61,444 bases of DNA. It comes from Candidatus Uhrbacteria bacterium (GTDB lineage Bacteria; Patescibacteriota; Patescibacteriia; UBA9934). Positions 1-61,444 of this stretch are shown here, piece after piece. The stretch lies in NCBI GenBank assembly GCA_943350635.1, contig CALRAI010000002.1:1-61444 (forward strand), read 5' to 3'. The translations under genes and the position numbers were made by a program. A model generated the notes under the pieces. The model worked only from the letters and a program-made list of their open reading frames with translations, was not told where the DNA came from and ran no database searches. Numbering within the stretch: the stretch's first letter is position 1; each line of letters opens with the position of its first letter.

Positions 1-2601
1 GCAAAGCTGGTAGAGGACGGAATTTACGAAATGTGGCTAACGTCAGGCATTTTTAACCCAGATTTACTGCCAGATGCGGAGTTTCGATCCGAGGCGTTCA
101 CTATCGTCATGCCGCCACCGAATGTTACGGGTGTGCTGCATTTAGGTCATGCACTCGAAAACTCGCTCATGGATGCCATGGCGCGATATCAGCGTCTTTT
201 GGGCAAGAAAGTGCTCCTTATTCCGGGTACGGATCACGCCGCACTGCCCACGCAAGCCAAGGTGGAAAAGATGCTCATGGCCGACGGAATCAAGAATCCT
301 CGTCAGGAACTAGGGCGCGAGGCTCTCGTAGCGAAAATTCGCGATTTCGCCGAACAATCAAAAGCAACAATCTTGAATCAGGTAAAGAAAATGGGCACCA
401 GCGCCGATTGGTCTCGCTTAGCGTACACCTTCGACGACAAGCGCAACGTCGCCGTGAACGAACTCTTCACGCGAATGTACAACGACGGTTTGATTTATCG
501 TGGATTCCGCGTGGTGAATTGGTCGGTAAAAGGGCAATCGACGAGCTCGGATGACGAGATTGAGACCATCGAGCGTTCATCGGTTCTTTACACGTTCAAA
601 TACAGTAAGGATTTTCCAATCGCAATCTCCACAACGCGTCCAGAAACAAAAGTGGGGGACACTGCGGTTGCCGTGCATCCAACGGACGATCGATACGCAC
701 AGTTCATCGGTAAAACATTCGATATTGATTTCGCGGGATCGAAGCTGTCGATCAAGGTTATTGCGAGTGAGGCGGTCGATCCTGCTTTCGGAACAGGTGC
801 CCTTGGTGTCACTCCAGCGCACAGTCCGATCGACTTCGGAATGTACGAAGTGCAAAAAGCGAAACAAGATCCAATAGAAATTATCCAGGTCATTGGAATT
901 GATGGGAAAATGACCGCAGAAGCTGGGTCGTTGGTTGTTGGCCAAACCGTGGAAGAAGCTCGCGCAATGGTGGTTGCGTGGCTTTCTGAACACGAACTTC
1001 TCCAAGAATCAAAAGATATTGTGCAGAACGTCGGTACATCTGATCGTTATGGCGACGTCATCGAATCTATTCCGATGACGCAATGGTGGTTGAACGTGAA
1101 TAAGGAAATTCCCGGCCGCGGAAAGACGCTCAAGGACTTGATGCGCGAAGCAGTGACGACGGGCTTAAATAATGACGTGAGCCAAAAAGTTTCGATCACG
1201 CCAGATCGATTTACAAAACTCTACCTCGACCGCGTGGATAACCTTCGTGACTGGTGTCTCTCTCGGCAAATCTGGTGGGGCCATCGCATTCCAGCATGGT
1301 ATCGAGGTGAAGAAATCTTCGTTGGAACATCAGCGCCAGAAGGAGAAGGCTGGATTCAGGACGAGGATACGCTCGACACATGGTTCTCGAGTGGTTCTTG
1401 GACGTTCTCAACACTCGGCTGGCCAGAAAACACGACAGATCTTGCATCGTTTCATCCAACGCATTGGATTCAGATGGGCTACGAGATTCTCTATCTCTGG
1501 CTCATGCGCATGATTTTGATGAGTTCCTACGCATTGAATCAAGTTCCATTCAAGGATGCGTACATGCATGGCTTGCTTCGAGACAAGGACGGAAAGAAGT
1601 TTTCGAAATCTTCGGGAAACAACATCGATCCTATTGAAGTCATTAACGAATACGGTTGCGATGCATTGCGCATTTCCGTGCTTTCCGGCAACACGCCAGG
1701 AAACGATTCGCGATTCTATACAGAGAAGGTAGAAGCCTCGCGCAATTTAGTGAACAAGCTGTGGAATATTTCGCGATTCATTTTTACGAATGCAGACGGT
1801 GCACGCCAAATCACATCGGTAACGCCAAAAACCTTGTCAGACCGATGGATTCTTGCGCGATTCAGCGAGACGGCAAAGAAAGTCGGTGCGCTCATTGACC
1901 GTTACGATTTCTCGCTCGCCATCGAGGTATTGCGCGACTTCACGTGGAACGACTTTGCGGACTGGTATTTGGAAATTGCAAAGATCGAGAAGGAGAAGGA
2001 CGACGTTCTGCTCTACATTCTTGAGCGTTTGCTGATCCTTTGGCACCCGTTTGCGCCGTTTGTGACGGAGGAAATTTATAAGAATTTCAACGCGGGAATG
2101 ATCGTGGTCGCAAAGTGGCCAGCGGTCGATCACAAATTGTGGGAGAGCGATCACGCGGCATTTGCGGCGATGAAAGAGACGGTAATCGCAATCCGCAACT
2201 ACCTTTCAGAACACAACGTTCTTCCAAAGGCTGTTGAATCGATCATTATGGTTGGCGCAGGATCGGTGAGTGGAATGGAGTCGATTATTGGTGGCCTCAC
2301 CAAAGTGTCATCAATCACAACATCAGAACTCCGACCAGAAGGAATCACGCCAATCGTCGTCGGATCCGCACAAATCTTTATCAAGCTTCCCGCAGTCGAT
2401 GCAGCGCAGGAAAAACAGCGAATCGAACGCGAAATTGCCGACGCAACGAAATTCATTGCAGCGCAAGAAGCAAAGTTGTCTAACGAAGACTTTGTAAAGC
2501 GCGCTCCAGAAAAGGTGATTACCGGTGAACGCCAGAAACTCGCTGATCTTCAGGGAACACTCGCTGCACTGCAAAAAGAGCAGGCCGCGCTTGTGTCATA
2601 A
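1..2601 (+). CDS. valS: valyl-tRNA synthetase (5' end runs off the window)
   Basis: Frame 1 is open from nt 1. It carries the class I HIGH-type motif (PPPNVTGVLHLGHA), a KMSKS-type motif (KFSKSSGN) and a C-terminal coiled coil typical of ValRS. Confidence 0.95.
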   Translation, partial: AKLVEDGIYEMWLTSGIFNPDLLPDAEFRSEAFTIVMPPPNVTGVLHLGHALENSLMDAMARYQRLLGKKVLLIPGTDHAALPTQAKVEKMLMADGIKNPRQELGREALVAKIRDFAEQSKATILNQVKKMGTSADWSRLAYTFDDKRNVAVNELFTRMYNDGLIYRGFRVVNWSVKGQSTSSDDEIETIERSSVLYTFKYSKDFPIAISTTRPETKVGDTAVAVHPTDDRYAQFIGKTFDIDFAGSKLSIKVIASEAVDPAFGTGALGVTPAHSPIDFGMYEVQKAKQDPIEIIQVIGIDGKMTAEAGSLVVGQTVEEARAMVVAWLSEHELLQESKDIVQNVGTSDRYGDVIESIPMTQWWLNVNKEIPGRGKTLKDLMREAVTTGLNNDVSQKVSITPDRFTKLYLDRVDNLRDWCLSRQIWWGHRIPAWYRGEEIFVGTSAPEGEGWIQDEDTLDTWFSSGSWTFSTLGWPENTTDLASFHPTHWIQMGYEILYLWLMRMILMSSYALNQVPFKDAYMHGLLRDKDGKKFSKSSGNNIDPIEVINEYGCDALRISVLSGNTPGNDSRFYTEKVEASRNLVNKLWNISRFIFTNADGARQITSVTPKTLSDRWILARFSETAKKVGALIDRYDFSLAIEVLRDFTWNDFADWYLEIAKIEKEKDDVLLYILERLLILWHPFAPFVTEEIYKNFNAGMIVVAKWPAVDHKLWESDHAAFAAMKETVIAIRNYLSEHNVLPKAVESIIMVGAGSVSGMESIIGGLTKVSSITTSELRPEGITPIVVGSAQIFIKLPAVDAAQEKQRIEREIADATKFIAAQEAKLSNEDFVKRAPEKVITGERQKLADLQGTLAALQKEQAALVS

Positions 2602-2610
2602 TGCTGATAT

Positions 2611-3816
2611 ATGGATATTGACCAACAAAAAATTGATCGTTTGCTCACACGTGGTGTGGCAATGGTGTACCCAACGGCAGAAAAATTGCGCGAGCTTTTA
2701 ATAAGCGGAAAACGCATTCGTTTGTATTGCGGATTCGATCCAACGTCGCCATATTTGCACATTGGTCACGCTATGCAATTGCAAAAGCTTCGGGAATTTC
2801 AGGAGCTTGGTCATGAAGTCATCATGCTCATCGGATCATTCACGGCAATGATCGGCGATCCAACAGACAAGCTCGCTGCACGAAAGCAGCTCACAAAGGC
2901 CGAAGTACTCGCAAATGCTGCCACGTATAAAAAACAGGCGTCGAAGATTTTGAAATTCTCCGGATTGAACGCCGCGAAACTCATGTTCAACGACAAATGG
3001 TTGGCAAAGATGAATTTTGAAAATGTCGTCGAGCTTGCGAGTCATTTCACCATGCAGCAAATGATGGAACGCGACATGTTCCAGAAGCGATCGGAAGAAC
3101 AGAAGCCGATCTATCTTCACGAATTTATGTATCCTCTCATGCAAGGATACGATTCTGTGGCGATGGATGTAGATCTTGAGGTCGGCGGCAACGATCAAAC
3201 ATTCAACATGTTGGCTGGCAGAACGTTGATGCGAGAAATGAAACAAAAAGAAAAGTTTGTTCTTGCAATCTCGTTGCTTACAAACAGCGATGGGAAAAAG
3301 ATGAGTAAGAGTGAAGGAGGAATTATTGCGCTCAGTGATACGCCAGAAGATATGTTTGGAAAACTTATGTCCATGGACGACGGCATGATTTTGCCGTACT
3401 TCCGGTTGGTAACCGATCTTGCTGATGACGATATCGCTGCGATTGAATCCGCCATTGCCGGTGGCATGAATCCTCGTGATGCAAAGATCCGCCTCGCAGA
3501 AACAGTGGTAACGCTGTATCACAGCGCAAAAGCAGCAAAAGCAGCAAAGCAGCATTTCGCGCAAGTATTCAGCAAGAAAGAAATGCCAGACGTTATTCCA
3601 GAACTATTGCTGAGCGGTCGATCACTCACGATCGTGGATGTATTGGTGGAGGCAGGATTTGCGCCAAGCAAAGGCGAAGCAAAACGCCTCATCGAGCAGG
3701 GCGGTGTAAAGATTGGAACCGATGTTGTGACTGATCCGATGCTGTTCGTATCGCCTCGTACCGACGAAGCCGTCGTCCAAAAAGGGAAGCGATTCTTTGT
3801 GAAACTTCTTCCATAA
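2611..3816 (+). CDS. tyrS: tyrosyl-tRNA synthetase
   Basis: HIGH motif (YLHIGHAMQ), KMSKS motif (KKMSKSEGG) and a C-terminal S4-like RNA-binding domain. Confidence 0.95.
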   Translation: MDIDQQKIDRLLTRGVAMVYPTAEKLRELLISGKRIRLYCGFDPTSPYLHIGHAMQLQKLREFQELGHEVIMLIGSFTAMIGDPTDKLAARKQLTKAEVLANAATYKKQASKILKFSGLNAAKLMFNDKWLAKMNFENVVELASHFTMQQMMERDMFQKRSEEQKPIYLHEFMYPLMQGYDSVAMDVDLEVGGNDQTFNMLAGRTLMREMKQKEKFVLAISLLTNSDGKKMSKSEGGIIALSDTPEDMFGKLMSMDDGMILPYFRLVTDLADDDIAAIESAIAGGMNPRDAKIRLAETVVTLYHSAKAAKAAKQHFAQVFSKKEMPDVIPELLLSGRSLTIVDVLVEAGFAPSKGEAKRLIEQGGVKIGTDVVTDPMLFVSPRTDEAVVQKGKRFFVKLLP

Positions 3817-3818
3817 TT

Positions 3819-5525
3819 ATGACCGCACGAAGTATTGCAAAGAAGGAGGCGTTTACCGCGCTCAAAAAAGCGCTCGGAAAAACATTCTCGCTCACGGCAG
3901 AAATGATTGTTGCTCCGCCAAAGCCAGGATTCGGCGATTTATCATTTCCATGTTTTGCGTTGGCGAAGGGGATGGGTCGGAATCCTGCGGAGATCGCCAC
4001 GGAACTTGCTGCGAAGATCGGTCCGTCGTCGATGATTAAGAAAATTACATCGGCTGGGCCGTACGTGAACTTTACGTTCGATAATGAGGCATTTAGCGCT
4101 GCAGTACTTTCCGATGTTGCAAAGACAAAGAAGAAGTACGGACGCGGAAAAACAGGTGCTGGAAAAAAAGTACTTATTGAATACGCAAACCTCAACACGC
4201 ATAAAGAAGTGCACGTTGGTCATTTACGAAACTTTTCTATCGGCGCCGCTGTTGCGAATATTCTTTCAGCAAACGGATATGCGGTTACTCCCGTCTCCTA
4301 TATCAACGATTTGGGAAGCAACGTTGCAAAATGTTTGTGGGGCATAAAAAAGTTTCACGACGGTGAGGAGCCCGACGCTGCGGACCGGTTGAATTTCATG
4401 GGAAGTATTTATACGGAAGCAACGGCAGCCATGGAAGGGAGCGACGATGCAAAGGCGGAGGTTTCGGTAATTCAGCACGATTTGGAATCTGGCGAAGGCG
4501 AATGGTTTGCATTGTGGAAAAAAACGCATAAATGGTCCATGGACGGGTTGAAGGCGGTATTCGATGAGTTCGGTCTGACGCTCGATCACATCTATCTTGA
4601 ACACGATCTTATCGACGAAACGCACGAGATCGTGAAGAAGTTATTAACGGAAGGTATAGCAAAGATGAGCCAAGGTGCAGTGATCGTGGATCTTGAGGCA
4701 GAAAAACTTGGCGTGAATCTTTTGCGCAAGACGGACGGAACATTGTTGTATAACGCGAAAGATCTCGCATTGGCGTTTCATAAAGAGGCCGATTTCCACG
4801 CAGATCGGTCGCTGTATGTGATTGATGTTCGTCAGGCATTGGCCATGAAACAGCTTGCAGCAACGCTAAAGAAGATGGAATTTCCGCGTGAGATTCTTCA
4901 TGTGGGATACGAGTTTGTTACGTTGCCGGACGGGGCAATGAGTTCTCGTAAGGGAAATATTGTTCGGTGGTCTGATTTGCGTGATGCAATGTATGGTCGG
5001 CTTGTGGATACCACCACGCTTCGCCATCCTGAATGGAAACCAAAGCTCATTGCGGCAAACGCAACGGCGTTGGTGATGGCTGCAGTAAAATTTGTAATGC
5101 TTCGTCACGATCCTGAACGCTTAATGGTGTTCGACATGGAGGAAGCAATGGCGACCGATGGATTTACAGGACCATACATTCTTTACACCATCGCGCGCAT
5201 TAACAGCCTACACGAGAAAACAAAACTCTCGTCGTTCGCGTTGGCATCGGCGCTTACAGATCCGCAGGAAATACAGATGCTCAGAAAGATTGCAGAATAT
5301 CCCGACGTGCTTCAAGAAGCCGGTGCGGACATGCGACCATCGTTAATCTGTCAGTACGCATTCGAGCTTGCCCAAATGTTTTCGCGATATTATGCAGAGG
5401 TGCATATTATCGACGAGGAACAGCCGTCGCTCACTGCTGCGCGGCTTGGATTCGCGGATGTGGTTGGCTCGGTGCTTGCAAACGCGATGGAAATTTTGAA
5501 CATTCCCGTTGTGAAAACGATGTAA
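3819..5525 (+). CDS. argS: arginyl-tRNA synthetase
   Basis: ArgRS-type HVGHLRN motif and full-length ArgRS-like architecture. It starts 3 nt after the tyrS stop. Confidence 0.95.
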   Translation: MTARSIAKKEAFTALKKALGKTFSLTAEMIVAPPKPGFGDLSFPCFALAKGMGRNPAEIATELAAKIGPSSMIKKITSAGPYVNFTFDNEAFSAAVLSDVAKTKKKYGRGKTGAGKKVLIEYANLNTHKEVHVGHLRNFSIGAAVANILSANGYAVTPVSYINDLGSNVAKCLWGIKKFHDGEEPDAADRLNFMGSIYTEATAAMEGSDDAKAEVSVIQHDLESGEGEWFALWKKTHKWSMDGLKAVFDEFGLTLDHIYLEHDLIDETHEIVKKLLTEGIAKMSQGAVIVDLEAEKLGVNLLRKTDGTLLYNAKDLALAFHKEADFHADRSLYVIDVRQALAMKQLAATLKKMEFPREILHVGYEFVTLPDGAMSSRKGNIVRWSDLRDAMYGRLVDTTTLRHPEWKPKLIAANATALVMAAVKFVMLRHDPERLMVFDMEEAMATDGFTGPYILYTIARINSLHEKTKLSSFALASALTDPQEIQMLRKIAEYPDVLQEAGADMRPSLICQYAFELAQMFSRYYAEVHIIDEEQPSLTAARLGFADVVGSVLANAMEILNIPVVKTM

Positions 5526-5565
5526 ACGTGGTAATCAAGACTTAAGAATTTGTAACTTTTCTTGT

Positions 5566-5940
5566 ATGGCAAAAGGAACCGGACCAGAGACAATCATCGC
5601 GCACGGTGTTCGTTTGGAGGGGGATTTAGTTGCAGAAGGGGATATCGTCATTGAAGGGGAAGTGCACGGTACCGTCAAAACAAAAGGCGATCTTCGTATT
5701 GGGGATCAAGCATTGGTTGAAGCAAATATCGAAGCGAGCAATGCCGTTGTTAGCGGAGAAATTCGTGGAAATATTTTAGTGCATGGAAAACTGGAACTCT
5801 TCCCATCGTCTAAACTTACGGGTGATGTTGTTACCGAAGTGCTTGCGATTGGTCCTGGCGCTCAGGTGAATGGAAATGTGAGCATGGGAGCAGAAGCGCC
5901 AAAAGGAAAGAAGCGCGCAGAAGCCGTTGATGCCGAGTAA
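5566..5940 (+). CDS. bactofilin-family polymer-forming cytoskeletal protein
   Basis: 124-aa protein built from beta-helical repeats (G-D/E-hydrophobic, IEGEVHGTVKTKGDLRIG...VSGEIRGNI), as is typical of the bactofilin/DUF583 family. Confidence 0.8.
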   Translation: MAKGTGPETIIAHGVRLEGDLVAEGDIVIEGEVHGTVKTKGDLRIGDQALVEANIEASNAVVSGEIRGNILVHGKLELFPSSKLTGDVVTEVLAIGPGAQVNGNVSMGAEAPKGKKRAEAVDAE

Positions 5941-5942
5941 GT

Positions 5943-6677
5943 GTGTATTGCTACGTGTACGACGAGGCGCTTCAAGACCGACGATTTGAGCGAGAACTTG
6001 CACAAATCGAGACGCGCTTAACGGATCTGGGTATTGCGGGCAAAATTGCACGCTTGGCTTTGTTTCGTGAGCCGATCGATCTTATTCGTGACGAAATTCG
6101 CGGGGGAGTAACCACGGTGGTTGCGGTGGGGAACGACACCACGCTTCGTCGTGTTATTGATGCGGTACAGGATAGGAAAACCGTCGTCGCGTTGCTTCCG
6201 GTCGGTCCACAAGGCGGAATGGCGACGCTTTTAGGTATGCCAAGTGGCGTTGCCGCGTGCGATGTGTTGAGCGCGCGTATTGTGGAAGAACTCGACGTTG
6301 GCGAAGTGAATGGAAAGCGATTTGTGCAATCGGTACGCATTGAGGGCACCGACTTCTCCATCCATCACGGAAAACAATACGTTGTTACTCCGCTCAGAAA
6401 AGCGTCAATCGAGGTACGAAATTTCGCCGCTCCAGATGATGCGGGAATGATTAGTCCGATCGACGGAAGATTATCGATGATTATTCGACTGCCAAAGTTC
6501 AAGCTGTTTGGCGGAAAACCCGACGTTGGCGTGATTCCCTTTGAAGAAATGTTCGTTGCTTGCGAAAAACACATCACTGCCACGGTGGACGGTGATCAGC
6601 TCCAAGGAAAAGACTTCTCCTTCCGCGTTATTCCTCGTGCGTTGAGACTTGTGACGGGGAAGTCGAGGAAGTTTTAG
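5943..6677 (+). CDS. diacylglycerol/lipid kinase catalytic-domain-like protein (GTG start)
   Basis: A GNDTT motif (VVAVGNDTTLRRVIDAV) resembles the GDGT loop of YegS/DAGK-family kinases. The assignment rests on weak motif-level evidence only. Confidence 0.5.
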   Translation: MYCYVYDEALQDRRFERELAQIETRLTDLGIAGKIARLALFREPIDLIRDEIRGGVTTVVAVGNDTTLRRVIDAVQDRKTVVALLPVGPQGGMATLLGMPSGVAACDVLSARIVEELDVGEVNGKRFVQSVRIEGTDFSIHHGKQYVVTPLRKASIEVRNFAAPDDAGMISPIDGRLSMIIRLPKFKLFGGKPDVGVIPFEEMFVACEKHITATVDGDQLQGKDFSFRVIPRALRLVTGKSRKF

Positions 6678-7107
6678 CGCGCCGAAGATACTCCTTTGAA
6701 AAATACACAATCGAAGCCACGAAAAGCGTCGTCGATGTGAGGGCGGAGAGCATACAGTATTGGCAGATAGCGTGAATAACGAAGAATTGGAGGTACACAA
6801 ACCAGCAAGACGAGAGGAATCCTGCAATGCTGCCAAGTGCGACGAAACGTAAGAGATCGTGACGCTTGGTTTCGATAATGATGTACGTTGCGAAGAACAT
6901 TGCCAAGTAAAAGAGTGCGCCAAGGAGCGCAACCGGTACGCCGGCGATTGATGAGTATTCACTTTTTGTGACGAGATCGCAACCGTGAGTAATGGTGCAG
7001 GGAAGGGTGAATTGCGTGTAGTGCTGAATGGTTAAATACGCAGCATCGAAGAATCCAAGAATACTCACGCCAAGAATCGTAAAAGGATACCAGCGGGAAG
7101 CGGTCAT
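6628..7107 (-). CDS. vitamin K epoxide reductase (VKOR) family membrane protein
   Basis: Four to five hydrophobic segments, loop cysteines (LPCTITHGC) and a CxxC in a TM helix (AICQYCML). It lies next to a DsbA-like gene. Confidence 0.8.
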   Translation of the reverse strand: MTASRWYPFTILGVSILGFFDAAYLTIQHYTQFTLPCTITHGCDLVTKSEYSSIAGVPVALLGALFYLAMFFATYIIIETKRHDLLRFVALGSIAGFLSSCWFVYLQFFVIHAICQYCMLSALTSTTLFVASIVYFSKEYLRRAKTSSTSPSQVSTHEE

Positions 7108-7110
7108 AGA

Positions 7111-7821
7111 TTATGGCGTTACCTCGGCATCGGTATTTGACGACGTACTGTCGTTCGCTGGTGCGGGATTCAGTGCAGCATCGATAAGCACCTTAAAGGC
7201 GTCGATACCTTGTGGATTGTTCACAATTTGTAGGCCATTCAAGAAGAAGGTTGGTGTTGATCTCACGCTGGATGCGTTGCCACTTTCCACGTCGTCCTTG
7301 ATAGAATTTTTCACCGTATCGCTCGTAAGATCGGCGGTGAATTTTTCAACATCAAGCCCCAGCGTTGTAGCATAGCTCACGAATAGTGCTGTTGGGTCAG
7401 CTTCGGCACTCCATGTTTTTTGATTACCGAACAGGAGGTCGTGCATGAGAAAGAATTTCCCTTGCATCCCAGCGGCTTCTGCGGCTTGAGCGGCAAGTTG
7501 TGCGTTGGGGTGGATAGTCACAAGCGGATAGTTGCGATACACGATGTTGAGCGTGTCGCCATACGTTTCATGAAGCTTTTGGAGAAGCGGAAAATACGCT
7601 GCACAGGCTGGGCATTGAAAGTCGCTATACTCCACAAGAGTTACCGCGGCATCTTTGCCGCCTTCAAACCAATCCTGATCATCCACTGCAACGACAAGCT
7701 TTTGTGGATCGTTCGCATGATCTTGTACATAGCCATACCAGACCATTCCACCAAGTACAATCGCGATTGCTGCTAAAATTCCCAATACCTTCCCTACAAG
7801 TGCCAATTTCATATTCGCCAT
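7111..7821 (-). CDS. DsbA-family thiol:disulfide oxidoreductase with an N-terminal membrane anchor
   Basis: Thioredoxin-fold CPAC active site (YSDFQCPACAAY) and an N-terminal TM/signal segment. Confidence 0.85.
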   Translation of the reverse strand: MANMKLALVGKVLGILAAIAIVLGGMVWYGYVQDHANDPQKLVVAVDDQDWFEGGKDAAVTLVEYSDFQCPACAAYFPLLQKLHETYGDTLNIVYRNYPLVTIHPNAQLAAQAAEAAGMQGKFFLMHDLLFGNQKTWSAEADPTALFVSYATTLGLDVEKFTADLTSDTVKNSIKDDVESGNASSVRSTPTFFLNGLQIVNNPQGIDAFKVLIDAALNPAPANDSTSSNTDAEVTP

Positions 7822-7884
7822 AGTATTGAAAGGGTATCAAAGAATAGGGAAACGAAAAAGAAGCCCTTTCGGACTTCTTCATCA

Positions 7885-7969
7885 TGGTGCGCGAGAGAGG
7901 ACTCGAACCTCCAAGCCTTTCGGCACATGCCCCTCAAGCATGCGAGTTTACCAATTTCTCCACTCGCGC
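7885..7969 (-). tRNA. tRNA-Leu (anticodon GAG), CCA encoded
   Basis: Hand-folded cloverleaf. The acceptor stem is GCGCGAG/CTCGCGC and the anticodon arm is CATGC-TTGAGGG-GCATG. It has a long variable arm (GCC-GAAA-GGC) and the T-arm GGAGG-TTCGAGT-CCTCT. Confidence 0.9.
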
Positions 7970-8623
7970 ATTCTTTCCTTGAACCGTGGGAAGTATAGCC
8001 AACGCTTCTGATAATTTCAAGTATTTTCGTTTTAGGTACAGATTCTCGGCATTTTTATATATCATGTTGAAAAGCTGTTTTGAGGCTTTTTTGGCAAACA
8101 CGAGTTGTTGTATTTTTTGTGAAACATTTATTTTTCCAGAAATTCCATAGTTTTTTGTAATGGTATTTTGTAGCCAAGTAAGAAATATTGGACTTGCGGA
8201 TACAATAGCTGTGTACACCATAAAACTTGATTTCCAACGAGGATCGTAATATGAGTAGCTCGTTCCATCTCCATCAAATTCTCCCCGAACAAAATGAGGA
8301 AAAAGACGCTTTGGAATGCGAATATCTTTTAAGATTTTCGATTTATTCGGCATAAGACCGATAGTTAACAGAAAACGGTAAAATCGGACATCGCCAATTT
8401 GGACAACAAAATATTTCTTTTCAAGCTCGTGACCACGAGATTTTTTACCAATGTGATGATCCTGAATATTGAGTGCGGCAAGAAATTGTTCAATAAGATC
8501 AAAATCCTTCGATGTGAAGGTAATATGGCGACCATCGGGCGAGAGATTCCCATCAGAAACAATAAGTCCAACCGCGTAAGCAAGTTTCTTTGTCCATCGC
8601 GTTGAAATCGTCTTTTTGCTCAT
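7934..8623 (-). CDS. double-motif LAGLIDADG homing endonuclease (free-standing)
   Basis: Two LAGLIDADG motifs (LAYAVGLIVSDGNL and FVRGEFDGDGTS). G+C is about one third in a hand-counted sample. The last 36 nt, including the stop, overlap the tRNA-Leu gene. Confidence 0.85.
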   Translation of the reverse strand: MSKKTISTRWTKKLAYAVGLIVSDGNLSPDGRHITFTSKDFDLIEQFLAALNIQDHHIGKKSRGHELEKKYFVVQIGDVRFYRFLLTIGLMPNKSKILKDIRIPKRLFPHFVRGEFDGDGTSYSYYDPRWKSSFMVYTAIVSASPIFLTWLQNTITKNYGISGKINVSQKIQQLVFAKKASKQLFNMIYKNAENLYLKRKYLKLSEALAILPTVQGKNARVEKLVNSHA

Positions 8624-8717
8624 ACGTAGAATATATCATGATGAATGTGTCTACCAAAAGATTGAAAACATATTGGCAAACTCTTTGGGGAGTGCTACAC
8701 TCTTCAGGTAATATTTT

Positions 8718-8794
8718 GGACGCCTAGCTCAGCTGGTTAGAGCATCTCGTTTACACCGAGAGGGTCGAGGGTTCGAATCCCCCGGCGTCCACCA
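8718..8794 (+). tRNA. tRNA-Val (anticodon UAC), CCA encoded
   Basis: Hand-folded. The acceptor stem is GGACGCC/GGCGTCC and the anticodon arm is TCTCG-TTTACAC-CGAGA. The T-loop is TTCGAAT, with one A-C mismatch in the T-stem. Confidence 0.88.
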
Positions 8795-8848
8795 CTGGAA
8801 AACATGTTTATTTGGTCGACTTTGAACTTACGTCATCGCAAACTTCTT

Positions 8849-9029
8849 CAACGTACCAAGAAGTACGTCTCAAAAGATTTGCTCGACGTGCGTCCAAATT
8901 CGCCGCAAATAAAACTGTTTTCATACATCGAGCGCACTGTGTCGTAATGACACTATTGGAAAGCTGGCTACGTCTGTGTAGTGCTAGGAGCGGCGAGGAC
9001 CGAAGTGAGACGTACTTCTCGGTACGTTG
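8849..9029. repeat. 181-nt segment bounded by 23-nt inverted repeats, each with an ACGTAC-N6-GTACGT core
   Basis: CAACGTACCAAGAAGTACGTCTC (8849-8871) is complementary to GAGACGTACTTCTCGGTACGTTG (9007-9029) at 22 of 23 positions. There is no convincing ORF in the segment. Confidence 0.5.
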
Positions 9030-9084
9030 AATGAGGACCGGAGCAAGCGACAACGCAATGCGCAAACGTAGCCAGTTTTCTCTC

Positions 9085-9160
9085 GGGCCGTTAGCTCAGC
9101 TGGTAGAGCGTCTGGCTGGCAGTCAGAAGGTCATCGGTTCGATCCCGATACGGTCCACCA
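9085..9160 (+). tRNA. tRNA-Ala (anticodon GGC), CCA encoded
   Basis: Hand-folded. It has the G3:U70 identity pair (GGGCCGT/ACGGTCC), the anticodon loop CTGGCAG and the T-arm ATCGG-TTCGATC-CCGAT. Confidence 0.92.
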
Positions 9161-9213
9161 TCGAAAATGAAGCCTTACCGGCTTCTTTTTCGTTTGTGAT
9201 AAAATACCTGTGT

Positions 9214-9450
9214 ATGTTGCAACGAATTCTTTTGGGGCTGTTTATTACGGCGTGTGGATGGATGATGGTGTGGAAAACGCGATGGTTTGAAGACATGCTT
9301 GGGCCAGTGGCGTGGGCCGAGCAACATTTGGGAACGACGAACTTTTTTTACAAATTGTTAGGGACGGCGATTATTATTCTTGGGTTTATTGTGACGCTGA
9401 ATTTGTTCGATATTTTGATCGGGAGTTTTATTCGTTCACTTTTCGCATAA
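9214..9450 (+). CDS. small two-TM membrane protein (hypothetical)
   Basis: This is the first ATG downstream of tRNA-Ala within ORF 9031..9450. The upstream part of that ORF overlaps the tRNA and is not coding. Two hydrophobic helices are present. Confidence 0.45.
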   Translation: MLQRILLGLFITACGWMMVWKTRWFEDMLGPVAWAEQHLGTTNFFYKLLGTAIIILGFIVTLNLFDILIGSFIRSLFA

Positions 9451-9452
9451 TT

Positions 9453-9998
9453 ATGGCCGGAAGCGCGCTTCTCAACGCCCGAGCAATCCTTGATGCTGCA
9501 AACCTTCGTCCGGGAATGCGGGTGGCAGATTTTGGTGCTGGGCGCACTGGCCATTTGGTGTTGCCAGCGGCGCGATTGCTTCAGGAGGACGGAACGGTGT
9601 TTGCTATTGATATTCACCCGGAAGTTCTTTCTACGTTGCATGGACATCGATCGCTGCATTCGCTTACGAACTTATATCCATTACGCGGAGACATTGAACG
9701 CTTTGGAGGAATCGATGGTATTCCGGCAGGATCGCTCGATAGAATTTTCATCGTCAATACCTTGTGGACGTTGCAACGGCTTGCTTCTATTGTTGCAGAA
9801 GCTCGCCGACTTCTCGCACACGACGGACAGATTATTGTGGTGGATTGGGAGCCAAATTCTCGTCACGCAGTTGCGCCCTTAGCCACGTTTCGTGTTGCTC
9901 CACAGGCGATTGATCGAGCCTTTGGGGAAGGTGGATGTCGGCAATGTGGGGAGTTTCAGCCCAGTCGACACCATTGGGGGAGGATTTACGCGCATTAG
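9453..9998 (+). CDS. class I SAM-dependent methyltransferase
   Basis: Motif I is VADFGAGRTG, followed by an acidic residue after beta-2 (VFAIDI). The start was moved to ATG 9453, in frame with ORF 9312..9998. Confidence 0.65.
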   Translation: MAGSALLNARAILDAANLRPGMRVADFGAGRTGHLVLPAARLLQEDGTVFAIDIHPEVLSTLHGHRSLHSLTNLYPLRGDIERFGGIDGIPAGSLDRIFIVNTLWTLQRLASIVAEARRLLAHDGQIIVVDWEPNSRHAVAPLATFRVAPQAIDRAFGEGGCRQCGEFQPSRHHWGRIYAH

Positions 9999-10016
9999 GC
10001 TTTCGAGTACCATCCT

Positions 10017-10439
10017 TTGCATATGAATTTTCTCTCACCACTTTGGGACATACAATTCTGGTTCGACCTCACGCCAATTCGGATGGCAGCGCAATTTGAA
10101 GCGGCATTCTTTGCACTTTTCGCACTTGTGCTGATTGTGGGATCGATTCTTCGTATGATGGTTCGCAACGGAAAATACGATAAATACAAAGCCATCGTGA
10201 TGAAACGCGCTGCCAGCTTGTGTTCGCTAATGGGAGTGCTCGGACTTGTGTGGTTTTTCTTCACCTTCGAGGAAATTCAATTCTTCGGTTCTCGATTCTG
10301 GTTCTTGATCTGGAGTATTGGATTCATTGTTGGTGCAATTTCGATTGTGCGTTATATCAAAAAGGAAGTACCAAGCCTGCAGCATCGTGAACAGTCGCGT
10401 GCGGAGGTGAATAAATATCTCCCAAAACGCGCGCGATAA
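10017..10439 (+). CDS. membrane protein (hypothetical)
   Basis: Three to four hydrophobic segments and no recognisable motif. Confidence 0.45.
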   Translation: MHMNFLSPLWDIQFWFDLTPIRMAAQFEAAFFALFALVLIVGSILRMMVRNGKYDKYKAIVMKRAASLCSLMGVLGLVWFFFTFEEIQFFGSRFWFLIWSIGFIVGAISIVRYIKKEVPSLQHREQSRAEVNKYLPKRAR

Positions 10440-10795
10440 TGACTATGGTCGATTCTCGAAGAATCTTTGGAAACGCAGCTGAGCACGATGCCGCTGCGTT
10501 TTTGAAATCAAAGGGATTTGAAATTATCAAAACACAATACCGAAACAAATTCGGTGAGATTGATATCATCGCAAAGGACGAGAAAGAGTTTGTGATGGTC
10601 GAAGTCAAAGCGCGCCACGATCACGAATTCGGCTACCCCGAAGAATCCGTTACCAAATCCAAACTCCGCAAAATCAGCATTGTCGGCACCATGTTCATGG
10701 ACGATTTTCCAGGGGTTGAATGGCGCATCGACGTCATCGCGATCGAATACGACCAATCTCCACCCCGAGTTACGCATATTATTGGTGTGGGATAA
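10439..10795 (+). CDS. YraN-family (UPF0102) endonuclease-like protein
   Basis: PD-(D/E)xK-like core GEIDIIAKD...VMVEVKAR, as is typical of YraN. Its start forms a TAATG overlap with the upstream stop. Confidence 0.8.
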   Translation: MTMVDSRRIFGNAAEHDAAAFLKSKGFEIIKTQYRNKFGEIDIIAKDEKEFVMVEVKARHDHEFGYPEESVTKSKLRKISIVGTMFMDDFPGVEWRIDVIAIEYDQSPPRVTHIIGVG

Positions 10796-10894
10796 TCATG
10801 TGGAGAAGTCGGCGGACGGCGTGAAGTATTTCTGATAGGATACATAAATCCCCACAAAAAAGTCCCCACGATTTTATTCGTAACTTTGTTGTGT

Positions 10895-11230
10895 ATGTTG
10901 AATGCAAATGACATGAAGGCACTTCGTGCAATGTTTGGTGAATTGTTACAAGAAAATAATATCGTTCTCCGAAAGGAACTCAAAAAAGAGTGGCGGAAGG
11001 ATATTCAAGAATGCATCGAAGCGAATAATCACGTTCTGAAGCGCGAGATTCGTGACGAGACGCACTCTGTAGTGAAGGCGTCGGCAAAAGCTGTCGTTGA
11101 AGAGCTTCGTCAGGAAATTCATACACTTCGGGACGATCTCCTCGACGTGATTAACGAAGAAATCCTCCCTCAAATCGATGAATGCCAGCGCGATATTGTT
11201 CAATTAAAGATTGCGACGAATCTTGCATAG
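10895..11230 (+). CDS. coiled-coil protein, paralog of 37099..37533
   Basis: It shares the N-terminus (ML..D...LR.MF) and C-terminus (EEILPQIDEcqRdI..lK....LA) with the 37099 gene. Function is unknown. Confidence 0.5.
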   Translation: MLNANDMKALRAMFGELLQENNIVLRKELKKEWRKDIQECIEANNHVLKREIRDETHSVVKASAKAVVEELRQEIHTLRDDLLDVINEEILPQIDECQRDIVQLKIATNLA

Positions 11231-11263
11231 AGGCGTGTGTCGTGATATCCTATTCTCATGTTG

Positions 11264-11290
11264 AAACCTGGCCGCAATGCCAGGTTTTCA
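11264..11290 (+). terminator. rho-independent terminator candidate
   Basis: AAACCTGGC-CGCAAT-GCCAGGTTT followed by a T-rich run, downstream of the stop at 11230. Confidence 0.6.
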
Positions 11291-11332
11291 TCTTAAAAAC
11301 AAGAACATTCATGTTCTTCATAAAAATCTATT

Positions 11333-12565
11333 ATGGCATCAGCAATCGAGTTAGCAATCCGTCAGATTTGTGACGAGAAGGGATTGAGTTACGAGAGTGT
11401 TATTGTGACGATCGAATCTGCACTTGCGGCGGCGTATCGGAAGGATTTTGGCGATAAATATCACAATCTTGAAGCAACATTTGATACAGAAACAGGGTTA
11501 GCTCGTATTTTTGACGTGAAAACGGTGGTTGCAGATATTACGCCAGAAGAAATGGAGGAAGTAAAAAAGATCGAGGCTGAGGAATTTGCGCGTCGCGAGG
11601 CAATGCGCGCATTGGGAGATTTTATGCCGCCAACAGAAGTGGTTGCAGAAGACATTGGTCCAAAGTTCAATCCAAAAACAGACATCATGATTTCCGATGC
11701 GCAGCTCATGAAAATGGGCGCAAAGGTTGGAGATGTGCTGCGTACGGAGCTTCCGCAGGCGGTGGAGTTTGGTCGCATGGCAGCAATGACGGCAAAACAA
11801 GTTATTACGCAAAAGCTTCGCGAGGCGGAACGCGAAATCATTTTTAACGAGTTCAAGGGTGTTGAGGGAGACGTAATTGTCGGTACCGTGCAGCGTCGCG
11901 AGGGCCGTATTATTCTCGTGGACATTGGTCGCACTGCCGGAATCATTAAGCCGGAGGACGCGATGCCAACGGAGCGTTATCGTTCTGGAGATCGATTGAA
12001 ATTTTACGTTCGCGAAGTGTCGCTTGGTGCTCGCGGTGCACAAATTTTGCTTTCACGAACCAGCGAGGAGTTGGTGCGAAAGTTATTCATGGTAGAAATT
12101 CCGGAAGTTGCCGAAGGAGCCGTTGTAATTAAGGCCATCGCTCGTGAGGCCGGAGCTCGAACAAAGATCGCTGTTGCAAGTACAGACGCAAGTATCGATC
12201 CAATTGGTGCGTGTATTGGTCAGCGCGGAAGCCGTATCCAAACAATCACTGGCGAACTTTCCGGTGAGAAGATCGACATTGTGCAGTGGAGTGAAAATCC
12301 ACGAGAATTGATCACACATTCGCTTTCTCCAGCAAAAGTCCTTGAAGTAAATTTGGACGAAGCTGAGCATGCGGCAATCGTTGTTGTGCCAAGTGATCAA
12401 CTTTCTTTGGCGATTGGTCGTGGTGGGCAGAACGTGCGTCTTGCCGCGAAGCTCACCGGATGGAAAGTGAATATTCAAGAGCGTTTGGCGGACGGCGTGG
12501 TTGCTCCGGTCGCGCTTGAGGAATCGAGTCAAACTTCGAGCGAGGCTCCGGTTGTGGCTGAATAA
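11333..12565 (+). CDS. nusA: transcription termination/antitermination factor NusA
   Basis: N-terminal domain, S1 domain (GDVIVGTVQRREG...ILVDIG) and two KH domains (GACIGQRGSRIQ; AIGRGGQNVRLA). Confidence 0.92.
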   Translation: MASAIELAIRQICDEKGLSYESVIVTIESALAAAYRKDFGDKYHNLEATFDTETGLARIFDVKTVVADITPEEMEEVKKIEAEEFARREAMRALGDFMPPTEVVAEDIGPKFNPKTDIMISDAQLMKMGAKVGDVLRTELPQAVEFGRMAAMTAKQVITQKLREAEREIIFNEFKGVEGDVIVGTVQRREGRIILVDIGRTAGIIKPEDAMPTERYRSGDRLKFYVREVSLGARGAQILLSRTSEELVRKLFMVEIPEVAEGAVVIKAIAREAGARTKIAVASTDASIDPIGACIGQRGSRIQTITGELSGEKIDIVQWSENPRELITHSLSPAKVLEVNLDEAEHAAIVVVPSDQLSLAIGRGGQNVRLAAKLTGWKVNIQERLADGVVAPVALEESSQTSSEAPVVAE

Positions 12566-12570
12566 TATAT

Positions 12571-13293
12571 ATGGCCACCTTCTTCTTCTCCGTTTTGTAT
12601 CAGCCGCTCTATAACTTGTTGGTGTTTGTGTACACGATTGCGCCATGGGGTGGGCTGGGCCTTGCGATTATTGTGATGACGATTATTGTGAAAACGCTCG
12701 TACTTCCACTCACGTACAAGTCCATGAAATCGCAGAAGGAGCTTCAAGAGTTGCAGCCAAAAATTGCAGAAATCAAAGAAAAGTTCAAGGACGACAAAGA
12801 AACGATGGCAAAGGAACTTATGGGTGTGTACAAGGTGCACAACGTGAATCCGTTTGCGTCGTGTTTGCCAACCATCGTTCAGCTGTTTGTATTCATTGCA
12901 TTGTATAAGGCACTCGAAGCGGGAATCCATACAGTGAATCCAGAGATTTTGTACGAGTTTGTGCGGAATCCGGGGACAATGTCTCCAATGTTCCTAGGAA
13001 TTGATCTCAGTAAAGTGTCGATTCTCTTGGCGGCGCTTTCCGCAGTCTGTCAGTATTTCCAGGCAAAGCAAATGATCACGCGTCGTCCACCCGCTGTGGC
13101 GCGTGGAACGGGTGCAGCAATGGATGAGGACATGACGGCCACCATGAACAAGATGATGTTGTACATGTTGCCAATCATGATGTTTGGTCTTGGGGCAACA
13201 ACGCTTGTTGGTGGGGTAACGCTCTACATTTTTGTGAGTACCGCATTTACCTATGCAATGTACGCACTGTTCTTGAGTCCAAAGAAGGCATAA
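12571..13293 (+). CDS. yidC: YidC/Oxa1-family membrane protein insertase (short form)
   Basis: The typical short-YidC N-terminus (LYQPLYNLLVFVY...IIVKTLVLPLTYKSMKSQKELQELQPKI) and multiple TM helices. Confidence 0.88.
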   Translation: MATFFFSVLYQPLYNLLVFVYTIAPWGGLGLAIIVMTIIVKTLVLPLTYKSMKSQKELQELQPKIAEIKEKFKDDKETMAKELMGVYKVHNVNPFASCLPTIVQLFVFIALYKALEAGIHTVNPEILYEFVRNPGTMSPMFLGIDLSKVSILLAALSAVCQYFQAKQMITRRPPAVARGTGAAMDEDMTATMNKMMLYMLPIMMFGLGATTLVGGVTLYIFVSTAFTYAMYALFLSPKKA

Positions 13294-13299
13294 CAAGTC

Positions 13300-14331
13300 G
13301 TGTACAATAGCCATACTATGGCGTTGCGATTGTCTGCGAAAGTGATTGGCGTGGGAGTGAGTGGAGCGCTTGGCGCTGGGCTGCTGTACATATTGCTTGC
13401 CCAAGAAGGATGGGAAAACGTGTTGCAAAACGTAACACAATTTGGTGCGTGGCCTTTTATTGGCTTTGTAGCAATATCGATGCTGAACTTTGTGCTGTAC
13501 AGCATTCGATGGATGATCATTCTGCATCGGCAAGTCTCAGAAAAGAAACACAAACTTTCGTTGTGGCGCATGTATTGGCATCGCATGACGGGATACGCGG
13601 TAGGGTATCTCACGCCGTTGAATCAAGCGGGGGGAGAGCCGGTGCGTGTTGCGCTCCTTATGGCCGACGGTGTTCCTGCAAAAAGTGCGGTAGCATCAGC
13701 TACGCTCGATATTGCATTTGAACTGTGTTCGTACGTGGTGTTTATTGCGCTTGGCGTAATCTTTGCACTGGTGGAACATCAGGGAGGCACGGGAACGCTG
13801 GAGGTTATGGGTTTTGGACTTGCGATTGCATTTGGTGTCTTAATCGCGTTTTTTACAGCATTGGGCAGGGGAAAGCCAATGGCAAAGCCGTTGTTCCGTC
13901 GATTACATTTGGACAAAGTAAAACGCCTCCGAGGCGCAGAGCGCTGGCTTGAGGACACGGAGGCACTGATGCGTGGTTTTTTTGCTGGAGGCGGATGGGT
14001 GGTGTTTGGCATTTCCGTACTTTCCATGACGATGGTGGCGTTTCGTGTGGTAGAGACGCTGTATATCGCGTGGGGATTTGGCGTAACAGTAAATTTTGCC
14101 CAAGCGTTCTTAGCAAGCTCGTTACCGGGATTAGCATTGCTCCTTCCGGTTCCTGGAGGATTGGGTATTTTTGAAGGAGGATTCGCAGCAGTGTTTAGTG
14201 CATTGAACGTGCCTATGGATGCATTGGCCTTTGCGCTCATCATTCGGTTGCGCGACGTGGTGTTCATTGGGTTTGGGGTGTTTCACATGATGCGAACAGG
14301 TACCAGCTGGGCGTTCAAGAAAACAACGTAA
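13300..14331 (+). CDS. flippase-like / lysyl-phosphatidylglycerol-synthase-TM-region family membrane protein (UPF0104)
   Basis: About 8 TM helices and a C-terminal LPVPGGLGIFEGG motif characteristic of this family. Confidence 0.6.
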   Translation: MYNSHTMALRLSAKVIGVGVSGALGAGLLYILLAQEGWENVLQNVTQFGAWPFIGFVAISMLNFVLYSIRWMIILHRQVSEKKHKLSLWRMYWHRMTGYAVGYLTPLNQAGGEPVRVALLMADGVPAKSAVASATLDIAFELCSYVVFIALGVIFALVEHQGGTGTLEVMGFGLAIAFGVLIAFFTALGRGKPMAKPLFRRLHLDKVKRLRGAERWLEDTEALMRGFFAGGGWVVFGISVLSMTMVAFRVVETLYIAWGFGVTVNFAQAFLASSLPGLALLLPVPGGLGIFEGGFAAVFSALNVPMDALAFALIIRLRDVVFIGFGVFHMMRTGTSWAFKKTT

Positions 14332-14333
14332 AT

Positions 14334-15221
14334 ATGCCAACAGCGCTCGAGCAGTCGTTGTTTCGTGCGCTGGCCTATTTTGCATATTTTCGTTATCCGT
14401 TAACGACGATGGAGCTGTGGAAATGGTGCGATGTCCCTGAGACATCAATCGTAGGCATCGATGAAACGATTCAGTCATCCGTCTGGCTTCGGGAAAAAGG
14501 CGTGCGGTCAGACCATGGATTTTTTGGTGTTGGCGATGTTGGGTCTTGGCGTGCTGAGCGTATTCATCGAGTGACTGATGCGTTGCGGAAGTCTCGTCGC
14601 GCAGAGCGATTTGTACGCTTTGCAAGCATTTTTCCGTGGATAAAGATGATTGCGGTGTGTAATTCCTTAGCATTTTCCTTTACGAATACGGAAAGCGATA
14701 TCGATCTGTGTATCGTGACACAACGGGGAAGAATCTGGTCTACACGATTACTCCTCACGGGCGTACTCGCACTCATGCGTGCGCGCCCAGGTGAGCGTGA
14801 AAAGGATCCATTGTGTCTGAGCTTTTTTATCGCAGAGGATCGGCTCGATCTTTCGTTGGTAAAGATTGGGCCAGAGGACCCGTATTTGTTGTATTGGATT
14901 GCAACGCTTTCTCCAGTATTGGACCGAGACGAAACATGCGCAAAACTTCATGCAGCAAACGCATGGATTCGGCCGAACGTTCCTCGAGTGCAGCGGGTAC
15001 AAAAGGCTCAATCGTATGTGGTAGCCGCGCCATCGAGAATCCCGAATATTTCCTGGATCGAGCCATATGCGGAACGATTCCAACGTTCCAGATTCCCCAC
15101 AGTATTGCGATCGATGATGAATCAAGACTCCAGAGTTGTGGTAACGGATAGCATGTTAAAATTTCATCATAACGATCGTCGTCAAGAAATTCTCAACGCC
15201 TATGAAACGATGGTTTCCTAA
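14334..15221 (+). CDS. hypothetical protein, possible nucleotidyltransferase fold
   Basis: The only motif-level hint is SLAFSFTNTESDIDLCIV, which resembles the pol-beta NTase G[ST]...DxD motif. Confidence 0.35.
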   Translation: MPTALEQSLFRALAYFAYFRYPLTTMELWKWCDVPETSIVGIDETIQSSVWLREKGVRSDHGFFGVGDVGSWRAERIHRVTDALRKSRRAERFVRFASIFPWIKMIAVCNSLAFSFTNTESDIDLCIVTQRGRIWSTRLLLTGVLALMRARPGEREKDPLCLSFFIAEDRLDLSLVKIGPEDPYLLYWIATLSPVLDRDETCAKLHAANAWIRPNVPRVQRVQKAQSYVVAAPSRIPNISWIEPYAERFQRSRFPTVLRSMMNQDSRVVVTDSMLKFHHNDRRQEILNAYETMVS

Positions 15222-16509
15222 TTGGACAACATTCCTCCTTTCCATCGTGGCGTTTCTTTTGCCGTGGCAAACGCGATGGATGTATGCCGAAGCAACGATT
15301 GCTGGCGCACATACCGAGTTTGGCGTGATGAGCGTGTATGGCGTGGAAGCGCTTTTGCTGCTTGCACTCATCGGCGGCAGGCTTCTGGATAAAAAATCGT
15401 GGATGGTGTCGCAGCGGTATCATTTGCCAATTCGTCTTGGAGCGATCGCGCTGATCGCGATAACCCTCGGCACGGCATTTGCGGATCGTTCGCTCTTTTC
15501 GCTGACGATGACGGTACATCTTGCGCTGGCATATCTGTTGTTTGTTGCTGTTGTTTATGATCGTGTTTCGGTGAAACATCTCCTATTCGCCTTTGTCGCC
15601 TCGCTGATTGCGCCGATGCTTTTGGGAGCTGCACAAGTATTTGGTGGGTCGTCGCCGGCGTGTTCGTGGTTGGGCTTGGCAGCTCGCGATGCCGCGCAAT
15701 TGGGTGACGCAATTTTTACGGTGGACGGACAGCGCGTACTGCGGGCATACGGCAGTTTTCCACATCCGAACGTGTTTGGCGGATTCCTTGGCGTTGGATT
15801 GTTTGCGTGGTGGGGTGCAATGGCAAGCGTGAAACGGTCGTTCGGTCAGCAGAAACATCTCATTGTCACGAGCGTTGGTACGGTGGTTCTGCTTGGAGGG
15901 CTGGTGATGACGGGGTCGCGATCCGCGTTTCTTGGAGTACTTGTGGGGCTCGTGGGGGTGTTTTTGGTGAAATCCATTTCCAATATTGCTCTTGCGCGGT
16001 CGGCGGCTTTGGTATTCGGCGTGACTGCAGTTGCTGGATCGCTGATTGGATCATTTTATCTTACCGATCTTGCGTCGAGCATTCGTGGTGGGGGAGTAAA
16101 CGAAGAGCGATCGTTGCTTGAGCGCGTTGCGCTCTACGAAGATTTTGTGCCGTTCATGGTGGCAACGAATCCTGTGTTTGGTCATGGTATTGGAGCGTAC
16201 GTGTTGTCCTATGCCGACAGCCAGCCAGGAAAGAATGCGTTCGACTATCAACCGATTCATAATGCGCCGTTGTTGGTTCTGGCGGAATCTGGCGTGTTGG
16301 GGCTTGGTGCATTTCTCCTTTGGATTGCAAGCGCAGCATGGACGAATATTCGTCGTTTTCCGCATCGGGACGCGTTGTACGCACTGGGAATGGGAAATGT
16401 TGTGGTGATGATTGCGTTTTTTGATCACTATCTTTGGTCCTCCTGGGCGGGGCTTGCGCTCATTGCGTTTGTGTTGGGAATGATGGTGAGAATGGGGGAA
16501 GACTCATGA
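15202..16509 (+). CDS. O-antigen ligase/polymerase (Wzy_C)-family membrane protein
   Basis: About 10-12 TM helices and a central TGSRSAFLG motif followed by a loop typical of the O-antigen ligase family. Confidence 0.7.
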   Translation: MKRWFPNWTTFLLSIVAFLLPWQTRWMYAEATIAGAHTEFGVMSVYGVEALLLLALIGGRLLDKKSWMVSQRYHLPIRLGAIALIAITLGTAFADRSLFSLTMTVHLALAYLLFVAVVYDRVSVKHLLFAFVASLIAPMLLGAAQVFGGSSPACSWLGLAARDAAQLGDAIFTVDGQRVLRAYGSFPHPNVFGGFLGVGLFAWWGAMASVKRSFGQQKHLIVTSVGTVVLLGGLVMTGSRSAFLGVLVGLVGVFLVKSISNIALARSAALVFGVTAVAGSLIGSFYLTDLASSIRGGGVNEERSLLERVALYEDFVPFMVATNPVFGHGIGAYVLSYADSQPGKNAFDYQPIHNAPLLVLAESGVLGLGAFLLWIASAAWTNIRRFPHRDALYALGMGNVVVMIAFFDHYLWSSWAGLALIAFVLGMMVRMGEDS

Positions 16510-16531
16510 GCACCAATAAATATTGAGCGAA

Positions 16532-16660
16532 TCAACGGGTGGCACCGCGGGAGGCCCCCATACGGAGCGCAGCTCGCACAGCATACAGACGATGCTTCCT
16601 ACAAAGCCCCACGTGCGAGTCGAGCACCGTAATGGGGTCCGCGGTGACAGGACCCGTTGA
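16532..16660 (+). other. 129-nt extended, multiply interrupted hairpin (function unknown)
   Basis: Nested helices: TCAACGGGT/ACCCGTTGA, CACCGCGG/CCGCGGTG, CCCCAT-ACGG/CCGTAATGGGG, CTCGCAC/GTGCGAG, and the apical AGCAT-ACAGACG-ATGCT. Confidence 0.55.
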
Positions 16661-16705
16661 TGAGTGATATCAGGATTCGATAGCGATTTTCTTTAGAGGG
16701 GAGGG

Positions 16706-17090
16706 GATTCTTTGGATGGAGTTGAGAGATGGAGATGGCTTGTGGTTTTATCGTGGGAATTGTTGCGACCATCGGCTATCGCGATTTCAAGGGGCTCCTA
16801 CCGAAATTGAGGTAAAGAAACATGGCACCTGTGAGGTTGCACGATCGTAAAATCGGCAATATTCGATCGTGAACATCGCAAAACACAAACGCCGGTCGTA
16901 GAGAGGGTCACCGACGGGCGTGATCAATGTTGAAATCAATTCCCGGTTCCTACATGCAACTCGGTTGCATTAGCAGAGCCCCTGTTTTTAAAACACATAC
17001 CCCCACTCTCAGCAAAGCTATTGTCAACGCCAAATATCGTGAGCGATCACCGCCATTCGTCCCGTCCTCCCAACCAAATCCAAGAGTCAC
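16706..17090 (+). repeat. copy A of a ~360-385-nt noncoding element (copy B at 53444..53801, opposite strand)
   Basis: It can be aligned by eye to the reverse complement of 53444-53801, with long identical blocks such as GGTTCCTACATGCAACTCGGTTGCATTAGCAGA. It has imperfect terminal inverted repeats. The ORFs crossing it are not conserved in frame. Confidence 0.75.
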
Positions 17091-17169
17091 CCTCACATTC
17101 CCCCCCATCACAACCCCGACCCCGCAAAAGAATCACAATCACATCATCAATCTTTTTTTACATACACAC

Positions 17170-17196
17170 TTAGCAGTCTTGCCAAGAGAGTGCTAA
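17170..17196 (+). promoter_or_regulatory. CIRCE operator (HrcA binding site)
   Basis: TTAGCAGTC-N9-GAGTGCTAA compared with the consensus TTAGCACTC-N9-GAGTGCTAA, lying 40 nt upstream of groES. Confidence 0.85.
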
Positions 17197-17235
17197 TTTC
17201 GTAATATTGTCCCGTAAGATTTTTAACTTTTCCTT

Positions 17236-17520
17236 ATGAACCTTCGGCCATTAGGTGGACATATTATCGTCGAACCACAAGAACGAGAAGTAAAAACAGC
17301 GTCCGGAATTTATTTGCCTGATTCCGGTGAAAAGCGTCAGGGTCAAGGTCTTGTTGTCGCTGTTGGTCCAGGAAAATTGGAGAAAGGCGAGCGTCAGCCA
17401 GTGGAGGTAAAGATCGGCGACATCATCGTGTTCAAGCAATATTCTCCAGACGAAGTAAAACTCGAAAATAAAACGTTCCTCATCGTTTCCGCCGATGACG
17501 TCACTGCGGTAATTGAATAA
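17236..17520 (+). CDS. groES: co-chaperonin GroES
   Basis: 94 aa with the canonical GroES sequence (RPLGGHIIVEP...ASGIYLPDS...GDIIVF). Confidence 0.95.
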   Translation: MNLRPLGGHIIVEPQEREVKTASGIYLPDSGEKRQGQGLVVAVGPGKLEKGERQPVEVKIGDIIVFKQYSPDEVKLENKTFLIVSADDVTAVIE

Positions 17521-17525
17521 TTTCT

Positions 17526-19148
17526 ATGGCAAAATCTATTGTTTTTAGCGACGATGCACGAAAGAAAATGAAGGACGGTGTGGATCAGCTGGCAAATGCG
17601 GTGCGAGTAACCATGGGGCCACGTGGCCGGACCGTGATTATTGACCGTGGTTTTGGTTCTCCGATGGTTACAAAGGACGGCGTTTCTGTAGCAAAAGAGG
17701 TGGAGCTTGCAGATAAATTGGAAAATCTTGGCGCAACACTCGTGAAAGAGGCGGCGAGCAAAACGAACGATGTTGCTGGCGACGGAACAACAACGGCAGT
17801 CGTTCTCGCACAAGCAATCGTATCGGAAGGTTTGCGAGTCGTGTCCGTTGGTGTGAATTCTCAGGCATTGCGTCGTGGTATCGAAAAAGGTGTTGAAGCG
17901 ATCGTCAAAAAGATTGCCGAAATTTCGACACCGGTGCACGGAAATGCCATTGAGCAGGTGGCGTCGATTTCTGCCAACGATCCTGAAATCGGAAAAATGA
18001 TTGCGGAAGCAATGAAAAAGGTGAATGAGAATGGCGTTATCACCGTGGAAGAAGGTCAATCATTCGGAATTGAGGTTGATGTCGTTGAAGGCATGCAATT
18101 CGATAAAGGTTACGTTTCGCCATACATGGTAACGAATTCGGAACGCATGGAGGCAACGTATTCCGATGTTCCTGTCCTTGTGACGAGCGAAAAAATCAGC
18201 AGCATTCAAACGCTCATGCCACTGCTCGAAAAGCTTTTAGCAACCGGTCGAAAAGATCTCGTCATCATCGCAGAGGATGTCGAAGGCGAGGCGATGACGG
18301 CACTCGTCTTGAACAAGCTTCGTGGTGCGTTGAACGTGCTCGCAATCAAGGCGCCAGCGTACGGGGATCGTCGTAAGGCAATGCTTGAAGATATTGCTGT
18401 CGTGACTGGTGCAAAACTTATCGCACCAGAAACGGGCATGAAGTTTGAAACGCTCGAACTTGCGGATCTTGGTCATGCACGACGGGTCATTTCCACGAAG
18501 GATACGACGACGATTGTGGAAGGTGCGGGCGACAAAGCCGCAATCGCAGATCGCGTCGTCAACATTAAAGCGCAAATTGAAGGATCGGATTCGGACTTCG
18601 ACAAAGAAAAGCTCCGCGAACGCATGGCAAAGATTTCTGGCGGCGTTGCGGTTATCAAAGTCGGCGCAGCAAGCGAGGTTGAAATGAAGGAAAAGAAGCA
18701 TCGCATCGAGGATGCCGTTGCAGCAACAAAAGCAGCAATCGAAGAAGGCATTGTTGCCGGTGGTGGTGTGGCATTGATTCGCGCACAAAGCGTGCTCGAC
18801 GGAATCGACGCAACAGCGGACGAGAAGATCGGTATCGGCATTCTCCGCCGAGCTATCGAATCACCACTGCGTCAGATTGCAGAAAACGCTGGGCATGAAG
18901 GTGGCGTTATCGTCGAGCGAGTGAAGGCGATGTCTGGCAATAATGGCTGGGACGCTGCGCTCGATAAGGACGTGGACATGGTCGCGGTCGGCATCATCGA
19001 CCCAGCAAAGGTTACACGCTCCGCACTCCAAAACGCGTCATCAGTAGCGGTCATGATCCTCACCACCGAAGCCGCAATCACCGAAATTCCAAAAGCAGAA
19101 AAAGAAAGTGCTGGGGGAGGTGGTGGAGGAATGGGAGACATGTACTAG
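17526..19148 (+). CDS. groEL: chaperonin GroEL
   Basis: Canonical GroEL sequence throughout (AGDGTTTA, VEGMQFDKGY) and a GGGGGGMGDMY tail. Confidence 0.97.
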   Translation: MAKSIVFSDDARKKMKDGVDQLANAVRVTMGPRGRTVIIDRGFGSPMVTKDGVSVAKEVELADKLENLGATLVKEAASKTNDVAGDGTTTAVVLAQAIVSEGLRVVSVGVNSQALRRGIEKGVEAIVKKIAEISTPVHGNAIEQVASISANDPEIGKMIAEAMKKVNENGVITVEEGQSFGIEVDVVEGMQFDKGYVSPYMVTNSERMEATYSDVPVLVTSEKISSIQTLMPLLEKLLATGRKDLVIIAEDVEGEAMTALVLNKLRGALNVLAIKAPAYGDRRKAMLEDIAVVTGAKLIAPETGMKFETLELADLGHARRVISTKDTTTIVEGAGDKAAIADRVVNIKAQIEGSDSDFDKEKLRERMAKISGGVAVIKVGAASEVEMKEKKHRIEDAVAATKAAIEEGIVAGGGVALIRAQSVLDGIDATADEKIGIGILRRAIESPLRQIAENAGHEGGVIVERVKAMSGNNGWDAALDKDVDMVAVGIIDPAKVTRSALQNASSVAVMILTTEAAITEIPKAEKESAGGGGGGMGDMY

Positions 19149-19174
19149 TCCAAGAAAAAATCAATACAAAGCGA

Positions 19175-19206
19175 AACGGACCGGCTCTTCGTAGAGTCGG
19201 TCCGTT
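19175..19206. terminator. GC-rich hairpin between the convergent groEL and LysM-like genes
   Basis: AACGGACCGGCTCT-TCGT-AGAGTCGGTCCGTT. A related hairpin lies at 19827-19861. Confidence 0.65.
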
Positions 19207-19252
19207 CGTTGTGCGGTCACTGTGGTGCGCAGTACCACATCTTCGCCCGGGA

Positions 19253-19756
19253 TCAGATCCCGCTGACGAACGAGGGGGCTTCGAGAGCGTCCCGGGTGAT
19301 CACGAGGACGGTGTCCCCGGGCCACACGGCGTCGAACGCGAGCTCTTCCTCACCGAACTTGTCGCGGCGGCACACACCCGCGTTTTTGCCGAGGCGATCA
19401 CACTTCGCGGTGTTCAACCGCAGCAAGTCCATGTTGTAGCCGACCATTTCCGCGCGCGAGCGCTGGTAGACGGCGCCGATGGTGCCGAGGTCATCCCCGG
19501 TCTTCACGACGACGGCGACAAGCTTGGCCTTCACGGGTACCTGGACTTCGATATTCCTCACGATCTGCTCGGCGGGGCGGGTGCCCAACCAGAGAAGAGC
19601 GATCAGGAGCAGTCCGATGACGGCGCTGAGGCCGATCACCGCGCTCTTGAGGGGGTTGGGGGTTGTGGTTTCGGAGGGGGCGGGGGGATCGGTGTGGTCC
19701 AAAATGGACTCCGTTGGCCGGGGTGTGTTGAGTGGCCGAGAAATACTATACCTCAT
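19253..19756 (-). CDS. membrane-anchored LysM-like protein (start uncertain)
   Basis: Pro/Thr-rich N-terminus, one TM segment (AVIGLSAVIGLLLIALLWLG) and a LysM-like stretch (VKTGDDLGTIGAVYQRSRAEMVGYN). The gene is G+C-rich. Confidence 0.5.
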   Translation of the reverse strand: MRYSISRPLNTPRPTESILDHTDPPAPSETTTPNPLKSAVIGLSAVIGLLLIALLWLGTRPAEQIVRNIEVQVPVKAKLVAVVVKTGDDLGTIGAVYQRSRAEMVGYNMDLLRLNTAKCDRLGKNAGVCRRDKFGEEELAFDAVWPGDTVLVITRDALEAPSFVSGI

Positions 19757-19826
19757 TTTTGGGAAAAAGTCCAGCGAATAGCCTATTTTGAGGAAAAAAT
19801 TGAAGAGAAAGTCGATCAAAACGCGC

Positions 19827-19861
19827 AACGGACCCGGCTTCCTTCGAAGGTCGGGTCCGTT
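19827..19861. terminator. GC-rich hairpin downstream of the second LysM gene
   Basis: AACGGACCCG...CGGGTCCGTT. It shares the AACGGACC...GGTCCGTTCGT frame with the hairpin at 19175-19206. Confidence 0.6.
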
Positions 19862-19905
19862 CGTACGTCGTGGCCTGTGGCCGGTTCCAATCCTGCCGAA
19901 GCGGA

Positions 19906-20586
19906 TCAGTTCTGGCGGGGCACCGTGTCCGTGAGCATGGGGCCGGAGTTCGCGACGGGGACCGTCACGATCTGACCGACGCGGAGCGTTTCGATCGCCA
20001 GGTTCCCGTGTTCGGGGAAGATCTGGCAGAAGGAGGACTTCCGCGGGGTCTTGCCGTCAGGTAGGAACCCGGCCAAGTAGCTTGCCGAGATCGGCTTGCC
20101 GTCGATCACGCGCGCCTTGCACCAGGCCGTGTTCGTGTCCACCACGTCGGTGTTCGCAGCGCGGAGCTGATCGGGGGTGAGCCCGTTCGCTTTCGCGATG
20201 CTCTCCCAGTTTTCACCGGAGATCACCTTGTGCTGGCCGATGCCCGCAACCTGAGTCGTGACCGGCGGTAGCGGCGGGTCGCTGACGCCGATCGGCACCT
20301 TCGCCTGACCGTTCCAGAGCACGAGGCCCAGGATCAAGGCCGAAGCAGTTGCGATCACGGCGACGCGGCGGTCCGTCGAGCGGTTGGCCCAGTCCCACAT
20401 CCAGCCGATGCCGGCGAGAACGCGGTTCTTGAGCTTCACGACGCCGACACCGAATGCGAGGAACGCTTCGACGAAGCTCCGCGCCGACGGATCGACGCCG
20501 AGTTCGAGCATCTGCTCGTCGGTCAGGTGGCCGGAGTTGGGGGTTGCGGTAGCGGAGGGGGACTGAGGGGGGACGTGTTCGTCCAT
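19906..20586 (-). CDS. membrane-anchored LysM-domain protein
   Basis: ATG 20586 is preceded by AGGAG. One TM segment (VAVIATASALILGLVLW) and a clear LysM motif (HKVISGENWESIAKANGLTPDQLRAAN). The gene is G+C-rich. Confidence 0.7.
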   Translation of the reverse strand: MDEHVPPQSPSATATPNSGHLTDEQMLELGVDPSARSFVEAFLAFGVGVVKLKNRVLAGIGWMWDWANRSTDRRVAVIATASALILGLVLWNGQAKVPIGVSDPPLPPVTTQVAGIGQHKVISGENWESIAKANGLTPDQLRAANTDVVDTNTAWCKARVIDGKPISASYLAGFLPDGKTPRKSSFCQIFPEHGNLAIETLRVGQIVTVPVANSGPMLTDTVPRQN

Positions 20587-20724
20587 GGTTACTCCTGAAG
20601 TTACCACCTATAATGTACCACGAAAAATCGAAAATGTACACTTTCGCTAGGGTTTGCGAAGAAAAGTTTTGAATATAGCGAGCTTGGCAAGATTTTGGTA
20701 CTATTTTGTCGAAATCCACACATC

Positions 20725-21837
20725 ATGTCGCTGCTTACCGATACGCTCAAGAATTTAGAAGAACGTCATGCGCTTGCGGTGGCGGCGCTTGGCATTGCGG
20801 CGTCCAAAGCACGGATGATCGAATTGGAAGGGGATATGAGCGATCCAGGTTTTTGGAGCGATCAGGAAAAAGCACGAACAATTGCACAAGAAATGGGGGA
20901 CTTAAAAAAAGAGGTCGAGGCGTGGGATTCCATTGGTGCGGAGATCAAGGAAACACACGACGTGGTACTCATGACGGAATCCGAAGGATCTGCCGACGAT
21001 AAAGTAGAATCCGAACGCCTCGTTACCACTCTTGAGCAGCGATTCACCGCCATGGAGTTCCAGATGTTGTTTTCTGGCGAATACGACAAGAAGAACGCGA
21101 TTCTCTCTTTGCACGCTGGTGCCGGCGGCACCGATGCCAACGACTGGGTAGCAATGCTGCTCCGCATGTTTATGCGATTCGCGGAACGAAAAGGATTCAC
21201 CGTCGACATTCTCGATGAATCGCGTGGAGAAGAGGCGGGATACAAAAGTGTCACCATCGCCGTTCGCGGCAGATACGGATACGGGTTTCTCCGATCCGAA
21301 GCTGGCGTACACCGACTTGTACGCATCTCTCCATTCGACGGTGAGAAGATGCGACACACGACATTCGCATTGGTCGAGGTACTTCCAGAATTCGACGCCA
21401 TGGATGCAGCCACCGTCGAACTCGATATGGACGACGTGCGCATCGACACATTCCTCTCGTCCGGCAAAGGCGGGCAAAGCGTGAACACCACATATAGCGC
21501 CGTTCGCGTGACGCATACGCCAACCGGTATATCGGTAAGCTGCCAGAACGAGCGATCACAGTTACAGAACAAGGAAACGGCACTCAATGTGCTCAAGGCG
21601 AAGTTATTCCAAATCATGGTCACTGCCCGCGCCGAAAAACTCTCGGACATCAAAGGTGAGCACAAAACTGCCGCGTGGGGGAATCAAATTCGGAGCTACG
21701 TGTTGCATCCGTACAAAATGGTGAAGGACCATCGCACGGACGTAGAGACGTCGGACACCGAATCCGTCCTCGACGGCGAACTACTCCCATACATCGAAGC
21801 GTATCTCCGATCGGACGCAGAAAAGCGAAATCAATAA
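20725..21837 (+). CDS. prfB: peptide chain release factor 2 (single ORF, no programmed frameshift)
   Basis: SPF motif (VRISPFD) and GGQ motif (SGKGGQSVN). The start was placed at MSLLTDTLKNLEE. Confidence 0.93.
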   Translation: MSLLTDTLKNLEERHALAVAALGIAASKARMIELEGDMSDPGFWSDQEKARTIAQEMGDLKKEVEAWDSIGAEIKETHDVVLMTESEGSADDKVESERLVTTLEQRFTAMEFQMLFSGEYDKKNAILSLHAGAGGTDANDWVAMLLRMFMRFAERKGFTVDILDESRGEEAGYKSVTIAVRGRYGYGFLRSEAGVHRLVRISPFDGEKMRHTTFALVEVLPEFDAMDAATVELDMDDVRIDTFLSSGKGGQSVNTTYSAVRVTHTPTGISVSCQNERSQLQNKETALNVLKAKLFQIMVTARAEKLSDIKGEHKTAAWGNQIRSYVLHPYKMVKDHRTDVETSDTESVLDGELLPYIEAYLRSDAEKRNQ

Positions 21838-21841
21838 ATCT

Positions 21842-22762
21842 ATGCAATCATCCCTCGTTACTGGCGGCTCTGGCTTCATCGGCTCTCATCTTGTGGACGC
21901 ACTCATTGCACGCGGGGACGCCGTGACCATCATCGATCTCGTCGAACCAACGCCGGATCGTCGTAACACAAGGGCAACGTATGTCGTCGCTGATATTCGC
22001 GATCGCCAGCTGGAATCGATTATCGCCGACATTGCGCCAAATGCCGTTTTCCATCTTGCGGCCCACATCGACGACCGCGCTTCCGTGCTCGATCCTATGA
22101 TGAACGCCGAGCACAACGAGCTCGGTTCTATCAACGTCTTTGAATCCGCAAAACGTGCCGGCGCAACATCGATCGTCTTCGCCTCAAGTTGTGCCGCATA
22201 CGGCGCACAAGAATCGGTTCCTGTTTCGGAATCGATGACTCCGCGACCGCAGACTCCATATGGTATTTCAAAACTCGCCGGCGAGCTGTACCTCGATTCC
22301 TACGCAACACGATACGGCCTGCACACCGTGTCGCTCCGATTCGCGAACGTGTACGGCCCTCGGCAATATGGGAACAAGGAGGCTGGAGCGATTGCGATTT
22401 TTACGGAAAAATTGTTACGCAACGAAGCGCCATTTTTGAACGGCGATGGATCGACCACGCGAGATTATGTTTTTGTGCTCGATGTTGTTGCGGCCCTTAT
22501 TGCCGCATCGGTGAGTGTGGATTCCGGTGTGTACAACGTGGGGACAGGCCGTGAAATACCAACGGCAGCATTGTACGAAATGATCGCGAGTGAAATTGCG
22601 ACGGATATTCGGCCTATTCCTCGTGCCGACGTCGTCGATGCCGTCAAATGCATGAGCCTCGACACGACATCTATACAAAAAGCGATGTTCTGGCAGTCGT
22701 CTGTAGAGCTGGAAGAGGGGATTCGCGAAACGATTGCGTGGTATCGGAAATTTCTTTCATGA
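21842..22762 (+). CDS. NAD-dependent epimerase/dehydratase (UDP-sugar 4-epimerase-like SDR)
   Basis: Rossmann motif TGGSGFIGSH and catalytic YxxxK (PYGISK). Confidence 0.85.
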   Translation: MQSSLVTGGSGFIGSHLVDALIARGDAVTIIDLVEPTPDRRNTRATYVVADIRDRQLESIIADIAPNAVFHLAAHIDDRASVLDPMMNAEHNELGSINVFESAKRAGATSIVFASSCAAYGAQESVPVSESMTPRPQTPYGISKLAGELYLDSYATRYGLHTVSLRFANVYGPRQYGNKEAGAIAIFTEKLLRNEAPFLNGDGSTTRDYVFVLDVVAALIAASVSVDSGVYNVGTGREIPTAALYEMIASEIATDIRPIPRADVVDAVKCMSLDTTSIQKAMFWQSSVELEEGIRETIAWYRKFLS

Positions 22763-23517
22763 AAAAATCCTTCGGCCAACACTTTCTTCACGACAAAAAC
22801 ATTATCGCAAAGATTCTTGCTTCGGTGTGCCCAGACGCCGATGAAATGATTGTCGAAGTTGGTCCAGGCGCCGGCGCGCTCACAGAGGGTTTGGCTGTAA
22901 TGAACCACTCGCTCACCCTCATCGAATCCGACCGCGATCTTCTTCCGTCCCTTCATGATCGCTTCCCTTCAGCAACCATCATCTCCGCCGACGCCGCACA
23001 AGTGGACTACGACGCCATCACCGTCGGTCGATCGTGGATTTTCGTCAGCAATCTTCCATACAACGCCGGAAACGCCATTCTCGAGAAGATATTTCGATCA
23101 AAAAATCCTCCCCGCGAGCTTATTGTCATGGTTCAGAAGGAGGTGGGGGAGCGCATGATGGCAAAATCGGGGGAGATGAGCGTACTTTCCGTGGCTACTC
23201 AGCTGTATGCCGACGTTCATCGCCTTTTCATCGTCAAACCCGGCGCATTCATCCCTCCGCCAAAAGTAGACTCGATGGTGCTGCGGATAGTGACGAAAAA
23301 CAACATCCCTAATCCCGAACCCATCATCGCTCTTGCAAAAATCGCCTTTGCGCATCGCCGCAAGCAACTCCGTCAGACTCTTGCGCAAGCAAACGTCGCC
23401 GATATTTCTGCCATTGACCGCGCTATCGAATCCCTCAGCTATCCCAAAACCGTTCGCCCGCAAGACATCAGCACGGAAGATTGGATAAGGCTTTTTGACG
23501 CGCTGACCCCTTCCTGA
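22759..23517 (+). CDS. rsmA: 16S rRNA (adenine1518/1519-N6)-dimethyltransferase
   Basis: KsgA N-terminus (KKSFGQHFLHD), SAM site (VEVGPGAGALT) and NLPYN motif. Its start forms an ATGA overlap with the upstream stop. Confidence 0.9.
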   Translation: MKKSFGQHFLHDKNIIAKILASVCPDADEMIVEVGPGAGALTEGLAVMNHSLTLIESDRDLLPSLHDRFPSATIISADAAQVDYDAITVGRSWIFVSNLPYNAGNAILEKIFRSKNPPRELIVMVQKEVGERMMAKSGEMSVLSVATQLYADVHRLFIVKPGAFIPPPKVDSMVLRIVTKNNIPNPEPIIALAKIAFAHRRKQLRQTLAQANVADISAIDRAIESLSYPKTVRPQDISTEDWIRLFDALTPS

Positions 23518-23592
23518 ACACTTCTCGTTCCTGTGCATACACGATCGGTATTCACTTCATGGCAGTGATATACTTCTCTCACAATACTGCTT

Positions 23593-24318
23593 ATGGCGGA
23601 GGGAGAAAGAATTCTGATTACCAGAAAAAAAGCCGTGCTCAACCGCGAACAAAAAACGGGGTTGGGAATGGTGGTGAGTTTTGGTTCGTTAGCATTGGTA
23701 TTTGGCGTGTTCTTTTTGTGGAAGCACATTGCGTCGCCGTTCGTTATTTCCTACGTTGGTCCAAAGTTTCTCACGGGGGACGAAAAGGCGCAGCAACAAA
23801 TGGAAGCACTCAAAAAGCAGGATACGGATACGGACATGCTCAACGACTATCTCGAGCTGTACGTATACAAAACAAGTCCATATTTGAAGGACACAGACAG
23901 CGACGGCACAGAAGATGGCGTGGAAATTGCGCAGCAACAGGATCCAAATTGCGCAGCAAATCAGCCGTGTGCGACTGCAGCGGCAGAAACGGTGAGCGCC
24001 TCCACACTCAAAGGAACGTTTGCGGAGGAAATCGCGGCAGAGATTGGTGCAATTCCAGAGCCTGGAGCAATACCAGAAAAGATCGACCTTGTGGGAACGC
24101 TCAACCAAATGACCATCGACGAAGTTCGATCGTTACTCATTCAGTCCGGTGGTGATGCCGCTACGATCAATGCGCTAACCGACGACCAGCTTCGTGCGGC
24201 ATTAAGCCAGGCGCTTTCGCAGCTTGAAGGCACGGGTGTGGTAACAGACAGCACAACGACGACGTCCACAGATGCAGAATCCGGATCGGATACTCCTGCT
24301 GAAAACCCTACGGAATAA
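23593..24318 (+). CDS. membrane-anchored protein with thrombospondin-type-3-like Ca-binding repeats
   Basis: N-terminal TM segment (GMVVSFGSLALVFGVFFLW) and DxDxDG-type repeats (KQDTDTDMLND; KDTDSDGTEDGVE). It ends 3 nt before the giant gene. Confidence 0.55.
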   Translation: MAEGERILITRKKAVLNREQKTGLGMVVSFGSLALVFGVFFLWKHIASPFVISYVGPKFLTGDEKAQQQMEALKKQDTDTDMLNDYLELYVYKTSPYLKDTDSDGTEDGVEIAQQQDPNCAANQPCATAAAETVSASTLKGTFAEEIAAEIGAIPEPGAIPEKIDLVGTLNQMTIDEVRSLLIQSGGDAATINALTDDQLRAALSQALSQLEGTGVVTDSTTTTSTDAESGSDTPAENPTE

Positions 24319-24321
24319 CGT

Positions 24322-27300
24322 ATGAAGGAACGTTTACGAAAATTTCTCGCAACAGGAATGCTGATGATAGTAATGTCAGCTTTCTCTTCTTCGTTATTGT
24401 TATATCCAAACACTGCTCGTGCAGAAATGCCCGTTATTCAAATTACGAGCTTATCTGACGTTGCAAAATGGTTAGTAGATGCATTAAAAGCGATCGGTGA
24501 AAGCGCATTGCTTGCTTCGATATCCACGGCGCTAATCAATACCACAACATACGCTGCGGATCGGTTGGCATACGATGCTGCGGTGTTTGTAGCCTCCGGG
24601 GGAAATGGCGAGGATCCATTATTCGAAAATCGTTCCGTTGGGGATTATTTCTCAGACTACGGTGCTTCTGTGGCTGGAGAAGCACTTGGAGCAATCGACG
24701 ACACGGGAATTTTGGGAAATTTCAGCTTGTGTGAGCCGAACGCATCGGGCGTAACGTTGGCATTTAAATTTGGTATCCAGGCGGCATTTACTCGGCCAGA
24801 GCCATCGTGTGACTTTAACGCCGTAAAAGAAAATTGGAATGGATTCCTGAGCGACGTAGAATCCATGGGGGAGGACCCATTTGGAAAAAACTCGCTCATC
24901 ACCACCAAACTTTCCGGAGCATTCAATCCTGGAGAAAACGATTTCTCAGTGGGTATCCAGCTGTACAGCGACGTGTTGAATAAGGCACAGACCGACGCCG
25001 CGAACAGCACATTACGAACAATGTTCGCTGGATTTTTTAAAGAAAAAACAGCTTTCATTAATGGAAAGGTGGAAACACCATCGGAGATGATCCAGAAGCG
25101 ATTAGACGATTCCATTGGGGAATCGCAAGAAATTCGAAACAAAATTCAAGTGCAGGCCCTGGCAGACCCAAAGATTCTCACACAAATTGCAAAGCACGCA
25201 GGATCCGTATTCACGAACACGTTGCTTTCAAAAGTTACAGAAAAGCTTTACGACGGATTGTTTGGTGGCATAGATCAGACAGACATTGATCCATTTAATG
25301 CTGATAGCGTGGGAACCGGTAATTCTAGCGACGCTCGAGCAGCATTCCGAGAGTTTTTGACTGCAACCCCGGTATCGATTGATAACTTTAGTCAGTTGGG
25401 AGAATTTAGCGCATGTCCTTCCAGCGGAAAGAGCTTGTATAACTGTGTATCGGACACTAATCTTGTTACTGCTATTGGACGTGCAGAGGCTGGTTCGGCA
25501 ATGACCATTGCTGAGGCGATTGAAGAAGACTTGCTGAACAGTTCCTGGCCTCTCATCCCTTCATCGGATACTGCGCGGGACCAAGATCAATTCTGTTATT
25601 CGTACGGATACTGTCATGGAAACCTCGTGAAGCTTCGAAAGGCGCGTATTATTTCTACCGGTTGGGAACTTGCAGCAGAAAGCGCAGCAAACAGTGCAGG
25701 AAGCCCGGTAACGCTCGGCGAGGTTGTGGATGCGTTTAACGATTGTAGCGATACAGGTGAACTCGATGATAATCATCCATGGTGTCATCTTATCGATCCC
25801 AATTGGATTTTGAAATATCCTGCCACGCAATGTAAGGCGCAGGTATACGGCGAGCAGCTCGTCGCATCTGTAACCGATCAACGTCAGGATGTGTGTGTAG
25901 ACATGCCAAGTTGTATTGATACCGATAGCAACGGTCAATGCACGGGTGGCTACGGATATTGTGTGCGTGAACAAAATACGTGGCAATTCCGTGGTGAAGA
26001 ATGTCCGGACTACTACGCTTCCTGTTTGACATTGGAGGATCCTGAAGGCACAGAGAAGAACTTCATCATGAACACTACAAATTCAGATAATTGTACGGCG
26101 GACAACGCAGGATGTTTGTGGTACGCCACACAAATGGAGGACGACGGCACAGATACATCAACCTTCGCATTTCCAGATTATTCCGATACCACCGTGTTTG
26201 CTGCAGCAGAAGCCGCAACGGATATATATAAAAATCGCATCTATTTCACGTCGGCTGTTGCGGAATGTGATAGCAGCGGTGCAGGCTGTCGCGAGCTTGT
26301 GTCTCGTGCCGACGGCGTTACATTGAACATGATCAGTAATCCGTCGTTTGAAAAAGATGAGGACGAAGACGGTGTGCCTGATGGATGGGTGATGGGAGCA
26401 GCAGATGAACAATTCAGTATAGATTCTACGGTAATGCTCGACGGATCCAGTGCGGTGAATCCAGGCACGGGAATTTTCTATCAACCAGGAATCGTCCTCA
26501 CACAGGGAGCAGAATACACATACTCAGTCTATGCCCGACAAGGCTCAAGCACCGGCGTTGCGACGAGTGCCTTATTAACGTTGGGGCGAAGCGATGGTGT
26601 TGCGATCGATCTAAATGGATACGCGCTTGAGGGCGACTGCAATATCTACGCAAGTGAAGAGAATATTCTCGAGATTGTTGGCACGCCAAGCAGCACCACA
26701 TATGAACGATTCTCATGTACGTTCACGGTGCCAACGCTTGAGGACTCCACGGTGGAGATTGCAGCGTTCGTGGACGTGATGGGTGGGGATTTGTGGTTTG
26801 ATCAATTGCAATTAGAACAAGAATCCGAAGCATCAGACTATCACGAAGGATACAGCGACACGGTGCTCGACTTATCCTACGTGAAAGTTGCGCCGGCATA
26901 TTTAGGATGTACTGGGGATCCAGATACAGATGCAACAAACTGTGCGGACTACGCCACCATGTGTTTGGAAACAGACGTTGGATGTTCGCTCTACACGCCA
27001 AGTAATGGTGATCCTTCGGTTGCCGGTATCACGGACAGCCTCGATGAATGTCCCGAGGAATGTGTGGGCTACGACACATTCAAGCAGGAAGCAACCAACT
27101 ACGAACCGGATGGGGAATTCCCAGTGTATTTTATTCCAGACAGCGCGGACACGTGTTCCGCTCAGGCGGTGGGTTGCGATGAATTCACCAATATTGCCAC
27201 GGAGGCATCATCCTACTTTACCAGCCTTCGTTCCTGTATTACGCCAACACAGGCCGCGTTAAACTCCACCACGTCCGATGATTCTGCAGTATTTTACACA

Positions 27301-30300
27301 TGGGAAGGGTCAGACACTTCGGGATACCAGCTGAAAACATGGAACCTGTTGGAATCAGATATGGGCGCAACGGCATACACATATGCCGACAGCGGAGAAA
27401 TCAACACCGCACCAAACGCGGCACCATGCACCACATGGGTTGCAACAGCAACAGGAATTACGTGTAACGACGACATTGCTGGAGTACTCACGAGCGACAG
27501 CGCAGACTGCGACGAACACGACGATATTATTACCAATCCAGACTGCCGCGAATTCTACGACGCGAGCGGAGTAATTCATTACCGTTCCTGGAGTAAAACG
27601 GTCACTGTGGACTCCGCATGTGTCACGTATCGCAAAACCGATATCGCATCGTCGTCAACCACCACTGCGAGTGCCAACTGCGGGAACTCTGGAGGATACT
27701 TTGATTCGGTTATCACACAATGCCGATACTACGGATTTGTGGAGGAGAGTATTGAATGTTCCGCGAGTGAATCAGGATGTCGGGAATACACCGGTGGCCG
27801 AAGTCGCGATAGCCGTCAGGCATTGGCGGAGTATTTTGAAGACGGCCTCACCAGTTGGGACGCAGCAAGCGCAACGAACGTCACCGTGTCCAACGAATCC
27901 ATCGCAACGGACGGTCACTCATTGCTTTCCAACGCAGAATCGGTATGGACATATGTGGGGGATTACGGATCCACCTGTGCAAGCGACGACGGATGTACGC
28001 CAACCGCCGGAACCCTTGGTGGCACGTGTACCGCAGCGAATGGCGATCAGTATTGTGGAACATTAGACGACCAACTCTACGGAGATAAAACCTACACACT
28101 ATCATTCTGGGCAAAAGGAACTGGCACGCTCATGTTTGGCTTCGATGAATCGTTGATTGACGGAACTCGTGCTGTAGATGTGTCCTTTGTGCAGGATCCA
28201 ATTACGCTCGACACCGAATGGCATGAATATTCCTACGGTCCGCTCGACATGAAGAGCAGCGAATACCCAGATTTTGGAGACGGATCGTCTGCTCTCGTCT
28301 TTACTCCAAGTATCGGCGGCACATTCTATTTGGACAACGTGATGCTTCGTGAAGGAGAAGATAATATTACGGTTATTAAGAATTCATGGATTACCCCAGC
28401 GTCGTGTGATCAAACTGCAGAAGGAACCGTATCGGACCAATACATGTTGGGATGTCAGGAATATACGGATCAAAATGGTGCCGTGGCGTATTTGAAGAGT
28501 TTCAATTCGTTGTGTGAAGAATCCCAAGTGGGATGTTCCTCATATTTCATGACGCAGGAATCGGACGCTACTGGCGCTGCGGTATACGGCGCATATTGTT
28601 CCATGGTCGATGGCAGTTCCACGGTGTATGGCGCAGAAGCAACGAGTGCGACGTCGTGTTATTACGCGCTGAATAGTGCGAAGACAGCGTACGACACAGA
28701 CAGCCAGTTCCTGTGTACGATTGGTGTTGGTCAGACAAGCTGTGAATTCGATCTGAATTGGTATGCAACGCTTGAGGATCTCACGTCGTATCACCCACAT
28801 TTGTCCTATAAAGGATCGACAGTGATTTCTCCAGCGGACAAAGATGTGTTCCTTGTGGTGAACTCCGATGTGGAATGTACAAGCGACGTTGCCGGCTGTA
28901 CGGAAGTTGGGTTGCCAACATTTAGTCAGGATCACACGAGCGTGGCAAGCTGGACGAGCACGTATCTCATGAACATTCCTGCCGACTACGCCACCACGTT
29001 GTGTACGGAAAAGGGATTGTATTGCAATGCATGGACGGATGGGGACGGCTCCACACACTACTTTAAGGATCCGCAGGATCAAACGTGTGAATATCGCACC
29101 GATGTTACGGTTGACGACGTCACATACGACGGTTGGTTCAAGACAGGTCTGGATGAATGGTGTGCAACGACAACAACAACAGCAACAGATACCGATGGAA
29201 CAATAATAACAACAATCACGCCACAGTATGTCATCGGCGGCGACGTTTCTGGAATTTGGCGCAATGGAGACGACGACTACAGCAATTGGGTAGGAACATG
29301 TACGGATGAATACGATAGCTGTACGGAATATCAGGATCTGACCGATCTTGATTCGGACGACATATACGGTGTTTCAGACGGCACAGGATACACATATCTC
29401 AACAACGATTCGTTAATGGACAACAGTTTGCCAGACAGTCAGAAATGTAATGGGCAGGTGAGCCAAAAAGAAGGCTGTGCCTTGTTCAACGATTCCAGCG
29501 AGCCGTCCAAAACCGCAAACATGAGTGCAACATACGTGGCAAGCAAACATGCCGACGTCTTGTTTGGAGGTGCACCAAACGGCATGGTGGATCCTATCGA
29601 CTGTGAAGACGACAACACGACTATCACCACATCCACAGGTGCAACAGTAGACTTGTGTGCAAAGCGTTGTCGGTACATCGCGGACGATTACTACGACATT
29701 AACGGTTCAGACGAAACGTACATCTACGACGGCTCGTGTTACGACAATACGGATTGTCGTCCACTCGCGAGTGAATCAAACGAAACGATTGATGGATCGT
29801 GTATTTCAACGAGCGACACCGCACTCATGCTGGAGAACGATGCAAACACCGTGCTCAAGGTGGATCGGGACCGTGAGTGTAGCGAATGGTTAAGTTGTTC
29901 AGATTCTCAAACCACCTGGGACGAGCGCACCAATAGCTACAAAACCATTTGTGGCGACATCGGCCTATGTACCAAATACGCCACAGATTCTGGCAACGCA
30001 TCCTTCTGTTCCGCATGGAGCAGCGATGCGCCAGCAGAAGTATTGGATCAAGACGTGTATTCCGAGCGTGATGTTTCGTGGTACGGCGAAGACTATTCCG
30101 GCTACGCCATTCCCGGCACCTTGCCAGTAGACCAGCTCACCCAAAAGAACGTTGCTCCACCAGCGGGGTATTGTAATACGGCATCATCAAGCGATAGTAC
30201 GATTGCGGCAACAAACGGTATCGAGTGTAGTGACGACAGTGAATGCCGACCGGATGGCGGAGGTACTAGCGAACATACGTACTGCCCGAGCGAATCAGAA

Positions 30301-33255
30301 GATATGTACCGCTTGGCGTATGTCGCTGGCGCATGTGACCCCATCGCAGATGATTATGGCGACCTTTGTTACGTTGGATACTGTGCGAATACAGGCTCCC
30401 CATGTTCGTCAACGGAAAGTTGTGGAACCGATGGCGGATCATGTGTTATCGGTTCATGTTATGAGGTTTCGACAACGGCATGTGCCTCTGATACGGACTG
30501 TCCAACGTCTGGCGATACGTGTTTGAGTGGATTTTGTGCAACACAAGGGTATGACGCGATCATCGACGACTATCTCGCAAGTTTTCCAGAGCTTTCCTGC
30601 GACACCGGTGAAACAATGTACCCCTCCGTCAATTTCAAAGCCGGAACCTGTATGCGCAACGAATGTATTCTCACCCCAACCGGCAGTACCTTCGACGTTG
30701 CCACAGCCGAAGCCAAGAGCTGCCGCGGCTACCCAGAAATTAACAGCCCGTTCCCGAATAGTGTGGTAGAGACGTGGATTAATCCAATCACAAAAGTAGA
30801 ATTAACAGAAGGTGTTGAAGGTTTTATTGGGGCGGTGCCGTATACGTATTTAAGCAATTTTGAAAACGCACAGGTTTGTCAGCCCGGAGAAGACTGTAGT
30901 TGTTCATACAAAAAAGTGACATACGGCGAACAAAACGTCTTGAAAGTATTTGGTCGCGATTCGGATTTCCCAACAGGAAGCTCTGACATCGGTGTGTGTG
31001 TTGGCGGAGATTATGACGGCGCTTTCTGTAGTGCGAACAATACATATTACAATGACTCCTCTACAGCAATTGATGGACACGCCATTGTGAGCGAATCCAG
31101 CTCTTGTGAGTCCGCTACTTATGGTAGTGGCACGTGTACATACCCAAGTCTAACAAACGATGTTGTTGGTATGGACGGGTATTGTCTGGAGCGCGATAGT
31201 TCAAATAATATTCTTGGGGACAGAGATCTCAATGCCTGTCTTACCTGGCTGCCGGTAGATCAACTTGCGGGATCAACAGACCTTTATGCGAAATATACGA
31301 GTGCGGGTTTTGACGGAGAGGCATATTACTGTGGAGAGGTGAACCTCTTCAATAACGTCTATACGTTGTTTGGATGCGCTGAAATCGATGGAGGATCTTC
31401 TTGCTCAAATGTGGTCGTCGTTGATGCAGATAGTAGTAACTACACAGATTGTAGATTCAGTATGCAATGCGCAGACGGATTCTTTGCTGTTGGAGGCCCG
31501 GCAACTACGGATGATGGGAGTTCAACGTCATCAGCGCAGTGTCAGAGTGGTGTGGCTGCTTGTCCATACCGTTGCGTACCAATGAACTCGGTACACTCCG
31601 GTTCTGGAGAGAAATGCGGACCGCCATCATCGGATACGTACGAGCATATTTTGGATACCGGTGATTCTTGCTATCTTGATACTCCGTTTTACTTCACTGG
31701 TGATTACGCAGAAACGGATACGCTGCTGAATGACTATTCGGATTGTATCTTTTACGGTGCTTCCGGTGATGACGAACTTGGAATTACCGACTTCTCGGAG
31801 TCGGCTGACCTAAATGGTGATTCAACGGAAGAAAATGGCGGTGATGACTACTATATCGAAGGAGGATCTGGTTCCACGGATGCTTTATACCGAGGTGAGG
31901 CATATCCCACTTGTCAGTCGCTTCTACAAGTAGCGAATAATGATACTAGCGAATATAACTACGCGTGGACGGATCGTGTGGCGAACTCGATGAGCGCATC
32001 GTTTCCGTCTATTGATGCTGGAAATCTTACCTATACGTACTCTGTTGCTAACACTCCGTTCGGCGCATCTATTTCGCCAGCAGATGCGGAAGCAGGGCTA
32101 GACAGCGCGGGGGATCCGGTGCCGGCCGTTGTTGCAGCGTGTGGTTCTCCATCGTTATATGGCGGCGCTTCGCCTGCGGAAGAGGTAATTGATCCAACAC
32201 TCTGTGACGACGACACCGCAGATTCCTACGGGCCACTCTTTACGAATGACGGCACACCTCAGGCTCGTGAATATATTGCCTGGACTGCATCACGTATTGC
32301 AAAGAGTGATGGAAGTTATAGCGGGACGCTCGAAACATCGGAAGACCGAACGGATATCGCAGCGCGTTTGCAGCAGTTGTTTGCGAAGCCGCTTGGGTTG
32401 AATGCGTGGAGTAATTCGGGGTCATTGAGCGTTGGCGGATCACTGATCGGGACGTACGGTTCACGTGTTGATACTTCTTCGTACGGAGGCGGGGATTTCG
32501 ATTGGGATGTGAGAGCTGCCGAAGGCAACCCTCCCTCTGTCTGGGCCGTTGATCTCAATAATTGTTACAACGACGAGTGTGAGGAGGATGAAGCGCATGC
32601 GCTCACGTTGAACGAGCAGAACGAGGGGGATGTAGAGAGTGAACAATTTTACAGAGCGTATCTGAAATTTTACGCTGCAGCAGATAAAAATCAGTTACCG
32701 ATTCGGAAGGTGATGGTAGATTGGGGTGACGAGCCAGGAGAATATACAGGCTCCGACTCCAACGATAACTTCTATAAAAATCATCGTGGGTTGAATCCAG
32801 GAGAAGAGACATCAATTTGCGATAACTCTTCTTTGAAACCAACTTCATACGAATGGGGAATGACAGGCGATAGCTGCGATTCCAATTACTTCAGCTACAA
32901 CCACATCTACACCTGTAACCCTGCCGGATTGGATGAATGTGCATTAGGTGACGACGGCATGATTAGCAACTCTCCTTGTACCAACGACGGCGGCAATTCC
33001 TGCACCTTCCGTCCCCGCGTCCACATCCGCGACAACTGGGGATGGTGTACGGGAGTGTGTACGGATGGAAATGCCGCCGACGAAGGAGGATCGGCAGATG
33101 GGTGTTTTACGGGAGAAGATTATGGAATAAGTGATAGTGTGAGTGCGCAGAGAAGTGAGTGCGCTTACGGGATTTATCCAGATGAGACTCTTTATCCAGA
33201 TGTTGGAATAGATCCTTGGGTGTATTACGATGGATCAATAACTATTACACCATAA
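24322..33255 (+). CDS. 2977-aa exported Cys-rich giant protein with CBM4/9-like jelly-roll modules
   Basis: Uninterrupted 8.9-kb ORF with a signal peptide or anchor (ATGMLMIVMSAFSSSLLLYPNTARA). About 126 Cys by hand count. CBM-like signatures are NMISNPSFEKDEDEDGVPDGWV...LWFDQLQLE and a second ...FYLDNVMLRE. Confidence 0.85.
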   Translation: MKERLRKFLATGMLMIVMSAFSSSLLLYPNTARAEMPVIQITSLSDVAKWLVDALKAIGESALLASISTALINTTTYAADRLAYDAAVFVASGGNGEDPLFENRSVGDYFSDYGASVAGEALGAIDDTGILGNFSLCEPNASGVTLAFKFGIQAAFTRPEPSCDFNAVKENWNGFLSDVESMGEDPFGKNSLITTKLSGAFNPGENDFSVGIQLYSDVLNKAQTDAANSTLRTMFAGFFKEKTAFINGKVETPSEMIQKRLDDSIGESQEIRNKIQVQALADPKILTQIAKHAGSVFTNTLLSKVTEKLYDGLFGGIDQTDIDPFNADSVGTGNSSDARAAFREFLTATPVSIDNFSQLGEFSACPSSGKSLYNCVSDTNLVTAIGRAEAGSAMTIAEAIEEDLLNSSWPLIPSSDTARDQDQFCYSYGYCHGNLVKLRKARIISTGWELAAESAANSAGSPVTLGEVVDAFNDCSDTGELDDNHPWCHLIDPNWILKYPATQCKAQVYGEQLVASVTDQRQDVCVDMPSCIDTDSNGQCTGGYGYCVREQNTWQFRGEECPDYYASCLTLEDPEGTEKNFIMNTTNSDNCTADNAGCLWYATQMEDDGTDTSTFAFPDYSDTTVFAAAEAATDIYKNRIYFTSAVAECDSSGAGCRELVSRADGVTLNMISNPSFEKDEDEDGVPDGWVMGAADEQFSIDSTVMLDGSSAVNPGTGIFYQPGIVLTQGAEYTYSVYARQGSSTGVATSALLTLGRSDGVAIDLNGYALEGDCNIYASEENILEIVGTPSSTTYERFSCTFTVPTLEDSTVEIAAFVDVMGGDLWFDQLQLEQESEASDYHEGYSDTVLDLSYVKVAPAYLGCTGDPDTDATNCADYATMCLETDVGCSLYTPSNGDPSVAGITDSLDECPEECVGYDTFKQEATNYEPDGEFPVYFIPDSADTCSAQAVGCDEFTNIATEASSYFTSLRSCITPTQAALNSTTSDDSAVFYTWEGSDTSGYQLKTWNLLESDMGATAYTYADSGEINTAPNAAPCTTWVATATGITCNDDIAGVLTSDSADCDEHDDIITNPDCREFYDASGVIHYRSWSKTVTVDSACVTYRKTDIASSSTTTASANCGNSGGYFDSVITQCRYYGFVEESIECSASESGCREYTGGRSRDSRQALAEYFEDGLTSWDAASATNVTVSNESIATDGHSLLSNAESVWTYVGDYGSTCASDDGCTPTAGTLGGTCTAANGDQYCGTLDDQLYGDKTYTLSFWAKGTGTLMFGFDESLIDGTRAVDVSFVQDPITLDTEWHEYSYGPLDMKSSEYPDFGDGSSALVFTPSIGGTFYLDNVMLREGEDNITVIKNSWITPASCDQTAEGTVSDQYMLGCQEYTDQNGAVAYLKSFNSLCEESQVGCSSYFMTQESDATGAAVYGAYCSMVDGSSTVYGAEATSATSCYYALNSAKTAYDTDSQFLCTIGVGQTSCEFDLNWYATLEDLTSYHPHLSYKGSTVISPADKDVFLVVNSDVECTSDVAGCTEVGLPTFSQDHTSVASWTSTYLMNIPADYATTLCTEKGLYCNAWTDGDGSTHYFKDPQDQTCEYRTDVTVDDVTYDGWFKTGLDEWCATTTTTATDTDGTIITTITPQYVIGGDVSGIWRNGDDDYSNWVGTCTDEYDSCTEYQDLTDLDSDDIYGVSDGTGYTYLNNDSLMDNSLPDSQKCNGQVSQKEGCALFNDSSEPSKTANMSATYVASKHADVLFGGAPNGMVDPIDCEDDNTTITTSTGATVDLCAKRCRYIADDYYDINGSDETYIYDGSCYDNTDCRPLASESNETIDGSCISTSDTALMLENDANTVLKVDRDRECSEWLSCSDSQTTWDERTNSYKTICGDIGLCTKYATDSGNASFCSAWSSDAPAEVLDQDVYSERDVSWYGEDYSGYAIPGTLPVDQLTQKNVAPPAGYCNTASSSDSTIAATNGIECSDDSECRPDGGGTSEHTYCPSESEDMYRLAYVAGACDPIADDYGDLCYVGYCANTGSPCSSTESCGTDGGSCVIGSCYEVSTTACASDTDCPTSGDTCLSGFCATQGYDAIIDDYLASFPELSCDTGETMYPSVNFKAGTCMRNECILTPTGSTFDVATAEAKSCRGYPEINSPFPNSVVETWINPITKVELTEGVEGFIGAVPYTYLSNFENAQVCQPGEDCSCSYKKVTYGEQNVLKVFGRDSDFPTGSSDIGVCVGGDYDGAFCSANNTYYNDSSTAIDGHAIVSESSSCESATYGSGTCTYPSLTNDVVGMDGYCLERDSSNNILGDRDLNACLTWLPVDQLAGSTDLYAKYTSAGFDGEAYYCGEVNLFNNVYTLFGCAEIDGGSSCSNVVVVDADSSNYTDCRFSMQCADGFFAVGGPATTDDGSSTSSAQCQSGVAACPYRCVPMNSVHSGSGEKCGPPSSDTYEHILDTGDSCYLDTPFYFTGDYAETDTLLNDYSDCIFYGASGDDELGITDFSESADLNGDSTEENGGDDYYIEGGSGSTDALYRGEAYPTCQSLLQVANNDTSEYNYAWTDRVANSMSASFPSIDAGNLTYTYSVANTPFGASISPADAEAGLDSAGDPVPAVVAACGSPSLYGGASPAEEVIDPTLCDDDTADSYGPLFTNDGTPQAREYIAWTASRIAKSDGSYSGTLETSEDRTDIAARLQQLFAKPLGLNAWSNSGSLSVGGSLIGTYGSRVDTSSYGGGDFDWDVRAAEGNPPSVWAVDLNNCYNDECEEDEAHALTLNEQNEGDVESEQFYRAYLKFYAAADKNQLPIRKVMVDWGDEPGEYTGSDSNDNFYKNHRGLNPGEETSICDNSSLKPTSYEWGMTGDSCDSNYFSYNHIYTCNPAGLDECALGDDGMISNSPCTNDGGNSCTFRPRVHIRDNWGWCTGVCTDGNAADEGGSADGCFTGEDYGISDSVSAQRSECAYGIYPDETLYPDVGIDPWVYYDGSITITP

Positions 33256-33257
33256 AC

Positions 33258-33301
33258 GCAACATCGGAGCCGCCCCGTAGGGTGGCTCCGATGCGTTTTT
33301 G
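33258..33301 (+). terminator. rho-independent terminator of the giant gene
   Basis: CATCGGAGCC-N12-GGCTCCGATG followed by CGTTTTTG, immediately after the stop at 33255. Confidence 0.75.
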
Positions 33302-33320
33302 CGCGCTCTTCTTTCGCGCG

Positions 33321-34115
33321 TTACTGGGAACAGGTCACGTCGGACGTTGTGCCGAAGTCCTCGCTGACAACCGTCAACGAGAAATTCTGCTTGCCGATCT
33401 GGGATTCTGTGATATAGACGATTTCGTCATCCACCACCACGAGGCTCAGTTGATCATCTTCCGCCTGCAGGTAGTCGTCCGCGGCGCCGACTACGCCCCA
33501 GTTCGCATGGTCGTCTTCCGCTTCTACAATGCCGTTCTTGTTCATCACTATATGGGTCGGGTCGAAGTCGTTGCTGTAGCCGTACGCCCCCTTCAGATCC
33601 GGCGCCGAGGCGTCGTATCGGTAGAGGTCGTAGCTGCAGGCGTAGTCGCCCGGCTCGAAGAGGTTGAAGAGATCGAACCGGCCCGGGATTTCGTCGCCGT
33701 TCTCCACGGAGATGTCGGCGGGGGGCGCGGCCCAGTATTCGCCTTCCTGGTCAACCTGCACCGGGAAACCGAACTGCTCGGTGTACGAGCTGTCGCCGGC
33801 GGTCACGGTGTAGTCGGCGGGGGCGAGGACTTCGATCGCGGTTCCGGAAATTTCCGTGACGTCGCCGATGTTCACGAGGCTGTCCTCGATCACGCCGAGT
33901 CGGTACACGGTGTAGGTGAGCGTTGCAGTTCCGACGGGCGTGTCGCTATCCCCGCTGTCGCAGCTCGAGACGCAGTCGCCGTTCGCGTCCACCTGGGTGT
34001 CGTCCGTGGTGGGGACGTCCGTGGTGGAGGAACAGGCGTCGGCGCAGGTGTCGCCGGAGCAGGCGGAGAGGGAGAGGGACACGATGAGGGAGGGAACGAT
34101 GGAACGGAGGGTCAT
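33321..34115 (-). CDS. lipoprotein (hypothetical), acidic and Cys-containing
   Basis: The start was placed at MTLRSIVPSLIVSLSLSAC, which has a lipobox (LSAC). G+C is about 65% in a hand-counted 100-nt sample. It is convergent with the giant gene. Confidence 0.6.
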   Translation of the reverse strand: MTLRSIVPSLIVSLSLSACSGDTCADACSSTTDVPTTDDTQVDANGDCVSSCDSGDSDTPVGTATLTYTVYRLGVIEDSLVNIGDVTEISGTAIEVLAPADYTVTAGDSSYTEQFGFPVQVDQEGEYWAAPPADISVENGDEIPGRFDLFNLFEPGDYACSYDLYRYDASAPDLKGAYGYSNDFDPTHIVMNKNGIVEAEDDHANWGVVGAADDYLQAEDDQLSLVVVDDEIVYITESQIGKQNFSLTVVSEDFGTTSDVTCSQ

Positions 34116-34217
34116 TGAAGCACCATGGGGTTGAGAAGTGTCTGAAAAACGGGACAAAGTTGCACTATGAATATAGCAGAAAAATGGGGTTTTGTATAGA
34201 GAAAGGGGAGAAATGGA

Positions 34218-34481
34218 ATGAAATTATGGAAATATGCTATAGTTTTACATATGAATTCACGAGAAGCTTCCGCGCCTTTTTTTACCGAAACCCCAAGCGT
34301 TGGGAATCTTTTTCGAACCATTGGAGACGTCATTCGTGAATGGATTCGGATTCGAATACATGCATACCGTTATAAGCGGCTCGATTTTCGGCGGCTTCGC
34401 GATGAGGAGATTCCAGATGATTTACGGAAAGCCATTGATGCTGACCGTAATGCACCGGATGGAGATTTTGAAAATCTTTAG
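34218..34481 (+). CDS. hypothetical small protein, possible antitoxin partner (weak)
   Basis: It ends 3 nt before the toxin-like ORF, and no motif was recognised. The start is uncertain. Confidence 0.25.
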   Translation: MKLWKYAIVLHMNSREASAPFFTETPSVGNLFRTIGDVIREWIRIRIHAYRYKRLDFRRLRDEEIPDDLRKAIDADRNAPDGDFENL

Positions 34482-34484
34482 GGT

Positions 34485-34736
34485 ATGTCTGAAGTTCTTG
34501 AAATTATTGAGAATAAGCGTGTTCGTCCATATTTGGAAGCTCGAGGATTATATAAACAGTATCTCAAGGCGAAGCAGATTCTTTTATCCGGCGACCAAAT
34601 TCGCGTACATTTTAAAGAACGACAACCACAGGATTCTGGCGTGTGGTCGTTTCGTGTGAATAAACAATTTCGAGCGTTCGGCTTTTTTCGATCCCCGGGT
34701 CAATTTGCGGTCTCAAAAATCAACAATCATCAATAA
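34485..34736 (+). CDS. RelE/HigB-superfamily toxin-like protein
   Basis: 83 aa. The C-terminal pattern GVWSFRVNKQFRAFGFF...FAVSKINNHQ resembles the HigB/RelE core strands. Confidence 0.45.
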   Translation: MSEVLEIIENKRVRPYLEARGLYKQYLKAKQILLSGDQIRVHFKERQPQDSGVWSFRVNKQFRAFGFFRSPGQFAVSKINNHQ

Positions 34737-34814
34737 GGGGCGCTCACAGTACGAAAAATATGTATACGTTATGTATAGTTTTTCGATAAATGTATAGGTT
34801 TCGGGCGTCGTCAT

Positions 34815-34863
34815 ATGCCATACATTCACGATTATCATTGCTATAATCGTGAATGTATGGCAT
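34815..34863. promoter_or_regulatory. perfect 21-bp inverted repeat (operator candidate) upstream of fic
   Basis: ATGCCATACATTCACGATTAT-N7-ATAATCGTGAATGTATGGCAT. A third half-site, AATTCACGATTAT, lies at 34876-34888. Confidence 0.6.
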
Positions 34864-34895
34864 AATTGTGATATAATTCACGATTATAAGCGCTT

Positions 34896-35768
34896 ATGCC
34901 AAGAACCAAATCGTATATTGGAGCAATCAAGGAGCTCAGAAAGCGGTATTATGCAGCGCTTTCCGGAAAGGAATCGCTCATAAAGCTCATAAGCGAGGTT
35001 GAGATTTCTGAACAGGTATATAACTCAAATGCTATTGAAAATAGTAGGCTAACACTGGAGGAAACCGAGAAGATTTTGTTGCAATTAGACTTGGATCGTT
35101 ACATTACTGAGCGCGAGCTGTTTGAAACAAAGAACCTCGCTCGTGTTGTTGCGTATATGGAAACTCGTTCTCACGAGCAGCCGTTAACCATGGAAGTCAT
35201 GCTGTTCTTGCACAAAATGTTACTGACAAATATTCGTGACGATATCGCTGGTCGGATTCGGATGCAGAACGAGTGGGTTCGTGTGGGGAGTCATATCGCT
35301 GCGAATCCAGCAGATATTCGCGAGCTTCTCGATACAATGTTTGGAGAATATGCTGCAAATTCTTCCGAACATATTGTGAAACGTATTGCGCGATTTCATT
35401 TGATGTTTGAGCACATCCATCCATTCGTCGATGGAAATGGTCGAATGGGGCGGGTGATGAATAATTATCTCTTGCTACGAGAAGGCTTTGTACCAATGGT
35501 TATCTTGTATGCAACTCGCGAAAAGTATTATCAGGCGTTTGCGGCATTTGATGCGAATGGATCCACAGCGCATATGGAGGATATTGTCGGCCTCGCGTTG
35601 CAAGAAAGCTATCACAAGCGCCTTGCGTACCTTGAAGGTAAGCGCATTGTGGCATTGAGCGCATACGGAAAAATGGAGAAAATCTCGTTGTCCGATCTAT
35701 TAAATAAGGCTCAGCGTCAAACGATTGAAGCATTTCGAGAGAAAGGAACATGGAAAATTGGAGTGTAA
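34896..35768 (+). CDS. Fic-family protein (AMPylase-type)
   Basis: Canonical Fic motif HPFVDGNGRMGR. Confidence 0.9.
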   Translation: MPRTKSYIGAIKELRKRYYAALSGKESLIKLISEVEISEQVYNSNAIENSRLTLEETEKILLQLDLDRYITERELFETKNLARVVAYMETRSHEQPLTMEVMLFLHKMLLTNIRDDIAGRIRMQNEWVRVGSHIAANPADIRELLDTMFGEYAANSSEHIVKRIARFHLMFEHIHPFVDGNGRMGRVMNNYLLLREGFVPMVILYATREKYYQAFAAFDANGSTAHMEDIVGLALQESYHKRLAYLEGKRIVALSAYGKMEKISLSDLLNKAQRQTIEAFREKGTWKIGV

Positions 35769-35828
35769 AGTATACTAATGACACCGCGTACAAAGTATGA
35801 TATTGTCATATTATAAAATAATATTTAT

Positions 35829-36047
35829 ATGTCCACGCTTTCTGTGCCTCTAAGCCCAAGTCTCGAAGCCTTTATTCTTTCCATGGTCCAAAGCGGCCGT
35901 GCAGCAAATAAGGTTGATGTTGTGCGAAAAGCGTTGAAAAAGATGTCTGAAGATGAAGCAGTACGCGTTGTTCTCGAGGCGGAACAGGAGATTCGTGATG
36001 GGAAGGCGTTGCGTGGTGATTTGGATGTGCTCGCGTCGATGATATAG
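35829..36047 (+). CDS. ribbon-helix-helix antitoxin (ParD/CopG-like)
   Basis: 72 aa with an N-terminal beta-strand plus two helices (LSVPLSPSLEAFILSMVQSG...VVRKALKKM). It lies 4 nt upstream of a RelE/ParE toxin gene. Confidence 0.7.
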   Translation: MSTLSVPLSPSLEAFILSMVQSGRAANKVDVVRKALKKMSEDEAVRVVLEAEQEIRDGKALRGDLDVLASMI

Positions 36048-36051
36048 GTGT

Positions 36052-36306
36052 ATGAACATTGAGTATGCACCAAGTTTTATTCGCTCGTATAAAAAATTGC
36101 AGCAAGAGTGTAAAGAAGACGTCAAACGTACGATCGGTCTCTTTCAAACTGATATACATCATCCGGCGCTTCGTGTGCATAAACTGAGCGGTTCTCTGCA
36201 GGGGAAATACGCGCTTTCTTTGAACTATCGCGATCGTATTATTTTCCAATACGAAAAAAATGGCACCGCGACATTGCTCGCCATCGGCGACCACGACATG
36301 TACTGA
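36052..36306 (+). CDS. RelE/ParE-family toxin
   Basis: 84 aa with HHPALRVHKLSGSLQGKYALSLNYRDRIIFQYE...LLAIGDHD, typical of YafQ/RelE-type toxins. Confidence 0.75.
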   Translation: MNIEYAPSFIRSYKKLQQECKEDVKRTIGLFQTDIHHPALRVHKLSGSLQGKYALSLNYRDRIIFQYEKNGTATLLAIGDHDMY

Positions 36307-36432
36307 TAGTTTCATCTTCACCTCCGCAGATACATCATGTTCATCTCCTAAACCCTTCAAGGAGCTGAATCATGGATTCGCAAATGTCCTTATGAATGTG
36401 CCCGGCAACAATGTGCATTCTGTAGGGCATAG

Positions 36433-36924
36433 TTATGCAGTACGTTGTGCAAGTTCCCGGCGCCAGGTAATGATTTCTGCTGCGGCAAGTGCGGCTTCGA
36501 TGCCTTTATTGAATCCATCATCTTTACTTCGTGCGGCAAGTTGCTCCATGGTAGTAATAGGAATCACCTCCATAATAATGGGGATTCCTTCGGAGAGCAT
36601 CACCTGACCAAAGTCCCGACTACACGCATCCGCGATCATTTCAAAGTGGTAGGTTTCTCCTTTCATGATGGCGCCGAAGACGATAATCGCGTCGTACGGC
36701 TTGTCCTTTGGTGCGCTCCGCATGATGGTTTGTGCGGCGAGTGGAAGCTCGAGCGATCCTGGAAGAATGTAGTGCTCTGGTTGCGGACAATCTGCGGCAA
36801 GAAGCATTTCTGTGCATTTGCTCACCATTCCGTCAATGTGTTCTCTGTACCACTTTGCTTGCAGAATCGCGATCTTTGCGCCGGGAATGCGTGGCATCGT
36901 CTTTTCGTCGAGGAGTACTTGCAT
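36433..36924 (-). CDS. ribH: 6,7-dimethyl-8-ribityllumazine synthase
   Basis: It aligns by eye with E. coli RibH: LPGSLELPLAA, YDAIIVFGAIMKGETYHFEMIA, NKGIEAALAAAEI. Confidence 0.88.
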   Translation of the reverse strand: MQVLLDEKTMPRIPGAKIAILQAKWYREHIDGMVSKCTEMLLAADCPQPEHYILPGSLELPLAAQTIMRSAPKDKPYDAIIVFGAIMKGETYHFEMIADACSRDFGQVMLSEGIPIIMEVIPITTMEQLAARSKDDGFNKGIEAALAAAEIITWRRELAQRTA

Positions 36925-37098
36925 AAAGAATGCTAAGGGAAATAAAGAAGATTCATATTGAGTATAGAACCACTTTTGAAATTTACGCCAATCGCTGAAT
37001 ACATCGCGTATTCGTTTTTATCCACTTCTGTAAAAATACGTTTCTGGTAGACTAAAAAAGTCTTCCCCCAAGAGATGTTTATTTTTCTTTTTGTACCT

Positions 37099-37533
37099 AT
37101 GTTGAGCAAAAAAGATATCGCACTGTTGCGGGGAATGTTTAGTTCCCAAAAGCAAGAGATACGTGAAGAAACACAAGGGCTCCTTCACACCCAGAAGGAG
37201 GAGATACGTGAAGAAACGAAAGGGCTTCTTGGGATGCAGAAACAAGAGATACGTGAAGAAACGAAAGAACTTCTTCACACCCAGAAAGAGGAGATACATG
37301 AAGAAACGAAAAGGCTTCTTGGGATGCAGAAACAAGAGATTTACGAAGGCATTGATTCGCTTCTTCATGGTCAAAAGCGGGAGATTCTCGATGAGACGCG
37401 AGCACTGCTGCTGCAGACAGAAAAACGGATTATTAACGAAATTACTGAATTCATCGGTGAAGAAATTCTTCCGCAGATCGACGAACATACTCGAGAGATT
37501 GGGCTGATAAAACAAACGCTGAAACTCGCATAA
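37099..37533 (+). CDS. coiled-coil protein with 15-aa tandem repeats, paralog of 10895..11230
   Basis: It shares both termini with the 10895 gene. The internal units are QK(Q/E)EIREET.GLL(HT/GM). Confidence 0.55.
   Translation: MLSKKDIALLRGMFSSQKQEIREETQGLLHTQKEEIREETKGLLGMQKQEIREETKELLHTQKEEIHEETKRLLGMQKQEIYEGIDSLLHGQKREILDETRALLLQTEKRIINEITEFIGEEILPQIDEHTREIGLIKQTLKLA
37147..37416 (+). repeat. six tandem 45-nt (15-codon) repeats with a 90-nt super-period
   Basis: Units read CAAAAGCAAGAGATACGTGAAGAAAC..., and alternate units end in HT or GM. The last two units are degenerate. Confidence 0.8.
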
Positions 37534-37567
37534 CACAAAAGGCCCCGTCCCCACGGGGTTTTGTGAT
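37534..37567 (+). terminator. rho-independent terminator
   Basis: CACAAAAGG-CCCCG-TCCCCA-CGGGG-TTTTGTG. Confidence 0.75.
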
Positions 37568-37598
37568 TTTTGTAGATTTTCGTTACACTCTTCCTACT

Positions 37599-39038
37599 AT
37601 GTCATCCACCAATCTTGAAACCATTGTTCACTTTTCTACACAAAAAGGCTTCGTATTTCCGTCCAGCGATATTTACGGCGGCTTTGCGGCCACGTACGAC
37701 TTTGGTCCGGTGGGAATGTTGTTGAAAAAGAATCTCGAAGCTGCATGGCGATATTGGAACGTCACAAGTCGCACCGACGTCGTCGAAATAGAGGGAGCAA
37801 TCTTCATGCATCCAAAAGTATGGGAAGCATCGGGCCACATTGGCGGATTCTCCGATTTGTTGGTTGAGGATTTGGTTTCACACCGTCGATTCCGTGCGGA
37901 TCATCTTATTGAGGATGCGAAAATTATGGAAAACGCAGGTGCACTTACGCCAGAACAGGTCGACGAGGTTATCGCGGAACACAAACTCAAGAGCCCCGAC
38001 GGCAATCCGGTTTCCAAAGCAAAGCGATTCAACCTTCTCGTGAAAACACATCTTGGTCCAGTGGAAGACGAATCATCACTCGTGTATTTGAAAGGTGAGA
38101 GCTGTCAAAATATTTATCTCGACTGGAAGGCGACGCAAATGGTAACGCGAAAAAAACTTCCATTCGGCATTGCACAGATCGGGAAAGCATTCCGCAACGA
38201 AATTACCGTGAAGCAATTCTTGTTCCGCACACGGGAGTTTGAACAAATGGACGTGCAGTTTTTCTGCAAGCCAGCGGACGCAGACGCGCAATACGAAGCA
38301 TGGAAAGCGAACCGATGGGATTTTTATACCAAGTGTTTAGGACTCAAGGAAGAAAATGTTCGTTGGCGCCAGCATGAACTGGATGAACGAGCATTTTATG
38401 CGCAGGATGCATGGGACATTGAATATAAGTTCGGCGAAATTGGGTTTAAGGAAGTGGAAGGCGTGCATCATCGCGGAAGTTACGATCTGGATCAGCACTC
38501 CAAGTTTAGCGGACAAGACTTAAGCTACTTCGATCCGGAAACGAACGAGCGCTACAATCCATGGATCGTGGAATGTTCTGGGGGCTTCAATCGATTGTTC
38601 TTGCTCACCTTATTCGAGTTCTATCGCGAGGAAGAGCTGACGACGGCGAAGGGAGAGAAGGAAACGCGCGTGGTATTTGGTGCACCGTACGACTTAGCGC
38701 CGTTCAAAGTCGCGATCCTTCCGCTCATGAAAAAGGACGGGCTCGCGGATGCTGCGTGGGATCTGTACGAAGGCCTTCGTAAGCATGGAATTTCCGCGGA
38801 GTACGACGAAAGCGGATCCATCGGTAAGCGATACCGTCGACAAGACGAAGTTGGTACACCATGGTGTGTTACGGTGGATTACACCACGCTTGAGGACGGA
38901 ACCGTCACCCTTCGTCATCGCGATTCCATGGCACAGATTGGTGACGTGCCCTCCGGAGCTTCAGCGAAGGAGGGAGGTGGTCGCATTCCGGTTGCAGATA
39001 TTGGAGCATATTTATCGAAGGACGCATTCGGAAAATAA
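37599..39038 (+). CDS. glyQS: glycyl-tRNA synthetase (alpha2 dimeric type)
   Basis: The N-terminus FVFPSSDIYGGFAATYDFGPVG is typical of class II GlyRS, and the C-terminus carries an anticodon-binding domain. The start was placed at MSSTNLE. Confidence 0.93.
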   Translation: MSSTNLETIVHFSTQKGFVFPSSDIYGGFAATYDFGPVGMLLKKNLEAAWRYWNVTSRTDVVEIEGAIFMHPKVWEASGHIGGFSDLLVEDLVSHRRFRADHLIEDAKIMENAGALTPEQVDEVIAEHKLKSPDGNPVSKAKRFNLLVKTHLGPVEDESSLVYLKGESCQNIYLDWKATQMVTRKKLPFGIAQIGKAFRNEITVKQFLFRTREFEQMDVQFFCKPADADAQYEAWKANRWDFYTKCLGLKEENVRWRQHELDERAFYAQDAWDIEYKFGEIGFKEVEGVHHRGSYDLDQHSKFSGQDLSYFDPETNERYNPWIVECSGGFNRLFLLTLFEFYREEELTTAKGEKETRVVFGAPYDLAPFKVAILPLMKKDGLADAAWDLYEGLRKHGISAEYDESGSIGKRYRRQDEVGTPWCVTVDYTTLEDGTVTLRHRDSMAQIGDVPSGASAKEGGGRIPVADIGAYLSKDAFGK

Positions 39039-39111
39039 ATATCCCCAGCGAATGCCGGACATGATCCGACAAAGAACGTGTATCGTTGAACGAGAAAAAT
39101 AAAAGAACCAC

Positions 39112-39149
39112 AAAACCGTCGGACATGCACCGACGGTTTTGTATTTTTT
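39112..39149 (+). terminator. rho-independent terminator of glyQS
   Basis: AAAACCGTCGG-ACATGCA-CCGACGGTTTT followed by GTATTTTTT. Confidence 0.75.
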
Positions 39150-39481
39150 AGGAGAAAAAATGATTGAGACGAAACAGAATCTTTGGCACGATGGTTACAG
39201 AACGGTTCTGTGAACGCCAACGGCCGTTGGCACAAGAGAAATTCAGGGAATGTGTATCGGTTGCGTGCGATCCAGAACATCGCTCTTCGGGTGTTCTGCC
39301 GGCGCGACGGTTGTGCCTTCCGCGGCTCGGGGAATATTGGTATGGGGAACGTGTTTCTCGAGCCGTCACTGCGCTACTGAGACCCTTTTATAGATCACAA
39401 GTCTTCGTTTGCGATTCTCCAGCAACCGGGGACGTTGGGATCATTCGGGTTTCATCGTTTCATTCACAATAGGGAGTTGTC

Positions 39482-40744
39482 ATGGTTCGTGGATATGTCC
39501 GTGGAATGGTGTTTTGGATGAGCCTCATGCTCATCATCTTTCTTGCATGCATGCTGAACGGCTGCTGCAATTACGAGTGTGAGTTGTGGCGGAGTGCGGA
39601 ACGCTACGGCAATGGTGCAGGCATGGCGCCGGCAGACTCTGCCGATGCGGGCGAGCATGGGAGCGGCTCGGAGGATCCCTGGGATACCGGTGAGCCTATC
39701 GATACCAGCGACTACTGGGATTGGGGCGATACCGCGGGGGACACGGGATACTGGGAAAACTCCACGGAGCATAAAGAGCCTGTGGACGAATCCCGCTCTA
39801 TGCGCACCACGGCGGGGAACGGTTTCGTGTATCCGCTCGATTCCATGACGGCGTGGAAGGACACGTACGACTACGCCGGATTTGGCGCCTGCGGCACGAG
39901 CTACTACACCAACACGTGTCACAACGGTACCGACATTGGTGCCACTCGCGGAGATTCCGTGTATGCCATTGCGGCAGGCACGGTAGTCAAAGTGAGTGGT
40001 TCGCAGAACAGCACGTGTACGTCTGGCTGGGGGTACGACTCCGGCGGAGCGAACACCTGCAACATGGCGGTGGCGGTGCAGCACTACGCGGCGGACGGCA
40101 CGGCATTCGTGGTGGTGTACGGACACATGGTGTACAGCTCCTCGATTTCCGTGGGCAAAACCTACGCGTCGGGAGACACTATCGGCATCATTGCGTACGA
40201 CTACGACCGCACCAGTTCCTCGGCATCGTGGACGAAAACGTCCAGCCCGCATCTGCACTTTGGAGTGTTTCCTGGTACGAGTTCTCCGGCGGTGTCGTCG
40301 GGACTCTACGGCTGGGGAAAGCTCACGTGTGCGGGCGCGAATCAGGCGGCGAGCAGCACGTTTCCCTCATCTTGTACGAACAATGGCTCTACGGCCGGCG
40401 GCACGTACATTGGTGCGAAAACGTGGGTTGCGCCTCCGGGTGCGCCAACGCTCTCCAGTCCTGCAAGCGGCGCATCGGTTTCGTCGCCGGTGTCGCTCAG
40501 CTGGACGAATAGCTCTGGCACGTATCGTTCACACGTCATGGTGTGCACAGACTCGTCGCTCACCACGGGATGTATCAATCCCGACGGTGGCATGACGGGG
40601 CAAGAGCCGACCACAGCCTTTACCACGTCCTACAACGCAACGCTCTCCAACGCCACGTACTACTGGGCCGTTCGAGGGATTGCGTACACGGATTCTGGTG
40701 GCTGGGGGAGCTACAGCAGTGTGCGACAGTTCACGGTGCGATAA
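39482..40744 (+). CDS. secreted M23/LytM-family peptidoglycan endopeptidase with a C-terminal beta-sandwich (FN3-like) domain
   Basis: N-terminal hydrophobic segment, HxxxD motif (CHNGTDIG) and HxH motif (SPHLHFG). G+C is about 61% in a hand-counted sample. Confidence 0.8.
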   Translation: MVRGYVRGMVFWMSLMLIIFLACMLNGCCNYECELWRSAERYGNGAGMAPADSADAGEHGSGSEDPWDTGEPIDTSDYWDWGDTAGDTGYWENSTEHKEPVDESRSMRTTAGNGFVYPLDSMTAWKDTYDYAGFGACGTSYYTNTCHNGTDIGATRGDSVYAIAAGTVVKVSGSQNSTCTSGWGYDSGGANTCNMAVAVQHYAADGTAFVVVYGHMVYSSSISVGKTYASGDTIGIIAYDYDRTSSSASWTKTSSPHLHFGVFPGTSSPAVSSGLYGWGKLTCAGANQAASSTFPSSCTNNGSTAGGTYIGAKTWVAPPGAPTLSSPASGASVSSPVSLSWTNSSGTYRSHVMVCTDSSLTTGCINPDGGMTGQEPTTAFTTSYNATLSNATYYWAVRGIAYTDSGGWGSYSSVRQFTVR

Positions 40745-40828
40745 CGAACCGAACGGGGTGGTGTTTGACGAAAGTCGGCGCCACCCATGCACGGGAATAA
40801 ATTTCTAATCTCTTTTTATGGGAAATGT

Positions 40829-41335
40829 ATGAATAAACTCTTTCCCGCCATCATGATCGCACTATGCGTCGCGATTGGCGGAACGGTCGGAACCACGCAC
40901 GCAGCAACACATTACGTACTGGGATACTCGTCGGTAGATAGTGGAAAGGGGCTCGAATGGGGCGGCTCCACGGCATATGCCACGGAATGGAACTCGTCCA
41001 TCGCCACATGGAACGCACGAGGCAAGGTCACAATTTCCGCAGATACGATGTTTACACTTCAGGATCTTACGGTTTCCGACGCCTATTCTCCGGCAGCATC
41101 CTGGGCAGGCGTGTATACCTACAAAGGCGCGTGGAGTGCCGAGACGCTACAATTCAACACGTATTATCTTGATCGATTCTCCTCTGCGCAAAAACAAAAC
41201 GTCGCCACGCACGAGCTTGGTCATTCCCTTGGGCTTGCACACAGCACTGCTGGGATGGTGATGTATAAATATGTGTCCACCGTAACAGCGCTTGGCGCAC
41301 AGGACACGGGTGACTACACGTACCTTTACCCATAA
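40829..41335 (+). CDS. secreted zinc metalloprotease (metzincin-like, HExxHxxGxxH)
   Basis: Signal peptide (MNKLFPAIMIALCVAIGGTVGTTHA), zinc site HELGHSLGLAHS and a downstream Met (MVMY). Confidence 0.7.
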   Translation: MNKLFPAIMIALCVAIGGTVGTTHAATHYVLGYSSVDSGKGLEWGGSTAYATEWNSSIATWNARGKVTISADTMFTLQDLTVSDAYSPAASWAGVYTYKGAWSAETLQFNTYYLDRFSSAQKQNVATHELGHSLGLAHSTAGMVMYKYVSTVTALGAQDTGDYTYLYP

Positions 41336-41344
41336 GATATTTCT

Positions 41345-41436
41345 TCCGTCATCCTGAACGCACGTGAAGGATCTCTCGGAGATTCCTCCGGATCACCGAC
41401 GAGAGATCCTTCGCCTACGCTCAGGATGACGAACGG
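41345..41436. repeat. 92-nt imperfect palindromic element
   Basis: The arms CGTCATCCTGAACGCACGTGAAGGATCTCTCG and CGAGAGATCCTTCGCCTACGCTCAGGATGACG match at 28 of 32 positions. Confidence 0.6.
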
Positions 41437-41457
41437 ATATCAAAATTCAGAAAAACT

Positions 41458-42087
41458 ATGAAAAAAATTCTCAAAATCACGAGTGCGATGTTCGTGGGAG
41501 CGTTCCTTATCGGCATCGGTCTTCACACAAATCTCATTCATCTTCCATTTGCTCGAGCAATCGACGCAAGCTTTCCGGAAGCGTTGAGCACCGATCGAGG
41601 TTTTGTAGGTGCAGTACACACGGTATCCGTTGCGAAAGTGATGAAGAACACGGGGCAGTCGATAGTGAACGGGATTCCTACAACACAGTTCCAAGTACAA
41701 ATCATTAAAAATATCAAAGGCACGCTTCCGGAGCGCGTCGTCCTTCAGCAGTCGGGTGGATACGAAAATGGCGTACTCATCACGATGGAAGAACAGCCAT
41801 TATTGAAGGCGGGATCGACGTATCTTCTTTCCACGCGAACCGACGGAAAAGGCATGTATCTCGTTTCTGCGTATACGCGAGGAACGATTCTGCTCAGTGC
41901 GGATCAAAAACTCACAACGACACAGTTGCTCGCGATATCGACAGCAAACAAAGATGTGATCGCCCTTCGAAATGCATACGCTACCGAACTCCCGTTTGAT
42001 ATCGACGTACAAAATACGGCAACCTTCAATAGCTTCATAAAAACCGTCACCATTCCATCCACACCCATATCGCCACAAACATGGTAA
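41458..42087 (+). CDS. secreted hypothetical protein
   Basis: Signal peptide (MKKILKITSAMFVGAFLIGIG) and no recognisable motif. Confidence 0.45.
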   Translation: MKKILKITSAMFVGAFLIGIGLHTNLIHLPFARAIDASFPEALSTDRGFVGAVHTVSVAKVMKNTGQSIVNGIPTTQFQVQIIKNIKGTLPERVVLQQSGGYENGVLITMEEQPLLKAGSTYLLSTRTDGKGMYLVSAYTRGTILLSADQKLTTTQLLAISTANKDVIALRNAYATELPFDIDVQNTATFNSFIKTVTIPSTPISPQTW

Positions 42088-42120
42088 AGGAAAGCGATAA
42101 GATAAGAGAAAGATAATGAT

Positions 42121-42243
42121 AGAATTCCGTCATTTTCGGTCAGTTTCGGTGCGCGGAGAGCAAAGCTCGTGAAACGTACTTCATGGTACGTTGAACGAGT
42201 TTGCGAAGCCGCAAGCCGAAAATGGCCAAAATGCCGGAATTCT
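42121..42243. repeat. 123-nt extended hairpin whose apex is a third copy of the ACGTAC-N6-GTACGT motif
   Basis: The outer arms AGAATTCCG/CGGAATTCT, CATTTTCGG/CCGAAAATG and CTCGTGAAACGTAC/GTACGTTGAACGAG pair. The apex closely matches 9007-9036. Confidence 0.5.
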
Positions 42244-42281
42244 CTGTTTGCGTGTAATCACGCTTTAGGGCATACTCTCCC

Positions 42282-42623
42282 CGCGGGGTAGAGCAGCCAG
42301 GCAGCTCGTCGGGCTCAATCGCAAGAATTGCACTCATGGATCCTTATGATCTTTTTCTTGCAAAGGGCTGCGCGTAACGAAAGTCACGCGTGAACTTCTG
42401 TCAAATTCGGGGAAGCCTGTAATGGTAATCCCGAGCCAAGCCTTGAGCAATCAAGGAAGGTGTAGAGACTTGATGGCAGACGCCCAAACCAATCATCGTG
42501 AAAGCGGTGTGCGACGGGTGAAGGGAAAGTCCAGACCAACAAATTCGATTCGTCGAAGTAGCGAAAGCTATAGTGGTATGCATAACCCGAAGGTCGCTGG
42601 TTCAAATCCAGCCCCCGCAACCA
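42282..42623 (+). tRNA. initiator tRNA-Met (CAU) interrupted by an intron in the anticodon loop
   Basis: Exons 42282-42315 and 42581-42623 join to a sequence almost identical to E. coli tRNA-fMet. The joined form has the C1-A72 mismatch, a GGG/CCC anticodon stem, the loop CTCATAA and an encoded CCA. Confidence 0.9.
42316..42580 (+). ncRNA. group I intron (IC3-like, tRNA-intron type), no ORF
   Basis: The 5' exon ends in U and the intron ends in G. Core strings match the Azoarcus/Anabaena tRNA introns from memory: GTCAAATTCGGGGAAGCC, AATCCCGAGCCAAGCC, GGAAGGTGTAGAGACTTGATGG, GTAGCGAAAGCTAT. Confidence 0.85.
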
Positions 42624-42675
42624 AAATGTCCTCCGTCGCAAGACTGGGGATTTTTTGTTATACTTCTCTCTATCT

Positions 42676-43461
42676 ATGGCGCACATCGTCTCGGTAGTAA
42701 ATCAGAAGGGCGGCGTGGGAAAAACCACCACATCCATGAATCTTGCAGCATTTTTGTCGCATCTGGGAAAATCTGTACTCCTCGTTGATCTTGATCCGCA
42801 AGGCAATGCCACCAGTGGTTTTGGCATGAAGCCCACCGAACTTTCCGGAACCTACGAAGCACTTGCAGGCACGCACCAGGTTCGCGATCTTATTGTCGGT
42901 ACGGCGCATCCTGGCCTTGCGCTGCTTCCTGGCGGCCCAGATCTTGCCGGTTCTGCGGTGGAACTTGTTACGGAATTCAACCGTGAGCGAAAGCTGGAAG
43001 CCGCACTTATGGCGGTGCGGAACGACTACGACTACATTCTTATCGACAATCCGCCGTCGTTGGGCTTGCTTACTATTAACGGCCTTGTCGCGAGCGACAG
43101 CGTGCTTATTCCGGTGCAGGCGGAATACTACGCGTTGGAAGGACTTGGACAGCTCATGCACACCGTAAATTTAGTGCGTGAACATCTCAAGCCAAACCTT
43201 GGTATCATGGGGGCAGTGATTACGATGTTCGATCCAAGAACAAACCTTTCGAATCAGGTGCTTCAGGAGCTGTACAAACACTTTCCGGGAAAGATTTTCC
43301 GTTCGGTTATTCCCCGAAGCGTTCGTTTAGCCGAAGCACCAAGTTTTGGAAAAACCATTTTGCATTACGACGCAGAAAGCAAAGCGGCAAAGGCATACGA
43401 ACGTTTAGCACGAGAATTTTTAGTGCGCGAAGAATCGGGGACCGCAACGGTAAATGGATAA
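42676..43461 (+). CDS. parA: chromosome partitioning ATPase ParA/Soj
   Basis: Deviant Walker A motif NQKGGVGKTTT. The start was placed at MAHIVSVV. Confidence 0.92.
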   Translation: MAHIVSVVNQKGGVGKTTTSMNLAAFLSHLGKSVLLVDLDPQGNATSGFGMKPTELSGTYEALAGTHQVRDLIVGTAHPGLALLPGGPDLAGSAVELVTEFNRERKLEAALMAVRNDYDYILIDNPPSLGLLTINGLVASDSVLIPVQAEYYALEGLGQLMHTVNLVREHLKPNLGIMGAVITMFDPRTNLSNQVLQELYKHFPGKIFRSVIPRSVRLAEAPSFGKTILHYDAESKAAKAYERLAREFLVREESGTATVNG

Positions 43462-43464
43462 TCT

Positions 43465-44418
43465 ATGCAAAAGACCCAAGGAGGGTTAGGACGAGGACTC
43501 GGTGCATTATTGCCGCAACACGCCAATCCGCAAATGTACGGACAATCGTCGGCTGTTCATACAGCAGCACCAGAGCCAGCATCGGCGCCAACACCTATAC
43601 CGATGCGCCAAACGCCATTTGAGCCATCGCCCACAGTAAGCGTTGCGCCGGTGCCTCGTATTCACGGGAGACTGATGCACATTTCTCCAAATAATATTGT
43701 CGCAAACCCGCGTCAACCGCGCTTGTATTTTGCGGAGGAGGATCTGACGGATCTCATGGCAAGCGTAAAGGAGCACGGTATTTTGCAGCCACTCGTTGTG
43801 ACATTACGAGGGGACGGAAAATACGAACTCATCGCCGGTGAACGTCGTTTGCGTTCTGCGAGAGCCGTTGGTTTGGAAACGGTGCCGGTTATTGTGCGTG
43901 AAGCTAACGATCAGCAAAAGCTGGAACTCGCACTCATCGAAAATATTCAGCGGTCGGATCTCAATGCGGTAGAAGAAGCCCGTGCCTACCAGTCCATGAT
44001 GGACGACTTTGCACTCACGCAAGAAGACGTTGCTGGCCGTGTGGGAAAGAGCCGATCGCAAATTGCGAATACCGTGCGTTTGCTCGACTTGCCAGCCGAC
44101 ATGCTGGTTGCCGTCATCGATGGCAGGCTCACCAAGAGTCATGCACGAACACTGCTCTCCGAACTCAACGATGCAAAACGTCGTGATCTCTTCGATCGCA
44201 TGATCGGCAGTGGCATGAGCGTGCGTTCTGCAGAATCATCGACGAGTCGGAGACAATCCACTGCAAAAGATCCAAATATTCTCGCGCTCGAATCCGCGCT
44301 TCGCGAAAAACTTGGAACGAAGGTTACGATCGACACCAAGGGAACCAACAGTTCAATCACGATCCATTGCTACTCCAAGGAGGATCTTGCTGCAATGATT
44401 CGCAGGCTCAACGGATAA
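43465..44418 (+). CDS. parB: chromosome partitioning protein ParB/Spo0J
   Basis: ParB box (LQPLVV...IAGERRLRSA), an HTH motif (QEDVAGRVGKSRSQIANTVRLL) and a Pro-rich N-terminal extension. Confidence 0.92.
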   Translation: MQKTQGGLGRGLGALLPQHANPQMYGQSSAVHTAAPEPASAPTPIPMRQTPFEPSPTVSVAPVPRIHGRLMHISPNNIVANPRQPRLYFAEEDLTDLMASVKEHGILQPLVVTLRGDGKYELIAGERRLRSARAVGLETVPVIVREANDQQKLELALIENIQRSDLNAVEEARAYQSMMDDFALTQEDVAGRVGKSRSQIANTVRLLDLPADMLVAVIDGRLTKSHARTLLSELNDAKRRDLFDRMIGSGMSVRSAESSTSRRQSTAKDPNILALESALREKLGTKVTIDTKGTNSSITIHCYSKEDLAAMIRRLNG

Positions 44419-44434
44419 GGATCAATGAAGATTT

Positions 44435-44462
44435 GTCATCCCCGCGCAGGCGGGGATCCAGT
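44435..44462 (+). repeat. 28-nt REP-like palindromic element (intergenic copy)
   Basis: GTCATCCCCGCGCAGGCGGGGATCCAGT, which forms an 8-bp stem ATCCCCGC/GCGGGGAT with a GCAG loop. It is identical to 49956-49983. Confidence 0.7.
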
Positions 44463-44464
44463 AT

Positions 44465-45943
44465 CTACCGTTTCACTTTTCCCCACAGCGTACTCAAAAT
44501 ACCGTGATTCACACCGTGCAGCGCTGCTTTAATCTTGCTGCGAGCGTGGCGTGTTTTCACAAACTTCAACCAATCCTTGTTTGGTGCTTTGCGATTTTTA
44601 TCGATAATCAACTCACACATATCGCCGCTCTTCAACGCCCGGTCGAGTGCCGCAATTTCACCATTCACCTTTGCTTGCGCCACCTTGTTGCCAATTTCCG
44701 TGTGAATCGCATACGCCATGTCGATCGGTGTGGAATCTTCAGGAAGATCAATCACGTCGCCTTTTGGCGTGAACACAAAAATTCTGTCCCGGAACATGTC
44801 GAGTTTCAGCTCGTTCAAATGCGCCATGAAGTCGTTTGCACTCAACTCCTTCTGAATACGGGACAATTCCTCCATCCATTCCACATTGCGCTCCTCCCGT
44901 GTTGCGCCTTGTTTGTATCGCCAGTGCGCCGCCACACCATACTCACTTTCCTCATGCATGGCTTGCGTACGAATCTGAAACTCTAAGATGGATCCACTTT
45001 CGTCGAACACTGTGGTGTGGAGCGACTGATACCCGTTCGGTTTTGGTTGCGCGATGTAGTCTTTAATACGGCCTGGGAGTGGTGTGTACAAACCGTGCAA
45101 AATACCAAGCACAGCATAACAATCCGTAATATCTTTCACGACGACGCGCATAGCCACGATGTCGTACACCTTACTCATGTCGTTTTTGTACTTGAGCAAT
45201 TTTCGATACAAACTGTAGCAATGCTTTACTCGGCCGTGGATATCCACATATCCAACAGCATGGCGATGCAGCTCGTTGCTCACATGCTTCATGGAGCGGT
45301 CGAGTGACGGTCCAAATTTTTTCACGCGTTCCTCGAGCAGATGCTTCGTCCAGCTGTATTCCTTTGGTTCGATGTACTTAAACGAGTAATCCTCAAACAA
45401 TCCGCGGTATTCACCCATGCCAAGCCGGTTAGCGATTGGTGCGTAAATTTCCAGAACTTCCTTGGCGATTCTCAGGCGCTTGTGCTCAGGAAGCGCATAC
45501 AGCGTTTCCATGTTGTGCATTCTGTCGGCAAACTTAATAAACACCACGCGGACATCTTCCGCCATGGCCACGAACATTTTTCGTAAGTTTTCGATATATC
45601 GTTCCTCGCCGCGATATTTCACGTGGCCGAGCTTCGTGATGGCTCCAACCATACTCGAAACATCGGCACCAAAGTCTTTTGCAATATCCTCAAGCGTAAA
45701 CGCTGTATCTTCCGGAACATCGTGTAAAAGCCCAGCAGCAATCACATTGCATGGGAGCTTCAGATCGGCGAGTTTTAATCCTACAGAAAAACAGTGGATA
45801 AAATACGGTTCTCCAGTAGCCCGCTGTTGGCCTTCGTGGGCAATTTTCGCAAATTCGTACGCCTTTTTCAGGAAAACAAAATCCTCCGGCGTGTAGTGTG
45901 AATCTAATCGGCGCTCAAGATCGGAAAAATTCGTAGAGTCCAT
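44465..45943 (-). CDS. RelA/SpoT-homolog (p)ppGpp synthetase/hydrolase with a TGS domain
   Basis: HD domain (LLHDVPEDT), synthetase domain (YQSLHTTV...EFQIRT) and TGS domain (VFTPKGDVIDLP). The start was placed at MDSTNFSD. Confidence 0.9.
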   Translation of the reverse strand: MDSTNFSDLERRLDSHYTPEDFVFLKKAYEFAKIAHEGQQRATGEPYFIHCFSVGLKLADLKLPCNVIAAGLLHDVPEDTAFTLEDIAKDFGADVSSMVGAITKLGHVKYRGEERYIENLRKMFVAMAEDVRVVFIKFADRMHNMETLYALPEHKRLRIAKEVLEIYAPIANRLGMGEYRGLFEDYSFKYIEPKEYSWTKHLLEERVKKFGPSLDRSMKHVSNELHRHAVGYVDIHGRVKHCYSLYRKLLKYKNDMSKVYDIVAMRVVVKDITDCYAVLGILHGLYTPLPGRIKDYIAQPKPNGYQSLHTTVFDESGSILEFQIRTQAMHEESEYGVAAHWRYKQGATREERNVEWMEELSRIQKELSANDFMAHLNELKLDMFRDRIFVFTPKGDVIDLPEDSTPIDMAYAIHTEIGNKVAQAKVNGEIAALDRALKSGDMCELIIDKNRKAPNKDWLKFVKTRHARSKIKAALHGVNHGILSTLWGKVKR

Positions 45944-46008
45944 ACCATATGAGTATATCGAGTTATTCAAAATCGGAACACCCGTGAAGAGTTTGTTATA
46001 CTGTGCGC

Positions 46009-46365
46009 ATGTTATCCCCACAAACCCCGAAAGTTTCAGAATCTGCGCTGCTTGCAGAGGCAAAGGCGCTAGCAATACAGCTTGCGCAGGCATTGGCCGC
46101 AAGCAACATGCCAGAGGACGAGAAAGAGGCATGGGCAGTATTGCTGCCAGAATTGCGATTGGATCAACTCTCCCGTCTTGCGGTAGTGCTCGATGCTTCC
46201 GTAGAAAAAGCCGTGAAAGCCGACGTTGCCGATATTGTGGAGAAGCTTCGTCCAATCCTAGAGAAATTCGCCGCATCGCAGGCGCAACTCGATAGTGAAT
46301 TCATGTCCAACATCAGTAGCATTGTTCAAGATGTGCGCAAAGCGGAAGCCTCGGCAAAAACCTAA
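46009..46365 (+). CDS. hypothetical small helical protein
   Basis: Ala/Glu/Leu-rich with no motif. It lies immediately upstream of the 1559-aa gene. Confidence 0.4.
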   Translation: MLSPQTPKVSESALLAEAKALAIQLAQALAASNMPEDEKEAWAVLLPELRLDQLSRLAVVLDASVEKAVKADVADIVEKLRPILEKFAASQAQLDSEFMSNISSIVQDVRKAEASAKT

Positions 46366-46373
46366 ATTGATGT

Positions 46374-49300
46374 ATGGCGAAGAATAATAAGCAACAACCT
46401 GGCGGAAGTAGGAATATTCCTGCCGCAGAACCACCAGATCTAGAGCAGATTGGTCGTTTTAAGGAATTCATGAATCTGTGTGGAAAACTCCGAGGAATTA
46501 TTGTGCGCGCTGCCGACGTGGATGCTGGAGAAGCTCGAGAGAAGGTGCTCGCAGAGGCCGATGCCGTTCTTGTGGAGGCGCGAACACTCGGGCCCCAAAT
46601 ATATGCAAAAACTGCAGGCGATATTGATATTAAAAAGCTTCTGAAGCGCGATTTGCCAAAGGAAATTGGAGAAGCAAGAACAAAGAATACGAACGATGTA
46701 GAAAGCGCAGCGCGAGCAGCAAAAATAAAGGCCGATGCCGCAGCAGCAGAGGCTCAACTTGAAGCCGAGCTCGAAATGGAACAACGATTTGCGGACGGCA
46801 CAGAAACGGATGACGATATTCGCTTCATGAATGCAAAGCGAGAAAAAGAAATTCGAGAAAAACTTGAGGAACAAAAGGGGGAAGCGCGCAAAGAAATGCG
46901 AAAAACTGAGCCAGTGCTTGATGCTGCTACAAAGCAAATCGTAGATGGATTTCTTGACGATGCGGTGTTGAATATTGAGTGGCTTGAAAGCACTCTCATT
47001 GCGCTTCATGCGCAGCTCGTTGAAAACGAAGCGGTGTTGACTGCGAAACATATCAATCCAGAGAGCGATCCATTCATTCAGTTTTTCAAAGGGCACATTC
47101 ATCAACTTAAAAGCAGAATCGATAAGCTTCGTCTAGGCGTTGCGGCGAAACAGCAGGAATTAGAACAACAAAAAGCGGCCAAAGACGCAGAGGCTGCACA
47201 ACAGCAACAAGCAGAGCCAAAAGGGGGAAAGGCAAAGAATTCGGTTCAAGACAGAAAGGCGGACGAGCCAGAGTCGTTGGAGGAACTAGGATTGCGATTT
47301 GAAAACACTATCGCTGCGCTGAGTGATCGCGTTCCTGAAGTGTGTAGTATGCCAATTGGCACGCAGAAAGAGCTAGATGCTGCGAGCGAGGCGCTGGCGG
47401 TGTTGAAGAGAGAGGCTTCTGATTGTGTCGCGGAGTATAAGGCAAAGATCGGTGAGCCAATTATTCGGCCATTATTTCGAGATTTTAAGAACCCTACAGA
47501 TCGGGATGAATCGGGAAGGGCATTTACGAAACTTGATAATGAACGAGCGGCGTTCCAAAGCGGATTTTTGGGGCATAGAGACAAGAACGTTCTTGGAAGG
47601 TATCAAGAACGAACGCAGGAGCTCTCTGCTCGTCGTCGCAAGCTGAACGATGTGAGGCGCGCCGAAGAAGCAGCGCAGCAAGCTGCTGATACTGCGGCAC
47701 AAGAATCAAGAAGAACAGAACTCGAAGCAAAATGGGAAGCGGAGTTTCCAGCATTTGAATTACGCGTTGCGAAAATAAGCAACGCATATTTCGATGTGTT
47801 GAGAATTTCAGGGAAAGATGGAACGACGAAAAGAAAAGATGCGCTGGAGGCGGTGAAGAAGATGCTGGAAGATGCTCGAGAGCCGTGGCTTGCCATGAGG
47901 GACGGTGCGCCAAGGCCGCGCTCAAAGGAAGAGGAAGGATTGGAGAAGAATAATCTTGTTTTCAACACACGACGCAAGCTCGAATTCATGTCGAGCGAAG
48001 TTGAGAAAGAAATCAATATCGTGAAAACTCGAGGAGGATTATCGTCGGACAAGCTGATCAACGATTGGATCGGATCTACGGTGCTTGTGAGTCAGTTATG
48101 GAATCCCGATTCGTCGATTGAGGATCGAGGTGCATTCTTAGTGGAGTATCTGAAAGACAATATTCTTGAAGGTACCTCAGAATTTGAGCGGATGATTCCT
48201 GAATCAGCACGAGCAAATTTTTCAAAAGTATTAAGGAACTCCGGAGTGATTCGAGATATTCAAGAAAATGTTCGAGCAGATAGGCGTTTTGCACAACAAG
48301 AGGAAGAGCGTCTCCGGGCAGAGCTTTCGTGTTCGTTGCTCGATCTTTTGCGAGGAAGAATCGACCAGGAATTCGATGCGGCGCGCGAGAGACTTCGAGC
48401 TGCATCATTCTGGAAGCAAAAAGTGAGTGAGAAAAATAGCGATCGATTGTTGCGATTTGGCGCAGAAATGCCAGACGAAGAGCTAGCAAAGTTCGTCACC
48501 GATATTCCCGCATTCCGTGCGGCGGTTGCGCCGTTTGCTCTTGCGCGAGCAGCGGCACGAAAATGTGAGGACGACATGCTGATGGTGAAAGAAGCTGAGG
48601 GAAATCTTGACGTTGATGCAATACGAGCGATGCTTGGGGAATGGAAGGAGAAGGACGATCGACGAAATGAGTTGCAAAGAGAGGCGCTGTTCTCGGAAGG
48701 CTGGGGGGATATACCAAAGAAGAAACGTCGGGGAATGATACGGGGATTCTTTGAGGGGAATACACGAATTCTGAAAAAGGTTGCGGATCCAGCATTTTCG
48801 GCAGTGGTTGCGTGGGCAAACGCACAGCAACTTGCCTTTGTGACGCGAGATTTTGTGCGTGTGGTTCTTGAAAAAAATCCCGATGCTGCCGCTGTACTTT
48901 CAGACGAATTGCCAAAAGGATTTTTGAAGAGTTCGGAGTCGGATGCTGCGGATCAAGGGGATTCTGAGCCGGTAGCTGATACGTCGGTTGGTGGTGATGC
49001 CGGCGGTGATGCTGGTGTTTCTGACCCCGATGCTGATCCAGACGCTGAAGAAGCAGCAAGAGTTGCAGGACTTGCAGCTTTAGCTGCGCGGAGAGGCAAG
49101 GCAGCTGCAGCGCCAGTTGCGGATCCGGTTGTGGTAGCGGTTTTGGATCCGGCTATTGAGGCGGCGCGTATTGCAGCAGAAGCAGAACAGCGAAAAGAAA
49201 TCATTCGAACCGCAAGAAAAGAGACAATACGGGATCATAAAGATCTTATTAAGACAAGATTGTTTAGCGACCTCTTTTTCCAGGATCCTAAGGGAAGCAC

Positions 49301-51053
49301 TCGGGGAACAATCGGAAGTATTTTGAGCGCATTGTTGCTTCGTATTCAAAAGAAAGGAGAAATGGCGCGCTTGGGAAATAGCGATTCGTATCTTCATCAG
49401 GATCGGATCGACGACTTCAATTACGTTATTGATTTCGTGGATCTTCACGACTTCGAGCGCAGATTGGCGAGTGTGGTCGCAAAGTATCCAGTAATGATTC
49501 CAGCGCCAGTGATGAATATTCCGCCAGCGCCAGTCGTCGCGCCTCCTGCGGCACCACATGTTTCCATTCATCATCCACCACTCAATTTGCCGCCGTTGCC
49601 ACCAGCGCCTCCGGTTGCTCCTCCTGCGCCGCGTGTTTTGCCGCCAGCACCTCCTGTTCGTCCGGTTACTGCACGTCCCGTCGTTGCTCGTCCACCGGCA
49701 CCTGTGATTGAGTCTGTCCCTGTCGCTGCTCCATCGGCTCCACGCGTTGAAGTTACGCCTGTTCAGCCGGTTGCCGCAGTATCGGAGCCGATAATCTCTT
49801 CAAATCCTGGAGAACAACCTCGTCCAGAATCGGCTCCAGTTGTTCCACCATCACAAGAGTTCGTTTCGCTTGGTGCAGATCCATTTGAGCGATTCTTCGG
49901 TCCGTCGCGAGCATCTACGTCACGAACGGAAATCGTGCCAGCTCCTCGATCATCAGTCATCCCCGCGCAGGCGGGGATCCAGTCTCGACAGGAATCAACA
50001 CGTCGAGTATCGGTGATTGAAAATACACCAGTCCCACAAAATCCTGCCGAGCTTCGCGTATCCGGATGGGCAAAGTCGATCCGCAATTTCTTTGGTGGAG
50101 GAGAGGCCGCAGACATCGCGGTTCGCGAAGCAACGGGAATGCCGTCGGATCGCACGCGTGCCGGCGAAGCACCATCAAATACAGAGGTGGCGTATCGCAC
50201 CCTGGGAAGTGTGTTGAGTGTGGTGGGAAGCGTGTTTGGATTCAAGGCATTCGGCGATGTTCCACGGTATTTGTCCCAATCCTTCTGCACTACAAACGAG
50301 CGTGCATTGTTGGAAGCGGATATTTTGAACGCGATGGAAACAAATTTCAGCGCAAAACAACGTGCTGGCAACGATCCTGAAGCAAGCTTGCGCGCAAATA
50401 GAGAGGCGGCTCAGCGAACGGATAGGGCAATCGCAACATCGGCATATTTAACCGATGCACAAAAGGTAGAAATGCGCGCGCGCGTTGCGGATTTGGAAAC
50501 ACGATACAGCGAGCGGACACGAGAAAACGTTGCAAAGCACAGCACGGAGCTTGCGAACGTGCTTGAAAATGCGGTGCAAAACCGTGTAACCGGTTGGGGT
50601 GCCGCAAAAGAAACAGCAAACTCCGCATTGCGCGCTATGGCATTTGTGGATGTACCGGTTGGCGCAGTTCGCGGTGTTACATACGGCGTTATGGCATTCC
50701 GTGAACGATTCGAGACTGCGGCAACAAGGAATCCTGATGCATCGTTTGTGGCAAAAACAGCAAGCGTATTCCGCGATACGTGGAACGAAACATGGGGAAA
50801 GCTCACGAAACAAACAAATAATTTCCGTGAACGGGTTACCAATGTTGGGGACGCTATGGCCACGATTGCTACTGCGGTTGGTATGGCGAGTGTTACAGTG
50901 GGCGCGTTGGAAGAGGCGCTTCCAGGATTGCGCTTGGCAAGTGCCGATGTGTCGAGCGGCATCGCGAATCTCATCGCGGAAGGTCGTCAGCGATTGCAGG
51001 AAATGGTGGACAAAGTACTTCCTACATACGAGCGCCTAGCAAAGCGAGCGTAG
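46374..51053 (+). CDS. 1559-aa coiled-coil / proline-rich protein with C-terminal hydrophobic segments (function unknown)
   Basis: Uninterrupted 4.7-kb ORF. It has about 1000 aa of E/K/A/R-rich sequence, then about 110 aa of a PPAP-type tract, then a C-terminal region with 3 hydrophobic stretches. Confidence 0.75.
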   Translation: MAKNNKQQPGGSRNIPAAEPPDLEQIGRFKEFMNLCGKLRGIIVRAADVDAGEAREKVLAEADAVLVEARTLGPQIYAKTAGDIDIKKLLKRDLPKEIGEARTKNTNDVESAARAAKIKADAAAAEAQLEAELEMEQRFADGTETDDDIRFMNAKREKEIREKLEEQKGEARKEMRKTEPVLDAATKQIVDGFLDDAVLNIEWLESTLIALHAQLVENEAVLTAKHINPESDPFIQFFKGHIHQLKSRIDKLRLGVAAKQQELEQQKAAKDAEAAQQQQAEPKGGKAKNSVQDRKADEPESLEELGLRFENTIAALSDRVPEVCSMPIGTQKELDAASEALAVLKREASDCVAEYKAKIGEPIIRPLFRDFKNPTDRDESGRAFTKLDNERAAFQSGFLGHRDKNVLGRYQERTQELSARRRKLNDVRRAEEAAQQAADTAAQESRRTELEAKWEAEFPAFELRVAKISNAYFDVLRISGKDGTTKRKDALEAVKKMLEDAREPWLAMRDGAPRPRSKEEEGLEKNNLVFNTRRKLEFMSSEVEKEINIVKTRGGLSSDKLINDWIGSTVLVSQLWNPDSSIEDRGAFLVEYLKDNILEGTSEFERMIPESARANFSKVLRNSGVIRDIQENVRADRRFAQQEEERLRAELSCSLLDLLRGRIDQEFDAARERLRAASFWKQKVSEKNSDRLLRFGAEMPDEELAKFVTDIPAFRAAVAPFALARAAARKCEDDMLMVKEAEGNLDVDAIRAMLGEWKEKDDRRNELQREALFSEGWGDIPKKKRRGMIRGFFEGNTRILKKVADPAFSAVVAWANAQQLAFVTRDFVRVVLEKNPDAAAVLSDELPKGFLKSSESDAADQGDSEPVADTSVGGDAGGDAGVSDPDADPDAEEAARVAGLAALAARRGKAAAAPVADPVVVAVLDPAIEAARIAAEAEQRKEIIRTARKETIRDHKDLIKTRLFSDLFFQDPKGSTRGTIGSILSALLLRIQKKGEMARLGNSDSYLHQDRIDDFNYVIDFVDLHDFERRLASVVAKYPVMIPAPVMNIPPAPVVAPPAAPHVSIHHPPLNLPPLPPAPPVAPPAPRVLPPAPPVRPVTARPVVARPPAPVIESVPVAAPSAPRVEVTPVQPVAAVSEPIISSNPGEQPRPESAPVVPPSQEFVSLGADPFERFFGPSRASTSRTEIVPAPRSSVIPAQAGIQSRQESTRRVSVIENTPVPQNPAELRVSGWAKSIRNFFGGGEAADIAVREATGMPSDRTRAGEAPSNTEVAYRTLGSVLSVVGSVFGFKAFGDVPRYLSQSFCTTNERALLEADILNAMETNFSAKQRAGNDPEASLRANREAAQRTDRAIATSAYLTDAQKVEMRARVADLETRYSERTRENVAKHSTELANVLENAVQNRVTGWGAAKETANSALRAMAFVDVPVGAVRGVTYGVMAFRERFETAATRNPDASFVAKTASVFRDTWNETWGKLTKQTNNFRERVTNVGDAMATIATAVGMASVTVGALEEALPGLRLASADVSSGIANLIAEGRQRLQEMVDKVLPTYERLAKRA
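49956..49983 (+). repeat. 28-nt REP-like palindromic element embedded in frame in the 1559-aa CDS
   Basis: It is identical to 44435-44462 and is translated as VIPAQAGIQ within the ORF. Confidence 0.7.
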
Positions 51054-51063
51054 AGACGGAAGA

Positions 51064-51100
51064 AAAAAACGAACGACGATATTACTCGTCGTTCGTTTTT
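51064..51100. terminator. bidirectional hairpin between convergent genes, overlapping the last topA codons
   Basis: AAAAACGAACGACGA-TATTAC-TCGTCGTTCGTTTTT. Confidence 0.6.
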
Positions 51101-53364
51101 ACTTTGCGCTTCCAGCGGCTTTTTGGTGCCTTGCGTTTTTTTACCAGGAGATCGATCGCCGATGCAAGCGTTACCGATAGCGGATCGATACCTTTCGGAA
51201 TAGTGGCATTCGTGGTGCCGTCGGTAACGTACGCACCGTATCGTCCATCCTTAATAACGATATTCGCTTTGGTTTCGGGTTCAATGCCGAGCTCCGCAAG
51301 TGGCGTCATGGCTTTAATCTTCTTTGCGACTCCTTCGGTGCAAAGCGCGATAGCCTGATCGAGGGTTACGGTCGCTGGATGGTGCTCTGGCGGCAATGTG
51401 ATATTCACGGCGCCGCATTTGAGATACGGACCAAAGCGTCCAACGTTCGCAATAATCTCTTCGCCATTGGTGTGTTTTCCGAGCGTTCGAGGAAGCGAAA
51501 GAAGCTTGAGTGCTTGTTCGAGCGTAAGCGTATCGATCGTCTGGTTCTTCTCAAGACTTGCGCGCTTAGGCTTTTCTGCCTTTTTGTCGGGGGACAACTC
51601 ACCGACCTGAACAAAGGGACCGAATCGACCAGTACGTGCCACAATCATTTTTCCGCTTTCAGGATCGATTCCGATTTCGGTTACTTTCATGATCGAATCT
51701 CGTTCAAGCTCTTTGCCCTTCGTCGCAATCGCCTCATGAAACGGGCCGTAGAATCCCGCAAGCACGAGCTGCCAATTTTCTTCACCTTCCGCAATCTGGT
51801 CGAGCTTGGTTTCCATGGTTGCCGTAAAATCGTAATCAACAATCTGTGGAAAATGTTCTTTCAAAAGATCGATCACCACAAAAGCAATGTCGGACGGATA
51901 CAGGCGTTTGCCGTCGTCCCGCAACACATAGCCACGTGCTTCAATGGTGTTGAGTGTGGGAGCGTACGTAGAAGGGCGACCGATACCGTATTCTTCCATG
52001 ATTTTAATCAACGACGCGTCGGAATAGCGTGCTGGCGGTTCGGTGAAATGCTGTTCGGGCGTAACGCTAATAGCCTTGCCGATATTTTCACCTTCAGTTA
52101 GCGCTGGAAGAATTTTATCCTCCGACGCCTGCCACACCTTCATGAAGCCTTCAAACACGACGATGCTGCCGTTGCCGCGGAATGTATGTGCGTTTGCCGT
52201 AAAGTCGATTGCGGTGCGTTCAAGTTTTGCGCTTGGCAATTGGGAAGCAATCGTGCGGCGCCATAAAAGATCATAAAGTTTCCACATCCCAGGATCCAGT
52301 TCGGCACGAAGCGTTTCTGGCGTGGCGTTCACGTCCGTTGGACGAATGGCTTCGTGTGCTTCCTGCGCACCTTTCTTGTTGGTTTTGTAATGAATGCCGC
52401 CGGTGGTGTACTCCTTGCCCCACTGTGCGGTAATAAATGTTTGTGCTGCAGCAATAAACTGCTCACTCAAATTGGTAGAATCGGTTCGCATGTAGGTAAT
52501 CTTTCCTGTTTCGTACAGCTTTTGCGCCAACGTCATCGTCTGTTTTGCACTCATGCCAAGGCGATTGTATGCCTCCTGTTGCATCGTTGAGGTGGTGAGC
52601 GGCGTTGGTGACTTTCGGCTCGCAGCCTTTTTCTCGATGCTTTTGACGACGAAATCAGCATCACGCACTGCAGCAACAACAGCATCAGATTCCTGCTGGG
52701 TTTTGATATCAAGTTTATCGATCTTCCGGTCGCCGATCGCAATAAGCTTGGTGGGGAATTCGGAATTCGCCTTCGAGAGTATCGCCTCGACCGACCAGTA
52801 TTCATCGGTTTTGAATGCCTGACGTTCGCGTTCGCGTTCAACGACGAGTCGAACAGCCACCGATTGCACTCGGCCAGCAGAAAGTCCACGCTGCACCTTT
52901 GCCCACAATAGTGGAGAGAGTTCATAACCCACTAATCGATCCAGGATACGGCGCGTCTGCTGTGCATCCACCATGCGCATGTCGATATGTCGGGTGTTTT
53001 CCAATGCTGCAGCAATGGCGGTTTTGGTAATTTCATGAAACGTAATACGCTTTGCCGTTTTCGGGTCGAGCTTCAAAACTTCAGCAATATGCCACGCAAT
53101 CGCTTCTCCTTCTCGGTCCTCGTCCGTTGCGAGATAAATGTCGGTTGCGCCTTTTGCTGCGTCCTTTAATGCCTTCACCTTATCCTTCTTGTCGTCGGGA
53201 ATCTCGTACGTAGGGTGAAAACCATGATGAACGTCTACCGCGGTGCTTTTCTTAGGAAGGTCGCGAATATGGCCAAAAGAAGAGATGACTTTGTACTCTT
53301 TTCCAAGGAATTTGGTGATGGTTTTGGCTTTGGTGGGGGACTCAACAATGAGGAGTTTAGACAT
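51082..53364 (-). CDS. topA: DNA topoisomerase I
   Basis: TOPRIM N-terminus (LLIVESPTKAKTI), the active-site Tyr region (ITYMRTDST) and C-terminal repeat domains. Confidence 0.95.
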   Translation of the reverse strand: MSKLLIVESPTKAKTITKFLGKEYKVISSFGHIRDLPKKSTAVDVHHGFHPTYEIPDDKKDKVKALKDAAKGATDIYLATDEDREGEAIAWHIAEVLKLDPKTAKRITFHEITKTAIAAALENTRHIDMRMVDAQQTRRILDRLVGYELSPLLWAKVQRGLSAGRVQSVAVRLVVERERERQAFKTDEYWSVEAILSKANSEFPTKLIAIGDRKIDKLDIKTQQESDAVVAAVRDADFVVKSIEKKAASRKSPTPLTTSTMQQEAYNRLGMSAKQTMTLAQKLYETGKITYMRTDSTNLSEQFIAAAQTFITAQWGKEYTTGGIHYKTNKKGAQEAHEAIRPTDVNATPETLRAELDPGMWKLYDLLWRRTIASQLPSAKLERTAIDFTANAHTFRGNGSIVVFEGFMKVWQASEDKILPALTEGENIGKAISVTPEQHFTEPPARYSDASLIKIMEEYGIGRPSTYAPTLNTIEARGYVLRDDGKRLYPSDIAFVVIDLLKEHFPQIVDYDFTATMETKLDQIAEGEENWQLVLAGFYGPFHEAIATKGKELERDSIMKVTEIGIDPESGKMIVARTGRFGPFVQVGELSPDKKAEKPKRASLEKNQTIDTLTLEQALKLLSLPRTLGKHTNGEEIIANVGRFGPYLKCGAVNITLPPEHHPATVTLDQAIALCTEGVAKKIKAMTPLAELGIEPETKANIVIKDGRYGAYVTDGTTNATIPKGIDPLSVTLASAIDLLVKKRKAPKSRWKRKVKTNDE

Positions 53365-53443
53365 AATGGGGGAGGGAATGGGGACGACGATAGCATGATA
53401 CCAGTATGAGGGGAATTCTTTGATTGATTAGGAGGGAAGAACA

Positions 53444-53801
53444 GTGATTCTTGGATTTGGTTGGGAGGACGGGACGGAGGTGACGATTGTTGTGTTGAGA
53501 GTGGGGGTATGCGTTTTCAAAACAGGGGTTCTGCTAATGCAACCGAGTTGCATGTAGGAACCAGGAATAGGTTTTGTCATCGACCGTAGCTGTCGATAAT
53601 CCCTTCTACAGATCGGCGTTTGTGTTCTGCGATATTCACGATCGACTATTGCGAATTTCACGATCGCGCAGCCTTCCAGGTGCCATGTTTTTAGACCCCA
53701 ATTTCGGTAGGAGCTCCTTGAAATCGCGATAATCGACGGTCGCAACAAATTCCAAAGAACGTACAAATAACGCTCCGCCTCTCAACCCCATCCAAAGAAT
53801 C
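53444..53801 (-). repeat. copy B of the ~360-385-nt noncoding element (copy A at 16706..17090)
   Basis: Its reverse complement aligns with copy A. The element fills most of the dprA-topA spacer. Confidence 0.75.
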
Positions 53802-53814
53802 TTCTCACTTCAGA

Positions 53815-54900
53815 TTACGTTTTCCTCACAAACTGTTTTCCCCCAACATCTTCAATAAACCCAAGAAGTTCCAAACCCGTCAGCGCAACAGAAGCGGCGC
53901 TTGTGGTGAGTTTTGCTTTTTCGATTGCCGTGTCGATATGCACCGGCACTGCGCCAAACTCTGCAAACAATGCAATTTCGTCGGGAGATCGTCCAATAGG
54001 CAGGAATGCCGTTGCACTCGCGCTTGGCGCCACGTTCATCCCAAGCACCTCAAAAATATCCCGAGCTTCGGTCACAACATGCGCGCCATGCTTCAGAAGC
54101 TCATTTGTCCCTTTACTCATCGCTGAATCGATCATTCCCGGCACCGCAAACACTTCGCGATTCTCACTCGTCGCCGATGTGGTCGTGAGCAATGTTCCCG
54201 ACGGTACTCCGGCTTCAATGGCTAACGTTCCGTGACACATTCCTGCAACAATGCGGTTGCGAATGGGGAAATTGTGCGCAAGGGGCGCCATCGTAAATTG
54301 AAATTCACTGATGACGGCACCACCACCATCGACGATCGCGTCACTCAGTTCAAAGTGCCGCGTATTATCTACTCCAAGAATTCCGGATCCAAGCACCGCA
54401 AGAGTGATCCCGTTGGCATCGAGCGCTCCACGATGACACGCCTCATCAATCCCATACGCCAAGCCGCTCACCACGACAATTCCTGCATTCGCACAGTCGA
54501 ACGCTAACTTCTTCGCAACACGCAAGCCATACTGCGTTGCGTGCCGGGATCCCACCATGGCAAGATGTTTCTTTGCCGTTGACGGCAACGTTCCTTTGAC
54601 GAACAACAGTGTGGGTGGTGTGTGGATAGTTTTGAGCATCTCGGGATACTCGTCGTCCGCAATCGTTACCGCACGAATTCCGTGTTTTTCCATGATGTCT
54701 ACAAATTCTTGCGGATCATGTTCTGTACGAAATTTCAGAAACTTTGGTACGTCTTGCGGTCGAATTTTTGCAGCAATCAACTCATCTGCGCTTGCATTCC
54801 ACGCATCCTTGGGATCCGAAAAATATTCAAACATCACCGCGTTGGACTTTGGTCCAAACCACGGAACATTCGCGATCGCAATAGTATAAGGGGATGTCAT
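53815..54900 (-). CDS. dprA: DNA processing protein DprA
   Basis: DprA Rossmann-like core (VVSGLAYGIDEACHRGAL...FPIRNRIVAG) and a C-terminal winged-helix-like domain. Confidence 0.9.
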   Translation of the reverse strand: MTSPYTIAIANVPWFGPKSNAVMFEYFSDPKDAWNASADELIAAKIRPQDVPKFLKFRTEHDPQEFVDIMEKHGIRAVTIADDEYPEMLKTIHTPPTLLFVKGTLPSTAKKHLAMVGSRHATQYGLRVAKKLAFDCANAGIVVVSGLAYGIDEACHRGALDANGITLAVLGSGILGVDNTRHFELSDAIVDGGGAVISEFQFTMAPLAHNFPIRNRIVAGMCHGTLAIEAGVPSGTLLTTTSATSENREVFAVPGMIDSAMSKGTNELLKHGAHVVTEARDIFEVLGMNVAPSASATAFLPIGRSPDEIALFAEFGAVPVHIDTAIEKAKLTTSAASVALTGLELLGFIEDVGGKQFVRKT

Positions 54901-57900
54901 GTCGGAAATTTTATCATGCTATACTTGTTCCAGTATGCGAAAGCTCTGGGAGTTGCTTCAGCGTGTGGGAAATTGGTGTGTAGGGCATAAAGCAATCATG
55001 GTTTTTGTGATTGCAGTTTTTGTATTGAGTGTTCCGTTCCATTACACAAATGCTGTAACGGATTCTCTTTTTACCAAGTTCCTCTCCAATCCAATCGACG
55101 TGACGATGATTACGCTGGCAGGAATCATTCAGGTGATCACTGGCGCCGTGGGAAAACTTATCTTGTTGATTATCGAAGTGATTGTCATTCCTGTTCTTGG
55201 ATATAACGGTTTTTACAACAGTCACATTACGAATCTTGGCTGGTCGTTAGTACGCGACGTCGTGAACATGTTCGTCGTCGTGATTCTGCTCGTCATCGCC
55301 ATTATGACGATTATTGGCTACTCCAAAGCAAACTGGACGCAGCAACTTCCAAAGCTGTTTATCGCCATCGTGCTCGTGAACTTCAGCAAACTGATTTGTG
55401 GATTCCTCATCGACGTCAGCCAGGTGATCATGTTCACCTTCGTAAACGCCATTGTTTCCATTGCTGCAGGAAACTTCGCGTCGATGCTTTCCATGAACAC
55501 GTTTGGACAATTTGGTGCGGAGTTTATTGATACGATAAACGAAAAGGGAACGGGACTAGAAGCGTTTGAATTCCTCATGGGTGCATACCTTCAATTCATC
55601 GTTATCCTCGCAATCCTTGGTGTAATGTTCCTTCTTGCAGCCGCCTTCATTTGGCGCATCGTGGTGCTGTGGATTCTTATTATCATGTCGCCATTAGCGT
55701 TCTTCCTTATTGGCGTCAAAGACATTTTCCATGCCGCCGAAAGCAGCTATACGCAATGGTGGAGCAAATTCACGAGCGCCCTCACCTTTGGCCCAACAAT
55801 GGTGTTCTTCCTCTGGCTCGCCCTTGCCGCCTCGTCCGGTTCAAACCTCGCCCAAACGGAGGACTTCCCCATGCCCGACAGCACCGCCGACTCCGGCATT
55901 TCTTTGGAGATGTTCTCTCTCGACAACTTCCTCGGCATGTTCCTCGCCCTCGCAATTCTCATTGCCGGCATGCAACAAGCCTCCGCCAGCGCCCAAGCCA
56001 TGGGTGGCTTTGCGAGTAAGATGTTGAGTGAGGATATGGGAAAGGGATTGGTGAAGGGTCTTGCTCGACCAATGAAATCCGCAAAGTCACTTTCTCGTGG
56101 CGCCGCTTCTCAACTTGCCAAACCTCGTGACCTGCCATTTGGTTTGGATAATTTGCGGCAGAGCGCTGTAGAAAAGGGGGCGAAAGGTTTGGCGAATGCT
56201 GGTGTTGGTTTGCAAAAAGCAGGATTCGGTGCAATTGGTGGTGCAGTAAGTGGATTGGGTGGATATGCTGGAGCAAAGGCTGCTGAAGGAAGAGCAGAAA
56301 TGAATAAGGCCGGTGCAGAAGAAATGAAATACCGTACGCAGACTGACGATCAGAAAAAGCAATTGCATGAAAACTTGTTGAACGGTGCATCGAGCGATCC
56401 TGCCAGGTCGAAGGGCGTAAATATGTACGAAGGCATGGATCAGAACGAGGCAATGGCGATGCGAAGAAAATTTCTTACCAGTCCTGATGAACGAAAGAAA
56501 ATCGAGGATGCTTCAAAGAAGATGCATGGCACTGGTCCGAATAAAAAAGAGGGTCAAGCACTTACGGACGCCGTGAATAAAGACATGGATGATTTGAAAA
56601 ATAGCCAAATGGAGTTTGCAGATTCCGACGACGGAAAGCGCTTGCTCGGACTGAGTGACGATGAGAAGAAGCTTGTGAAGGGCATGAAGATGGAGAATCT
56701 ACACCTCATTGAGCCAAAAGAGGGCAAGAGAGATGCATTTGAGGCTGGTCCAGCTGGTGACGAAAAGTATAATAAAGCAAAACAGAAGGCGATGAAGGCC
56801 GCAATCGACGACACCGAAGGCTATAATCATAAAATTCATGGCGGCCGTTCTTTGGCCGATGCAAATGTGCGCGCAGTTCTCGCTCAGCAATCCTCTGGTC
56901 GAACCACTGCGGACGGAACGGTGATTACAGCGTTAGATGATTTGAAAGCACAGGGTAATGCTGCCCAGAAGGAAGCGCTTCGTACTTCTATTGGTGCGGA
57001 TGATGTAAAAAAGAATTCTGCCGATATGGCATCGGTGGTGAATTCAGGAGCTTTGATTCCTGGAAATGCTAATGGTACGCCAGCAACTGGAAAGGGTGGC
57101 GCGGTTGCAGAGGCTGTTCGTGAGAGGGTGCGAAATGCTCCGGTTGGAGGGGTGACGAATGTTGATGGTATTGCCGCCGGAAACTTGCACAATGCTGGTT
57201 ATAATAATGATGAGGTATTGGGAGATCGTTTTGGCGCTGCTGCAGCTGCGGGTGGAGCGGCGTTTAGTGAGGAACATCGTGCTCGTGCTGGGGCAATGGT
57301 TACGGCGAATGCCGCGAATGCTGGATATCTCCCTGCACAGTCCGCTGGTACGGCAAACGAAGTGACGCATCTCATTGCTAATTCAACAAGTAAGGAAGGA
57401 ATTAAAACATTGCAGACAAGCATGAACGCTGAAACAGATCCAGCAAAACGTGCACAAATGCAGAGAGGACTTGATAACATTACGCAATCGGTGAAGGCGG
57501 AGAGGGCTCACGCCATTGCGAATGGTGGCGCAAACAGCGATCGTGCAAAGAAGATGAAGCAACTTGAAGATCAAGCAAGTGAAGCTGGAGGAGGAAGATA
57601 TGCTGGTCGTCCAGCTGCGCCACCAACACCACCAAACAGCGGAAATAATAATGGAGGCAATGGTGGAGGGGGTAACCAAGGTGGTGGAAACGGCGGTGGT
57701 AGCCGAGGAGGAGGTAATAGAGGCGGTGGCAACCAGGGAGGCGGGGGAAATAATCGTGGTGGAGGCGGCAATCGTGGAGGAGGAAATCGAGGAGGTGGAA
57801 ATACTGGCGGCGGAAACGGGGGAGGCGGAGGTGCTGCAGGTGGAGCCGCAGGTGGCGGAAACGGGGGAGGGGGTAATCAGGGCGGTGGCGGAAATACTGG

Positions 57901-58144
57901 AGGCGGCGGAAGAGCGGCTTCTCAACGTAATTCCGGAGGTTCTCGTCCGGTTCGGACAAGTGCAGCAAAACCTCAGGCGCCATCGCGAGGATCTAATCAA
58001 AATAATTCTCGAACACAGCCAGCAGCTGGCGCCCCAGGATCGAGATATAATAATGCAGCTTCAGCTTCTCGAACGACAGGTGTAGATTGGTCGCAATCGC
58101 GAAGCTCAAGCGATCGTCGTGCCGATGGTGATTTTTATCGGTGA
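54899..58144 (+). CDS. multi-pass membrane protein (TrbL/VirB6-like candidate) with a long hydrophilic tail ending in a Gly/Asn/Arg low-complexity region
   Basis: The N-terminal ~370 aa hold about 7-8 TM helices. The tail contains GGNGGGGNQGGGNGGGSRGGGNRGGGNQ... The true start may be Met 54935 or later. The family call rests on topology and context only. Confidence 0.5.
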   Translation: MSEILSCYTCSSMRKLWELLQRVGNWCVGHKAIMVFVIAVFVLSVPFHYTNAVTDSLFTKFLSNPIDVTMITLAGIIQVITGAVGKLILLIIEVIVIPVLGYNGFYNSHITNLGWSLVRDVVNMFVVVILLVIAIMTIIGYSKANWTQQLPKLFIAIVLVNFSKLICGFLIDVSQVIMFTFVNAIVSIAAGNFASMLSMNTFGQFGAEFIDTINEKGTGLEAFEFLMGAYLQFIVILAILGVMFLLAAAFIWRIVVLWILIIMSPLAFFLIGVKDIFHAAESSYTQWWSKFTSALTFGPTMVFFLWLALAASSGSNLAQTEDFPMPDSTADSGISLEMFSLDNFLGMFLALAILIAGMQQASASAQAMGGFASKMLSEDMGKGLVKGLARPMKSAKSLSRGAASQLAKPRDLPFGLDNLRQSAVEKGAKGLANAGVGLQKAGFGAIGGAVSGLGGYAGAKAAEGRAEMNKAGAEEMKYRTQTDDQKKQLHENLLNGASSDPARSKGVNMYEGMDQNEAMAMRRKFLTSPDERKKIEDASKKMHGTGPNKKEGQALTDAVNKDMDDLKNSQMEFADSDDGKRLLGLSDDEKKLVKGMKMENLHLIEPKEGKRDAFEAGPAGDEKYNKAKQKAMKAAIDDTEGYNHKIHGGRSLADANVRAVLAQQSSGRTTADGTVITALDDLKAQGNAAQKEALRTSIGADDVKKNSADMASVVNSGALIPGNANGTPATGKGGAVAEAVRERVRNAPVGGVTNVDGIAAGNLHNAGYNNDEVLGDRFGAAAAAGGAAFSEEHRARAGAMVTANAANAGYLPAQSAGTANEVTHLIANSTSKEGIKTLQTSMNAETDPAKRAQMQRGLDNITQSVKAERAHAIANGGANSDRAKKMKQLEDQASEAGGGRYAGRPAAPPTPPNSGNNNGGNGGGGNQGGGNGGGSRGGGNRGGGNQGGGGNNRGGGGNRGGGNRGGGNTGGGNGGGGGAAGGAAGGGNGGGGNQGGGGNTGGGGRAASQRNSGGSRPVRTSAAKPQAPSRGSNQNNSRTQPAAGAPGSRYNNAASASRTTGVDWSQSRSSSDRRADGDFYR

Positions 58145-58157
58145 TCAATACAAATCT

Positions 58158-58276
58158 TTCATGATACAATAGAGCCAGATTTTGTCTGGCTCTTGTGTTT
58201 TGTACGTGATTTTTTTCATTATGCCCATTGCCGACCTTATAAAAATTCCACCGGTGCAGGCGTTTTTGATGGATGG
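58158..58276 (+). repeat. direct repeat 1 flanking the MNT-HEPN cassette
   Basis: It contains a hairpin (AGAGCCAGA-TTTTG-TCTGGCTCT) plus 56 nt identical to the start of the gene at 59094 (ATGCCCATTGCC...GATGGATGG). Confidence 0.8.
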
Positions 58277-58345
58277 TTCGTGCGGGAAACGCTGTACAAT
58301 CGACTAAGAATCGGCTATAATACGGCTATAAGAATAATTTTTCTT

Positions 58346-58639
58346 ATGACTGATACTTTACAAACTCTCGTAGAAAAAGCTCGACCAGTTTTTGAGAAAT
58401 ATCATTTTCGAAAAGTGGGAATTTTTGGTTCGCGCGCACGAGGCGACTATCGGAGCGATAGCGATATTGATTTTTTAGTTGCATCACAATCGTCAACAGA
58501 TATGTTCTCGAATGAAAAAGCACGGTCTGAACTTGAAGCGATATTTGGTGTATCTGTTGATGTAGTTCCAGACACAATGGTTGTTGCACGCATGCGCCCA
58601 CAAATCCTGAAGGACCTTAAGATCATTTATGAAGGATAA
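58346..58639 (+). CDS. MNT-type nucleotidyltransferase antitoxin (MntA-like)
   Basis: GIFGSRARGDYRSDSDIDFLV, which matches the pol-beta NTase motif GS...DxD. The start was placed at MTDTLQT. Confidence 0.85.
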   Translation: MTDTLQTLVEKARPVFEKYHFRKVGIFGSRARGDYRSDSDIDFLVASQSSTDMFSNEKARSELEAIFGVSVDVVPDTMVVARMRPQILKDLKIIYEG

Positions 58640-59009
58640 TGCGGCGTACATCGACCTCATGATAGCTGCGTGTCAGAAGATTGTTGCGTATACTTCTGGT
58701 GTTGACGAGGAAAGATTTGTAAAGGAATCAATGGTACAGAGTGCGGTAATTATGCAGCTTCAGGTTATTGGAGAAATGGGGAAGAAACTCGATGAAGCAT
58801 CAAAGAAAGGGATTGATGTTCCATGGGAAATGATTATTGGATTGCGAAACATTATTTCTCATGACTATTTTTCTTTAGAGCTTTCTGGAATTTGGGGCAT
58901 TGTTTCTGTGCACATTCCTGATCTTGAGTCGAAACTTCATCGCTATTTACAGGATCGGGGACTGACGTATTTGCCGCCATTCGGGGACACAACTCCGTTG
59001 ATGGGATAG
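58629..59009 (+). CDS. HEPN/DUF86 toxin (HepT-like)
   Basis: The Rx4-6H motif is RNIISHDY. It overlaps the MNT gene by 11 nt. Confidence 0.85.
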   Translation: MKDNAAYIDLMIAACQKIVAYTSGVDEERFVKESMVQSAVIMQLQVIGEMGKKLDEASKKGIDVPWEMIIGLRNIISHDYFSLELSGIWGIVSVHIPDLESKLHRYLQDRGLTYLPPFGDTTPLMG

Positions 59010-59034
59010 TGAATGTTCCATCTGAAATATATTC

Positions 59035-59149
59035 TTCATGATACAATAGAACCAGATTTTCTCTGGTTCTTTTGTTTGATGAGAAACTTTTCTATGCCCA
59101 TTGCCGACCTTATAAAAATTCCACCGGTGCAGGCGTTTTTGATGGATGG
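59035..59149 (+). repeat. direct repeat 2 flanking the MNT-HEPN cassette
   Basis: It has the same architecture as 58158-58276. The hairpin is AGAACCAGA-TTTTC-TCTGGTTCT, which differs by a compensating G>A / C>T pair. Confidence 0.8.
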
Positions 59150-60620
59150 GAGTGTGATGACGGTGTTTGAGACAATTTTAGAAAAGTTTGCGTTGCCGAA
59201 GGAGAGAGCGGTGGAGCTTTTAGATCTTACAGATGCGGTGTTAGACGGTGGGTTAACGGTGGATGCATTTCCGGAAATTCTTGCCGAGGCATTTGGCGTG
59301 GAGATTGAACGCGCGCAGAAGATTTCTGCCGATGTGTGTGGTTTTCGGCTGTTGCCATTGGAACAATACGTTCCTGGTGTCGCAGAACAGATTGTGGCCT
59401 GGGGAGGAGATTTGCAAAAGTATCCAAAATCAAAGGTTGGGAAAATGAAGATGAATGCCGAAACGTTTGCAAGTCAGCTCGATGAAAAGCTTGATCTCAA
59501 TTTTTCAGAGGTGTTGCTGAAGCGTTGTGCGTTTTTGCTTTACGGATATTGGAACGGGGAAAAAACAAAGGAGTCGACGCTGACGTTCTTTTCTCGTGCG
59601 CAAACTATCGGCGGTCTTGGATTAAAACCCGATGCTGCACAAAAGCTTCTGGAAGCTATCGACGAGAGTCGTCCGCTTATTGATGTGATGGACGGAGGTG
59701 TGTTGGCGGAAGTAGGAAGTATGCAGTTGGGAGTGGGCGCAACAGTGAATAGTGGGGATGTTGCGGTGAAAGAAATTGAGGAGGAAATCGCACAGCAGGA
59801 AGCATTGAACACGTCGAAAGTGATCGAAATTTCGCCGTCGCATGAACTGACCTCGGAGCTACCAATCATTAACGCACCAAAATCGCCGATCCCGACAAGT
59901 CACATCGATGAATCGTGGAGAGAGGAACTAAAGGAGGCAGAAAAGAAGGCGAAGGAAGCGGGAGAGGTAGGGGCTTTTGCTAGCGAGGTTGCGGCGTTTG
60001 TTGAGCCGGTTGCATCTGGAGCTTCATCGGATACGGTGTTGGACAAGCGTTTTGCGGCAATCACCAAAGATGCTTCAACAGAACATCTTGAGCCAATTAT
60101 GCCCGGTGCTCGGGTAAGTTTGGCGCGGTCTGCTGCGGAAGAATCGGCGCAACAATCGGCAGCAGTACCAGAAGAAAAATTGAAGCAAGCGGCAATCGCG
60201 AGTCGTCCGGCACCAATCACGCCAATGCTCACAGTAGGATCCGTTGCTCCACAGCGGAATGAGAAGCCGATGACAGATATTCAGTCCGTGCATCGGCTTA
60301 CGGGACCAATAGACGAACTTGCGGGAATTACGCCAATAGAATTCCGTAGGCTTTCCAGTGTGCCAGCCGATGCTGCGCAGAAAATAGCAGACATGCTGGC
60401 CACATTAGAATTGCAATCGTACGAGGAGCGTGTGAAGGGTGTGATGGCATGGCGCAATAGTCCAATGAATCAATTGTACGTTGCTATGACGTCTGCTGCG
60501 CTTATGCAAGGAGTTGGACTTGCGGAAATTGCTACAAAACGGAGAGGTGCAGGGGAAGAAAGTTTGAGCCCTGCAGAGATTCGTGCCATTGCTGCGCTCA
60601 ATGAGCAGCTGCGATTTTAG
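59094..60620 (+). CDS. hypothetical protein (508 aa)
   Basis: The start was placed at MPIADLIKIPPVQAF. An acidic/Ala-rich middle region is present, and no motif was recognised. Confidence 0.55.
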   Translation: MPIADLIKIPPVQAFLMDGSVMTVFETILEKFALPKERAVELLDLTDAVLDGGLTVDAFPEILAEAFGVEIERAQKISADVCGFRLLPLEQYVPGVAEQIVAWGGDLQKYPKSKVGKMKMNAETFASQLDEKLDLNFSEVLLKRCAFLLYGYWNGEKTKESTLTFFSRAQTIGGLGLKPDAAQKLLEAIDESRPLIDVMDGGVLAEVGSMQLGVGATVNSGDVAVKEIEEEIAQQEALNTSKVIEISPSHELTSELPIINAPKSPIPTSHIDESWREELKEAEKKAKEAGEVGAFASEVAAFVEPVASGASSDTVLDKRFAAITKDASTEHLEPIMPGARVSLARSAAEESAQQSAAVPEEKLKQAAIASRPAPITPMLTVGSVAPQRNEKPMTDIQSVHRLTGPIDELAGITPIEFRRLSSVPADAAQKIADMLATLELQSYEERVKGVMAWRNSPMNQLYVAMTSAALMQGVGLAEIATKRRGAGEESLSPAEIRAIAALNEQLRF

Positions 60621-60636
60621 GTGATATACTTCTTTC

Positions 60637-61077
60637 ATGCCCAACCAATTTGTGGTGCCACAATTTCTGGACGTGGAGTCGAAAATTATCGGGCCAATTA
60701 CCGCGCGACAATTTTTGATTATGCTCGGTGTGTTGTTGGTGGAATTTGTGATCTATCGTGTGTTCTTGAATATTCTTTTAGTCTTGCTGTTCGGCGTTCC
60801 CGTCCTTGGTATAGGGCTCCTTTTTTCCTTTGCGAAAGTAAATGGTCGTCCATTTCACTTTATTGTGCTCAACTTTATTCAAACATTTCGTAAGCCGCAT
60901 TTGCGCATTTGGGACAAAACATTGAGCGATGCAGATATCCGTACGTCGATGCAAAAGGTTGAGGAAGAAGTTGTTGCGCCAAAAGTACGAAAAGCACCAC
61001 TTGAGCGATCCCGTTTAAACGAACTTACCCTCGTTGTGAACACGGGTGGTGTGTATGAGTCTGATGAAAATCTGTAA
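60637..61077 (+). CDS. PrgI-family (VirB3-like) small membrane protein
   Basis: The N-terminus VPQFLDVESKIIGPITARQFL is followed by two TM helices, as in PrgI/VirB3-like proteins of Gram-positive-type T4SS. Confidence 0.6.
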   Translation: MPNQFVVPQFLDVESKIIGPITARQFLIMLGVLLVEFVIYRVFLNILLVLLFGVPVLGIGLLFSFAKVNGRPFHFIVLNFIQTFRKPHLRIWDKTLSDADIRTSMQKVEEEVVAPKVRKAPLERSRLNELTLVVNTGGVYESDENL

Positions 61078-61079
61078 GT

Positions 61080-61444
61080 ATGCCAACGCCAAAACCAAAA
61101 TCTGGACAACCTACACAACGCTATTTAGATATTGCGGAAATTCGTGAGGACGCTGTGGTCATGAAGGACGGAACACTTCGTGCGGTACTCATGGTATCGA
61201 GCGTGAACTTTGCGTTGAAGAGTGAAGACGAGCAGCAGGCAATTATTCAAGGGTACATGCAGTTTTTGAACGGGCTCGATCATCCACTCCAGGTGGTGAT
61301 TCAGTCGCGGAAGATGAATATTGATGGATATATTGGCGCACTGAAGAACCAGGAAGAAACCATTCACAATGAATTGTTAAAAACGCAGATTCGTGACTAC
61401 ACATCGTTTATCAAAGAATTAGTCGATCTTGGGCAAATCATGCA
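61080..61444 (+). CDS. VirB4/TraC/PrgJ-like ATPase, N-terminal fragment (3' end runs off the window)
   Basis: I translated this open frame by hand to the window end. YLDIAEIREDAVVMKDGTLRAVLMVSSVNFALKSEDEQQAIIQGYMQFLNGL matches the N-terminal pattern of VirB4-like proteins. The Walker motifs would lie outside the window. Confidence 0.55.
   Translation, partial: MPTPKPKSGQPTQRYLDIAEIREDAVVMKDGTLRAVLMVSSVNFALKSEDEQQAIIQGYMQFLNGLDHPLQVVIQSRKMNIDGYIGALKNQEETIHNELLKTQIRDYTSFIKELVDLGQIM

Follow-up and report, generated by a model that had tools for sequence, protein, structure and literature searches.

A candidate MITE/ERIC-like intergenic element with a putative Fur/Zur operator in a Candidatus Uhrbacteria genome

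The Correia elements (CREE) of Neisseria are bacterial MITEs of 100–155 bp, which occur in very large numbers as nearly identical copies and are flanked by a TA duplication. They carry an IHF site and promoter-like sequences, and many of their sites are insertion-polymorphic. The ERIC (IRU) sequences of the enterobacteria are imperfect palindromes of ~127 bp whose centre is a conserved inverted repeat, and for which we know of no regulator site, transposase or target duplication. The related concept of transcription-factor sites borne by transposable elements comes mainly from eukaryotes.

Here we describe two copies, A and B, of a repeat in the 61,444-nt stretch of Candidatus Uhrbacteria DNA that was analysed (hereafter, the window). 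We favor the explanation, at a probability of roughly 55%, that A and B are non-autonomous, MITE/ERIC-like intergenic inverted-repeat elements carrying a Fur/Zur operator in a lineage of the CPR/Patescibacteria. Their cargo would be an operator of the Fur family, most likely of Zur type, plus ~100 nt paralogous to the region upstream of the fur-znuABC promoter. In the following we document the paralogy of the copies, their inverted ends, the identity of the operator by its context, the polymorphism of the occupied sites and the absence of a conserved fold. If our reading is right, these elements make up a family of small intergenic repeats not described before from the CPR/Patescibacteria; a literature search that combined MITEs with the Candidate Phyla Radiation yielded a mere co-mention of the terms.

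Copies A and B, their neighbours and their ends

Copy A occupies positions 16706..17090 on the forward strand and copy B, its paralogue, positions 53444..53801 on the reverse strand. A preliminary description of the window had proposed that the two align end to end at about three-quarters to four-fifths identity, and both this proposal and its coordinates were correct. In blastn the copies were 76.7% (i.e., 77%) identical with gaps counted over 387 columns, end to end (E 1e-81), and 85% identical over the 355 ungapped columns, with a score of 210. No third full copy was found in the window by either blastn or an HMM of the terminal repeats, and the ~95 kb of the genome that were seen held two full copies and one half copy, the latter upstream of fur. 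Near-identical contigs were present in the MAGs GCA_964792595.1 and GCA_943349025.1, and among homologues with names, the closest ones (Uhrbacteria, “Patescibacteria group bacterium”) were at most 43–51% identical.

A block of 33 nt is identical between A (16945-16977) and B (53530-53562). By our own estimate, runs of this length would be expected ~0.25 times at 85% identity, and runs as long as a second perfect block of 27 nt ~0.66 times. The two blocks are by themselves unexceptional at this level of identity, and the weight given to them derives from their conservation across species, not from identity between A and B. Three short-read contigs (L009, L011 and L012) start or end inside the 33-nt block, as expected of a repeat, and a practical consequence of the block is that it breaks short-read assemblies at the A and B sites.

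Both copies are intergenic. Upstream of A is a Wzy_C/O-antigen-ligase-like gene (wzy, 15202-16509) and downstream of it is groES (17236-17520). Since the groES promoter (TTGCCA-17-TAATAT, 17179-17207) and the groES CIRCE operator (17171-17197) are both located downstream of the element, A is not simply the groES leader. Copy B is located between dprA (53815-54900) and topA (51082-53364), both on the reverse strand, and the topA-proximal stretch of this region (ACTGGTATCATGCTATCGTC...) is kept in relatives that have no element there. Considering also the relA genes that adjoin elements in related species (see below), each of relA, topA and groES has, downstream of the element, a conserved promoter of its own.

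The imperfect inverted ends noted in the preliminary description exist in both copies and are longer than had been stated, at ~30–35 nt. In A, the G/T-rich left terminal repeat (GATTCTTTGGATGGAGTTGAGAG..., 16704..16738, forward strand; terminal-repeat HMM E 3.5e-4 in the window) pairs with the right terminal repeat (CGTCCCGTCCTCCCAACCAAATCCAAGAGTC, 17056..17091, forward strand), which is inverted relative to it. In B, the left and right terminal repeats are at 53771..53802 (E 4.6e-5) and 53443..53478 (E 1.7e-4), respectively, on the reverse strand. The ends of the elements are of the type GA(T/G)TCTTTGGA..., and throughout the family they form imperfect inverted repeats of 30–50 nt. All five full members that were examined had such ends, with 22–46 matching positions. 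Matches to the terminal-repeat HMM in the 61 kb of the window and 128 kb of related loci were restricted to the ends of elements and to regions upstream of fur; the right-end sequence of A is also found upstream of the fur-znuA promoter of the same genome. Weak terminal-repeat-like remnants were detected next to both copies: one (...TCAATCAAAGAATTCCCCTCA, 53410..53442, reverse strand; E 6) immediately beyond B and ahead of the topA promoter region, which is conserved, and a similar one adjoining A (17102-17137; E 9.7).

Family members and the occupancy of orthologous sites

Additional members of the family were found by profile searches of loci surrounding DprA and Wzy homologues (designated by L numbers). 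In related species they are located at three intergenic sites: between wzy and groES, between dprA and topA, and between a gene for a 118-aa protein and relA. The members in L013 (15531-15935) and L070 (331-723) are at the last of these, between the 118-aa gene and relA/spoT. Those in L148 (11320-11611; E 7e-23 with a model built without L148) and L149 (E 3.6e-13) are between wzy and groES, and both begin at the wzy stop codon. The dprA/topA site of L016 contains an inner element in the opposite orientation to B, which sits beside a partial second copy and within an outer pair of ends. The ends of this inner element are near-identical to each other (46 matches over ~54 columns). The elements range in size from 292 to 529 nt, and the copies in the family are 15–40% diverged. 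The divergence of A and B, at about 15–23%, gives no sign of recent bursts.

Comparison of orthologous sites revealed that they were variably occupied. The dprA/topA site is filled in the window species, L016, L144 and L147, and empty in L013, L145 and L019, in which the intergenic regions measure 48, 63 and 58 nt, respectively. The site between the 118-aa gene and relA is filled in L013 and L070 and empty in the window species (66 nt) and L016 (55 nt). The wzy/groES site is occupied, in the same orientation, in all three species for which there was DNA (the window species, L148 and L149), so simple vertical inheritance is possible at that site. The inserts at the dprA/topA sites of L144 and L147 have ends that appear family-like by eye, and their interiors and internal palindromes differ; profile support was weak for the L144 insert (E 0.13) and absent for that of L147.

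Copies from the same genome were more alike than positional orthologues. Copy A aligned to its positional orthologue in L148 with a score of 33, against 210 for A and B, and the half copy upstream of fur in the same genome is 82–84% identical to both A and B. This likeness within a genome fits two processes in the lineage, the duplication of copies into new sites and the conversion of one copy by another, and it could be the product of gene conversion rather than of transposition. 

No target-site duplication was recognised beside A, B, or the elements of L070 and L013 or the inner copy of L016 when filled and empty sites were compared, although the flanks have diverged and a duplication of 2–3 bp could have been missed. 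As none was seen, we refer to the element as MITE/ERIC-like and not as a proven MITE. The preliminary description had offered the terminal repeats of a MITE as one of two readings of the ends. Of the features expected of a MITE, the inverted ends, small size, lack of coding capacity and insertion polymorphism were all found, and the target-site duplication was not. Nor did the family have the character of a plain MITE with many near-identical, duplication-flanked copies, which had been named as the finding that would count against an RNA; its copies are old and diverged.

The same data could be read as the remains of immobile DNA, with A and B being segmental duplicates of the fur-znuA control region of ancient origin, already situated at several sites in the common ancestor, homogenised by conversion and deleted in some lineages, and the inverted ends representing a recurrent intergenic motif rather than transposon ends. 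The wzy/groES copy that three species share in one orientation would be expected from such a history, as would the half-element at fur, which is also common to three species. The lack of a recognised target-site duplication, the divergence of the copies and their likeness within a genome, which conversion would produce, fit it too. Nevertheless, it does not readily account for the opposite orientations of the elements at one site in L016 and the window species, the nested and partial copies of L016 with their near-identical ends, or the inserts of L144 and L147 with like ends and unlike interiors. It is further opposed by the reciprocal pattern in which the window species has a filled dprA/topA site and an empty relA site and L013 has the reverse. 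We therefore consider an immobile origin unlikely. The interpretation as a repeat element is favored by the use of different sites, the existence of empty orthologous sites, the inverted, nested and partial copies, and the likeness of copies within a genome.

Searches of plasmid and phage collections by distant blastn found no match to the element. A scan of viral sequences with a 20-mer from the right end had no matches and one with a 17-mer had three; the one of these that recurred in blastn (L003) aligns over only ~21 nt.

Analyses of the reading frames indicated that the element is non-coding. The large indel between A and B measures 27 nt and is in frame, and the 3′ third shares a frame between the copies. 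Two 1-nt indels break the frame upstream of this third, and the L070 element carries a 32-nt insertion in the stretch where the frame is broken; it is on these 1-nt indels and this insertion that we base the non-coding assignment. Hence, an earlier statement that indels destroy any common reading frame is accurate for the upstream part of the alignment and not for its 3′ third. A small protein might be encoded by, for instance, a 112-aa ORF (53428-53766) that spans B, or by the MQLGCISR... frame that A and B have in common, and could be argued for by the frame-keeping 27-nt indel and by a Peribacteria genome in which the same 22 nt begin a ZIP transporter gene. The 1-nt indels and the L070 insertion contradict this, gene callers predicted nothing there in five contigs, and a protein database queried with the six-frame translations of A and B yielded no protein at E<=0.001. 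With frames that are not shared and no protein homologue, we regard a coding function as essentially refuted.

RNA folding, the palindrome and the fur-znuABC control region

The other reading of the preliminary description, and its main one, took A and B as genes for a large (~360–385 nt) structured RNA, transcribed in the sense of A as given here, with the ends forming a closing helix and three hairpins kept by compensatory change. The individual hairpins were largely as described. Hairpin 1 is present at 16954-16970 in A and 53537-53553 in B, and hairpin 2 is present at 16840-47 with 16864-71, one of its A-U pairs being a G-U in B. For hairpin 3 the stems GGTCAC/GTGATC in A and ATCGAC/GTCGAT in B were both confirmed; they are not at equivalent positions, as had been thought, but offset by 2–3 alignment columns. 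The failure to match known RNA families was also upheld, with cmscan against Rfam returning nothing relevant for either copy at the gathering threshold or even at E<=10.

Several results favor such an RNA. Copies A and B fold better than their shuffled versions (z -3.6 and -2.5), both have hairpins 1–3, and several sequence blocks in the 5′ two-thirds are conserved between species. When the structure derived from A and B was applied to four members, 79% of it was paired compared to ~40% in slid controls, a value biased by A and B counting toward it by construction; the two distant members had somewhat more pairing than the slid controls. In the same four members, 17 pairs had changed on both sides, compared to 10.7 in shuffles. 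RNAalifold predicted 40 pairs for the four members (-21 kcal/mol, covariation term -0.5).

This structure did not survive the addition of members. With six, RNAalifold retained 28 pairs (-12.9 kcal/mol, covariation term +0.42), and the consensus was reduced essentially to the inverted ends and the palindrome of hairpin 1. Across the six members 90.5% of the cells were paired in hairpin 1, 60% in hairpin 2 and 58–67% in hairpin 3, and the hairpin 2 segment is deleted in L148. With only ~60% of cells paired, the contention that hairpins 2 and 3 are maintained by compensatory change is not supported. Stability above that of shuffled sequences also resided mainly in the ends: whole elements had z values of -3 to -7 on both strands, and interiors lacking 40 nt from each end had values of 0 to -2.7, alike on both strands. 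Mismatches between the ends of five elements comprised 4 forward-wobble, 8 reverse-wobble and 9 transversion positions and 14 gap columns, which reveals no wobble preference for either strand. The orientation of the element relative to neighbouring genes varies, neither a promoter nor a terminator is predicted in A or B, and the palindrome can be accounted for as an operator (see below). Some local hairpins may be possible in the element; a large conserved fold is not supported, as the consensus collapses with more members, wobble bias is lacking and the interior has near-shuffled stability. Conservation throughout the family is confined to the ends, the palindrome and the sequence flanking it, and a small number of short blocks. 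We consider a large structured RNA very unlikely, and note as a practical matter that a palindrome combined with long inverted ends is easily taken for one that is novel.

The feature described earlier as an invariant hairpin (ATGCAAC-TCG-GTTGCAT, 16954..16970 in A and 53537..53553 in B, the latter inside the 53530-53562 block) is, as we interpret it, a candidate DNA operator of the Fur family, most likely of Zur type. We base this assignment on genomic context, namely the genome's own fur promoter and the metal-related neighbours of the same box elsewhere. The box is a 7-3-7 palindrome, ATGC(A/G)A(A/C)-N3-(G/T)T(C/T)GCAT, with an extended TA..TA flank. Its changes among family members are symmetric (AAC/GTT versus GAA/TTC); compensatory in form, they are the pattern of a site for a dimeric repressor.

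The fur promoter of the genome is in L020, a contig of the same MAG that overlaps the end of the window (an L020 position equals the window position minus 58997). Approximately 3.7 kb past the end of the window is a fur-family gene (L020 6221-6652, encoding 143 aa), followed by genes for ZnuA, an ABC ATPase and an ABC-3 permease. A box at 6189-6205 of L020 (ATGCAACTGAGTTGCAT) is flanked by the hexamers TTGCTA and TAAGCT, the latter 9 nt ahead of the fur start codon (ATG). The box thus overlaps the promoter hexamers of the fur-znuABC operon, as we read them (they score below the threshold of the consensus scan), and the operon is probably autoregulated through it. The same box and the same arrangement with fur are present in the related species L013 and L016.

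The similarity of the elements to this control region extends well beyond the box. The next ~100 nt upstream of the box run via TAGCAAGACCCCCTGTTCAAAATCGCATACCCC to CGTCCTCCCAACCAAATCCAAGAATC, and the alignment with the element reaches from the hairpin as far as the right end. This 3′ third of the element, which comprises the operator, a GTTTTnAAAAC motif, a C-rich stretch and the right terminal repeat, is ~81% identical to the fur-znuABC control region. In A it occupies 16954..17088 on the forward strand and aligned to L020 by blastn at 78% over 69 nt and 85% over 48 nt (nhmmer E 6e-16). In B it occupies 53446..53553 on the reverse strand and aligned to L020 6098-6205 at 80.7% over 109 nt (E 8.6e-23). 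The motif next to the operator, GTTTTTAAAACAC (16984..16996 in A, forward strand; 53511-53523 in B, reverse strand), is shared by all members of the family and by the three fur promoters. The left part of the element is not a decayed fur gene, as the Fur protein had no similarity to it in any frame.

Searches of other genomes also associated the box with metal homeostasis. A degenerate form had at least 120 matches in metagenomes, spread over many unrelated organisms, compared to ~7 expected by chance (our own estimate). An ORF of the Fur, TonB-dependent receptor or ZnuA family adjoined the box in 46 of 113 metagenome stretches, and Pfam confirmed ten proteins, consisting of nine box neighbours and the ZIP protein in L001. 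The single match to a 20-mer of the hairpin block in a scan of a genome collection was at the start of the Peribacteria ZIP zinc transporter gene; since only 22 nt align, this is not a copy of the element. The box variant is usually the same in the element and the fur promoter of one species. A partial exception is L016, where the inner element matches the fur promoter and the adjacent partial copy has the other variant.

The boxes in A and B are 140–220 nt upstream of the groES and topA promoters and have no metal-homeostasis gene behind them. Degraded sigma-70-like hexamers (CTGCTA/GTAGGA) flank the operator in both copies, and consensus scans for sigma-70 promoters and terminators found none in A or B, with only the groES promoter being identified. 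Given the degraded hexamers and the lack of a predicted promoter or terminator, we regard any regulatory effect of A and B as hypothetical.

Duplicated small RNAs under Fur control are known from other bacteria (PrrF1/2 and the RyhB paralogues), and A and B could by analogy be paralogous regulatory RNAs. The element would then be a Fur/Zur-controlled unit on the strand opposite to that first proposed, with its ~245-nt left part forming a metal-regulated small RNA or a long leader that leads into relA in L013 and L070. Collinearity between the element and the fur promoter does begin ~10 nt to the gene side of the operator and continues outwards from there, no part of the family is better conserved than the box, and good hexamers (TTGCTA-17-TAAGAA) are present in L070 and in the inner copy of L016, with those of L013 and L070 pointing at relA. 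Yet the −10-like hexamer of A, B and L013 is GTAGGA or AAAGGA, which lack the key T/A positions, no promoter was called in A or B, and there is no terminator. The transcript would run antisense into the 3′ ends of wzy (from A) and dprA (from B). Moreover, the left part is poorly kept between positional orthologues and has no stable conserved fold on that strand, and relA, topA and groES retain their own promoters downstream. On balance, we find a regulatory RNA of this kind improbable.

A broader possibility is that the repeat carries copies of the host's Fur/Zur operator and of part of the zur promoter to new intergenic sites and thereby wires groESL, topoisomerase I and relA/spoT into a metal-starvation response, or else supplies decoy sites that buffer a single Fur-family repressor. 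We propose this as a tentative and rather doubtful extension of the MITE/ERIC-like reading. If true, it would represent growth of a regulon by means of a mobile element in minimal-genome CPR bacteria that have very few regulators.

Spread of the element and comparison with described systems

If A and B are MITE/ERIC-like elements, new copies would originate when an element is duplicated into another intergenic site, by means of either transposition in trans by some enzyme or recombination or conversion between repeats. Each copy would place a predicted site for a Fur-family repressor near the housekeeping genes groESL, topA or relA. In L070 and L013 the boxed promoter faces relA, and for A and B a plausible effect would be that of a repressor site or decoy 140–220 nt upstream of the groES and topA promoters. 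In addition, where upstream transcription reads through (from wzy for A and dprA for B), the paired ends could form a long hairpin in the RNA, which could affect the termination, processing or stability of the transcript. Effects of long end-hairpins on transcripts have been described for other bacterial intergenic repeats. Should our reading be right, the family would provide a concrete, testable case of a repeat that spreads a regulator's operator within a small regulatory repertoire.

The box of A and B resembles Fur-family boxes in being a 7-3-7 palindrome that, in the same genome, overlaps the promoter hexamers of fur-znuABC and, elsewhere, adjoins genes for TonB-dependent receptors, Fur, ZnuA and ZIP proteins. 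It differs from them in being situated inside a repeat, away from metal-homeostasis genes, with degraded flanking hexamers. The presence of one regulator's predicted site in a repeat family that would carry it to new loci is what likens the element to the transcription-factor sites borne by transposable elements.

Among bacterial repeats, the ERIC sequences are similar in being intergenic imperfect palindromes that are often in transcribed regions, differ in presence between related species and have size variants produced by internal insertions and deletions. They have no sequence similarity to the present family, and they belong to a different phylum. The Correia elements are likewise small, non-coding and intergenic, with inverted repeats of ~26–35 nt and insertion polymorphism. 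They also carry a site for a host DNA-binding protein (IHF there, a candidate Fur-family repressor here) together with promoter-like sequences, and they are co-transcribed with their neighbours, so that their ends can form a long RNA hairpin, a property that we predict here from sequence. The present family differs from the Correia elements in its larger size (290–530 bp), in the 15–40% divergence of its copies and in having no duplication that we could see. It differs from them also in its cargo, which is a putative Fur-family operator with homology to the region of the fur promoter in the host itself.

The box at fur and at a zinc transporter

The region upstream of the fur-family gene (5900-6221 of locus L020) lies in the same MAG, about 3.7 kb past the end of the window. 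Here the terminal-repeat motif occurred as two direct copies (5900-5931 and 6096-6129). The apparent start of the gene was 9 nt downstream of the -10-like hexamer, a spacing that points to a fur-family mRNA that is leaderless or nearly so. A 22-nt core of this element family's conserved block, which contains the palindrome of the putative Fur-family box, was also identified in Candidatus Peribacteria, a distant CPR lineage (JAHFJR010000024.1; 2723-2744 of locus L001). There, the core makes up the region around the start codon (MQLGCIS...) of a gene for a ZIP zinc transporter, and the putative operator therefore lies over the translation start.

Inserts in the dprA/topA spacer of relatives

In two relatives, the dprA/topA spacer contained inserts (L144, 6055-6400; L147, 4225-4600) whose ends resembled by eye those of the family of elements A and B, with profile support for these ends that was weak in L144 and none in L147. 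Each insert carried two copies of a palindrome, one on either side of a TTTTTGCAA stretch: ATGTTAAC-TGGA-GTTAACAT in L144 and GTGTAAAG-N4-CTTTACA in L147. These inserts may represent cassettes that serve other regulators; alternatively, they may carry a diverged box. The 876-nt dprA/topA spacer of a third relative (L016, 11100-11880) had a nested arrangement. Besides an outer terminal-repeat pair, it contained an inner element whose ends were near-identical and which carried a good boxed promoter (TTGCTA-17-TAAGAA). A partial right half, containing another box, stood in between.

Three Logan contigs of the window species (L009, L011 and L012) ended or began within the 33-nt block whose sequence is identical in elements A and B. 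The A/B repeat breaks up short-read assemblies at groES and topA.

Other features of the window

A second type of small repeat, of about 150 nt, was present as an insertion that separates element A from the wzy stop codon (16525-16675, + strand). It formed a long, highly stable hairpin (folding energy -70.3 kcal/mol, z -5.55) and matched nothing in Rfam. The repeat was missing from the corresponding place in the relatives L148 and L149; a copy (71% identical, 147 nt, E 1e-9) was present in L148 between groES and groEL (12012-12153), on the opposite strand.

Positions 42343-42555 (+ strand), between an unannotated 209-aa ORF (41458-42087) and parA (42655-43461), matched a group I intron at 51.1 bits, relative to a gathering score of 50. 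The match is intergenic and falls in no tRNA or rRNA gene and in no recognisable protein gene. It represents either a group I-like RNA that stands alone or a borderline false positive.

The groES promoter (TTGCCA-17-TAATAT) was overlapped by a textbook CIRCE operator, TTAGCAGTC-N9-GAGTGCTAA (17171-17207, + strand), whose counterpart in L148 was present in degenerate form.

Follow-up and report, generated by a model that had tools for sequence, protein, structure and literature searches.

A putative endonuclease-less group I intron in the initiator tRNA gene of an Uhrbacteria-like Patescibacteria (CPR) bacterium

The tRNA-Leu(UAA) genes of Anabaena/Nostoc and of plastids are interrupted in the anticodon loop by a small IC3-type intron, seemingly of the same class as the one considered here. 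The Azoarcus intron, which is inserted after the anticodon and not before it as in the present case, self-splices in vitro. The cyanobacterial tRNA-fMet intron, first described in genera that included Scytonema, was reportedly found by Biniszkiewicz, Cesnaviciene and Shub in 1994 to do the same; many group I introns require chaperones or maturases in vivo. The tRNA-fMet intron of Synechocystis PCC 6803 is 655 nt long and encodes the 150-residue I-Ssp6803I (PMC1995217). This intron interrupts the initiator tRNA within its anticodon loop and often escapes correct annotation (PMC11622646), and homologues of I-Ssp6803I were said as late as 2012 to be "generally encoded in cyanobacteria" (PMC3384342). 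For the CPR, group I introns in tRNA genes are mentioned in passing only (PMC8172020), and our literature search found no description of a split tRNA-fMet gene in that radiation. The earlier CPR reports share with the present case the host radiation and the circumstance that RNA genes were likewise missed by standard finders; they differ in dealing with rRNA introns bearing LAGLIDADG, or with tRNA introns of unspecified gene, whereas here the gene, site, structure and family can be defined.

The window, by which we mean the whole stretch of 61,444 nt that was analyzed, carries what is with a probability of about 0.88, judged from sequence, a functional, endonuclease-less tRNA-fMet group I intron in the chromosomal initiator tRNA gene of an Uhrbacteria-like Patescibacteria (CPR) bacterium. 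The type of element and its family are already known, and the mechanism is textbook matter that the present results leave unchallenged; what is new is a well-defined CPR member, a firm example added to scattered remarks on group I introns in CPR tRNA genes. The host gene is the one interrupted in Synechocystis PCC 6803, Scytonema and Dermocarpa, and in Scytonema hofmanni UTEX 2349 (L063, 244 nt) the site, read directly from the locus, is the same, between U33 and C34. Cyanobacterial tRNA-fMet introns are 66–73% identical to the window intron over about 240 core columns and share with it the guide GGGC, the P1–P9 layout and the terminal G. The differences are the host, which is a member of the CPR/Patescibacteria and not a cyanobacterium; the endonuclease ORF, absent from the window and from Scytonema but present in Synechocystis; and, in the window copy, a P1 extension of its own, a longer P8 and an A.A mismatch beside the splice-site helix.

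The tRNA-Ile(CAU) ribozyme of Azoarcus sp. BH72 (IC3, PMC8890501) has a core nearly identical to that of the window intron through J3/4-P4, P4'/J6 and P7/P3'; the strings concerned are GTCAAATTCGG-GAA-CC, GAGCCAAGC, AGGTGTAGAGACT-GA-GGCA and GTGAAGG-A-AGTC. Both introns are small, lie in a tRNA anticodon loop and have a 3-bp exon part of P1, but they interrupt different tRNAs and use different guides, and the window intron has in addition the P1 extension and two 3' hairpins. The Anabaena/Nostoc tRNA-Leu(UAA) intron likewise differs from it in tRNA and in insertion site.

The elements of the split gene are as follows.

42282–42315, + strand: exon 1 of tRNA-fMet, 34 nt, ending ...TCGGGCT; 5' side of the acceptor stem, the D arm, and the anticodon arm as far as U33 (ARAGORN, intron mode)
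42316–42580, + strand: group I intron, 265 nt, no ORF; 5' end CAAU, 3' end omega G 42580 (RF00028, and homologous introns at the same site)
42581–42623, + strand: exon 2 of tRNA-fMet, 43 nt, starting CATAACCCGA; runs from the anticodon (C34 A35 U36) through the T arm and the 3' side of the acceptor stem to an encoded CCA (ARAGORN, intron mode)
42628–42656, + strand: hairpin resembling a terminator, with U6 after it, in the gap that separates the tRNA from parA; z -2.75 at a fold energy of -11.5 kcal/mol

When introns were allowed, ARAGORN reported a tRNA-Met(cat) at 42282–42623 with a 265-nt intron after gggct, and the exon limits and intron length proposed in the preliminary description proved exact to the base. 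Its reading of the joined exons as a textbook initiator tRNA was likewise borne out: they give a 77-nt bacterial initiator tRNA with a C1xA72 mismatch, A11:U24, three consecutive G-C pairs closing the anticodon stem, the anticodon CAU and an encoded CCA, identical at 71 of 77 positions to E. coli tRNA-fMet. The joined-exon site at the point of insertion reads GCTCGTCGGGCTCATAACCCGAAGGTC. The exon sequence fixes the splice sites: the dinucleotide CA is common to both ends, but only cutting after U 42315 and after G 42580 leaves U as the last base of exon 1 and G as the last base of the intron.

With default settings ARAGORN found three tRNAs in the window and none at 42282–42623, and the Rfam tRNA model gave no match to the split gene in a search of the window. 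Because such tools overlook the gene, automated annotation would list this genome as lacking an initiator tRNA, and the same gap would extend to at least 116 species in the scan presented below. The hairpin at 42628–42656 was not called by a strict terminator scan; in the nearest relative (L074) a different hairpin and T-run occupy its place. A promoter scan gave no sigma-70-like promoter on the + strand.

Rfam RF00028 (Intron_gpI) matched 42343–42555 along the whole of the model (1–253 of 253) with an E of 4.5e-10 for the entire window and a score of 51.1 bits, which exceeds the gathering score of 50 by 1.1 bits only. This was the search that the preliminary description had proposed for its central claim, a group I intron splitting the initiator tRNA. 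That claim holds on the combined strength of the RF00028 match, the P1–P9 layout, covariation and homology to the cyanobacterial family, and on these grounds we assign 42316–42580 to the group I introns. The predicted elements are listed below with window coordinates, followed by precursor positions in which 1 corresponds to window 42282.

42313–42316 with 42365–42368, + strand: P1 (precursor 32–35 with 84–87), tRNA bases G31 C32 U33, together with C as the intron's first base, against the guide GGGC
42321–42361, + strand: P1 extension, P1a enclosing a small hairpin
42321–42327 with 42355–42361, + strand: P1a (40–46 with 74–80), seven pairs, present in the MFE fold
42370–42391, + strand: P2 with GAAA loop (89–97 with 102–110), 9 pairs, one an A.C mismatch in the window copy
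42397–42403 (UCUGUCA) with 42474–42480 (UGGCAGA), + strand: P3 (116–122 with 193–199), J3/4 AAU after the 5' strand
42407–42412 with 42429–42434, + strand: P4 (126–131 with 148–153), near-identical to Azoarcus J3/4-P4
42415–42417 with 42424–42426, + strand: P5 (134–136 with 143–145)
42441–42456, + strand: P6 with GCAA loop (160–165 with 170–175), 6 pairs
42465–42471, G(A)GACUU, with 42527–42532, AAGUCC, + strand: P7 (184, 186–190 with 246–251), A 42466 (precursor A185) bulged
42481–42485 with 42516–42520, + strand: P8 (200–204 with 235–239)
42494–42499 with 42504–42509, + strand: P8a, inside P8 (213–218 with 223–228), specific to the window copy and shorter in L074
directly 5' of 42527–42532, + strand: J8/7, AAGGGA
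42535–42538 with 42574–42577, + strand: P9.0 (254–257 with 293–296), enclosing P9 and P9a
42544–42557, + strand: P9 with UUCG loop (263–267 with 272–276), poorly aligned across the family, identical in L074
42558–42571, + strand: P9a with GAAA loop (277–281 with 286–290)
42580, + strand: omega G (299)

When the intron is folded to minimum free energy without constraints, the nested helices P1a, P2, P3, P4, P5, P6, P8a and P9a reappear. P3 and P7 are modelled to form the core pseudoknot, and P7 is the predicted guanosine-binding helix, in which the predicted binding pair G 42467–C 42531 stands beside the bulged A 42466; all three bases are invariant in 59 aligned sequences. The architecture (no P5abc, a P9.0, a short P1) fits the Azoarcus/Anabaena type, the placement in IC3 being one by likeness, made without a formal subgroup classifier. 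The core strings quoted in the preliminary description are indeed present and close to those of Azoarcus (PMC8890501), but two carried the wrong helix label. The string AATCCCGAGCCAAGCC, given as P6, comprises P4', the junction that joins P4 to P6 and the first part of P6, and GTAGCGAAAGCTAT, given as P9.0/P7, is the GAAA-capped P9a hairpin; the 3' strand of P7 is AAGTCC at 42527–42532, a region in agreement with GTGAAGGCATAGTC of Azoarcus.

The base before CATAACCCGAAGG tells the two states of an initiator gene apart, T-CATAACCCGAAGG when it is uninterrupted and G-CATAACCCGAAGG when a group I intron splits it at this site; based upon this difference, one genome per species was scanned with the pattern GCATAACCCGAAGRTCNNNGGTTCRAATCC. 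At least 120 matches were obtained, and in at least 113 loci a proper exon 1 lies 201–952 nt upstream. Together with three edge-cut loci (L067, L089 and L090) that show the 3' end of the intron, this makes at least 116 species, spread over about 15 phyla, with the same split gene. The complete gene was extracted from 111 loci among the matches listed (in L012 and L119 the locus edge cuts off the 5' end), and the insertion is between U33 and C34 in all 111, Scytonema hofmanni UTEX 2349 as well as Trichodesmium erythraeum IMS101 (L015) among them. The U before the intron and the G at its end, pointed out in the preliminary description for the window copy, recur in every one of these 111 homologues among the matches listed. 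Four further matches (L028, L048, L054 and L057) were set aside as intron-less fragments of tRNA 3' halves, not split genes.

About 48 record titles among the matches listed are non-cyanobacterial. The carriers among them belong to the Nitrospirota, Rhodothermales, Bacteroidia, Omnitrophota, Planctomycetota, Chlamydiota, Chloroflexota (Anaerolineales), Actinomycetota, Bdellovibrionota, Elusimicrobiota, Desulfobacterota, Gamma- and "Mu"-proteobacteria, Eremiobacterota, Auribacterota and Melainabacteria, with two Patescibacteria. The earlier statement that tRNA group I introns are known mainly from cyanobacteria and plastids, plus a few proteobacteria, thus fits the literature but falls short of the genome data, with at least about 15 phyla. 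The family is much wider than has been described, and this breadth, with the blind spot in annotation, is the main by-product of the analysis. BLASTN matched the window intron to dozens of family members. Over about 240 match columns it is 86% identical to the intron of L074, 73% to that of the cyanobacterium Aphanothece and 66% to that of Scytonema; after L074 the next-nearest among the matches listed are single introns of cyanobacterial (73%), actinomycetote (72%), proteobacterial (71%) and nitrospirote (70%) hosts, while the other CPR copy (L035) is only 69% identical. Intron relatedness does not track host relatedness, as expected for lateral spread. The sequence places the window intron in the tRNA-fMet family of group I introns, on record for cyanobacteria since 1994.

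Covariation was assessed in 59 non-redundant sequences, no two of which exceed 92% identity, with 3' partners slid by 1–3 columns and 500 shuffles as controls. Paired cells amount to 86.6%, vs 34.8–42.8% with slid partners; both sides have changed in 48 of 73 pairs; and the covariation score is 0.295 vs 0.142 in shuffles, none of the 500 reaching any of the measures. Among the 59, P1 never departs from pairing, P7 is paired in 100% of cells (its outermost pair being GC in 23, UA in 22, AU in 7 and CG in 6), P8 in 99.7% (4 pairs covarying), P4/P5 in 99.1%, P9a in 98% (4 pairs covarying) and P9.0 in 97.9%, where 6 sequences have U-A in place of C-G. P3 is paired in 94.9% of cells with double changes at 4 pairs, P2 in 90.6% with all 9 pairs changed on both sides, and P6 in 89% with all 6 pairs covarying. 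P1a and P9 reach only 42–44% in the family alignment, a figure we ascribe to misalignment of variable-length hairpins by MAFFT. When window and L074 are compared directly, a compensatory change appears in P1a, and P9 does not differ.

The pairing at the 5' splice site is equally constant. The internal guide GGGC (42365–42368) is invariant in 59 of 59 aligned homologues, as is the U.G wobble in which G 42366 partners U 42315; the GC, CG and UG pairs of P1 each occur in all 59, and at the fourth pair 56 have CG and 3 have UG. G 42365 can pair either with the first intron base, in P1, or with the first base of exon 2, in P10. The base adjoining the splice-site helix is U in 42 of the 59 homologues, and in 35 of those it pairs with A36; in the window copy there is an A.A mismatch instead, so that its P10 is reduced to about one pair.

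As had been noted in the preliminary description, the gene lies directly upstream of parA (42676–43461) and parB (43465–44418). The nearest relative, the Candidatus Uhrbacteria MAG L074 (CALRHV010000014.1), is about 77% identical in the nucleotide sequence of the neighbouring genes and has the same order of M23 peptidase, split tRNA-fMet, parA, parB and relA-spoT, from which we place the host of the window, obtained from a lake-water metagenome, among CPR bacteria of that neighbourhood. In a second Patescibacteria MAG (L035) the split tRNA-fMet is also followed by parA. The rest of the window is of housekeeping content (ValRS, TyrRS, ArgRS, NusA, GroEL and TopA), besides very large ORFs that lack Pfam domains. 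Compared with L074, the window shows 95% identity in the exons (exon 1 being the same throughout) and 80–86% in the intron; P3, P4, P5, P7, J8/7, P9.0, P9 and P9a are 100% identical, compensatory differences occur twice each in P2 and P6 and also in P1a (C-G to U-A) and the T arm of the tRNA, and the flanking intergenic DNA is unalignable (46–53%). An unchanged core with compensatory helix changes amid unalignable flanks argues that the ribozyme and the tRNA are both under purifying selection, a pattern unlike that of a decaying insertion. A parA-based scan of metagenome contigs for presence or absence of the intron in close relatives gave matches of at most 62% identity, none with a tRNA-fMet nearby.

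The split gene would be transcribed as a precursor of roughly 342 nt, with the hairpin and U6 downstream. The intron would fold into the group I core, G31 C32 U33 and the first intron base pairing with GGGC and leaving the U.G at the 5' splice site, where free guanosine held in P7 would, as in the mechanism of the family, attack after U 42315. The terminal G 42580 would then take up the guanosine site with exon 2 placed by a P10 of 1–2 bp, ligation of the exons would presumably restore the anticodon loop CUCAUAA, and ordinary end-processing would give the 77-nt initiator tRNA with its encoded CCA. In the public RNA runs searched we found no RNA from the host organism and no host reads across 42315/42581. 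A 42315/42581 joint in RNA run X17 has 5 mismatches per exon and different flanks; it therefore derives from the uninterrupted gene of another organism and was rejected as host splicing. Metatranscriptome pieces of high depth over 42388–42483 proved to be the conserved cores of other introns. Run X17 also contains a contig 97% identical to exon 1 and 126 nt of the intron, an unspliced relative which may be RNA or DNA.

That a tRNA gene and a foreign intron were joined in assembly or binning hardly deserves credence. The source is a metagenome, and assemblies tend to break at conserved repeats such as tRNA exons, as the contig ends at 42282 and 42615 illustrate, but when the source run (X1) was assembled independently a 24.4-kb Logan contig spans 42100–42615 without a difference and a second contig covers 42586–42800; moreover L074 has the split gene in the same gene order, and the structure recurs in 111 independent genomes among the matches listed. 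Somewhat less far-fetched, yet still most improbable, is a dead relic, whose intron no longer splices while an uninterrupted initiator tRNA elsewhere does the work. The small defects near P1/P10 and in P2 would suit such a relic, as would the lack of spliced host reads in the runs searched and a tRNA scan confined to the window. Against it stand the catalytic core, wholly conserved in L074 between flanks that cannot be aligned, and the helix differences from L074, every one of them compensatory and one lying in the tRNA T arm. In addition, ARAGORN, run with and without introns, found no second initiator tRNA in the 61-kb window, and the source-run contigs, which can show presence but not absence, hold no intron-less form at least 90% alike. 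The sole intron-less form at least 80% alike in that run has a depth of 5.1 vs 18 for the host genome, and is therefore probably another organism's.

If the intron is removed, a host protein cofactor may be needed in vivo, and "self-splicing" would then overstate what the RNA does by itself. The weak P10 and the A.A mismatch beside P1 in the window copy lend this some colour, and a need for chaperones or maturases is common among group I introns in general. However, the cyanobacterial tRNA-fMet intron and that of Azoarcus are both said to self-splice in vitro, the core of the window intron is almost identical, and no candidate maturase is encoded in or beside it; we consider a need of this kind unlikely. 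It is plausible, as the preliminary description had suggested for the case that this is the only initiator tRNA, that all translation initiation in the host depends on splicing of the intron. Synechocystis provides the precedent of an initiator tRNA made through a tRNA-fMet intron (PMC11622646), so that such dependence, even if true, would not be new in kind. It would mean that each round of initiation in a CPR host of reduced genome relies on a ribozyme without an endonuclease.

The window intron has no ORF and thus no gene for a PD-(D/E)XK homing endonuclease, and so could not home by itself; since the nearest relative has the same gene order, it appears to have been inherited vertically in the host lineage. 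This does not affect its membership of the family, because most homologues are too short for an ORF: among the 111 introns extracted from the matches listed, 93 measure at most 330 nt and 18 exceed 500 nt. It is the endonuclease-less form of the tRNA-fMet intron. The occurrence of the family in many phyla we attribute to its endonuclease-bearing relatives, and an enzyme of the I-Ssp6803I type has as its target the anticodon stem-loop of tRNA-fMet, which hardly varies among bacteria. No match to the intron was found in viral contigs. A broader proposition, which we regard as evenly poised between true and false, is that the split gene is the host's only initiator tRNA gene, with initiation dependent on the ribozyme and the intron fixed and vertically inherited, and that the family is also among the most widely dispersed of bacterial group I introns (at least 116 species and about 15 phyla), having spread by way of a near-invariant homing site.

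The ORF of L035, the Patescibacteria copy with an endonuclease, matches PDB 2OST (E 1.6e-61), which the PDB table names only "Putative endonuclease" and which is the structure of I-Ssp6803I, and Pfam PDDEXK_5 (E 1.6e-46). With the tRNA-fMet intron, the PD-(D/E)XK homing endonuclease thus reaches far beyond the cyanobacteria. Sixteen of the 18 long introns among the matches listed have a full-length ORF of 147–185 codons, starting at intron position 3–29, within the P1 extension. The remaining two have ORFs that start further in, a degenerate 90-codon copy in L002 and, in L113, a LAGLIDADG ORF instead.

The split tRNA-fMet gene also occurs in the sister sample (run X2), where a contig of 6784 nt (depth 47) aligns over 42282–42637 with 4 differences in 356 nt and represents a second, more abundant population. 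Since no alignment to parA-parB, the genes following the tRNA gene in the window, could be found in the other 6.4 kb of this contig, even at 80% likeness, either it belongs to a rearranged close relative, or the tRNA-plus-intron unit has recently been transferred. Contigs 85–95% like the P3–P7 core (42388–42483) are present in four freshwater metatranscriptomes (runs X19, X20, X33 and X35). Because their word depth reaches up to several hundred, RNAs from small, related group I introns appear to be abundant in these metatranscriptomes.

Among the loci of the one-genome-per-species scan (L-numbers), same-site introns of about 620–700 nt from at least 11 phyla contain an ORF of the PD-(D/E)XK type represented by I-Ssp6803I, the homing endonuclease of the cyanobacterial tRNA-fMet intron. 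The carriers are:

L003, L011, L014, L020, L021, L034, L035, L051: intron ORF of the I-Ssp6803I type
L064, L066, L068, L075, L080, L100, L107, L108: intron ORF of the I-Ssp6803I type (remaining loci)

The 514-nt intron of L002 possesses a degenerate copy of the endonuclease ORF, 90 codons in length, and that of L113 (Desulfatirhabdium; 952 nt) contains a LAGLIDADG ORF in place of the PD-(D/E)XK type. Minimal introns of 201–221 nt, a size at the lower end for group I introns of the scanned set, were found in Omnitrophota and Planctomycetia (L024, L029, L046, L050, L061, L101 and L114). They lack the entire P1 extension, so that P1 is closed by a loop of 4–6 nt, and their P4 displays a switch from G-C to U-A.

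Four matches to the scan's sequence pattern (L028, L048, L054 and L057) are 3' halves of tRNA-fMet, from C34 onward, with neither an intron nor an upstream exon 1; they may be remnants of duplicated attachment sites, left by integrated elements. The exons and printed ends of the 244-nt intron of L042, from a MAG labelled Acetobacteraceae, are exactly those of several Nostoc genomes. The contig is probably mis-binned.

Elsewhere the window contains three very large ORFs:

24322–33255: ORF of 2977 aa
46374–51053: ORF of 1559 aa
54899–58144: ORF of 1081 aa

Of the three, only the first gave any Pfam signal, a weak match of the carbohydrate-binding type. Shortly upstream of the tRNA-fMet gene lies one further feature:

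42121–42243: long near-perfect hairpin (GAATTCCG...CCGGAATTC), RNA fold energy -77 kcal/mol, z -8.8

The hairpin is present in one copy within the window. In the contigs of relatives from runs X3 and X4, 42123–42268 is missing and 31 different bases stand in its place; 42141–42233 has matches of approximately 85% in other contigs of X2 and of X1, the run from which the window derives. The hairpin has the appearance of a palindromic repeat element, similar to a MITE or REP, that was inserted here.
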